From Gekko japonicus (lineage: Eukaryota), in contig NW_015165833.1 of NCBI RefSeq assembly GCF_001447785.1, positions 868,608-932,607 on the forward strand: a stretch of DNA of 64,000 nt, given 5' to 3'. Shown here in pieces: positions 1 to 64,000 of the stretch. The notes under the pieces were generated by a model. It searched no databases. It was not told the origin of the DNA and was given only the letters and a program-made list of their open reading frames with translations. How positions within the stretch are numbered: position 1 is the first letter of the stretch; each line of letters begins with the position of its first letter. The position numbers were made by a program, and so were the translations under genes.

Positions 1-702
1 CTGTGCTACCTCTTCCAATAACAGTATTGCTGAAAAATTCCTGTCCGTGTTGGCTTGGCACCTATGATGGACGCTCTTGTAATCCTGATTCCAAAGTGCT
101 CAGGTTTGCACAGTCGTCCAGTTCACAGTGTGAAAAGGTAACGTTGGAGGTCTATTAAATGTTCTAAAGCACTTTCTTGCCACCTTCTTGAGGTGGTGGT
201 TCCAGTCAGATTGTTTCATTTCTCTCACTTGGTGTGATGTCTGAAGGCACCGTTCTGGTGAAAATATGAACTCCAAGGCAGCTGCCGCTTGAAACTAGAG
301 AGCAGTTGCCTCCAAGAAGCAGCCTGGCTTTCCTTCAAGAACATGCTTTGTATGAAAGGGCTGTGGAGACCCTTGCAGTTGCAAAGACATTAATTCCTTT
401 TCTTAAAGCGTCTGACCTCAAAGGCCATCTTGCCTCTAGCTGGCAGTGCTGTGGTCTTGCTGTCTTTGTGCTTCTGGAGTTGGGCACTTAGCATTTCTTT
501 CATAGTTTGAAGAACACAAAAGGTCATTTCCATTTAGGCCGAGGCGCTGATCGCTGTAAAGCCTGGGTGCCATTATGGTGCAGACAAAGCATTCCGGTGC
601 CGTCTGGAAAGTCCAGCCTGGGCCTCTCTGACCAACAATTTGAGCCTCTGTATTAAGGATTTTTCTGTCTCTCTCATACACACACACTCCCAGACTTTAG
701 CT

Positions 703-1035
703 CAGGGATATCCAACCTTTTTAAACCTGTGGGCACCTTTGGAATTCTGACACAGGTTGGTAGGCACAATCACAAAATGGCTGCCACAGGAAGCGGAGCC
801 ACTGGCAAAATGTCAGGGAGGAAGGTGATGGGTAACTCTCATAGTAACTCTTCAACATTTCAGGCAGAAGCTGTGTTTAACAAGATGCCTTTTAAACTGT
901 GCAACCAATCAGAAGCCCTGCTGAGCACAAGCCCCACCTAACCCCACCCACTTTCTAAAAGCACCTGGCAGTTACCAGGTAAGGTTTTGGTAGGCGCCAT
1001 CATGACGCCCGTGGGCACCCTGTCGGGGACCTCTG
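703..1035. mobile_element. Non-autonomous hAT (Charlie-like) MITE
   Basis: Ends cagggatatccaacc...tcggggacctctg; degenerate 8-bp TSD ctttagct/ctttcact; homologous copy at 49431-49825. Confidence 0.7.
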
Positions 1036-1795
1036 CTTTCACTGCTTTATTAAGGTTGCCTTTGCATTGCTGGGTGCTGCCTGTCTGTGCCTTTTTCAGA
1101 GTTCAGTTTTGTAGGAATCCAAATGTAAATTATGACTGCTTCCTCTGGGAATAGCCAGGTTCTGTACATCTCCCCCACTGTCATTTGTGAAAGAAAACCT
1201 GGGGAAGCCAGAGGGGTGCATGCATGTGTGGTGGGTGGGACGCGGGAGTGGTAATTCTTGCCTCTCGCTCTCAAGGCAAATAGGCCTGTCAGCTTGGGAG
1301 AGGAATGTCTGGGCCAACAATTATTGATGATCATTACCCAACAAAACTGTGTGTTTGCATTTTTATTGGAAGAAAATTACTTGTAAACCACAGGGGAGCT
1401 AATGAATTTTTTTTTTGCTTTTAAAGCCATGTTGTATGTTTTATGGCTTGTTGTAAACCATCTGATTCAATTTATAATAGTGATAATTACCTCTGAATCA
1501 GTCATTCTGGAAAATAATCAGCACGTTCAAGGGGTGGTTTTTAGTGGATGGATTCTGGCAATGAGAGGGGAGACATGGGAGGAAGGGGGAGTGCATTGGA
1601 GGGACAAGCTGATCTCTGAGCTAGGGATGGAATCGGAGGGTGCTGTGCGAGCCTTCACAATCCTTGGCCCATCTCTTGCAGGACATCGGAGTGGCATTAG
1701 CTCCTTATATGCTTGCATTGCTCTTGCCCAGTAGTGTTGTGAAGTGGATTAAATGGAGCTGATTTATTCTTTTAATGAAGAGTTTGGACTGCTTA

Positions 1796-1844
1796 ACACA
1801 CACACACACACACACACACACGAGTCTCTCTCTCTCTCTCTCTC
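1796..1844. repeat. (CA)n followed by (TC)n microsatellite
   Basis: Directly visible. Confidence 0.95.
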
Positions 1845-1889
1845 CTGTAATCAGCGCCTACAGCTAAATTAATCTCCCAGGTGGGTTAC

Positions 1890-2089
1890 ACATGGAACTG
1901 AATCAGATCCTTGGTCCATCAAAAGTCAGTATTGTCTACTGAGACTGGCAGCAGCTCTTCAGGGTTATCAGGCAGAGATCTTTCATATTACCTACTATGT
2001 GATCCTTTCAACTGGAGATGCCAGGGATTGAACCTGGGACCTTCTGTGTGCTGACCAGAGGCAATTCCGTTGAGCCAGAGCTCTCCCCT
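1890..2089 (-). mobile_element. tRNA-derived SINE (Squam2/Anolis SINE2-like)
   Basis: Reverse complement gives ggggagagctctggctcaacgg...gaaggtcccaggttcaatccctggcatctccag (A/B boxes); same body as the copies at 25.1, 31.1, 37.9, 41.8, 46.9, 48.0 and 60.5 kb. Confidence 0.85.
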
Positions 2090-2454
2090 AAGGGTTATGT
2101 GATAAAACAGATTTGTTCTTCAGGCATAGGAATGGCTATATGCATAATGGCATGTAACGTTTCTGGTCTTGTGTGATACTGTTGGGCTCTGGAGGAGAGG
2201 AGACATGAGGACATGGTTAAACAAAGGGAGAGGAAAGCTTCAGAGCCAAGGGAGGAAATATTTGGGTGGCTGCTGAGTTAGAACCTTAGAACATGACCAA
2301 ATGAAGTTCTATCTAGTCCTGCTTTCTATTTCCAGCACTGGCTGCCTTTTAATGTTGGAAGCCAGCTCTTTGAACTTCTGAGGATTCCATGAGGATCCTT
2401 TGGAAAAGATTGAAGTCAGGGACACAAACCATCCATAAATATCACTCTCAGTGG

Positions 2455-2660
2455 GAGTTCATTGTTAAGTCTGGATCTGGGATTCACTACTGTGTTGTGG
2501 AAGCTTGCTAGGTGTCCTTGGGCCAGTCACACACACTCAGTTTAACCTACCTCACACGGTTGTTGTGAGGATGAAATGGATAAGGAGGAGGTTGTAAGCT
2601 ACTTTGGGTCCCCACGGGGGAGACAAGTGTGATGTCAATGAAGTAAATAAAAATAAAATG
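2455..2660 (+). mobile_element. Squam3/MIR-type CORE SINE, degenerate
   Basis: ccttgggccagtcac...cctacctcacacggttgttgtgaggat core with a (TAAA)n tail. Confidence 0.75.
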
Positions 2661-2692
2661 AATAAAATTCTTGCAAAAAGGAAACTAGAAGA

Positions 2693-3415
2693 AGAATCAT
2701 AGAGTTGGAAGGGATCTCCAGGGTCATCTAGCCCAACTCCCTGCACAATGCAGGAAATTCACAAATACCTCCCCCCCACGTCTCCAGTGAGTGACGCCTG
2801 TTCCATGTCCAGAAGATGACAAAAAACCTCCAGGATCCCTGGCCAAACTGGCCTGGAGAAAAAGTGCTCCCTGACCCCAAAGTGGCGATCAGCATTTCTC
2901 TGGGCATGTGAGAAAGGGCCACGAGAACTAAGCACTGAATGCAACCCTTCCTGCCCTCCTTCCCATGATCTGCCTAAGTTCACAGAATCAGCATTGCTGT
3001 CAGGTGGCCATCAAGCCTCTGCTTAAAAGCCTCCAAAGAAGGAGAGCCTCCTGTGGAAGCCTGTTCCACTGAGGACTCTAACTGTCAGGAAGGTCTTCCT
3101 ATTGTTTAGCCGAAAACTCTTTTTATTTAATTTCAACTTATTGGTTCTGGTCCAACCTTCTGGGGCAACAGGAAACAACTCTGCACCATCCTTTATATGA
3201 CAGCCCTTCAAGTACTTGAAGATGGTTATCATATCACCTCTCAGTTGCCTCCTCTCCAGGCTAAACATACCCAGCTCCTTCAACCTTTCATTGTAAGACT
3301 TGGTCTCCAGATCCCTCACCATCTTTGTTGCCCTCCTCTGGACATGTTCCAGCTTGTCTATATCGTTCTTAAATTGTGATGACCAAAACTGAACACAATA
3401 CTCTAGGTGAGGTCT
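2693..3415 (-). mobile_element. CR1 LINE 3' fragment (ORF2 C-terminus plus 3' UTR)
   Basis: [12 protein letters not shown]...KLEHVQRRATKMVRDLE...LGMFSLERRQLRGDMI in ORF 3023-3673; CR1 3' end ccttccaactctatgattct. Confidence 0.95.
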
Positions 3416-4107
3416 AAGAAGAAGAGTTGGATATATATCTTGCCCTTCACTCGGGGTCTCAGAGCAGCTTACAATCTCCTTCCCTTCCTTTCCCCACAAC
3501 AGACACCCTGTGAGGTAGGTGGGGCTGAGAGAGCTGTGAGAGAACTGCTCTTGAGAGAAGAGCCCTGAGAGAATTGTGACTGAATCAAGGTCACCCAGAT
3601 GGCTGCATGTGGAGGAGTGGGGAATCAAACCCGGTTTTCTGTTGACAGACCTGTGGTGGGGCGGACAAGACATGTTTATATAAATTATTAACAGATGAAA
3701 TTTCAGTTATTACTAAGCTAACTGCTAGATTTTGTGCTCAGGAGATTAAAGTGTGCATTAAATTTCAGTCCTGCCCCTTTAAGCCTTGACTTAGTTTCCT
3801 TCAGGAGGTCTGTTATACAGCTCTTGTTTCTCTAAAATTCCTTGGTTTAAATCTTAAAAATGGTCACCTACGATGCTATGTTATGTATGTTATAATCTCT
3901 TTTTTCTTTTCGATATAATTTTATTTAGTTTTTTGATACATTTTCTATTTTTATATTTTAACTGGAGTTTTTAACTTGTATATTTGCATACCTGAATAAT
4001 GTTTGATTCTTGTCAACTGGATCTGGTCGTGGACTGTAATATAATAAAAAAGCTAACCCGGTTTTCCCATTTGAGTCGGCTGCTCTCAACTACTACACCA
4101 CACTGGG
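3416..4107 (-). mobile_element. Squam3-type SINE with (CTT)n tail, split by a LINE insertion at 3640-4054
   Basis: Body 3416-3639 and head 4055-4107 match the copies at 5357-5635 and 35572-35853. Confidence 0.85.
3640..4054 (+). mobile_element. Non-LTR retrotransposon 3' fragment, probably RTE-X
   Basis: 12-bp TSD aacccggttttc (3628-3639 and 4055-4066); peptide remnant KLLTDEISVITKLTARFCAQEIKV resembles RTE-X C-termini; A-rich end. Confidence 0.6.
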
Positions 4108-5104
4108 TACACCAAACTAGTAACATGTAACAGTCATAGAGTTCTGCTGAGCAGAGAAGATCCCTCAGTGTGTCTTCTGGCTTTTCCATCTTAGTGCTGT
4201 TTTATGTTTGGTAGACACAATGGATTAGCTGAGAGGAGCCCTCCAAATACAAAGAGAAGCCGTTGTTCTCTTGGGATCAGATGTCCACCAAATTGTCTGC
4301 TTTCCTTCCTTTCCTTTAAATATCCACTACCTCCATTTCAAAGATTTCTGAGGATGGGAGCTGTTCTTACCCAGAAGTCCCTCTTCCTGTGTATGATCTT
4401 CAATATGTAAGTATGTAAATGCCATCAAGTCACAACCAATTTATGGTGACTTCATGTTCTTCTATACCTGCCTGAGTTATTTTCTGGTGGGGAGGTTAGA
4501 GCTTTTGTATTTGAGCTCTGTAGAGCCTGCCTACCGTTCTTGAGTGCCGAATACCATTCCTCACAAAACTGAAGTGACTCCTTGAGTTTGGGGAATCCTT
4601 TGCATGAATGGGTCAGTTTTGACTGGCAAGGCCCTTGGCGAAGGGATCTCAGCATCTTGTGTGAATTTTGAGAGTGGAAGTTTTCCTCAGATTCTCCATC
4701 AGGGCTTTTGGACGGGCTGACCCACTCAGCCCTGTCTACATCGCTGCTGCCATTCTTGGCTGTGCTGCTTTTCCCTGGAGACTTCAATTATTGTGGTATT
4801 TCTATGTGGTTGTTTTTTACTGTTACGGGTAAACCAGCATAAGTGCTGGGTGAATGGCAGAGAAGACTGGGATAAGTACATTTGCTTCCTTAGCTTACAG
4901 GCACGGTTTAGTAACTACGTGTCTCTCTTTGATAATTTCCTTTAAAAAGTTATGTATGTGTGCAGGAACTGTCTCTTAATAAAATAACCCCTGGGAAGAA
5001 GATTCCTGGTTTTCTGGAAAGTCAAGAATCCTCCCTTATTCTCTGAAATCTTGTTTTTTTACTGCTGACTTCTCACACTGCTGTGGTACAAAATATAGAG
5101 GAGA

Positions 5105-5212
5105 GGCTCCCCGCCTTGTGGAATGGCCAGCCTGAGGAGATCAGGGAATCTCCCGCTCTCCTGGCCTCCCACAAACTATGCAAAACTGAAGTATTCAAAA
5201 AGGCTTTTCTGT
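5105..5212 (+). mobile_element. L2 LINE ORF2 C-terminal fragment
   Basis: APALWNG.PEEIRESP...CKTEVFKKAF-like motif shared with the other L2 copies. Confidence 0.7.
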
Positions 5213-5356
5213 GCAGGTAATAAGGCTGCACAATACGAAACGGCTCACAAACGGACTTGAATAAATAACTTGGGTCTGCGCTGCTGTGTATAGCGTGTTG
5301 TAAGTAGGAACCTATTCTGTAATTTCTGGAGCACTTAATGTGCCATGTGTAGTGGT

Positions 5357-5635
5357 TTGGTGTAGTGGTTAAGAGTGCGGACTCTAATCTGGGAGAAACG
5401 GGTTTGATTCCCCACTCCTCCACTTCCACCTCCTGGATGACCTTGGGCAAGTCATAGTTCTCTCAGAGCTGTTCTCTCAAGAGCACTTCTCAAAAGAGTT
5501 GTCTCAGCCCCGCCTACCTCACAGGGTGTCTGTTGTGGGGAGGGGGAGGGAAAGGAGTTTGTAAGCCGCTCTGAGACTCCCTTGGGTAGTGAAGGGCGGG
5601 GTATAAATCCAATCTCTTCCTCTTCTTCTTCCTCT
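5357..5635 (+). mobile_element. Squam3-type SINE, full length
   Basis: A box tggtgtagtggtt, B box gggtttgattccc, CORE region, tail tataaatccaatctcttcctcttcttctt. Confidence 0.9.
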
Positions 5636-6244
5636 TATGCTATGCTTCTGTTTCTTTCTGGTGACTCCAGACTTCTAATCTCCTAATGCATTAGTTATTG
5701 AATGCCCCATTTTGTGTAATCCACCTTGAGTCCCTGTGAGAAAGGTGGACTATAAATAACATAAATAAATAAGAAATAAGAGCCCCCAAAGTGGAGATGT
5801 TTGAGGCCTGGGTTCTGCCTTGCTGGTGATTTCCTGCTAAAATCCTTGGCAGTTTCAGATGGAAACTGCCCCCCCCCATCGGCCCAACCTTAAGGCTATG
5901 GCTTGCTATGTGACAAGGCTTTGGGTGAATACTCCTTTTTCCTTTGGAGCTTTTTCAGTTTTTTGGCCCGGATTGGAAGCATGAAGGTGTTGCCCCATCC
6001 CCAGTTATGTCAGTTCATCATATTCCTGAAATTGGATTTTCTGGGAAATACAATGCTGGGAATTGAAGATCCTTTGAAAACAATCTGTAGGTCTTTCCTG
6101 TAATGGAACAGAGAGAAATCTTTGAGTGTAAATTATGGGTGTGGTTGCTGAAGGAGCTGCTGCTCAGAAAGGAGCACACAGATTGGAGAAGCTTTCAGGC
6201 TGCGGTCACACTGGCAGCTTGGTGCGGTATGGTGGCACCTCTAA

Positions 6245-7140
6245 TTTAATTTATTTATTTTATTTCATTATATTTCTATCCCACCCTCCCCGCGAACGGG
6301 CTCAGGGTGGCTCCCAGTTTAGGGCACCATGTGCCAAATATAAAAACAGATAAGACAAGATAAAAACAACCGTGTCTTACAATAAAGTGCTCAGTGATAT
6401 TAGTCCTTTAATCGCACTTAGATGGCGTACTGTAAACACAAGGTCCCGATTCAGCGGTGATTGATCTATCGCAATGTTGTGGCTCGATCTTCATATAGGG
6501 CCAACCCACTACCCTGTTGTTACTAATGATAATAGTTGGTGGTAGTGGTTGTGGCGCTCCTAATTAAAAGCCTGGCGGAAGAGCTCCGTCTTGCAGCCCC
6601 TGTGGAACTGTAAAAGGTCTCACAGGGCCCTGATTTCCTCCGGGAGCTCATTCCACAAGGTAGGAGCCATCACCGAGAAGGCCTGGTTGCAGCGAGCCAC
6701 CACTGAGAAGGCCTGGTTGCAGCGAGCCTGGCCTCCCTGGGGCCTGGAATCACTAGCCGATGTTGTGATGCTGACCGTAGTGCTCTCTGGGGTATGTGTG
6801 GGGAAAGGCGGTCCCTCAGGTATGCCGGACCCTGGACATATAGGGCTTTAAAGGTGAGTACCAGCATACCGAATCCTTGAAGTGGATTCGGTATGCTATT
6901 GGCAGCCAGTGCAGTGCTCTCAGCGCAGGCCGGATGTGCTCCCGTCTAGTGAGGCCCATCAAGACTCTGGCCGCAGCATTCTGCACTAGCTGCAGCTTTT
7001 GTCGAACGCAGCCAACAGGTCTAACAACAGCCACACCACCTCAATCCAGATGCTTCTGGAGGTCGTCAGTAAAGACGACCAGCGCTGTCCAGGCGAAAGC
7101 CAGACTGGAAGGGATAATTGTACCTTGAAAGTGTTGCAGG
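6245..7140 (-). mobile_element. L2 LINE 3' fragment with internal deletions
   Basis: KLQLVQNAAARVLMG...LHWLPIAYRIHFK, VLTFKALY..GPAYLRDRLSP; L2 tail ccctgagcccg...(TAAA)n. Confidence 0.92.
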
Positions 7141-7804
7141 GCATATCATCCAGACAGCACACCCTGCTGCGAGTTACCCACACTGCCATCCCATGGTCAA
7201 ACATCCACATTACTGCAGCACCTCAGCCACGGAGTGCGCTGCCTGGTCGGTTTTTAAAATGTAAGGACGCACATATGCTATCATGTGCACGTGTGCATTT
7301 GTGCTCTATGCACATATAGGCAAAAACTTTTTTAAAACCTAGCAACGGAAACGGATCTGCAAGTTCAGACATCCCTTCTGGGTTCCTTTCACTGTAGGAG
7401 AGTTCAGACATTGGAAAACCCAGAGGGAACCCCAAACAACCCATTATTACTGGACTTTCTCTGGTACCTGTTTATTCTGCTTCCATTGCTGTGGCCCTCA
7501 GCAGGGGCCAACAGCTCCTACACCCGGGGGACAGCTACTGCATGCCGTGGATCAGGCTGCTGCAGCTGGTGGGTGGGTCCTCATCTGTTGCTGAGATCCC
7601 TTGTCTTCCCCTTCCCCCCTCTGTTCTCAGCTCCACCAAAGTGCAAAAGGTCTCCCAAGTTTTTCCTTGGGGTGAGCTTTCTTGTAGAAATGAATGTGTC
7701 AAAGAACAACTCCTCATGTTCCTCCTTCCCCTTCTTTTATGGTCTCTGGGGATTTTGTGTCAGACTTTCACAAAAGGCAGTGCTCTAACTGTATGCGAAG
7801 AGGG

Positions 7805-8155
7805 AACGGCTTCAAGAGGGAACAGGATAAACATAAGGAGCAGACGTCCAACAGTGGCTATTAGCCACAAGGTATAGATAGGAAGGGCCGCGGTGGCTCA
7901 GAGGTTAAGACGGTGAGCTGCAGACCGGAAGGTCGGTAGTTCAGCAGTTCGAGACCCAGGTGCCGTATGATGGAGTGAGCTCCCATCTCTGGCCCCAGCT
8001 CCTGCCAACCTAGCACCAAAAGGAAGAAATTGCAAGTAGATAAATAGGTACCACTTCGGTGGGAAGGTAACAGCATTCTGTGAGCCTTGGCATTTAGTCA
8101 TGCTGGCCACATGACCACGGAAATGTCTTTGGACAGCGCCGGCTCTTCGGCTTGG
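7805..8155 (+). mobile_element. CR1-3'-fragment::Sauria SINE chimera, copy 1 (3' end missing)
   Basis: 7805-7884 reads NGFKREQDKHKEQTSNSGY* (CR1 ORF2 end); 7885-8155 is Sauria head and core (cctgccaacctagca...gcaagtagataaataggtacc). Confidence 0.85.
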
Positions 8156-9524
8156 CAGCCAAAACCCCACTGCCTACTAGTCAGTTTCCTCAGGTAAAGA
8201 AAGAGGACTTACGGTGTCTGTCAGCCCCATGCTTCTCAGAATTTACTTTTTGTTGCAAACACAGCTGGGATCTTGTGACGATTCATGCATTCCCTCAAAA
8301 TCTCAGCTTGTGCTTCGTTTCTTACCATTTCTTTTGATCAAGAAATCTATTCTGTGAAAAATGACAGAAATAGCTGCCAAGAGAAGTTGCTTCCAATGAG
8401 TTCCAGGTATCCTGAAAAGGGAGGGGTAAGCTTTGTCCAGTTCTTGTAGCCTCTTAACTTCATGTCCCCTGAGTGAGATGACTCCTTCCCTCAGAGCTTC
8501 CAATGCATCCCCAAATCTTTGGGAGAGCTGCCCACCCCCCACCCCCCTTCACAAACATATGGAAGCTAATCAAAGAGGCAATTGTGGTGTTTTGCAAGGA
8601 GCGTTAATTGGTGAGCGAGAGAGATCATGGATCTCTTAGAAAGGCAAAGTGTTTTGGAACTCGTTATAGTCCCCCTTCTTAATTAAGTGAATCAAATAAG
8701 GACTTAATTGGGATGTAATAGATGCTATTACATGTTTAAAAACCGGGGGATTATTAAGCGTATATTTAAAACAAACATTTTAAAGCTGTGTGCCTGGTAT
8801 ACAATCATGCAATCTCAATAAATAACACTAAAAATAGGAATTAAATGTGGTTATGCATAACAAATGTGAGCATCTTTCGAAGTACTGGGTGTGGGAAATG
8901 ACGGGCATGCCTTTTAAGGGAAATGAAACTGAGGTTAATCAGAAGGCCTCGTAACATGACAGCTATAGGCTGGGAGGCCAGCTGTTCTAGTTCAGAGTGT
9001 AGATCAGTGATGTGGGTTTTCTGGAAAAATTCGAATTGGATATATTTTTGTTTGGAATATTATCTGATGCCCTAAATGACCTGATTTAGCGTACTTATTC
9101 TGACATATTTAATAAACACATTTAGAAGGTCTCCCATGATGACACATCCATATTTGAACTTAAATATTTGATTAGGAAAAAAAAAATCAAGTGTGGGTTA
9201 AACGTTCTAGTCAAACATGTTCAAAGCATTATGCAGAAATTAGTTTCATTGGAATAGTACTTGTAGAAATTTAAATATAATACAGAGTGTTCTTCCCATA
9301 TATTGTTCAAAGAAAAAAAAAGGCACTAAAATCATTGGCACACTAATTTTAGCACAGTCAAAGAACTGTGCATCATGTGCCATGGGCATAATTGGGAACT
9401 CATCTGTTTGAAGCAAAATTTAATTCTCCTCCATGGAGGTCACGGGGCACCTTGATTTCACTGTCACACTCTTGGGCATCACTTGCATTGCTTGCTAGTG
9501 CCAGTTCAGATTGGTGATCACAGC

Positions 9525-9851
9525 CAGGGTTGCCAGCCTAGTGCCAGCAGTCAGTGAGAGTCGGGGATGCGGAGTGGAGGGAGCCTGATGGAACAGCATC
9601 GTGCAATATTGCAACATCACTTCTGTTTGCATAACCAGATGACACCATGTCACATGATGTTCCAAGACCCCCCTTCAACTCTATGGTACAAACGTGATGT
9701 GGCAGTGCCACTTCCAGGTTCCTAGCCAGAAGTGACATTGTGGCATCACATGATGCTTCTCCCTTAACCCCAATTTGTCACCCTGCTGGTCCATTTGACT
9801 GCCAGCAGGAGGCAGGGAGCATCCGTGGGGGATCCCGTGCTCCTAGTCCTA
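9525..9851. mobile_element. hAT (TAGGGTTGCC-end, Blackjack-like) MITE, old
   Basis: cagggttgcca left end; TSD atcacagc/atcacagt; internal imperfect palindrome. Confidence 0.65.
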
Positions 9852-10474
9852 ATCACAGTATCATCACATGAGATATATCATGAGATATCAATAAGAATTC
9901 TAACTTTCTTTTTGATTTGATGCACACAGCCAATCAGTTAAATCTTTCTTATTTAATTATTTTTACTTTTCATATTTTTCTGCAAACTTAGGCTTCCCCT
10001 ATCTGAACATGGGTGTGTAGTGTGGATTTTTTGGTCTACACTGTAGTGCCATTGTTCAGAATTAGACATCGTGATTTTAGCTATAGTTTTGATTTGACCT
10101 GCACAGCCAATCTGATGAATTTGTAACTTGACTTTTTAATTTGGACTATTACATATGTTTGTGGTTTCAGCTCCTCCCCCACAAATTCTGCTGGTATTAA
10201 GCAGAGAAGGGAATGAGAGAGTAAGTTGATTGGTGACATTCCCCCCTCCCCATAGAGTCCCAAAGTGATGTTGTGTTAGAAGCTAGATTTCTTGTGTAAA
10301 TTCATCAAAGTTCTTCTCCATTGCCCTGGCGTAGACGGCCTAGGCTAGCCCGATCTTATCAAACTTCGGAAGTTAAGGAGGTCAGTCCTGGGTAGGAGAC
10401 CTCTAAGGCAGTCCAGGGCTCCTACGCAGAGGCAGGCAATGACAACCACCTCTGTTTGTCTCTTGCTTATGGGA

Positions 10475-11441
10475 CAGGCCTGTAGCCATGGTGGGGCATT
10501 TCGGGGCGAAGCCCCACTAGGAATGAGCCCTGCCCCACACCAGGAGGATGCCAGGCCCCCCAGGCCCCCCCATCCCTGCTGCACCACGCTTCTTAACCCT
10601 GCCCCTCTGTGGCCTCGAGGGCTCTTCCAGGGAAGCTGCCCTGCTGCTTCTGGCCAGTTTCACTCCCCTCTGATCAGCTGTTAGGTTTAACAGCTAAACA
10701 GAGCGAAGTGAAACTCCCTTTCCCTCCCCAGCCTCACCACCACCACGGGGGGGGGGGGGGGGCTGGGGAAGGAAAAAGAGAAAAAGAAGGCATGCCCCCC
10801 CTCTCCTTCCCCAGCTCTCTGTCCTGCAGTGGCAGGGAGACTGGGGGAGAAAAGGGAAGCTGCCCTGCCACTTCTGGTCAGTTTCACTCCTCTGGGATCA
10901 GCTGGTAAATCTAACAGCTGAACAGAGGGGAGTGAAACTGACCAGAAGCGTCAGGATGGCTCTGGAAGGGAATGCTCCTAAGGCCCCGGTCACACGGGAG
11001 GTTTTGCCCCGCAAGAGGGACGGATCGGGGACGCATCAAACGGGCACGATCACACCGCAACATCTGGGAAGCGGAGTGCACCGTTCCCCTATCTGTCCTT
11101 TCCGGGGGGAAACGCGCAGCAAAAAAGAACCTAGAAAAGAGTACTACCTACTTGAAGCTCCGCAGTAAGGGCGCCCGTGGGATCGCCGGCGCACCCATCT
11201 TCCGCAGCATTCGAGGCTCCCGGCCAAACTGCGCATGCGTGCACATGCGCAGCCGGCTGCCTCACTCTCCATCCCGTGGCTTCCCCCCCCCCCGCCCATC
11301 GTCCGTGCGGGGGGGCCCACCGCGGCGACCCCCCCCCCCGTGTGACCGGGGCCATAGTGAACTTTCTGGGGAGCTAATGTAATCTAATTAAGTTATCTGC
11401 TCCCCTGCCCCACCAACCAAAATTTTCTGGCTACAGGCCTG
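10475..11441. mobile_element. Non-autonomous hAT element with GC-rich interior
   Basis: Perfect 14-bp TIR caggcctgtagcca/tggctacaggcctg; right end homologous to the element at 33369-34501. Confidence 0.85.
10982..11353. mobile_element. Nested MITE, PIF/Harbinger-like ends
   Basis: Perfect 17-bp TIR ggccccggtcacacggg/cccgtgtgaccggggcc; TA-containing flanks; CpG-rich (young). Confidence 0.75.
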
Positions 11442-12238
11442 TTCTGAGGTTGCCATGAGTCAGCTGGGACTTGATGACACTTTCCACCACTTCTCCATTC
11501 TCGAATGGTGCGCATGTTTCCCAGTGGATTAAATGAAAGCAATCGTGAGCTTCTTTGGGCTGCTCAGCATTCCATTGACATTGCAATTGGAGTGAATGCA
11601 TTTTCAATCCAGGCAGCACTGCGCAGGTAAGCTAGAGTGCCCCATGGTTGAGAGTTTCCCTCCTGATCAGGCTTTAGCAAGTGCTGTGAAAGTTGTTGTG
11701 GCTGTCCTCTTGCTTTACATTTCAAATGCCTTATTGTCCCACGGCTGAAGATCCCTTCTTTGGGAAATTTATGTACTTCTCTCCCCCCCCCTCTCTGGCT
11801 AAGCAAGGAAGGTGCTGGAATAAACTGCAGCTGTGTCGGGAGTAATTACAGCTGTGGATTCTTGTCAAGGGCTCTCTTGTCTGGCTCCGCTGCCATCTGC
11901 GACATACTGAATGCAGAGATCGTTGGAGTCTCGGGCGTTTAATGTAGAGAATAATTCAAGAGCTCTAGATATTTATGGTAAATTATTTAACTTTACAGTT
12001 GGATTTTATAGCCTCATCATTCCACGTGCGATGGATCCTGTTGTGTTGGCATTTTTTACCTTGGCTTTTCCAGCTGCAGGAGAAGGGCACAGAGGTGGAA
12101 GGAATATGAGAAATGCCTCTGAGAAGTGTGGAAGGCCCGAGCCTGCCTCTCCCATCTTGTGCCCTTCCCACACACGGTCCGTAACTTTATTGGCCCCTTC
12201 TTAAGCAGGAAAACATAACTGGCTATTACAGTCATGCC

Positions 12239-12435
12239 TACAGTTGTCGTACCAGGTGGGGCTTGGAGGTCTCCCGGAATTACAGCTGATCTCCTGACTA
12301 CAGAGAGCAGTTCCCCTGGAGGAAATGGCAGCTCTGGAGGGTGGACTCTATGGTATCCTATCCCTGCTGAGGTCTCTCCCGAGGCTCCAACCTGCAAATT
12401 GCTGGGAATTTCCCAACCTGGGGTTGACAGCCCTA
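12239..12435. mobile_element. Short hAT Blackjack-like MITE
   Basis: Same body as 42307-42524 and 56947-57143; TSD gtcatgcc/ctgatgcc. Confidence 0.75.
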
Positions 12436-22890: not shown

Positions 22891-24289
22891 TTATATCCCA
22901 GTCAGAAGGTGGGAGGGGCATTTGCAAAGAAGGGAGCCAAGACGCAAAGACACAGTGCAAAGTGTTTAGAGAAGAATAGGAATGCTTAGGGGTAAGTAAT
23001 GAAAAAAGAAACACCCTAAAAAATAAAAATGACCACCTGAAACTTTCTGGGTTTTCTGTAGAACCCAGAACCTTTCTGCTCCATAAGGCCTTCCCAGATT
23101 GTTCCTATTGTGTTATATTGCTTTTGGTTTCTCTGCCGAGTGGCTGAAATTCTTGATCTTGGGGGGGGGGGGGGGGGGAAGCTCGCCAGTCCTTTACCAA
23201 TGTTTGGAGGGTGAAGGCTACAAAGGGACTGACAGCTGCAGTAATTGCACAGGTGTAACAATTTGTCCAGCATTTAGAACATTTAAAACTTTGAATCGGA
23301 GAGAATACTTGATACATTGGTTTCACTTTGGAAGCAAAACAAGGTAATTCAGAACTCTGTATGGTGCGTGTATGTGTGTGTGTGTAGGGAGGTTGGATGG
23401 AGAGAATTTCAGAGGCATCCCTAGCTCAGATGGGAGCTTCCTTGAACTTGATCAGACCAACCCCGGAGCTATCCTGCACCTTTGGGCCATCCCTGTGCTG
23501 TTCCTGTGGGCTAGCCATGTGATTGCACCATTGCCTACAGCTGTGAATCTGGGTCTTCAGTGTGTTTCTCTGTCAGGAACTGGACAAGAAACAGCTGCCA
23601 CTTAGAGGAGGTAGGTGGGCTGCCTTTCAAAATGAACAAAAGCAGAAACGAAGCTAAAACGATAGCATCAGCTCAGCTCTGAAATCTATGGCTCTCTGTA
23701 GATAGACTGTTTCTTCTTCTCCATGCTATCCAGTTGTAATAAGAATAATAATGGTAACAAGAAGAACAAGTACGCATTGTTCTGTCTCTGCTGCTGAAAA
23801 TCCAGTTGCAAATATTATTGTGTTTATTGATAGGGCTATAATGCGGGAATGGTATTGCCAGACGTCTACATTTCTTGGTGTTTAGAGAGAATCAGCAGTA
23901 ACGTATTGCACGGTATTAGCATAATAATTGGTAAGCATTCACAGATGAATAGTTTACTGACTGATAGATTTTGTACAGGAACTGTGAAGGTTACACGGAA
24001 GGTGAAAACATTTCGTTGTGTCAATGAATATACTTAATTTTTCTGGAAGTGCTATTTAAGTTGCGTTGCATTCTTGCATTAGCATAACAAAGACCTAATG
24101 CATTTGGCAGTGCGCTATTATAGGGACAACAGCCCCATAGTGGCTTCATCAGGTGACCCACAGAGGATTGGGGAGGGGGAGTCTGTGCTTCATTATGAAT
24201 CTCCAGCAGGCAGTCTCTAGAATCTCGGGGCCTCTCGTCAGCACCTGCAGAACATTCAACAGGTGAAGAAAGCCCTTTCAGCAGTGATC

Positions 24290-24484
24290 CTTACTGTGAT
24301 TTATGGTGCCCCGGAAGGGTTTTCAAAGCAAGACAGAAGCAGAGGTTGTTTGCTATTGCCTGCCTCTGCATAGTGACCCTGGACTGCCTTGGTGGTCTCC
24401 CATCCAAGCACTAACCAGGACTGACTGTGCTTAGCTTCCAAGTTCTGATGAGACTGGGCTAGCCTGGCCCAGGTGGGTCAGGGC
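24290..24484 (-). mobile_element. 5S-rRNA-derived SINE
   Basis: Family head and tail motifs. Confidence 0.85.
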
Positions 24485-24771
24485 TTAACACATGTTATTG
24501 GTGTGAAAACAGGGGCATTGCTGCTGAATGGCTTTCTTCACCTGTTGAATGCGGTGCTTCTTTAGCTTGCTGTTCTAGAAAGCTGTCCTGCAAGTATATT
24601 ACCCACATGGTGCAAAAAACGAGGTCAGCAAGTTGCAGAACATGAAATAGGGAGTTGTGTGCTGCATGGCTGCTTAGTGCTTGTGCGTTTTGTTTGAAGA
24701 GGAAAGCCAAGATTCTCAAGATGCTGGACTCTTGCTTTTCTGGAAGCATGGGATGGTCCCTGTTGTGGGAG

Positions 24772-25003
24772 TTTACTTATTTATTTACTTCATTTTTAAT
24801 CTCACATTTCTCCCCAGTGGGGATCCAAAGTGATCTGCTACTCTCTTCCATTTTATCCTTGTAACAACTTTGCGAGGTAGGTTAGGCTGAGATTGTGTGA
24901 CTGGCCTGAGGTTGCCCAGCAAGCTTCCAGGGCACAAGTGGGGATTCAAACCTGGCTCTCCCAGATCCTAGTCCAACACTCTAACCTCTTCATCATGTTG
25001 GCC
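24772..25003 (-). mobile_element. Squam3/MIR-type SINE
   Basis: Minus-strand B box ggtttgaatccc, CORE region, (TAAA)n tail. Confidence 0.8.
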
Positions 25004-25075
25004 TAGCAACTGAAAGGTGTTTCCTTCTCTTCTAGCCAAGCCTCTTGCAATGAAGCAATCTGCTGCTGAGGGCTA

Positions 25076-25245
25076 GGAGGGAAGGGTTGTGGCTCAGTGG
25101 TAGAGCATCTGCAGAAGGTCCCAGGTTCAGTCCCTGGCATCGGCAGTAAAAAAGGATTGGACTGTAGATGATGTGAAAGACTTCTGCCTGAGACCCAGGA
25201 GAGCCTCTGCCAGTCTGAGTAGACAATACTGACCTTGATGGACCA
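25076..25245 (+). mobile_element. tRNA-derived SINE (Squam2-like)
   Basis: gtggctcagtggtagagcatctgcagaaggtcccaggttcagtccctggcatc. Confidence 0.85.
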
Positions 25246-25249
25246 GCAA

Positions 25250-25700
25250 ACCATCAAAGCCTTAAACGGTCTGGGACCAATGTGTCTGAGGGACCACCTC
25301 TCCTAGTATGCCACCCAAAGGGTGCTTTCCTCAGCTGATAACAGCTTGCTGGTGATCCCTGGCCCAAAGGCCATCTGGCTATCTACAACCAGGGCCTGGG
25401 CCTTTTCGGTCCTGGCCCCAATCTGGTGGATCACACTGCCCAATGAGATCCGGGCCCTGCGAGACTTGAAACAATTTCGCAGGGCCTGCAAGATGGAGCT
25501 GTTCCACCTTGGACCATCTCCTGAACTGCCCTTTCCTGTGCCATCTAGTGAGGAATGATGATGGTTGTGAGACTGTTGGGATTGTTGATTTTAACTTAAG
25601 TCTTAGTTAATGATGATGTTGATTTTTAAATGTTGTGACCTGCCCTGAACCCTACAGTGTAGGAAAGAGCAGGCTGTAAGTCTAATTTATAAATTAAATA
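25250..25700 (+). mobile_element. L2 LINE 3' fragment
   Basis: LLVIPGPKAIWLSTTRAWAFSVLAPIWWITLPNEIRALRDLKQFRRACKMELFH; L2-like tail. Confidence 0.85.
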
Positions 25701-26899
25701 TATAATAGATAAACAGACTGATTCAGTGTAAGACAGCTTCATGTGTTCATGTGTGTGTTCAGGTTGCATATGCGGTGGAAAGAAGCTGTCTTGCTGGCCT
25801 CTGTTGTCAGTGGGATGAGCTGGGTGACCCTTGGGTGGATGGAGGGGCACAGAGCCATGCACATGTGAGAGGCACCTCATGGTTTGCATGGGTTAAAAAG
25901 AGGGTTCCTTGTGGCTGGGCTACAGACCAAACTGTTGCCGAGAAAGTCAAAGGGCATCTCTGGTTTGCTGTTCTCTAAACTGCTGAGAACCCCTTCCATC
26001 TGCACTCAGCCAAGCTTTCAAGCCCTGGAGTGATACTGTTTGTGTGCATATTTATATTTACTCCATAAATAGCTCCACATCAGAATTCCGGACATGTGGG
26101 GTTATCTATGCCAGAGATGGAAGAAGAAGAGAAAATCTATTTAACTCAGGAGACATTAGAGCTGATGTCACAGCAAAAACAAATTGCATGTGATGCCTGG
26201 AATAACACCCCTTGTTAGGTTTCCTGCTAAATATGGCGTGATCTTCCCATTTTCAAGATGTTCAGGAATTAGCACTCAAAAAATTAGAGGGGGCAGGAGA
26301 TAGCAGAAGAGCAGAATTGGTTGTGTGCATAGAAGCTGCCTGTCCTGGCCCAGCTTGAGGGGTCCGATCCACCACTAGGCTCCAACAATGCAAAAGGCAC
26401 TCAGTTAGACAAGGTCTGCACATGTAAATTTCCCTGTGATCGGATGGGTCGGTTACATATTCCAGTACATTTTTGTGGCAGTGCTTAAAGAGTAGGAAGA
26501 GAATGGAGTGTGCACATGACTAGAAATAGCAGTGTATGCTTTTGTTACTAGATTGGCTCAGTGTCTGTGATGATGGCAGGTGCTTTGGTTGAGGGGGTTG
26601 CTTGTGTGATGAAAGGGCTGCTGGGAAATGATGACTCAGAGAGATGGCTCCTCTGTTACCGACTGGCAAAGACACTGTTTTCAATGGAAATATTTCTCTT
26701 TAAATTTTTATTAGTTTCAAACTCTTACAAGTTATTTACAAGTTGTCTACAACAAAAAGTAAATTTGACATTCTTTGATAGTAGTCTTCCACAAATTGAC
26801 AATCCTATTCTGCTTCTACTTCATTGATAAATTATAATCGTTAATTAATCCAGTAGAATTGGCGCGCCTAGGTTAATATTTCTGCCTCTCAAAATTGCT

Positions 26900-27966
26900 T
26901 ATTTATTTATTTATTTCATTTATACCCCGCCCTCCCCGCACGCGGGCTCAGGGCGGCTTACATAGGCACAACAGTGCAATAAAATACAACATGATTAAAA
27001 CAATTTAGGCACCCAAAGTGCGATAAAATTACACAATTAACCACTTAAAACACAATTCAATCTTACAGGATGCATCGGTAATTAAAATACTCACTCATTA
27101 TTATATATTTCTGTGAGGTCAGAAGAAAGGGGGGGGGCATGCCATGGGCCAAGATGTTCTGGATGGCTAATCAGCCCACCCCGACGGCACTGCTCTGCAG
27201 TACACGATGGTGGTAATAGTGGCGGCGGCAGCTCCTACTCAAAAGCCTGGCGGAAGAGCTCCATCTTTTAGGCCCTGCGGAACTGTAAAAGGTCCTGCAG
27301 GGCCCTGATCTCCTCCGGGAGCTCATTCCACGAGGTAGGAGCCGCCGCCGAAAAGGACCTGGCCCTTGTGGCAGTAAGCCTGGCCTCTTTAGGTCCCGGG
27401 GTCACTAGGTGGTGTTGTGACCCCGACCGAAGTGCTCTTTGGGGCCTGTATGGGGAAAGGCGGTCCCTCAGGTATGCCGGACCCTGGCCATGTAGGGCTT
27501 TAAAGGTAAGCACCAGCACTTTGAAGCGAATCCGGAACACTATAGGCAGCCAGTGCAGTGCTTTCAGTACTGGCTGGATGTGATCCCATTTCGGGACCCC
27601 CATTACCAGCCTGGCCGCCGTATTCTGCACCAGCTGCAGCTTCCGAATTTGCGACAGAGGCAGCCCCATGTAGAGAGCGTTACAGTAGTCTAGCCTCGAG
27701 GTGACCGTCGCATGGATCACTGTGGCCAGATCGTCGCGGCTAAGGAAGGGGACCAACTGCCACACCAGCCGTAGATGATAGAAGGTTGCTTTGGCAGTGG
27801 CCGCCACCTGGGCCTCCATCATTAAGTTGGGTTCCAGGAGCACTCCCAAACTCCTAACCTCCGAAGCTGGCACCAAAGGCGCCCCATCGAAAGCCAGGAG
27901 TGGGAGCCCCAATCCCATGCCACCCAGGCACAGGACCTCTGTCTTCCCTGGGTTCAGCTCCAGTAC
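26900..27966 (-). mobile_element. L2 LINE 3' fragment (young)
   Basis: Uninterrupted 216-aa ORF 27268-27918 (SRLDYCNALY..LQLVQNTAARL..LHWLP); (TAAA)n tail; TSD aattgct. Confidence 0.95.
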
Positions 27967-29122
27967 AATTGCTCTTGTAAACTCTATCTCCCATAATTTC
28001 CCTTTAAATCTCCTTATTTTATAACCATGTGTTCTATATATATTTCATTTTTAAATCATTATAATAAGATGGGTTACAATAAAGTTAAAAAAAAGTAAGG
28101 TACAAACTGAAAATATATTTCTCCATTTCTTAGCTTTGCTCTCTTAGATCTTTACTACATTCTGTTCTTCCTCTTCAAACTGGAGCTCTTCTAATTGGCG
28201 TTTCCTCACCCGGGACTCCGGCGCAATTCCGGAGAAGACTCTTGCTGGAGTCTTGTCCATTGGGGATGTGTGTGTGGGGATGTTCCAATAGCCCTAACTG
28301 CGTGCTCCCCTACACTTCATGTTCCAGGCTGCTTTGCTTAGGGGGAAATATATAATGCAAAAAGGAAAAAGAGAGAAGGAAAGAGAGAAGAGAAAAACAA
28401 AAAAATAACTCTATATCTGCAATCTCCTCTGTTGTAGGTCTTTACAGTCTTCTGGTGCGTTCATCTTCTTTTGCTTGTCAGTTCTTGGACTCCTAGCCTG
28501 AGTCCAATTCCAACGCCTTCAGAAGCTCTTCGTTGGATATTGAGTCATAAGCTGTGAGTGTTTTTCCTTGGTACGTGACCGATATATGTCCAAGCGGAAG
28601 CCAACGATACCTGAAGTTCTTCTCTGCAAGCTTTTGTGCACTTGGGCACATATTTTTCCTAGCATTTAAAATTTCAAATGGTATATCTGGATATAGCTGA
28701 ACCAAAGTGTCCTCAAGCTTTAGACCTCTGTTCTTCCTAGCAATTTCCAAGAGGTTCCTCTTAGTATTTGTGTCTTTAAGATCTGCTACTTCGGGGAGGG
28801 TTTACACGGAAAGCATTGTTTACCATTGGCCCCAGAAGCTGTATAATTCCTTCTAACCACTGGTTTAAAGCAACAGTAAGGTCCTTATTTAATTCAGAGT
28901 TAAAAGAAATTTCATGGAATTTCACTTTAGTTTCCCGTGATTTAGTTTCTAACAGCATTAGCTTGCTTTTCGCCCATCTTTCAAAAGTTTTTAATTCAGC
29001 TATTTCTTTAGAGTTCTTTTGCTGTCGCCGCCTTCTCCTGAGTTTCCTGCAGCTTTTTGTTGACTTCATTCAGCTTATTCATAATAGGAGTCATGCTGTT
29101 TCTTATCTCCTCTTTTAAGTCT

Positions 29123-30725
29123 TATTTATTTATTTATTAATTATTCAATTTATATCCCACCCTCCCCTAAGGCTCAGGGTGGCTAACAAATGAGGCAAAA
29201 CCCATAATTAAAACAATTAAAACAAGATAAAAACATAACAATAGTACAACAACGTGCTGGTGCTCTGATGTTCCCAGTTCCAAGATGGGTTCTGGTAGGG
29301 TGGATCCGGACCAACGACATAAGTTCCAAAGCGACAGATAGCCAGTCTTCTTCCCAGGGCCTGATTGCACCCTGATGGTATCTCTGCCAGTTTTCGGCGA
29401 CGGTGCATTGATGGAACAGTATCGGCGGCGGCTCCTACTTGAAAGCCTGGCGGAAGAGCTCCGTCTTGCAGGCCCTGCGGAACTGCGCAAGATCCTGCAG
29501 GGCCCGGATCTCATCCGGGAGCTCATTTTATCAGGTAGGAGCCACCACCGAAAAGGCTCTGGCCCTAGTCTTGGCGAATTTGACCTCCCTGAGGCCTGGG
29601 GTAGTCAAAGGATGTTGCCCCCCCCCCGACCGTAGTGCCCTTGGGGGAAGGCAGTCCCTTAGGTATGCCGGACCCTGACCATAAAGGGCTTTAAAGGTAA
29701 GAACCAGCACTTTGAAGCGGATCTGATACGCTATTGGCAGCCAGTGCAGCGCCTTCAGCACAGGCCGGATGTGGTCCCGCCTAGGGAGACCCATCAACAG
29801 CCTGGCTGCTGCATTCTGCACTAGCTGCAGCTTCCGGATTTGCGACAAAGGCAGCCCTAAGTAGAGAGCGTTAGAGTAGTCCAGCCTCCAGATGACCGTC
29901 ACATGGATCACTGTAGCCAGGTCATCACGCTCAAGGAAGGGAACCAACTGCTGTGCCAGTCGAAGATGATAAAAGGCCGACTTGGCAGTGGCCTTGCAAT
30001 GCCCGTTGGAGGTCATCTGGGTCGGAGTTTGACCGGCCGCCCAGCATCAGATAGAGCTGATCTGGGCAATCTGGGCAAGGGGACACATGTAGATGTTAAA
30101 CAACACTGGGGACAGCACTGCCCCCTGAGGCACCCCACAATCAAAAGGGTGCCTCCGGGACTGCTGCTCCCCTATCACCACCCTTTGTCCCCGACCTTGG
30201 AGAAAAGAGGCAAACCATTGGAGGGCCAGTCCCTGAATCTCCGCGTCAGCGAGGCGGTGGGCCAGCAACTGGTGATCGACCGTATCAAATGTGGCCGACA
30301 GATCGAGCAACAACGGTGCTGCCACACCACCTCGATCCAGATGCCTTCGGAGGTCATCAGTCAGGGCGACCAATGCCGTCTCCGTCCCATGACCCGGGTG
30401 AAAGCCAGACTGGAAGGGGTCTAAGACTGAAGCATCCTCCAGAAAACTCTGTAGCTGTATTGCCACTGCCCTCTCGATATGTTTGCCCAAATAGGGCAAA
30501 TTGGACGCTGGCCGATAGTTTGCCAATTCGGTCGGGTCCAGGGATGGTTTTTGCAAGAGAGGGTGGACCATCGCTTCCTTGAATGCCCCAAGGAACAGCC
30601 CCTCCAAGAGGGACTTGTTGATAATCTCCAATCTCCCGTAGGGCACCTCAAAACCCCTCGTGGGCCACCTTAATGAGCCAGGGGGGGCATGGATCAAGGC
30701 TGCACATGGTTGGACACACAGAGAG
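29123..30725 (-). mobile_element. L2 LINE 3' fragment with RT domain and internal deletions
   Basis: NYRPASNLPYLGK, FQSGFHPGHGTETAL, LLDLSATFDTVDH, GVPQGAVLSPVLFNIYM; TSD ttttaagtct (29113-29122 and 30726-30735). Confidence 0.95.
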
Positions 30726-31113
30726 TTTTAAGTCTGTCAACATCTCCTGTAAATGTTGTTTGGTTAAAGAGTCCTCTCTCTTCCTTTTACTTGCCTGAGC
30801 TTCTACTTCCTCCCTTTCCAATGGGGGGGGAGTCCTCTTCTGAAGAGTTTTGGTTTTCTTGCGCTGCTCTAGGCATCGTTTTGGAGAGATTCTTGCCACC
30901 TTTTGCTCCCCTGTTCCTCCCCATTGTTTTGGTAAAGCTGTGTTATTTAAATTGCAGCCCGTGTTTTTTTTATTTTAATTCTTTTGTAGGAGCCTGATGC
31001 GGAGGCTGAGCTGGGTGTGACTGCATGGCTCTGCTGTTGCTCCGCCCCCCCCAAGTCTTTCATGTCTTGCAGATGGACTGGCAGCTCTTAAGAAACAAAA
31101 CGAAACCCAAGGT

Positions 31114-31330
31114 GGGGAGGGGTTGCGGCTCAGTGGCAGAGCCCTAGCTTGGCAGGTAGAATGTCCCAGGCTCAATCCCTCTCTGGCATCTCCAGTTGGA
31201 AGGATTAGGTAGCAGGTGATGGGAAAAATGTGTGCCTGAGATTCCGGAAAGCCACTGCCAGTCTGAGTAGACAATATTGACTTGGTGGACCAAGGGTCTG
31301 ATTCCTTATAAGGCAGCTGTATGTGTTCAT
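31114..31330 (+). mobile_element. tRNA-derived SINE (Squam2-like)
   Basis: ggggaggggttgcggctcagtggcagagc...tail tatgtgttcatgt. Confidence 0.88.
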
Positions 31331-31500
31331 GTCCCATGTTTTCTCCCGTCATGGTGAGCTGTCCCCAGGAATAAAGATATGGTGCAAAACATGCCCTCTG
31401 AATCAGCTGTAGGGTGTAAGCCTGAAATGGCTGTCCTTGAAGTGAGCCCATTGACTCCAATGGGCCTGACCTAGAATGTGGTCTGAACACTGTTCCCGGT

Positions 31501-31715
31501 GGGTAGCTGTGTTGGAGTGCAGAAGAAGAGCAAGATCTGAGTCCAGTAGCACCTTAAAGACCACCAAGATTACTGGAGTATAAGCTCTTGAGAGTCAGAG
31601 CGCCCTTCGTCAGATCTTTGACTCTCAAAAACAGATACCCTGAAAACCTGGTTTGTCTTTAAGTTGTTACTGGACTCAGATCTTGCTGGTCGTGTACATT
31701 GCCGCTTCTGTGAAG
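31501..31715. mobile_element. Penelope-like fold-back remnant
   Basis: Arms agcaagatctgagtccagtagcacc / gttactggactcagatcttgct; minus-strand ctgacgaaggg core. Confidence 0.75.
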
Positions 31716-32011
31716 TTGGGGTGGACTGAGTGTGTTTTGGCACTTGCTGACCCTGCTCTTGCTCCCATATCCAAGAGGTGGTTGCTTTGAGCAGAAGCTA
31801 CCTGGGGGGGGCAATATGTCCCCCAAACAGCTGTGTCTGTTCTGGCAAACTGGCTGCTCAAGAGACACAATCTCAGAGCTTTGTGCTTCCATAATAATCT
31901 GAACAAAGATGGCAATTCATTCCAATTCACAGAAGCGAGAGGAAGATGTTTCACTTTGCTTCCTGGGACATTCTTCTTCCTTATAAATCCAAATTTGCTG
32001 TATCTTGTACC

Positions 32012-32403
32012 TGGGGTTGCCATTCCCCCAGTTGGGGTAGGTTCCCCCCGATTTCAGGGGCTCCAATCCACTGCTGGCCAGCTGGTTTGGGGGAAGCCCC
32101 ACCCCCAAACAGCTCCCACCCACATTGGCATTACTAGTGTAATGATGTCACCCAGTAGTGATCTCATTGCGTTGCTGATGTCAGGGGGTGACACTCTAGT
32201 TTTTGGGCAACCTCTGTGGTTTTGAGAACAAAATCCATAGAATTTTGCCCAGAAACTAGAGTGTCACCCCTGATGTCAGCAACATGATGACGTCACTACC
32301 AGGTGACATCATCACACCATGCACACTTTACACACGTGGCAGAAGATCCCATCAAGGACCCAGGAACCCCCTGCTGAATCGGAGGTTGGACCTGGCAACC
32401 CTA
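32012..32403. mobile_element. hAT Blackjack-like MITE with internal hairpin
   Basis: TIR tggggttgcca/tggcaacccta; perfect TSD cttgtacc. Confidence 0.9.
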
Positions 32404-33368
32404 CTTGTACCGCTGTTGAAAAGATGGCAATATTAACACTCTGTAAATTTCACTCCTGTTTCAAGCAAGAAAGGAAACCCTAAATAAAGAGCCAGAGTGC
32501 TGCTTTGGAAATTCCCTCCCTCCAGATTTCACCCTGGATTGTGTCCAAGTTGCTTAGTTATGGTACTGGAGTGACACAGCTGGCTCCGGTGGCTGAAGGA
32601 AGAAAGGTCATTCCAGGAGCTGGACTTTCCTGGGTGGTCTAGAGCCCAGGTCCAAGGGTGTGGAGCCAGAGCACAAGAGCTGGAGCCTTGCAAACTGTGG
32701 TTGATCCAGCCGGATTTCACTCCCAGCTCAAGGCTTAGGTAGACCAAGAGGGACAGCCCCCCCCCCCCCCCCGCTCTGAAGGCAGCCCCTGCACTCATCC
32801 TGCCAGGGCTTCCTTGGGGCCCAAATCCTGCTAAGGATTAAGTCCGCTGGAGCAATGCTCTGTTTGCAGGTGAGTTATGTATGTGGATGATTCGCTTGCT
32901 GCCTGAAGTACCTTTGGCAGAGGAGTTAGTTAATGCAACGCAATGGAGTTGAATTTCAGGTCTTTTTGCCTCAAGTGAAGTTTGTTACAGCACTGAAGGA
33001 CGTCTGTTTGTTAATTCCACTTGAACGGGGTCCCTTGGCTAATATCTGTTAAGCACTTTATCTAAATGGAAGGCTGATGCAATTGTGTGCAGCATTCAGT
33101 AAAAAAGGGGGGAAATGCTTGAAAATTGTATCCTTGGCACAAACAACGCTTTCTGTTTTCATGTGCTTTGAGGTAATTTCTTCTTAGGGTTTGCAGAGAC
33201 ATAAGTCACTTACAGTTAAAGTGACTCTTGGTTTTGGTTTCACTTTACTGCAAGAGACTTGTACAGCTATGCCTTTTGAATTAGTGCTGAAAAAGTGTAA
33301 CTCTGCTTCAGAGTCACTGTTAGAGTGGCCTTCTGTTGTGCTAGGATGCAGTAACTAACTTTCTAAAG

Positions 33369-34501
33369 CAGGCGTGTAGCTACAGTGGGGCCTCCTGCTC
33401 CCCCGACTTATTATGAAGGCCCCCGACCTCTGGACCCCTTCCCCACTGTCGCGAGCAGAGGACCAGCTGGCAAGCTCACAGGCTGACCGCGATGCCGACC
33501 GCATCTTCACTGCTACAGCGGGTGCTCGGCTAGCTGTTGCTCCCTTGCTGGGCACTGTCCAGTGTTCCCTCTAACCTGAGTTAGTGAGAGCCAGCTCACA
33601 GTTTTTTAGCCTCCGGCTCACACATTTTTGTCTTGGCTCAGGAAGGATGGCTCTGCAGCAAACTAATTGATGCAGTCGCCCAGTCACTCGCTCACAGTTT
33701 TAATGCCAGTAGCTCACAAGGTAGAATTTTTGCTCACAAGACTCCCCAGCTTAGAGGGTGCATTGGCACCGTCTGCTTGCTCAGGCACTGGCAGAAGATT
33801 TTCAGAGGGCAAGGTGGTGGTGGCGGCCAAGGAGGAGGAGGTGGCCTGGCAGCCCTGCACCTGCGGCATGCCAGGGAGGGGAGGGGCAGGCGGGTGCCAC
33901 AGACAGGGAAGACGCCTTGGCTGGCTGGCAGCTCTCTGAGTGAGTGAGCACCCCGGTGCGCTCCTCCACTGTATGAGGACCCCAGAGGTTTGCAGGGCAA
34001 GAGGTGTTCCAAGGCCATCGGCCTTGACCTGTCTCTGCGTCGCACGACCTGGGCCTTCCTCGCTGGTCTCTCGCCCAAGGACTAACCCTCCTACCTGCAC
34101 ATCAACCCTTGCCCTGAAGGCATCCTGACCTCCTCCCTGGCCGCAGCCCTGGTGTTTTCCCTATATGGGGATGAGGGGAAAGGTGCCGAGGGAGCCTCTT
34201 GGGCAGACAGCCAGCCACACTTCTCCTGAGTGCATTGGCACTCCTTGGCAATGGGCACTATCCGGCCCAGATGGAAGAACTTCCTGAAGTCCCCTCAATG
34301 GGCAGGATCCAGGCGGAGAGTGTTGGGCTGATGGGGCCCCGATGGGGAAGGCGAAGGGCACTCACCTCCCAAGAAGGAATGGGCCAGCAGCTCGGCCCTG
34401 AAGGCTGTCTTGGGGTTGCTGCTGCCACCGGTCTAATTAAGTTGTGCCCCCTAAGAAAATTAAGTGCCCCTTGGGGGAAAAAAATCCTGGTTACGGGCCT
34501 G
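33369..34501. mobile_element. Non-autonomous hAT element with GC-rich interior
   Basis: Perfect TSD ttctaaag (33361-33368 and 34502-34509); imperfect TIR caggcgtgtagc/gttacgggcctg. Confidence 0.85.
33560..33765. mobile_element. hAT MITE (CAGTGTTCCCTCTAA family), nested
   Basis: Same family as 20191-20396; TSD gcactgtc/gcaccgtc. Confidence 0.9.
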
Positions 34502-35571
34502 TTCTAAAGCCATTATTGCTTGCTTTGCAGACTTTCTTATCTGAATTTGGGTGCAACTCTGAAAGCAGCCAGGCTTTTTCCGACATATATATATATGCGC
34601 TGCTGTCCAGGTGTTCTGCTTTGCCCTATAAGCTATTATCAGGGAATTTTCAAGGATGGCAAAGACTATTGCGATTTGACTTCTAGGGTCCATTACTTTT
34701 AAAAAAAAGAATAGTGCGTCATTGTGCAGAGCTACTTATGCATGTGACTTACCCGCAAAGAAAAAAATTAATGCAAATCAATGGAAATGTTCATGTACAG
34801 ATTTCAGAATTAAAAACAGGAATTCTCAAAGGCTACTGGAAGGCAGGCCGCAGGGATGCTGACAGTCTACAGAAGGTACACAGACCGAAACTGGGAAATG
34901 CAGCTGCCCTACAAAACTGATTTTGCTAGGAACGTTTGACATGTTCATGGGTTTGTCTTTGTTTTAAGAAGGACCCTTTGAAAATGACTTATCAGGAGCT
35001 GGGCCAGTGGGAGCCCAGGAAGCCTTTTGAAGAGGCATCTGGAGGAAATCTGTTGGGTCTCTGTTAGAAGGAGGCAAGTGACAGACATCAAGTAGAAAAG
35101 CAAACATGAACTTTTCCTACTCTGTTGTCAGTAGGAAAACTCTGACTCCTGGCTTTAATTGCTGGGAGCGGGTCCAAGTGATAATTTGAACCTTTTAAGA
35201 TTTCCGGTTTGAGTGCAGAAAGCCACACCCAAGAAACACCCCATAATACTACCTTTTGTGAATGCATTTCTATTCCAGGGCATTTCTATTCCAGAGCCAG
35301 CGCAGCATATCCTGAAGTGCGGCAGGTGCCAGGGCCCAGGCCTTCTGGAGGGTCCGCTGCTGCCAATCCCTTAGCCATATCCATGCCCTGCTGCCCATTG
35401 GTGCGCCCTTCCCCATCACCTGTGCTCCCTGCCATGCTCACCACTGTGCATTGATGGGGAAGGGCAGGCATATGTACAGGCGGCAGTACTTTTGGATTTT
35501 TTTTGTATTTTGTGTATGTGGGGTATGGAGGACGTTCAGAGAGAAGTGGCTTGATACAACCTGCCTCTGCT

Positions 35572-35853
35572 AGTTTGGTGTAGTGGTTAGGAGAGTGGAC
35601 TCTAATCTGGGAGAACTGGGTTTGATTCCCCACTCCTCATGCAGCTGCTGGTGTGACCTTGGCACAGTCACAAGTTCTCTCAGAGCTGTTCTCTCACAAG
35701 CAGTTCTCTCAGAGCTCTCTCATCCCCACCTACCTCACAGGGTGTCTGTTGTGGGGAGGGAAGGGGAAGGAGATTGTAAGCCGCTCTGAGACTCCTTCAG
35801 GTAGTGATTGGTGGGGTATAAATCCATCCAGTCTCTTCTTCTTCTTCTTCTTC
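35572..35853 (+). mobile_element. Squam3-type SINE with (CTT)n tail
   Basis: A/B boxes, CORE region, tail ctcttcttcttcttc. Confidence 0.9.
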
Positions 35854-36624
35854 TGCCTCCCGGTCCTGGTATTCCGAGGAGGTCTCCCATCCAAGTACTT
35901 GCCAGGGTCAGCCCTGCTTAGCTTCCGAGATTGGGCTTGCCTGGGCTATCCAGGTCAGGGGCAGTACTTTTGACAGCTACAGCAGTAGCACTCTTAGCCG
36001 TGCTGGGCCTGGCAACACTGAGGAAAGTGTGTTCAAGCCACTGTGAGTGGGAGGAGGGCTCATGAACGGGCAGAGGAAGGACGCACAGGCTGATGGGGGG
36101 GGGGGCATGTGGATGGGTGGGAAAGGAAGTACAAACGGTGGGAGAAGGGAGGCCCTGAACACTCTCTGCCCAGGGCCCTCCAAACTGGCTCTGCTCTGTG
36201 AATGGTGAGCGCCTTGGTGACTTTAGCATTCAGACAAGAGAGCAGGAAGATACAAGAGCACAGCAAAAATAGACACACCAGGTTTGAAGACCTCTCCTAG
36301 TTTGGCAATTGCTGGTATTCCTCGACACAGAGAAGGCACGTGGAGGGGTGAAGAGAATGAAGTTTTGGGAAGGTTGGCATCGTCAGTTCCGTTGTTTTTA
36401 GTGGTTCCTTGCTGACATGTCTGTCTGATTGTGGATGCTTTCAGGAGAACCTAAGACTAGCCAAGTGAAACCTGAAAGACATGTTGTTCAGTAGAATGCT
36501 TAAATGTTAATGGGAGAGGGAATTAGTGTGGGGCTACTTAGACAAGAAATTTTAATGAGATTTCATTTCAGAAATGTGAACAGGAATGAGAGCATACTAA
36601 TGGGGTTTCAGTACTTAATAATTG

Positions 36625-36812
36625 TGTGCTGTCAAGCTGCAACTGACTCATGGCAACCCCAGGACCACAGGGTATTCAAGGCGGGAGAGGAACCGAGGTG
36701 GGTTGCCATTGCCTTCCACCACAACCCCCATCTTCCTTGGTGGTCTCCCATCCAAGCACTAACCATGGCCAACCCTGCTTAGCTTCCAAGCTCTGACAAG
36801 ATCAGGCCAGGC
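36625..36812 (-). mobile_element. 5S-rRNA-derived SINE
   Basis: Family motifs. Confidence 0.8.
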
Positions 36813-37532
36813 TTGAGATTTCAAAATTCACTTTTGTTTAACCAAGTGGCACGTGACTTTTTTGCAGTACACTTTGTTATGCAGTGAAAGGTTGTTGAGA
36901 TGAAGGACATTTTTTGTGGTCCAAGTGCTGGCAGGATGGGAAGTATGGGGAAGACGTGTATTTTCTTTTTTGGAACGTCCAGCTCTGGAGATCCTCCAGC
37001 TTGTATTTCGTGATGTTAATGATTGGAACTGGTAGAGAATGTCACCAGTTGGGCTGTTGGAGTGGGAAGTGCTGTAAAAACATGGATTAATTTGGGGATG
37101 TGTATTCAAGGTTGGGGCTTGCAGCCAATTGAAATTTATGAGTCAGCGCTGATCTGTAGCCATGCTCAAGGACCAGTTCATTGATATAACTGCTGAGTAA
37201 GCTGCTTCAGAGGTTTGAAGCCTCTGTAGTAGTAAGTGCAACTCCCCATGAGTCTGTGGAATAGTAAACGGAGAAGCATTTTGCTGAAATCCAAGCCTCA
37301 ATGGGATCTCAGGGACAACAGGTAGCTTTGGATGGAGGAAGCATATAGAAACCAAACCACCAGAAACTATTTATGGCCCTGCCTTCTGAAGGGGGTGGGT
37401 CTTATAAAAGGGATCCTGGGAGGAAGCTGCACCCAGAAGTCCATGACAGAGACATCAGGTTCTTCTGCTGGTGAATAGAAGTACAACTTTTCCAGCAAAA
37501 TGCATCTTTCCCCTGCTTTTGCCCAATAGTGC

Positions 37533-37738
37533 GTGGAAATTGCTGTGAAGTCACAGCCTACTCATGGTGGACCCCGTAGGGTTTTCAAGGCAAGAGATGT
37601 TCAGAAGTGGTTTGCACCTCTCCCTTGATGTAGCAACCCAGGACTTCCATCTCCCAGCCATGTACTATCCAGGGCTGACCCTGCTTAGCTTCTGAGATCT
37701 GATGAGATCGGGTCGGCCTGGGCTGTCCAGGTCAGCGC
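37533..37738 (-). mobile_element. 5S-rRNA-derived SINE
   Basis: Family motifs. Confidence 0.85.
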
Positions 37739-37894
37739 CTTGCCCAATGAGAACAGCTTTTTCCCACGTTTGTGAATTGCCACCAAAGCGCTATTATGGC
37801 TTAGGCAGATTAATGCTGACCCCTAGTGAGGATTAAAGTAGCAAGTGGGGCTTACTCTACTACTCCAGGCAATGATGGACTCGGGAAGCTGGCT

Positions 37895-38072
37895 AATACT
37901 GAATCAGACCATTGCTCCATCAAGGTCAGTGTTGTCTACTCAGACTGGCAGAAGGCTCCCCAGGGTTTTGGTCTTTCACATCCTTTTTTACTGGAGATGC
38001 CGGAGTGACATTGAGCCTGGGACCTTCCACTTGCCGAGCAAGGGCTCTGCCACTGAGCTATAGCCCCTCCCC
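37895..38072 (-). mobile_element. tRNA-derived SINE (Squam2-like)
   Basis: Family motifs. Confidence 0.8.
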
Positions 38073-38842
38073 ATGATGAGTCTGAATGCATAAATCCTTC
38101 TGTTACTTTGCTTGAAGCCCAAGTGTAACTCCAACTCTCTTGTTTAACGGGTAGGAGTAAAAGTCTTTTCCAAGAGCACAGATTCAGTCTCCAGTTTTAC
38201 CCATCCCGAGTCTCCTGTGAGATTCTATGTATTCTGTTGCACTTCTTTTCAACTGCTGGCTCATTTACGAATGGTTGGAATGTCTATTGCCCCAGAGCAT
38301 GGCCAGCCTGTCTTCCTAAAGAGGCAAGCTGTGAGGCCCGCAGAGAGAAAAGACAGCAGGGCAGGTCTGGTCCTGGCTCCACTCTCTGTGAGTCAGCAGA
38401 AGAATCAATCGCACAATGGTGTGTTTAGAGAAGTCGTCTTTCCTGCATGCAAAGGCTGCCTGCCCTCTCCCTCTTTTGCCTCTTTGCTTGATCAGCTTTC
38501 TGGCAGGGAAATTGAAATGATGAGACACTGTCACCCTCCTCGCCAGTGATAATGCTGACCTGTGGATTTGTCATTCTTTCAGAGTTACCTGTGGGTAGCC
38601 TCCATTGAATCTCTGTGTTTTGAGATATAATGAATTTCTCTGCCTGCTGCTGTTGCTAGATCTTTCTTCATCGTGCAGCTGGGATTGTGGTGGTACTGGG
38701 GGTTGTTCCAGAACACAGAAATTACATGGTCCGTGTCCCTTAATACTACAGGGAGTGGATGAGGCTGGGCTGAAATTTAGGCCAGGGCTTGTGCTGATGT
38801 TCCAGCTGTGAAAGACGTTTGGCACATTGACCTAGTCCTAGG

Positions 38843-39298
38843 CAGTGACGGCTCCAGGTTTTTTCTCCCACTAGGCGAGGATACATTCTGGCACACACCC
38901 CCATGTGGGGTGGGACGGGAGTGGGTGCTGGAGCCACAGTGGGCGGGTCAAGGGGGCAAGCTGCAAATGCATGCAGTAGGGCGGGGTTGCTCCAGGGGAG
39001 GGGGCCTGTGCCAGGCTGCAAAAGGAGCTCCAAAGAGACCGCAGGAGCAGGGGTGGCAGAGGGCGAGCTGCACTTTCCCATTGTCCCGGGCTGTTCCTTG
39101 CGCCTGTCCCCCCTGCCTCCTTCTCTTTCTGTTTGGGGGGCTGCAAAAAGGGGAGTCTTTTGCTGGGATGGAGCAAGAAGCAGCAATGGAGGCTTCCTAT
39201 GCGGGGTGAGGAGGGGATGGGACCGGCCAGAATGGTGCCCTTGTCGAGCCATCGCCCTAGGCGATGGTCTAAAATTTAACAATAACAGACCGGCCCTG
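38843..39298. mobile_element. hAT (CAGGGCCGG/Tip100-like end) non-autonomous element
   Basis: Perfect TSD gtcctagg (38835-38842 and 39299-39306); ends cagtgacggctc / gaccggccctg. Confidence 0.85.
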
Positions 39299-39312
39299 GT
39301 CCTAGGATGCCA

Positions 39313-39483
39313 TGGTGGCGAAAAGTGCTGTCAAGGTTCAGGAGACAAATAAAGGTGGTTTGCCATTGCCTGCTTCTGCATAGCAGCCCTGGGCTGCCTT
39401 GGTGGTCACCCATCCAAGTACTAACCAGGGCTGACCTTGCTTACTTCCAGGTTGTAACTAGCCTGGGCCATCCAGGTCAGGGC
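39313..39483 (-). mobile_element. 5S-rRNA-derived SINE
   Basis: Family motifs. Confidence 0.8.
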
Positions 39484-41269
39484 TGAGGATGCTCTGGGAA
39501 ATTCATAATGGCTTTTGCTGCAAGGGCCTTGGATTGGCTCACTAGAGCAGTGCTCTGTAGCGAGCAGTATGCTCTGTAGGGACCTTGCTGTGGTCAGTAT
39601 TTCGACCCTAAGTTGGTGCATGTTGAATGGATGGCTCTTCTCTTGGACTGAAGGGTCTTCTAGTTCTTCCAACTTTGGAGCAACCTCAATCAGCTAGTCG
39701 AAACAAGTAAACTTCTGGGTTATTTTAAGAGCCCCTTTTAATTGGTGACTGTCCCCCAAGCCACCTTTTTGCAATTTAAAATCACCTCCAATGGTTTTGG
39801 AGATAAGCAGTTCTGCAGCTCCCCAAGTGGCCCAGCTGGATAAGGGGGGGGGGGACTTGACTGGGTGAGGCATCCACCCAAAGATATGTCTAGACAAAAA
39901 AGAACATTGGTTGGGGAGACTGGGAACATAAGCACCCCTCAGTGGTGCAGGGGAATGGAACGTGCAGGTTCAGAGGAGGGTACAGCAGTTGTGGGCATTG
40001 TCCTTTCTCTCTCACAGCATGCCTGATGATCCTTGTGCAATACAGCAGTGGGAAGGAGGAAAATGCATGCATTGTATATAAACTGCCATCAAGTCATAGG
40101 TGATTTATGGTGACCCCAGCAAGGGGCTTTCAAGGCAAGTGAGAAGTAGGGGGCAGTTTGCCATGGCCTTCCTCTGCAGAGTCTCCCATCCAAGTACTTG
40201 GTGGTTTCCCATCCAGGTACTGACACTGCTTAGCTTCTGAGGTCTTGCGAGATCAGGCTACATAACAGGCTGCCTTCCTTCCCAGGATGCTGTATAAGAA
40301 GGCAACTATTTAAAACGGTGTAGATCGTTTTAGTATTTTATAATGTTTGTTTAAAACCTGTCCAGATCTTGGTTTTATGGATATTCCAATGTACTTTCTT
40401 GATTAATGGATTAAAAGGAAAATGAGATATGAGCCACAGCTGTAATAATAACTCTGCTCTAGGATGATCCCAAAATCTACATTCCATTTGGTTTCTGTGG
40501 GACAAAAAGGGTAGAGGGATTCCCAAAAGTCATTTGTAAATGCTTCTGGCACTGAAGACTGAAGCTGCCTTAGTAAGTGATGTCAGGTTGCAACCAAATT
40601 AGGGCAGCCCTGTAGGGCTTTAAGGCAAGAGACAGGCAAAAGTGGTTTGCCATTGCCTGCTCCTGCATAGCAACCCTGGACTTCCTTGGTGGTCTCCAAC
40701 TGTCCCCTCTCCAGCTTTGCTTTGTCTGATCTTTTGAAACTGGAGAAACTGGAGATGCCAGGGAGTGAACCTGGGACCTTCAGCATGCAGAGCCAAGCTA
40801 TGGCCTCCCCGGCATAGAAGACAGATTCTGGCTGGGATGAAGCCTCGTGAGCCAGCTTGCTCTCTGGGGATTTTCCCCACCTCACCTAATACAAAGTCCT
40901 GGTGGCCCTGACAGCAGCAATGTTGCTCTGCCATTTGCATGATGCATGAGGGTGTCCTCCCCCCAGACAGGAAGAGAAATGCATCTGGCAAAATGTTTAT
41001 ACATTTGTGTGCCTGAGAGAGAAACCGCCTCTAATGTTTATTCAGCAGGCCTAGCCCCAGGAGGATCCTGATAACCTTTGGAATGTTTCTCCAGCTTCAC
41101 TCTTCCCAGGAGCCTCCAGCTCTTGTCAGGAGGGGGCTGGGACTCCCTTTGTTCTGATCTCATGCAATACTCTCTGCTCCTGTGACAGAACAGTGAAGAG
41201 TGATTCACCCACAGAGGAGGGTAACTGCTGTCTCTCTGCATGAGTCTCTTCTCTGGTTTAGCCTTTTCT

Positions 41270-41313
41270 NNNNNNNNNNNNNNNNNNNNNNNNNNNNNNN
41301 NNNNNNNNNNNNN
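41270..41313. other. Assembly gap (44 N)
   Basis: Run of N. Confidence 0.99.
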
Positions 41314-41797
41314 AGTCTCTGTGCAGAGTTGCAGCAAAAAGGACCCAATCTTTTAACAACTTTCAGATGCGTAGCTGTGTTTGTGTGCATGAGACAAACC
41401 AGATTCAAGAATTAAAACTTAGTCAGATTCTGTATCTGACAAAGGGAGCTTTGATTCTTGAATGCTTATACCTGGTAAAAACGTTTTGCTCTTTGAGATA
41501 CCACTGAACTTGAATCTTGCTCTTTTCGGGGCTGTTTGTTGTCTCTGGATATACCATGCCTGTTTCCTTCCAGTCATGACCAGACCAGTGAATCACCGGG
41601 GTGGGTGGGTGGGTTGCAGCTCCTTCCTTCTGCTTCTGCTACACCTTTCCAAGTGGAAGAGTGAGGCCTGCTTGCCTTCTAATTAGGAAAACAAGCTTGG
41701 GAAGTCCACCCTATACCTCTGCAGGCCAGCAGTCTCTTAACTGAGAGGAAGAGAAATGAGGAAAGAAGGGCTCTGGTAGCTGGTGGCTGAGCTGAAA

Positions 41798-42010
41798 GGG
41801 GGAGGGGTTGTGGCTCAGTGGAAGAGCCTCTGCTTGGCATGCAGAAGGTCCCAGGTTCAATCCCCGGCATCTCCAGGTAAAAAGGCCCAGCTGGTGGTTG
41901 ATGTGAAAGACCTCAGCCTGAGACCCTGGAGAGCCACTGCCAGCCTGAGTAGACAAGACTGACCTTGATGGACTGATGGTTTGATTCAGTGTGAGGCAGC
42001 TTCATGTGTG
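41798..42010 (+). mobile_element. tRNA-derived SINE (Squam2-like), near full length
   Basis: ggggaggggttgtggctcagtggaagagcctctgcttggcatgcagaaggtcccaggttcaatccccggcatctcca followed by the SINE body. Confidence 0.9.
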
Positions 42011-42306
42011 AGATGTGCAACCTGCAAGGGAAGCAAAAAGAAAATGCTCCCCAGAGAAGACAACTGCTCGCTGCTGATGCCCAGGCTCAGGCACATAAGG
42101 ATTGAGTTCGGTTGCCTTCGTTCCGAGCCCTACAGCTGCAGCCTCTCTGATTTATCTGCTCTCCAGATGCATCCGTGGGCTGACTTGCCACTGGGGTTTT
42201 TGCAGAGCTTTCTGACACAGCCCTACGAAATGTCAGCACCTGGGATTCAGGTGCATGGAGAATAGCAGGTGGTCCTTGTTTGGGGACTGCGTATGTGTGT
42301 TGGAAT

Positions 42307-42524
42307 TAGGGTTGCCAGCTCTGGGTTGGGAAATACCTTGAGGGTTTGGGGGTGGAGTCTGAGGAGGGTGGGGTTTGGAAAGGGGAGGGACTTCAATGGG
42401 ATATAGTGCCATAGAGTCCACCTCCCAACAGTCCATTCTCTTCAGGTGAACTGATCTTTGTCCCCAGGAGATTGGTTGTAATCGCAGGAGATCTCCATCT
42501 GCCACTTGGAAGCTGGCAATGCTA
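42307..42524. mobile_element. Short hAT Blackjack-like MITE
   Basis: tagggttgcca...tggcaatgcta; TSD gttggaat/gttggagt. Confidence 0.88.
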
Positions 42525-44349
42525 GTTGGAGTGCCATGAGATTGTGTGTGTCTTTCTTATGGGTGCAGTGGTCCAGAGCATGTATTCATAGGTTTTAGAT
42601 TCCAGACTAGGCTACCCTTTATTCTCAGCTCTTCTTTGAAAAATTGAATGCTGAGTGTTGTCTCAACTATAAGAAAGAGGGACTCGCCCAAAGCTCCCTG
42701 GCATAGTTCATGGCTCAACTGGGATTTGAATGTAAATCTTCCCCCTTCCAACTCTGAGCTCTTGATGCCTGAATGGTTTTGTATGAAGGTCTCCGAACCA
42801 GGAGTCTAGGAAGGGGCCTGGCTGAAACCCTTAGCCTTGTTAGAGGGATTTATGCAACATGTGTGACTGCAGGACCCAGGGGTGTGCTGCATGCATATGG
42901 GGAAGCCATATGTCTGGAGAAATGGAATCGGCTGGCTTTGGGACCCCATTACCTGTGACATTTCCAGAGTCTTTTCGTTGGTAAGTCTATAAGAATTATG
43001 GGGCATGTAGATGTGGTGTGATTGCACAGTTAGACCATTCAGTGTGCGTGATAGGCATTAATATTGATTAAAATGTGCTTCTCAGTCTCAAGATGTAGTT
43101 TTCAGAACTTATATCAAGGAAGGAGTGCCCTTGAGCATGTGTAGAGTGCCGTTCTCTGAGCTCTCCCCCACTCATCAAGGATTGGGAGAGTGGTTTCCAA
43201 GTCACCCTTGGATCCTTCTGCTTTGGCAAAGAAGCGGTTAGTCTATTAGTAAAATGCCCAGAAGAAGCTGGATCTACTTAATAAGCATTTTTAAAGGTGG
43301 ATTGGGAAACTGAGTCTCTCTCTCTGCACTTGTGTATGTGGCGTAGCTCTAAGTCTGATTTGGGCTCCTGTGCTAGTCAAATTGTTTTGTTCCCTGCTGT
43401 AATGTACATGGGGTTGGTCTCTTTGCAGGTTTGGCAAGATTCTTGGGCTTCTCTGTGGCAAACAAGCTGGGGGGGGGGGGGGGAGAGAAAGAAGGAAGAC
43501 CTTGCCCTGGGAAGCAAGTATTGTACAAAATGTGTTTCAGCAATAGGACAGCAGGGAACTTTGGGATGGCTTGGAAAATACTCCTGCCAATGGTCAGGCA
43601 AGTGCATTTGTTTGAAACGAATGCACATTTCAGCTGGAAAAGCCCCACTTGTTAGGATACAGTAAAGTGAATGGTCATTGCAAATGGCAGTTGCTCCTTG
43701 TTGCTGAGCCAACCATAATTGCCCAGTTGTTGCTGCCTAGTGTGTGTCATTCAACAACCGGGGACCACTGGGAGAGCAGCCCTGGTGCTTCTGCTCCTGT
43801 CTCTCAACAGGCGAGCCTAGAAATGGCACTGCTATTGCCATGGCACTGGGCTGCTGAATATCTAGTAGCTCCTGCTGCAGGGCGGGGTAGCAACCTTGTC
43901 ACCTCCACCACCCATTTGCAGCACTTGGTGGCTTCTGCTGAAGCCAGTCAAAAGGAAAGCAGCTGTAATATCAAATGTGGGATGCAGAGCGGAAAAAAAG
44001 CAAATGAGGTATTAGGAACATAATGGAGTGGGGGAGTTGAGATGGCACTTTGGATTCTCAGAAAAGGCCAGAGGTTTTTGGGTTCTGCCCCAAGAGAAGT
44101 CTGGGGTGCACAAAGCATTTGAAGTGCAAAGCACAGGGCCAAGGTGTGTCCGTGTGTGTCAGTCATCCTCGCAAGTGTTTCTAAGCCAGCTTTCCCCACT
44201 ATTGCCAGGACTCGAGATTATACTGATTCAATGAATTAAATCCAGACAAATGGTGACCATATAAACTAAGCTTGTTATTCCTGTTTGGTCCTTGTTAAAC
44301 ATCTTCATTATATTGTAAGCTAATTTGCTTCTCCCTCTCTACCAATGTG

Positions 44350-44515
44350 TATGGACTGGTAACTTCCATTTCAATGCGTCTGAAGAAGTGTGCGTCTGAA
44401 GAAGTGTGCAGGAAAGCTTTTACCTTGAATAAAACTTTGTTGATCTTAAAGGTGCCACTTGTCTCAAATTTTGTTCTGTTGCTTCAGACCAACATGGCTA
44501 CCCACCTGAATCTAA
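44350..44515 (+). mobile_element. Penelope-like terminal repeat remnant
   Basis: Tandem gtctgaagaagtgtgc core, gaaagctt, then gttgatcttaaaggtgccac...cagaccaacatggctaccc. Confidence 0.7.
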
Positions 44516-45354
44516 CCTCTAGATAGTTACTGGAGATCTCCTGGAATTTACAACAGATCTGAAGAGATCAGTTCCCCATGAGAAAATGGCTGCTTTGGGG
44601 GATGGACTCTATGGTATTATACCCCGTGGAGGTGACTCCCCAAACCTCTCCCTTCCCAGGTTCCACTCCCAAAGCTCCAGGAATTTCCTGATCCAAATTT
44701 GGCAAGCCTGCTGCTCCTTTTGGTGGCTGGTGCTGCATTTCCTAACTCCTCTTGTGAATCAGAGCAGCAGACTCCTGAAGATGTTATCTTTTAAACTTGA
44801 CTCAATTCTATGGGATTCATAGCTCACATAGCATCTATGTATAGGTGATCGGATTTAGTTCTAACTTAGTTTGTTATGACTGTTGATGTATGTTGTAAAA
44901 ATCTGTATTGATGACTAACTGGTTGGTTTGTAATTTTGGATTTTCAGGACAGTTGTATACTGTTTTGCAGTTATTATATTTCTTGATACGTTATACTTCC
45001 TCTTAATAAACAGGTTTAAAAAAAGTGTATGGGTACAGCATCGCAAGAAACCCGGTGGGAGGATCAGGGCAGTTGATGACCCTCAATGTGGGGGGGGGGG
45101 CTGGGGTAACCTGGCCCCCCCCCCCCCCAGCCTAATAAATTCTGCTGTTTGGAGCTTAGGATCATGGAACTGCTGGCTTTTAAAAACAGCCTGATCAGTC
45201 ACATGTGAGATTCAGATTGGCTTGTTTTAACTGCCTTCTTTATTTACTGGATTTATGCAAGTACAAGACAGTGCTCGGAGGGGACTGTGCAGGGTGGCTG
45301 CCTCTCTTGGGGACTAGAGTGAGGAGATGCTCTATGCTGTTAATAATAATTTAG

Positions 45355-45559
45355 TGCTGTCAATTTGCAACCGACCCATGTTGACCCCGGGACTATGGGG
45401 TTTTCCAGGTGAGAAATGAACAGAGATGGTTTTGCCATTGCCTGCCTCTGCATAGCAGCCCTGGACTTCCTCCTTGGTGATTTGGTTTCCCATCCAAGTA
45501 CTAACCGCAACCAACCCTGCTTAGCTTCTACGTTCTGACAGGATTGGGCTAGTCAGGGC
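45355..45559 (-). mobile_element. 5S-rRNA-derived SINE
   Basis: Family motifs. Confidence 0.8.
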
Positions 45560-46939
45560 TCATGAGTGGGCATAATTGCTCCAGAGGCCCTCCTGAAGGA
45601 ACAGGGCACACTTCTAGGAAGGCTAGGTAGGTCCAGTCTGAGATGCTGCCTCCCTGGAACATCGCCTGGGAACCTGGTGTAAGGCTCGGCGGGAAGTGAA
45701 ATGAATAACTTATTGAACTGTTAATCCCCTCCGTGAAGTAATTATGTGCTTAAGGTTAAGACAGCTTTTCAAACAATTAGGTGAATTCACAGTGGACAGG
45801 CATATCAGCCACTATTAAGCACCGCGGTTAATGAAGCTGCCATGTTCAGGGGCAGTGTACCTCAGAATCTTAGAGATTTTTTTTGTCCCCAGTGGGAGAG
45901 GTCTGCTTCCTTCATGACCTTCCTGCTTGTGAGCTTCCAGAAGCATCTGACTGCTCATAGCTAGAAGGTTCTGAACTTGACAAACCTTGGTCTGATCCCA
46001 CAAGGCAGTTTTTACGTGGTCATCTAGTTTTGGGGTCATGGTCTTATTGCCAGCAGCCTGGCTAGCCCAGACTAGCCCAAACACAGCAGAGCTCGGAAGC
46101 TAAACAGAGCTGGTACTTGGGCAGGAGAGAAAAATACTTGGGCTGCTCTGCAGAGGAAGGCAATGGCAAACCACGCCTGTTCCTCGTGCTGTTTGTTTAA
46201 TGGCCTGTACCGTAGGATCACATTTCCCCCTCTTTCTGTATTCTGTAATCTGCCTTGAGTCTCGGTGAGAAAGCAAAATAAATAAGCGAAATAAATAAAT
46301 ATGGCATAGGCGCCAGTTGAAGGAAGTCCTGAAAGAGAGCAGTGGTTTCACAGCCTGTGTTGGCACCAACTTCAATTGTTAGTGCTTTGAATTTCAGAAT
46401 AGTTGATGCACAAGAGTGTCCTGAGGGTCCCCAGTGGGAGAGGCCAGGACACAAGGGTGACCTGTTGGAAGGGCAGGGTTCAAGGGGTTGGCAGGGCCTA
46501 TGTTCTTTCCCTAAGTCTGCACAAGTCCACACAGGCCACTTAAGGGAAGTGTAGAGTCTCTTGTCGGTGCTGTGTAGGGCAGCTCCCAAGGGAATGCCAC
46601 TGTTGGGCATCTAGGAGAAGCACAGAGTATGGGATGGCGGTGGGCTTTTGCAGATTATCCTCTGTGTTGTGATCCTGCCATGGGAGTCCTTCCATACGTG
46701 GAAAGGTCACCAGGCATTTTGGACTGCAGGGGGAAGTAGGAGGTGAGGAAGAACCACATTCTGCAGGCAGAAATCCTTTCCTTCATTCCAGTGGATCCAA
46801 GCCCCTGCCTGGCAGATGGAAGCCCTCAGTTGGTACACAGCAATCCGAGGGTGTGCATGACCTTGCAGTCAGTCCATGTAGTAAGATGTTTCCTGGAGAA
46901 GAAATAGTTCACGGACCCTGTGCTGAATAGTAGCACCAT

Positions 46940-47110
46940 GGGAGGGGGCTGTGGCTGAGTGGTAGAGCATCTGCTTGGCATGTGGAAGGTTCAGCCCCTG
47001 GCATCTCCCGTTAAAAGGATCGGTTAGTAGGTGATGTGAAAAACCTCCGCCTGAGACCTTGGAGAGCTGCTGCCAGACTGAGCAGACAATACTGACGTTG
47101 GTGGACGAAG
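46940..47110 (+). mobile_element. tRNA-derived SINE (Squam2-like)
   Basis: Family motifs. Confidence 0.85.
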
Positions 47111-47991
47111 TACTTTCAAAAGGGCTGAAGCCTGTTCCTTAGGAGCCAGTGGTTCAGGGAGCTGTTACTTAGTATGAGTTCTGAACTTTCTCTGGAACTG
47201 GGAAAACTGCCTGCATGCCCTGATGTGATCACAAGCCTTGTGACCTCTTTGACTTTCTGAGGTCCAGACCAGTGTCAAAAGTTGCTGCTGACAATCTGAG
47301 GCTTGCAGGGCTGTCAGGCTGCTTGCATTTTCTGCTGGGTGGTTCAAACACAGTTTACAGTCTGCTTGAGATTAAAAAAAAATCCTGTTGTTCCCACGGC
47401 CCTCCCCTACCAATAAATTGTTGGTGGCATCTTTATGTTTCAGTAAATCCAGGGCTCCCTTGACTGTGTAATTGTCAAGCACTAAATAATTTCATTTAGG
47501 GCAGATGAAGAAAGATAGGCACTGCTTTTGAAAGCATTATTTCCAATCTGATTAGGAGCAAGAATTCGTCCTCAGTGGTGGCTGGTGCTGTAGGGACATT
47601 TAATAACGGGGCTTGCTTTTCTTGATGTGCTTTCTTACCCTTTTAATCTAATACATGACTCCCCGGACCTTGGTTCCATTGAGTTTACATTGATGTGTGC
47701 CTTGGTGCAAATGGCTGACTTATTGTAGGTGGGGAAACCAGGACTGGTCTTCTCTATTCTTTCTTTTTTTAAACCATTTCTACCCTGTTCACAGCCCCAT
47801 CTTCTCAACTTGGAGTGGGTGTTGTCCTCCACTTCTGCCTCCTTTGCTTCTTCCTCCTAGTCCTTCAGTCTTCTCTCCTTTGTTCACCTCCATGAGTCAA
47901 CTTCATCTAATATTGATGTCATCTGTCACAAAAGCCAGTCAATCAATTGATCACAAAGCACCGAACTCTGAGTCATTAGTACCACTTGAAG

Positions 47992-48197
47992 ACACATGAA
48001 GCTGCCTTATACTGAATCAGATCATCGGTCCATCAAGGTCAGTATAGTCTACTCAAGCCTGGCAGCACCTCTCTAGGGTCTCAGTTTGAGGTCTTTGGTG
48101 TGACCTATTGCCGGGTAACTGGAGATGCTGGGGGTCAAACCTAGGACTTGCTGCATGCAAAGCAGAGGCTGTTCTTCTGAGCCACAGCCCCTCCCCA
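47992..48197 (-). mobile_element. tRNA-derived SINE (Squam2-like)
   Basis: Family motifs. Confidence 0.85.
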
Positions 48198-49430
48198 CCT
48201 TTGACTCCTCTCCCACCTACTTTCTCTTCAGTCCCTAGACATGCAACCCATATGTTCAGTGCTCCTGTCCAGTTGGTTGAGAATTCCAAAATATAGACAG
48301 TTGGGAACCGGGACATAGATGGCAGTGTGATCTTCTTTATGTGTGCTACAGACCCCTGATGTGCCATCCTGTGCCCACTATGTTGCACCGTCCAGGTGTT
48401 TTGATTGTTTCAGTGCAAACATTGCCATTATGGCCCATGTTTTTGGGAGAATCCCAAACATCTGTGCCCTGGCACATTATGAGGTCAGTCCTTGTATTTG
48501 TCTAGAGTAAACCCTGGTCTCTGCAACAGCAGCTACTGCTGGCAGAGGATGGGGTGAACCTTGTGGACAGCTGCAGTGTTTGAGATGGAGCACTAGAACC
48601 CACACTAGCTCTGTTCACAAGTTACAGTGAATGTACATATAATTCTTTGTATAGAGTACACTTGATTTTTCTTTATCCATGTGTTGAGTAATGCTCATGC
48701 TACATTCAATGCATGTACAGCTAAATGTGCAATTGAAAGTGCACATTTATCCAGGTACTGGTCCCTATTTTCATTTGTAGAGTGAACACACATTGCGTCT
48801 TTCTTACAAACAGATGTGCATGCATTCATTGTAAGATGAAAACAGGGCTACTGTTCTATTTAGGGAGTTGGAAGGGGAACTCCACACTGTTCTTCAGATC
48901 CCCCCATCAAGCACACAAACTGTCTCTTCATCTTCTTGGTCATTTCTTTTTAGCTCCCCCCCCCCCCTTGCTTCTGCTCAGTGACTCCTGTTCAGGGATC
49001 TCCTCCCTGACATTGGCGGTCAGCCCTTTCATTTCTGTTAACTGTCAGATGATTTGGCATCATTAGTATCGTGAATTTTTTTGCAAAAGTGTTTAGAAGT
49101 GTAAGTCTGTCTTACAAATGAGGAACAATTCTTCACAGCACTATTAAAAGCACGGTCTCATTGTTCACACTTCTAATATGTCCCAGGAAATACCGCTATG
49201 CATAACGTACTCATTTCCGATGCATGTTTACAGTTATCACTCTCTGACAATAACACAAAGGTGTAATATGGTTATGATAATGTTTGTAACTTTTTTTTCA
49301 AGTGATGGGGACTTGGACAGTGGCTTTATGAGTCACCAGGTAAGGTGGTCTTTTGGAAACCATGTTACCCATGGATCTCATTGGCTTTCCATGTTCTGTG
49401 GCTTTGTAGAGTCTAGACTCAGCTTTAGAA

Positions 49431-49825
49431 CAGGGGACCCCAACCTTTTTGCCTGTGAGCACCTTAGGAATTCCAACACAGGGTGGTGGGTGCAACCACG
49501 AAATGGCTGCTTCAGGACATGGAGCCAACCACAAAATAGGAGATGGGACCAACCACACAGAGGAGACCTAACTGGATGCGGAAAAGAGGTAATTAAAAAA
49601 TACACTGAGAATAAGGAGTGAGAGAATAAAAATAACCCAAAGGTGGTAGCTGCTGCTGAAACAGTGCTGCCTCAGTCTGTACTCTGCACAGTCAATCAGA
49701 AGCCCTACTGGGCAGGAGCCCCAGCTGGCCCCACCCACTTTCTAAGAATACTTGGTGGGCCCCGGGAAAGGTGTTGGGAGGCACAGGGGTGCCCATGGGC
49801 ACCAACTTGGGAAACCCCCCCCCCC
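49431..49825. mobile_element. hAT (Charlie-like) MITE
   Basis: caggggaccccaacc left end; TSD ctttagaa/ctctagag; homologous to 703-1035. Confidence 0.75.
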
Positions 49826-50465
49826 CTCTAGAGCACCTCTCCAGTGTTAAAAATCATTTATAAGTCAGTGCCCCTTTCTGTCTTGGACCCCATCTCTCCC
49901 ACAACCTACTTGCTCTAGGGGCAAGAGGCTTGAGTTACAAACGAAACATTATTTTCTTTCCAGCCTTGGCAAGAGGGTCGGGGCAAGGGAGGGCTTCAGG
50001 TATTCCAACGGATTGGATGAATAGGAAGAATGGGGTGTTTCAGGACCCCTGGAGTACCTCCCCCAAGTAAGAAAGAACAGGTGTGTATTTGGGGTGGGGT
50101 GCTGAGAGGCAGTCTTGGTTTGATCAGAAGAAGAGGCAGCTTTGGTGAAAATACTCTGAATTGCATTAGTCTGAAGATGCAAGATCCTTTTGCTAGGAAA
50201 TGATTATGTGAAGGGGGTTCTTTCCTTGGCAGAGGTTAATGTAGCAGGTTGCCCTTGTGGTTAAGGGCTAATTACGGAGACGCCTTGATTAATGATTGGA
50301 TGGTCAGATGTTGGGTGAGGCATGGCTTCTCCTGGAGACAGCCTGATTTCACTTTCATGAGCCTGACTGAGTTTAGATGCTTTTTTTGATGCAGAAAGGA
50401 CCATAGTCCCCTTTTTTTGGCCTAATGTGGCTACCAAAAATGGAGTTTTTCTCTGAATGAAAACA

Positions 50466-50682
50466 GTGGTGGAAAGTGCCATCGAGTCACAGCCAACTAA
50501 CGTCAGCCTTGTAGAGTTTTCAAGGCAAGAGACAAACAGAGATGGTTTGCCATTCCCTGCCGCTGTGCAGCACCCCTGGACTTCCTTGGTGGTCTCCCAT
50601 CCAGGTATTAACCAGGGTCAACCCTCCTTAGCTTCTGAGATCTGACGAGATAGGGGCTAGCCCGGGCTGTCCAGGTCAGGGC
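50466..50682 (-). mobile_element. 5S-rRNA-derived SINE, full length
   Basis: Reverse complement gccctgacctggacagcccgggctagcc...tcagatctcagaagctaag...ggatgggagaccacc; RTE-type tail. Confidence 0.9.
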
Positions 50683-51169
50683 CTGCATCAAAGTGGAGGG
50701 GGAGAAATATGAATCTAATGGAGGCTTGTTGGCAAGGTTTTGTAATCCAAGCAGCCTGTGAGTGGGTGCCCATGGGGGCTCTCGTGCCAGCTGTCTGGCT
50801 GAATGTCGCTGTGAAGCAGGTGCAAAGCTGCCTCTCAGGATGCTGCTCATTTTGATTTGCATCAGTGTAATCCTATGAGGTGCTTGGCTGGACAGAAAAT
50901 AGCACTGCAGAGCCACTCAGAAGCAGTGCAAATAGAGATATAGATATTTCTAGGAATGTGAAGCCATGTTGGGAGGAGAGTTTCTTCTAGAAGGAGGCAG
51001 AAATTTGAGAGGGAAACGGAATCAAGCGTAAACTTATTTTAATGCTTTAACAGCAGAAGATTCAACATTTCTAACTCAGGGTATAAAATTGTACTATTTA
51101 GCATATTTGTGAAATAGAAAAGTATAATTACTCTGTTTTCTACAAGCGGAATCATGTCTAATTTACCCT

Positions 51170-51371
51170 CCATCAAGTCTCAGCTGATTTATGGCGACCC
51201 ATAGGGTTTTCATGGTGAGAGATGTTCAGAGGTACTTTGCCATTGCCTGGCTCTGCGTAGTAATGCTGGTATTCCTTGATCCTCTCCTATCCAGATGCTA
51301 ACCAGGGCTGATCCTGCTTAGCTTCCGAGGTCTGACAAGATCGGGCTACCCTGGGCCATCTAGGTCGGGGC
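51170..51371 (-). mobile_element. 5S-rRNA-derived SINE
   Basis: Family motifs. Confidence 0.85.
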
Positions 51372-51554
51372 GTTTCATGACTATACCCAGCACCAAAGAG
51401 AGAAAAACTGTTGTACTCTGTTCTGCATTAGCCCACCTATCTTACTTTTCCCCATCTGAGAGTCAGGAAGATATGGAAGTAGAAAATAAAAACACACGTT
51501 ATTGGGGGAGGGGGAGCATATCTGAATTTCAAGTTAAACTGTATAACATTGAAG

Positions 51555-51751
51555 ATAGATCCAGGCAGGTAGCCTTTTTGACCTGAAGCAATAGAACAAA
51601 GTTTGAGTCCAGTGGCATCTTTAAGACCAACAAAATTTTATTCAAGGTATAAGCTTTCATGTGCATGCACACTTTCTCAGATTTTCATCTGAGCTCATAC
51701 CTTGAATAAAACTTTGTTGATCTAAAAGGTGCTACTCGACTCAAACTTTGT
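51555..51751. mobile_element. Penelope-like fold-back remnant
   Basis: Arms acaaagtttgagtccagtggcatc / ggtgctactcgactcaaactttgt. Confidence 0.75.
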
Positions 51752-52177
51752 ATAACATTGAATGTTTTCAATAGTGTATTATCATACACATTATAGTACA
51801 GTAATTGTGGGCAAAATCAGTCACATTTAGATAATATATGCTATGAAATTTATTTTATATGTCTATAGTATACACAGGAATTATCAGTCTTACATATAGA
51901 GCTTCACGCGATACATTCTAAGTGACTAAACCTTGCTTTAAAAAAAGCATCTTCGTCATTCCAAAAAAGAAAATATTTCATAGAAGATTTTTTTCCAGTG
52001 CTCCCCAATTTCTGCATCTGGCAGCAGAGCAGAGCACCCAGAGAGGTTCTCAAGATGGTGTGAAGGGACAGGGCTTTAAGATGCTGATCCTGGCCCATTT
52101 AGGGAATCCATTGGAGATCTCTAAATTGTGGGGTTGTACAACTGAGCTCTGTGGCACTTAAGAAAAAAAAAAATCCT

Positions 52178-52590
52178 GCCCTGCCCTGGATAGCCCAGGC
52201 AAGCCCAATCTCACCAGCTCTCAGAAGCTAAGCAGGGCTGACCCTGGCAAGTACTTGGAAGGGCGACTTCCAAGGAATGCCAGGGCCAGGTTCAATGCTC
52301 CCTCTAAGCTGCGGAGACTTGTGAGCAAAAATTCCACTTTGTGAGCTGCAGGCATTCAAGTTGTGAGCGAGCGATTTGGCTCCTGCATAAATTAGTTTGC
52401 TCTGAGGCCATCCTTCCTGAGCTAAGATCAAAATGTGTGAGCTGGAGGCTAAAAAACTGTGAGCTAGCTCACACTAACTCAGCTTAGAGGGAACACTGGC
52501 CAGGATGCAGAGGCCGGCAATAGTAAGCCACCTCTCTGAAATGTCCAAGCCCCATTTGGGGTTGCCAGAAGTCACCATGACTTCCAGGCT
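52178..52590 (+). mobile_element. 5S-derived SINE interrupted by a hAT MITE (52293-52498)
   Basis: SINE head 52178-52292; MITE TIR caatgctccctctaagct/agcttagagggaacactg; TSD gccaggtt/gccaggat. Confidence 0.85.
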
Positions 52591-52809
52591 CACAAGCACG
52601 CGCGCATACACACACACACACAAAATACCCCCCCCCAAGAAAATAAAATAAAAAAGAGAAGAAAAAGTATTCCTGAGAGGGTGGGGAGTGGAGAGGGTTT
52701 TTTTTAAAAGCAGTTGGATTATTAATTGGGAATCCCAAGGATTAAGGTCAGACACAATTAGCAGTTGGGGGCATGGTTTGCTTGCGAAATCCAACCTAAT
52801 CAGACTTTG

Positions 52810-53027
52810 TGGTGGTGGTGGGAAGCGCAGTCAAGTCATGGATGACTTGTGGTGACCCCCCGTAGGGTTTTCAAGGCAAGAGAGAAGCAGAGGTGGGTTG
52901 TCTGCCTCTGTGTGAAGGCCCTGGACTTCCACAGTGGTCTCCCATTCATGTTCTAACCAGTACCAACCCTACTTAGCTTCTGAGATCTGAGAAGATCAGA
53001 CTAACCTAGGCTGTTCAGGTCAAGGCA
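52810..53027 (-). mobile_element. 5S-rRNA-derived SINE
   Basis: Family motifs. Confidence 0.85.
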
Positions 53028-54332
53028 GCCAGACTTCGTGATCCTCCCTAAATCATTCCTGACTCTGTATATATACAGAAGGGGTACAAACGAACAGTGA
53101 CTAACCAGGAAAGAGATTTTGGGGACAAGGTACCTAGCTCTATCAAAATAATGCTTCCTTGTGTAGCTGTGGTCAGAGCAGGACTTGGGAACAAACAGAG
53201 TACTGGTCTAATGCTTTTGTGCAGTCACATGTGGAATGGTATGGACAGCTTTGGTCAAACCCCTGGATTAGCAGCTCTGCCAAGCACAGTTACAGTTTCT
53301 GGTGCCACAAGTGTGAAGCGAGGTAGGGTGTAGCAGCATTTCCTCAAGAGGAGCACCGTGCCTTCTGTTTCCCCAGAATGCTGACCCTGCTGCCAAAACA
53401 CTAGTCAACAGACCATCAGATGGCAGCTAGGATGTAGCAAGTCTGTGTGCAAGCTGTCTAGAAATGGGGCTGGGGTGGGTAGGAGATAACATGGAAGAGC
53501 TGATTGCTCTGAACCAGAACAGCAGTCCAGGCACTTGGAGTAGCAGTGTTATCCCTTGCGTCAGCATCGGTCTCTGAAGTCTGAGCAGCACCCATTATCG
53601 GAGTCAGAGCAAGAGGCAAAATGGAGCATCTGTTGCGTGGGAAGCAAAGAACTGTGTATCATCCACAGTGGATTATTTTGACTGTCAGAACCCACAGCTG
53701 GAGTTTATGTGGGGGGTCCAAAGCTTGACTGAGGAAAGACGTGCAGGCCAAAACATTTCCCCTGTCAGAAATGCAAGAAGGAAAAATAAAGCCCTCCCGC
53801 CAATAAATTAATTTGAAGCAAACAATAACTAGGGGCATTTGTTTACATTTCTTCCTGGATCTGACCCAAAGTGATTCTTCTCATTGATTCTTGTGGGTGT
53901 GCGGGGTGGGTGGGGGTAGAGATTGAAACCTCTTTTGAAATCACAAATAAGATTACTTTGCGGTTGTCACTCAAGGCTTTTACATCAACATGTATGGGGA
54001 AAGGGGGTGGGGGCGATTTGGACTTCTAAGGCATTTTCACTCCACAGGCTTTCATGCTTCGGTTAGTTTAAACACGAGCCCCACATTGACTAGAATGCTC
54101 ATTTGCATTACAAATGTCTCTCCTGAACTTTCTGTTCTGCATTAGCAATGATTAATGATCATGTAAATAGTAGGAGCGAAGAGGAGGGAAGCCTCTTGCA
54201 TGGAAACCGCCTCAAGTGCTTCTGGCACTCTGAAAAAAGATGGGATTTAGCTGAGTTGGGCTCAGCAAAGGAAGGATGGAGAGCTGTAAAGTGCAAATCG
54301 GCTTGTTCAAGAGGCAGGATCGGCCCAACTAG

Positions 54333-55442
54333 CAGGGCCGGCTCACCCGCTAGGCGAGCTAGGCACTCGCCTAGAGCGCGAGCCAGCCTTAGGGGTGGAA
54401 GGAGAGGCAGGGGCGGCCGCCGGCGCCTGGCCAGCATGGCGGAAGGAGGCAGCGGCGCAGCCAGCAGGAGCCTGGCGCGTTCCCCGCACTAGGAGTGGGA
54501 GGAGCACCCGGGGAGGAGGGAGTCGCTGTCAGCCCTCACGGAGGGAGGGGCGGGTGAGGGAGGGGCACCTCTGCGAGGCATCACTCCCTACTCCAGCCTC
54601 TTAGCTGCCTCCAACCACACGGCGGCAGCGCCCCCCCGTCTGGCCGGCAGCGGTGCCCCGGGGCGCCCCTTTCAGCTCTCACTCCAGCTCCCCTACCCCC
54701 CAGTGGCTTTTGGCGCTGCCAGCGGGGCGGAGAGACGATAATTAAAGAGATCTGTGGCGCCAGCGCCCCCCCCCCAAGCGGTCCCCCGCGAAAACTTCCT
54801 TTGCCTCCTCCCGCCTCGGCCGGCTGTTCCCGAGGNNNNNNNNNNNNNNNNNNNNNNNNCCCCGCAAAAACTTTCTTCACCTCCTCCTGGTAAAAAGTTG
54901 AATCTAACAGCAATGATTCCTAGGTTTAGAAATGTACTGCAGCAGGGCTGGCGCTGAAGAACTGGAAGGGGGGAAAAAAAACCCTATCCGGGCTCCAAGC
55001 GCCACAAAATTCTTCAACGGCTGGATCGCGCACTCTTCCACTTTCCCCCTCCCCTCTTGGAAACTGGAGGCGCTGCCCGGCTTTGTCCTCCTCCAGACGG
55101 ACAGCGCTTGCGACCTGCCCGCCCACTCCTGTCGCCATCTCCTCCCTGCCTTCTCTTCTTCGGGGACCTTCTTCGGAGGTGGAGGCAGGGGCAGCTGCCA
55201 GCCAGCTACAGCACCGTGTTGGGCTGGGAGATGGACTCCCACACTTGGGTAAAGGAAGGGGGAGCAGTCGCGTCCTCCTCCTCCTCCTCATTGGCCCGCA
55301 TACAAGCCCCAAAGGGCGGAATGGCTGGCCAAGGAAAGGGGAGCTCCTCTAATAAACCTGCCCACACCGCCGTCTCCAGGCCCCGCCGGGAGGTTGGCAT
55401 CTGCGCTCGCCTAGAGCGCAGGACAACCTCGAGCCGGCCCTG
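54333..55442. mobile_element. Young non-autonomous hAT (Tip100-like ends) with CpG-island-like interior; contains a 24-N gap at 54836-54859
   Basis: Perfect 12-bp TIR cagggccggctc/gagccggccctg; perfect TSD ccaactag (54325-54332 and 55443-55450); subterminal motif ctcgcctagagcgc near both ends. Confidence 0.92.
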
Positions 55443-55518
55443 CCAACTAGTAGACTACAGCAGTGTCTCAGGGGGCTGAAGTCTAGAGGTGATGGGGCAC
55501 GGGGTTGGGTAAGCTAGA

Positions 55519-55794
55519 TGTTGTGTATTGAAAACTATGTTAAGCCTGAGTCTGAACCAGGATTGTAAATAGACCAATCAGAGCTGTGCAATGTTCTGGA
55601 GGGAAGCACACTGATTGGACCTTATCTGTAAATAGTTATTGGTTGTTATCTGACATGTGGCCGTGGCTACCTAAGCCCGGACTGTTTAAAAGAGAGCCTG
55701 TTGCTCTATGTTTTGGTCACGTTCTGATTTCTTCTGACTTCGTTAATAAAGCTGATTCACTGTTCACTAGCTGTGTTAAGTCTCGTACTTAACA
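55519..55794 (+). mobile_element. Solo LTR, 276 bp
   Basis: TG...CA termini; 5-bp TSD ctaga; CCAAT, TATA-like tttaaaa, AATAAA at 55745. Confidence 0.88.
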
Positions 55795-56946
55795 CTAGAC
55801 ATTTGGCTGGGTGACTTTGCTTGTGCCCATCAAACAGCCCTATCATCTGACAACCACTATGTGCCATGTGTAGGGCAGGTGGGGTGAGAAAAGGTGCCCT
55901 GCCGACCCACATGCCTAAGAACAGATTTATTCCAATCGTGTAGCTATCTCCAAAGCAGCTTGAATGTCTCAGACTTGTCAGAGCTTGGAAACTAAGCATA
56001 AATGGTTGCTACTTGGGTGGGAGACTGCTGAGGAAGACCTGGGTTGTTCCTGGGATCTTTATGAGTGGGCTGCAACTTTCTAGATGGCATACAATGATGA
56101 TGATAAGAGCTGATTGGGATTTAGCAGGACCAAAATCTTGTAGCAGATTGGTGGGTCTCGAAGGCTGCTGTTGGATTTGGATGTCTTTGCATCCTGCTGG
56201 TTCTTTTGTTAACTGCCCTGAGTCCATGAGGAAGGTGGGCTTCAATATTTATAGAAAACAAATGAAAATGCAGTGCTGGTGGCATTCTTCCAGCAGCACA
56301 CTTTCGACTCTTTCGTGGTTCTGCTTCCTAAACAAATATTGCAAAAGTACCAGGAGTCATGAGCATTCCTTCCTTCCTCCCTGGGCTGCCTGTGGCTGGC
56401 CTGAGGAGAAGTGTGTGTGTGTGTGTGGGGGGGGGGAGAATACAAAACTGTAACAGAGGATGGAACATTTATTGTGAGGAGTGGTGCATAGCAAGGAAAG
56501 TCCCCAAGAGGCCCCTAAATCTCATGCAAAATGGTGAAGGGCTGTTGGGAAGTTTTATGTCAGCCTGTAAATCCAGGAATTGCCTCGGAAACACTTCTGG
56601 AAGAGCTGCATCTGCAGTCATACCTGCCGTGATGTCCCCCCTTCTCATATCAGTGATACTGAGCTCATATACTCTGAGGCTGGACTTGCTTTGCTTTCCC
56701 TCCTTTAGTTCTTTGAATCTTGAAAGCTCATCCAATCCTTTGGACCAGGTTCCGGACTTTCCCCGCACAGATTCTGGGCCAGTGTGCCTTCTCTTCCATC
56801 CCTTCACCTTATGCAGCCATGGTTGTGAATGTGTGCTTTAAAGAAAGTGAGAGTTGGATTAGCTTGCAGCACGTCATCCTGTGTGGCCCAGGCTCTTTCT
56901 TGGCTAGGAGTTTGTTACCAGGTTTCCTCTTATATTTACTTTGAAT

Positions 56947-57143
56947 TAGAGCAGCTTAGGAAATTCCTGGAGATTTAGGGGCGGTGTGTTGGGAAAGCGG
57001 ACGGAGCTTAATAGGGATGTCATACTATATAGAGTCCACCCTCCCAAACTGCCATTTTCTCCAGGGGAAATGATCTCTGTCATCTGGAGATCAGTTGCAG
57101 TTCCTGGAGAACTCCAGGTGCTACCTGGAGGTTGGCCACCCTA
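56947..57143. mobile_element. Short hAT Blackjack-like MITE
   Basis: Perfect TSD ctttgaat; body as in 42307-42524. Confidence 0.85.
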
Positions 57144-59511
57144 CTTTGAATCCATTCCATTTTCATACTCTGGTTGCAGACCTGGGTGTTCAATGCCATT
57201 CATGCCCATAAATCCCTTGAATATCAGAGATTTCAGCATTTCCAGCTCTTTGGATCACTGGCTCAAACCACTAGTCTTACTGGGACAGGAGGGCATGTCT
57301 GTCGTGTGCTGCACTGGGCCCCCTCTCCTACCAGAATAGAAATTAATTTTATTCTGGACGAAACACCTCTTGCGAACTGGAAACTAACCAGACTCCCAAA
57401 GGCTGTACCCTGAAATGCTTTCTCATTCATCTGCAAGGGAGGCCCATCTGTGCCTGTGACATAACTAGGCCAGGACTCTTGCTGTGCCAGAGGAGGCGGG
57501 GAGGTGGTAGAAGTGCCCCTGTGTCTCTTCTGTTTGCCGTCATCAGATAAAGTTGTGATGTACTGTAGTTACATGCTGGACTGGCAGATAAGGGCAGGGC
57601 CATGTTCAGAAATCGGGCTCTGAAAGGTTAGGCAAGTGGGTGGCTTCAAGAGACAAAAAGTATAAGACAAGCCAAACACATCCAGTGCTGCGCTGCAGGG
57701 TTACATTACAACCAACCGGGGAACATTGGCCTCGTTGAATAGCTAATGATCACTGAGGCACAACAATAACTGAACTCAATTCCTGTCAGCCAGGAATATG
57801 AACAGCCAGGAATAATAAAACACCTCTGAGCATATGCAGAGTGCATTTCCTGCATGATCGAGCCACTGCAGTCTCATCTCCAGCTGTCTTTTTAAAATTG
57901 AGGCGATCATCAGGTGTAGTTGTTGAACATGGGTTTGCCTTTTGGAGGACAGTCTGATTGCAAGGGCTGTTGAAGCGGAAATGTAAAAATCACAGGACCT
58001 CTTTTAAGCTTTATAAAGTCAAAACTCTTTAATTGCCTTTGTATAAATCTTTGATTTACCACTGAGTTTCCTACCTTTGGAATTTCCAGAAGGATTGCAT
58101 AGCTAAGCGAGGAAGAGAAAGGGTTTCAATGTAAAGGACTTTCCGAATTGGAGACTGCCTCTTACCGTCATCACATTTTAATAATCGTTCTGTTTAATTA
58201 ATGTATTTCAAACATTTGTATCCCACCTTACCTCTTTGGTTTCACGGTGGCAGACAATGTAGCAACCAAGTTTACAAGGGCTTAAATAGTAGTCCAGTTA
58301 AAATTAAAACAGGTAAAAATACACAATTGGCCAAAAGCATTCAGGTTTAAAATGCACACCAGGATTAAGACAAACAGGATCAACAACTTCACAAACAGAA
58401 CTGCTGGAACAGTCCACCTTCCAGCAAATGCCTTCTGGAAAAGGACTGCCCTTACATGGCTTTCTAGCGGCTTGAATAGCCCTGAGTATCTTGATCTTGT
58501 CAGAAGCTAAACAGGGGTGCCCATGGTTAGTATTTGGATGGGAGCTCACCAAGGAAGTCCAGGGTAGCCAAGTAGAGGCAGGACAGTCAGTCAAGTCTGG
58601 GGGGAGGCAGAGCATGCACTTGTGTCACTAAGATGCATAATTCCTGGACTGTGTGCATATTTTTGCCTTGGGTTAAGATGGCTCTCTGTCTTTGCATGGC
58701 TTGTGTGTTCTCTGCAGGGGTTTGCTTGATGGAAGCTTGGCTCGATTCCTCGAAGCTTTTGCCTTGCACGGGGTTTGAATTGTTCTTCAGACTAGAATTT
58801 GTCATTTTTAATGTCCCAGTGCTGGGTGGGTTTTGCCTCCACCCTTTTGGGGAAGCATAAGGTATCGGGTGGGAAGGGGGAAGCAGAAGTCATGAGGCCT
58901 CAAGTGGTCAGCCAAGCAGAGAGGCTGGAGGTGAGTCCTCTTTGAGGCCAGCTGCCTCTGGACTGCCTCCCTCCCCCTGCCCCACGGTATGATAGTGCAG
59001 AAGTGACCATTCACCGTTTGAGACTCATCAGGAATCTGGGTGGCTCTAATCAGCCAGGTGAAGGGGGGTTTCTCATGCCTGTAGGATTGGGGAGCAGTTC
59101 AGACTGGCCTGTCCATTTAACTTGGCAGGTCTGGCTCTTGGCTGTCACTAGGAACGGGGCAGAGGGGAGGTGGGGAAAGCAAAGAGGGGTTCTTGTTGAG
59201 TCCCCTGAAGCATATCATCCCTTCCTGACTGACCAGCCCAAGGGGGCTCTTTTGAGGGGTTCCCAGCCTCTTCTCAGCATACCTTGTGTTGCAGAAGAGC
59301 GAGCTGTGATGTGGTTCTTTGCTTGCAGACCAGCTGGGGTCCAGAGGTGGGACAGGCTGGTAGGTATTGGCCTCTACGAATGTATGGCTTGATAGTGTTG
59401 AAGGACTTGGCTGCACTATGTGCAGGTGTGTGTTTTCTTCATTTTGGGATTAGGCTGTTTTGTATGTTTGTAAATTACCTTGGAGTATGAAAGAGGCATG
59501 ATTTTTTGGAG

Positions 59512-59690
59512 TAATAGAAAAGAGCAAGAGTCCAGTAGCACCTTAAAGACTAACAAAATTTGTGGCAGGGTATGAGTTTTCATGAGTCATTGCTCACTTC
59601 TTCAAATTTTGTTAGCCTTTAAGGTGCTACTGGACTCTTGCTCTTTTCTACTGCTACAGGCAGACTTAACACGCCTACTCATCTTGATCT
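59512..59690. mobile_element. Penelope-like fold-back remnant
   Basis: Arms tagaaaagagcaagagtccagtagcaccttaaag / ctttaaggtgctactggactcttgctcttttcta. Confidence 0.8.
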
Positions 59691-59734
59691 GTCTTTTGAG
59701 TAATGAAGTAAATGTAGGCTCCAACAAGTCAGTG

Positions 59735-59944
59735 GCCCTGACCTGACTGGCCCAGGCTAGCCTGATCTCATCAGATCCTGTGAGCTAAGCAGGGTCAGCT
59801 CTGGTTAGTACTTAGGTGGGAAATCCAGGTTTGCTATGCAGAGGCAGGCAATGGCAAACCAACTCTGCTCCTCTCTTCTTGAAAAACATATGGGGATCAC
59901 CATAGATTAGCTGCAACTTGATGGCACTTTCTACCATCACCACC
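59735..59944 (+). mobile_element. 5S-rRNA-derived SINE, full length
   Basis: gccctgacctg...gcctgatctcatcagatc..agctaagcagggtcagctctggttagtactt...ggcaatggcaaacc...acttgatggcactttctaccatcaccacc. Confidence 0.9.
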
Positions 59945-60537
59945 AAGTGATTGAGATAAAATCAGAATACTTAGTACTTGCAAAGCTGAAGGGACATTAT
60001 TTCTAACTGCCAATTGTAGTGGGGGGGTGGCTGAGGCTGGGGAGTGCCCAAGGTCCCCTCAGGAGGGCATGGTTGAGGGGAGAGTGGAAGGAGGGTCTTC
60101 CTGCAGCTCCGCTCCTGTGCAGCACTGGCTGATGTGGAAGGGCATGCATCCTCTATGACTCCCTGCACATGTGTCTAGCACCTCGTTAAAATGCAGCCTT
60201 TCATTAATATAGTTATATGAACAGGAAAATTAATGACATTTAAAAATAATGAGGAAAGGTCGTTAATCCTTGCTGCGTTTTCTGGGGGTTTGCTGGCACC
60301 GTTTCTGTTCCCTGAAGCAGGAAACGGGAGAGGGAGAGCAGTCCAGACAAGTCCATCACTCAGCCCCTGAGAATTTGATCCCAGTTGGCTGGAAGAGAGG
60401 AAAAGCTCCAGGTGAAAAATGCGTTTCCCATCGCAGCTGATGGAAATGAGTAACACATAAAATAAAGAATCCAAGCAGGTGTAATAATGGAAATAAAGGA
60501 AATGAATAATTGAATACTAATAATAATGAGTCAGTGA

Positions 60538-60742
60538 GGAGGGGCAGTGGCATAATGGTAGACCATCTGCTTGGGATGCAGAAGGTCCCAGGTTCAGTCC
60601 CCAGCATCTCTAGTTAAAAGGATCAGGCCATAGGTGATGTGAAGGACCTTGAGACCTTGGAGAGCTGCTGCCAGTCTGAGTAGGCGATACTGACCATGAT
60701 AGACCAATGGTCTGATTCAGGATAAGGCAGCTCATGTGTTCC
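60538..60742 (+). mobile_element. tRNA-derived SINE (Squam2-like)
   Basis: Family motifs. Confidence 0.85.
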
Positions 60743-60887
60743 ATAAATATCATGAATACAAGCTACATAGAATTGTTTTGCACAGTGCTAATAGACATTG
60801 GGGCTGTCTGGATTTACCTGGATTTCAGTAGAGCTTTTGATGAGGTTCCCCATGACATTCTGATGGGAAAACTGGAAGACTGTGGAC

Positions 60888-61218
60888 TAGGGTTGCCAAG
60901 TCCCCCTGGGAGGGCGAATTTCCCCCCGCTTTGGAGACCCGATTTCCACCCCAGTGGAATCGGGCCCCGGGGGAAACCCCACCCCCATGTGCACGTCACC
61001 CGGATGTGACGTCATGATGCCGGGCACGCTGGGGGCGGGGCCACAGCCATTTGAGGGGAAAACTCTATGTTTTCCCCTCAAATGGCTGTGGCCCCGCCCC
61101 CAGCGTGCCCGGTGTGATGACGTCACATCCGGGCAGCGCACGCGCGCTTCGCTTGCACGCACTCAGGACGCCGGGCAGGAGCCCCCCGCTGCCAGGTAAA
61201 AAACATTTGGCAACCCTA
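60888..61218. mobile_element. Young hAT Blackjack-like MITE with a perfect internal palindrome
   Basis: TIR tagggttgccaa/ttggcaacccta; perfect TSD ctgtggac. Confidence 0.95.
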
Positions 61219-61432
61219 CTGTGGACTGGACTATAGGACAGTTCGGTGGATAGGGAACTGGTTAAAGGACTGCACCCAAAGAGTGGTGGTCAATGGCATT
61301 TCATCAGATTGGAGGGAGGTGTCCAGTGGGGTGCTGCAGGGCTCAGTTTTGGGCCCGGTACTTTTCAATATTTTTATCAATGATCTGTATGAATGGGTAG
61401 AAGGGCTACTCGTTAAATTTGCTGATGATACC

Positions 61433-62590
61433 TGTGGAGAAATGCCATTTTATGGATATGCTTAAGTTGCTATGGGCCTAGGGTTGCCAAGTACTTACCG
61501 CAATCTGGCGGGGGACACATGCTCCCCGGCCGGAACATTTCTCCTTGTAACGCACCATGCCGTCACCAGGAAATGACACTGGGTGACGCTCTGGCAATGG
61601 GGCTGAAAACTCGATGGTACCATCGCATTTCTGGCCCCATTGCCAGAGCGTCGCTTGCGTCACTTCCTGGCGACGGCATGGTGCGGCACATCTGTTGTCC
61701 CCGCAGGAATGATCCTGCGAAGATGTCTTCGTCCCCTGCCGAATCACGGTAAGTACTTGGGAAGCCCGTGTGGGCCAGATAGAAGGAGACGATCAAACTT
61801 GAGGTAGGCCTTGGCCTAGTCTCCTCCTCATTCCCCCCTCCCCTCCTGTCTCCAACCAGTAATCTGAGGGCAGCTCCCTAGAGAGGACAGGAAGTCCATT
61901 GTGGTGGTGATGAGATCTGCCCCAGAATGCTGCAGGAGGGAGAGCCAGTTCCTGGGTGGGAAACTGTTTTTCGATATAGTGGAGCTTTTGGGTGGGAAGC
62001 CAGTTCCGTAAGCAGTCAGAAGTCTGAAGCCAGTCAGACTTTTGGTTGGAGTCTGAAGGAGGCAGAGGCCGCTTTGGGAGTCATGCTGATCCAACTTTCC
62101 CCAATGAAGTGAAATAATGTACCTGCCCTGCAGACCATTTAAATAGTGCCTGAGTGCAGAGAAGGGAGAGATGGAGTGTTTTGGTCACCTTTATTTTGTT
62201 CACTGTTGGTATGCCTGTAAATAGTTAAGTTCTTGAATGAATCCTTTAACTGTTAACGGGGAGAAGTCCCTCTGTAATGCATAGTTCCCCCAGCCGCTTT
62301 GAAACACTAGGGGTGGGTTGGGGACTCCCTGAGGAGAACAAGGACAAAATGGCCAGTTGCCAACTCTCCAGGGGAGCCACGAAGATTGCCAGAAAGCCCC
62401 GAGGTGGGTTCCTAGTGACACCGGAGGGAGGTTATGAGGCTGTTCCGCCTAACCAGAGCCCAAGACAGGGACAGTGGTGGCAGCAATACCGGAGGCAATG
62501 GAGAAAAACTGTCCCTTCAGGTGCCAGGTCAGGCAAAGGAGGGGTGGGCAGAGTGGGGCCTGCCAGCTGACGCAGTCCCATTCCACTACA
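61433..62590. mobile_element. Solo LTR inserted in the CR1 FADDT motif
   Basis: TG...CA termini; 5-bp TSD atacc (61428-61432 and 62591-62595); CR1 frame resumes after it. Confidence 0.85.
61479..61768. mobile_element. hAT Blackjack-like MITE nested in the LTR
   Basis: TIR core ccaagtacttaccg at both ends; TSD tatgggcc/tgtgggcc. Confidence 0.85.
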
Positions 62591-63628
62591 ATACCAAATT
62601 GGGAGAAGTAGCAAACACCCAAGAAGATAGAGTTAAAATTCAACAAAACCTGAATACTCTGAAGCAGTGGGCAGTTGCGAACAGGATGCAATTCAGCAAA
62701 GATAAATGCACAGTATTACACCTGGGCCACAAAAATGTCAAGCACAAATACTGGATGGGGGATACGTTTCTAGGGAGTAGTGTATGCGAAAGAGCTCTTG
62801 GGGTAATGGTGGACGTAAACTAAATATGAGCAGTCAGTGTGGAAAAAAAGGCAAATTCAGTCTTGGGTTGTATTAAGTGGGCCATAGCATCGAAATTGCA
62901 GGAGGTCATAGTTCCTCTGTATACTGCCTTAATCAGGCCGCACCTTGAGTACTGTGTGCAGTTCCGGAGGCCTCACTTCAAAAAGGATGTGGACAAAATC
63001 GAGAGAGTGCAGAAGAGAGCGATGAGGAAAGGCTAAGGGCCTTGGGAAAGTTTAGTTTGGAGAAGAGGAGATTGAGGGGGGACATGATTGCTCTCTTTAA
63101 ATATTTGAAAGGCTGTCATTTGGAGGAGGGCAAGGAGCTGTTCCAGTTGGCAGCAGAGGTTGGACCCGAAGCAATGGGTTTAAATTACATGCAGAAAGGT
63201 ATCGGCTGGATTTTAGGAAAAACTTTTTCATGGTCAGAGTGGTTCGAAGGTGGAATCAACTGCCTAGGTAGGTGGTTAGCTCTCCTTCACTGACAGCTTT
63301 CAAGAAGAGGCTGGACGAATATTTGTCAGAGATGCTTTAGACTGGTCCTGCATTGGGCAGGGGGTTGGACTAGATGGTCTGTATGGCCCCTTTCAACTCT
63401 ATGATTCTGTGATTCTTCCATCCCTGTTCTCAAGCTCACTGGCTAATGAGATGGGGCTCTGTTGTTCGCTTCTTCTTCCCAGAATTCAAATGCTGTGGGC
63501 TTAACATCTGCAGCAATTAAACTGTGTGTCTCTCCACATCTAACACCAAAGGCTGGCAAGACAGGAGCTTAAAGTCTTGACGTGGAAAACCTGCCTTTTT
63601 CCACCTTCACTTTTTGTAACATTTAGCC

Positions 63629-64000
63629 ATGGGGTGTCAAACATATGGCCCATGGGCCGGAACCATCCCATCAAGGGTTCTTATCCGGCCCATGAGCAAC
63701 TGGTCATTACTTTTATTGCCAGATGACGGAGGCTGTGCATTGTGTCCCTGTATACTGTCCCAGTTCTAATGAGTAATGGGCGGTGGAAGAGGGAGGGTGG
63801 GCATCAGGGAGATACTGTAAAGCAATACTGTAAGTGTGTTAATGTTTTTAAGCATGTTTGTATTTTGACCAATTGGGTTTGCCTGTGTCCTTTATAAAGT
63901 TCATATCTCTAGTACCTGGCATTACATGTTATGGCACACTTGATCCAGCCTGACAAAGTGTCATTTATGTCAGATCTGGCCCTCATAACTAATGAGTTTG
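63629..64000. mobile_element. hAT (Charlie-like) MITE running off the window end
   Basis: ggggtgtcaaacatatggccc left end; gagtttg at the window edge is the start of the right TIR. Confidence 0.7.

What the first reader, a model, noticed from the sequence alone, without database searches (positions are those of the whole stretch)
26690..31052. Reconstructable ORF1-only 'half-L1' (HAL1-like) retroelement in a squamate
Seen: excising two L2 insertions at their TSDs (ttttaagtct 29113/30726; aattgct 26893/27967) joins three pieces into one ~1.7-kb minus-strand unit. It runs from a G-rich 5' start (~31052) through an ATG at ~30924 and a decayed ~280-codon L1-type ORF1 (MLTDLK|EEIRNSM coiled coil joined across the TSD, RRM-like KSRETKVKFHEI, C-terminal LYPDIP...RYRW). 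About 0.7 kb of non-coding sequence with no endonuclease or RT motif follows, ending in AATAAA plus an A-rich tail (~26695). Known: HAL1 elements encode ORF1p without ORF2p and are described from mammals. Inference: this is an independently derived reptilian HAL1-type family mobilised in trans. I could not find an outer TSD.
Basis: partly seen in the sequence, partly recalled or inferred. Interest (0 to 1): 0.7.

Follow-up and report, generated by a model that had tools for sequence, protein, structure and literature searches.

The report
Long-lived half-L1 retroelement lineage in reptile
This is a dead, twice-interrupted copy of a short jumping gene that carries only the RNA-binding gene of LINE-1 and likely borrows the copying enzyme from full LINE-1s; its relatives in the same genome, likely a lizard's, have conserved that one protein over a long history and include very young intact copies, a design the papers I found describe for LINE-1 only in mammals.

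Summary
Confirmed, with one correction. Three pieces (26697-31052, minus strand) join into a 1,695-nt copy, 93.7% identical to a family consensus with an open 291-codon ORF. A sister ORF folds like human L1 ORF1p. None of 135 other ORF1-bearing loci has ORF2 between ORF1 and its own tail. Copies have sharp ends, A tails and target-site duplications (25 of 38 in each of two batches; 2 of 200 in controls). The element belongs to one lineage of at least nine subfamilies (45-94% protein identity). They form one branch beside the genome's autonomous L1s, show dN/dS 0.06-0.19 between subfamily consensuses, and include copies 99% alike with intact ORF1 and RNA reads. Best reading: a HAL1-type non-autonomous L1 moved in trans by L1 ORF2p (inferred). 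This scan has noted ORF1-only L1 derivatives before, in this genome and others. New member of a known kind; the young intact copies make the role of HAL1 ORF1 testable.

The parts
30725..31052 (-). 5' arm: G-rich 5' end, about 128-nt 5' UTR, ORF1 start (ATG 30924), 2-nt loss near 30820
   Evidence: the 5' end resembles that of autonomous L1s of this genome
29124..30724 (-). later, 5'-truncated LINE insertion (RT fragment; L2 label from recalled motifs and tail), no target duplication
   Evidence: Pfam RVT_1 E 4e-22; junctions against the family consensus
28493..29123 (-). rest of ORF1 (coiled coil, RRM, CTD) to the stop at 28495-28493; broken by 14-nt (about 29020) and 29-nt (about 28790) deletions
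   Evidence: domain identity from a sister protein
27957..28492 (-). 3' UTR, first part, non-coding, no EN/RT remnant
28182..28308 (-). GC-rich island of the 3' UTR, alignable across subfamilies; hairpins predicted per family, shared structure not shown
26900..27956 (-). second later LINE (L2-type) insertion, 84-85% like the first, flanked by a 3-nt duplication (27957-27959 / 26897-26899)
26697..26899 (-). 3' arm: end of 3' UTR, AATAAA at 26712-26707, decayed A-rich tail, no outer TSD

Best explanation
This is a dead copy of a multi-copy, ORF1-only derivative of LINE-1 (HAL1 type) that likely makes its own ORF1 protein, predicted to form trimers on the element's RNA, and likely borrows the endonuclease and reverse transcriptase (ORF2p) of autonomous L1s to insert by target-primed reverse transcription. 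Shown: family structure, absence of ORF2, L1 ORF1p fold of a sister protein, A tails, 10-19-nt TSDs, 5' truncations, purifying selection on ORF1 between subfamilies, young intact copies. Inferred: an internal 5' promoter, action of ORF1p in cis, the L1 partner, and a single ancient loss of ORF2 from an L1 of the short-5'-UTR, long-spacer type. The window copy itself later lost its frame and received two L2-type insertions.
For: 47 DNA matches; 104 exact hits of a 20-nt ORF1 pattern against 1 for the reversed control. ORF2 inside the element in 0 of 69 and 0 of 66 loci, whereas 18 of 20 loci with the related autonomous-type ORF1 show ORF2 pieces and 2 are hidden by N gaps. TSD of 10 nt or more in 25 of 38 two-ended copies against 2 of 200 mismatched flank pairs; 25 of 38 in a second batch. 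19 of 20 3'-UTR hits are 5'-truncated; 12 of the 20 have a TSD, and none has its own ORF2 upstream. Profile hit to human L1 ORF1p E 1.5e-30; model pLDDT 87, Foldseek ranks 1-11 all L1 ORF1p, best E 9e-10. dN/dS 0.06-0.19 within the two larger clades, against 0.37-0.68 for copies versus their own consensus. Nine consensus ORF1s form one branch, SH-aLRT 100, stem 1.54. Trimer model of a young sister ORF1p: score 0.80, best of 3 controls 0.00, runs agree in at least 93% of contacts, pLDDT at least 84; the mark was reached by 21 of 30 solved pairs and 0 of 23 single chains (microbes; on eukaryotes 17 of 29, and only 1 of 7 without an older solved relative), so the pass may come from likeness to the solved L1 trimer. 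RNA reads cover a young copy end to end with none on its unique flanks.
Against: No autonomous partner was pinned down: UTRs give only weak short matches (best E 2e-4) to 20 autonomous loci, ORF1 identity is only 30-37%, and those loci were picked by one outside query, so a closer parent may be unsampled. No direct Pfam L1 hit for any family member scanned; 63 of the 67 rows of the profile are database relatives. The tree is the quick one, on a long stem. Consensuses rest on 3-18 copies. 10 of 66 loci of the second batch did not reach the family's 3' end in the fetched DNA. RNA depth is low (about 1-9), from one study, looks unstranded and could be read-through. The window copy has no outer TSD.
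Confidence: 0.85

Rival explanations
1. The copies are short, prematurely polyadenylated or spliced transcripts of an autonomous L1 not sampled here, so selection on ORF1 acted in the parent.
For: Premature polyadenylation is a described source of ORF1-only L1 RNA (PMC4859970, passage). Searches return only top candidates.
Against: Young subfamilies are 99% alike, so an equally young parent should share their ORF1; 0 of 135 loci have ORF2 inside, including all 100 listed of 104 pattern hits apart from the window's own. The 3' UTR island is alignable across subfamilies whose synonymous sites are saturated.
Confidence: 0.05
2. The source is a domesticated ORF1 host gene (L1TD1-like) and the copies are its processed pseudogenes.
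For: Strong purifying selection and RNA reads fit a host gene too; L1TD1 is a precedent (PMC4161310, abstract start only).
Against: At least four young subfamilies (77-93% protein identity) and two older ones of like age coexist; copies begin at L1-type 5' ends without host exons; one TSD-flanked copy appears to have spawned another with its 3' flank.
Confidence: 0.05
3. The element is a true ORF1-only family, but its protein works mainly by joining the autonomous element's ORF1p particles (or is moved by a non-L1 LINE) rather than by packaging its own RNA.
For: Multimerisation with the autonomous counterpart is the function proposed in PMC5786205 (passage).
Against: All three domains are kept and a homotrimer is modelled; 30-37% identity to the sampled autonomous ORF1s makes mixed coiled coils less likely (inference). 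A tails with 10-19-nt TSDs match the autonomous L1s here, while the two L2 inserts made 0-3 nt.
Confidence: 0.15
4. A one-off internal deletion or chance juxtaposition at this locus.
For: No outer TSD at this copy.
Against: 14 of 29 other loci align unbroken across both junctions; sharp shared ends.
Confidence: 0.01

Closest known systems
HAL1 (half-L1) of mammals (Smit 1999; Bao and Jurka 2010, not held; known through passages of PMC5753468, PMC5786205, PMC3627910, PMC8535693)
   Same: L1-derived, encodes ORF1p only, A tail and TSDs, keeps its 5' end, ORF1 coding capacity maintained over long times (29-44 Myr cited for guinea pig in PMC3627910).
   Different: Likely non-mammalian host; ORF1 groups with this genome's short-5'-UTR, long-spacer L1s; several subfamilies coexist with saturated synonymous divergence; two kinds of 5' end; 3' UTR not traceable to a sampled autonomous L1.
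Autonomous lizard clade-2-type L1 (PMC5381506, passages; loci L051-L070)
   Same: ORF1 homology (30-37%), short GC-box-like 5' end in the window's subfamily, A tail, 14-20-nt TSDs.
   Different: No ORF2; 1.55-1.7 kb against about 5.3-5.9 kb; the spacer hairpin model of these L1s does not match the element's 3' UTR.
HeT-A (Jockey clade) and Ag-Sponge (CR1 clade) (PMC5786205, passage)
   Same: Non-autonomous LINEs that encode only ORF1p.
   Different: Other clades and hosts, other ORF1 types (recalled).
L1TD1
   Same: ORF1p-derived protein under selection (PDB 2lr6, weak profile hit E 0.026).
   Different: Single domesticated host gene; here a dispersed, recently mobile family.

Membership tests
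HAL1-type non-autonomous L1 | ORF is an L1-clade ORF1p (coiled coil, RRM, CTD) | tested here: met
   shown on sister proteins and consensus; no direct Pfam hit
HAL1-type non-autonomous L1 | no ORF2 within the element | tested here: met
   0 of 135 loci; hits in 9 loci lie in flanks
HAL1-type non-autonomous L1 | amplified as a unit, with A tail, TSDs and 5' truncations | tested here: met
HAL1-type non-autonomous L1 | ORF1 coding capacity maintained after loss of ORF2 | tested here: met
   dN/dS 0.06-0.19; intact ORFs in 14 of 20 loci chosen for long frames and 12 of 66 unselected ones
HAL1-type non-autonomous L1 | retains an L1 internal promoter | tested here: inconclusive
   5' motif likeness only; RNA reads show no start site
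HAL1-type non-autonomous L1 | 3' part derived from the autonomous L1's 3' end | tested here: inconclusive
   only weak matches, best E 2e-4 over 41 nt
HAL1-type non-autonomous L1 | moved in trans by L1 ORF2p | not testable with these tools
   indirect: TSD and tail type like the autonomous L1s
HAL1-type non-autonomous L1 | identity with a family already in Repbase or Dfam | not testable with these tools
   neither library is held
Autonomous L1 | ORF2 with endonuclease and reverse transcriptase | tested here: not met
Domesticated ORF1 gene (L1TD1-like) | one fixed, syntenic source locus | tested here: inconclusive
   several coexisting young subfamilies argue against; no relative's genome is held

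The most novel reading that the evidence does not exclude
A reptile hosts an ancient, still-mobile half-L1 lineage that has broken free of its parent: one loss of ORF2, then a radiation into coexisting subfamilies that swap 5' promoters, keep a self-trimerising ORF1p under strong selection, and use a conserved structured 3' UTR island as their own signal to capture ORF2p from several unrelated L1 families.
Probability: 0.25. Interest if true: 0.68.

Novelty: new member of a known kind. Interest (0 to 1): 0.45.

Why it matters
HAL1 elements pose a standing question: why does a parasite of L1 keep paying for ORF1 when SINEs do not? The human examples are fossils (recalled). Here the same design arose outside mammals, lasted long enough to saturate synonymous sites under dN/dS near 0.1, and still has intact, nearly identical copies with RNA reads. 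That gives natural material to test whether ORF1p must act in cis and how a foreign RNA captures ORF2p. Practically, such families inflate ORF1 counts and are missed by RT-based repeat surveys of reptile genomes.

Tried and rejected
Direct Pfam scans of window pieces and family ORFs: no L1 family. Single-sequence PDB search: nothing relevant. Word-based protein searches: no hit at E 0.001 (near lengths only). Atlas: not available. Rfam on 5 loci: nothing in the element or spacer. A shared 3' UTR structure: per-family folds gave z from -3.4 to +0.9 (window family -2.2), RNAalifold on 19 aligned copies found no consensus (5 pairs, -0.28 kcal/mol), and a covariance model of the autonomous spacer hairpins missed all 17 element loci among 20 searched while finding one more autonomous L1 (E 5e-9); so origin of the island from the spacer is not shown. 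ORF2 remnants in consensus 3' UTRs: none. ORF2 hits next to L040, L047, L087, L158, L171 are older L1s into which copies inserted. No indexed run is on record as RNA holder. RNA over the window copy itself could not be examined, so its expression is open. Sequence look-up in earlier findings: none alike. Literature: HAL1+reptile+LINE 0 papers; HAL1+lizard 9, HAL1+ORF1+non-mammalian 1, and two broader searches showed no report of reptile HAL1 in listings or in the passages read; the primary paper, Repbase, Dfam and all supplements were not seen and may hold one.
Full report
Observation. The minus strand of 26697-31052 holds three pieces of one element separated by two LINE fragments. A search of the own genome with the ORF core gave 47 matches (a lower bound). 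Of the 29 other loci fetched, 14 align in one piece across both junctions, and most share a sharp G-rich 5' end and an AATAAA-plus-A 3' end. Its junction detail is not. The 10-nt and 7-nt 'TSDs' (exact) are native direct repeats of the family. The true inserts are 29124-30724, with no duplication, and 26900-27956, with 3 nt. The corrected unit is 1,695 nt and 93.7% identical to the subfamily consensus. It has frameshifting deletions of 2, 14 and 29 nt in ORF1 and no outer TSD, so this copy is dead. The L2 label of the inserts rests on an RVT_1 hit and recalled motifs.

The protein. The subfamily consensus has an open 291-codon ORF. No member hits an L1 Pfam family directly. A search of 1.84 billion representatives gave 132 relatives, the best at 29-31% identity. 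In an alignment of 4 family ORFs and 63 of these relatives, 10 of 67 rows match Transposase_22, and its profile finds human L1 ORF1p at E 1.5e-30. A model of an intact sister ORF (L039; pLDDT 87) shows a long helix, an RRM-like and a CTD-like domain; Foldseek ranks 1-11 are all human L1 ORF1p. A three-copy model passes (0.80 against 0.00), possibly from likeness to the solved trimer.

A lineage, not one family. A protein search of the genome gave 151 matches down to about 46% identity. I fetched 40 of the more distant ones; all belong to 1.55-1.7-kb units. Eleven groups emerged; nine had three or more copies and were given consensuses. The window's subfamily and one other are 3-7% from their consensus; four subfamilies are very young, with copies about 99% alike and intact 289-codon ORFs. 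A 20-nt pattern for two of the clades has 104 exact hits against 1 in the control; the 66 listed hits not yet held were fetched. ORF2 was found inside the element in 0 of 69 and 0 of 66 loci; hits in 3 and 6 loci lie beyond the tail or on both sides, as expected for insertion into older L1s. Ten of the 66 did not reach the family's 3' end and say little. In contrast, 18 of 20 loci found with an outside relative (P0002) carry ORF2 pieces after a spacer of about 280-730 nt, and 2 are hidden by gaps. That layout matches lizard clade-2 L1 in PMC5381506 (passages).

Insertion marks. TSDs of 10 nt or more flank 25 of 38 two-ended copies, against 2 of 200 mismatched pairs, and 25 of 38 in the second batch. 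Of 20 hits to a young 3' UTR, 19 are 5'-truncated and 12 have a TSD. In 14 of 22 hand-trimmed sites TC or TT precedes the duplication; several autonomous L1 sites look alike, not counted. These are the established marks of L1-type target-primed reverse transcription; the L2 inserts here made 0-3 nt. The window's subfamily starts like the autonomous L1s (motif in 15 of 20), the others with a TTCCGG-type end like that reported for other L1s, which suggests a 5' end swap (inference).

Selection and origin. Between consensuses within the two larger clades dN/dS is 0.06-0.19; between clades synonymous sites are saturated at 45-57% protein identity; copies against their own consensus give 0.37-0.68, with stops (simple counting method, so the neutral level is below 1). 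In a quick tree of 50 rows (9 consensuses, 18 of the 20 autonomous ORF1s, 23 of the 132 outside relatives) the nine form one branch (100, stem 1.54) in a weakly supported group (88) with the autonomous ORF1s (the careful search did not finish). A GC-rich 3' UTR island aligns across the clades. Together these favour one old loss of ORF2 followed by selection on ORF1 in the ORF2-less state. The parent was not found: best identity 30-37%, UTR matches weak. A shared RNA structure in the island is suggested by eye but was not shown.

Expression. In two of three RNA-seq runs of one study, reads cover a young copy end to end at depth about 1-9, with none on its unique flanks; the third is sparse. This shows family RNA, not its promoter or its level.

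Host. Squamate is likely but indirect: the one named relative among ten looked up is from a gecko, the L1 layout is lizard-like, and flanks hold Bov-B-like RT (label recalled).

Mechanism. Most likely (0.85): transcription from the element's 5' end, translation of ORF1p that coats its own RNA, capture of ORF2p from an autonomous L1 at the A tail, insertion by target-primed reverse transcription. Structure, selection and insertion marks are shown; promoter, cis action and partner are inferred. PMC3627910 (passage) draws the same inference for guinea pig HAL1; PMC5786205 (passage) proposes multimerisation with the autonomous protein instead.

Known and new. HAL1 is described as arising several times in mammals (PMC5753468, passages). 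I also read passages of PMC5203782, PMC8535693 and PMC4859970. Seven searches showed no reptile report, but Bao and Jurka 2010, Repbase, Dfam and supplements were not seen. Earlier notes of this scan describe ORF1-only L1 derivatives in this genome and in others; they are unchecked, seem to concern other families (no sequence look-alike) and were not used as support. Verdict: real; new member of a known kind; interest 0.45, carried by the young intact relatives rather than by the window copy.

Noticed in passing
L051:2456-2537, L058:5697-5778, L064:5735-5814 and 8 more (alignment A3); L066:2400-2481: The ORF1-ORF2 spacers of autonomous L1s in this genome share two abutting hairpins, often closed as a three-way junction; 7 of 11 predicted pairs show changes on both sides, and a model built from 11 spacers finds a twelfth at E 5e-9. 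The 11 were picked by a motif, which biases the count. PMC5381506 reported no shared spacer structure.
   Followed up: partly
L044/L180 (G000:C9525) and L171/L178 (G000:C15658): L044 matches the TSD-flanked copy L171 from the exact 5' start through about 510 nt of L171's 3' flank (99.3% over 2,083 nt) with a different upstream flank: a candidate 3' transduction naming L171 as a source copy; no A tail or TSD at the far end.
   Followed up: partly
L041/L179 and L173/L177: Two copies share at least 1.4 kb of upstream flank but differ after the A tail: 5' transduction, duplication or assembly artefact; a gap hides the start.
   Followed up: partly
window 22337-23104 (-): 255-codon frame resembling an LTR-retrotransposon integrase region (label recalled).
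   Followed up: no
window 3023-3706 (-): Frame with a CR1-like reverse transcriptase 3' fragment (label recalled).
   Followed up: no
window 25079-25233 and 31115-31281; 25718-25752 and 31298-31332: Two copies of a SINE-like repeat, 79-89% alike, lie on either side of the element.
   Followed up: no
L046 (G000:C10617) and L105 (G000:C4479): Two old-subfamily loci are 100% identical over the searched ORF1 part: possibly a duplicated segment.
   Followed up: no
P0050: A 902-aa database protein joins RING/B-box-like parts to an L1 ORF1-like stretch: a gene-model chimera or a real fusion.
   Followed up: no
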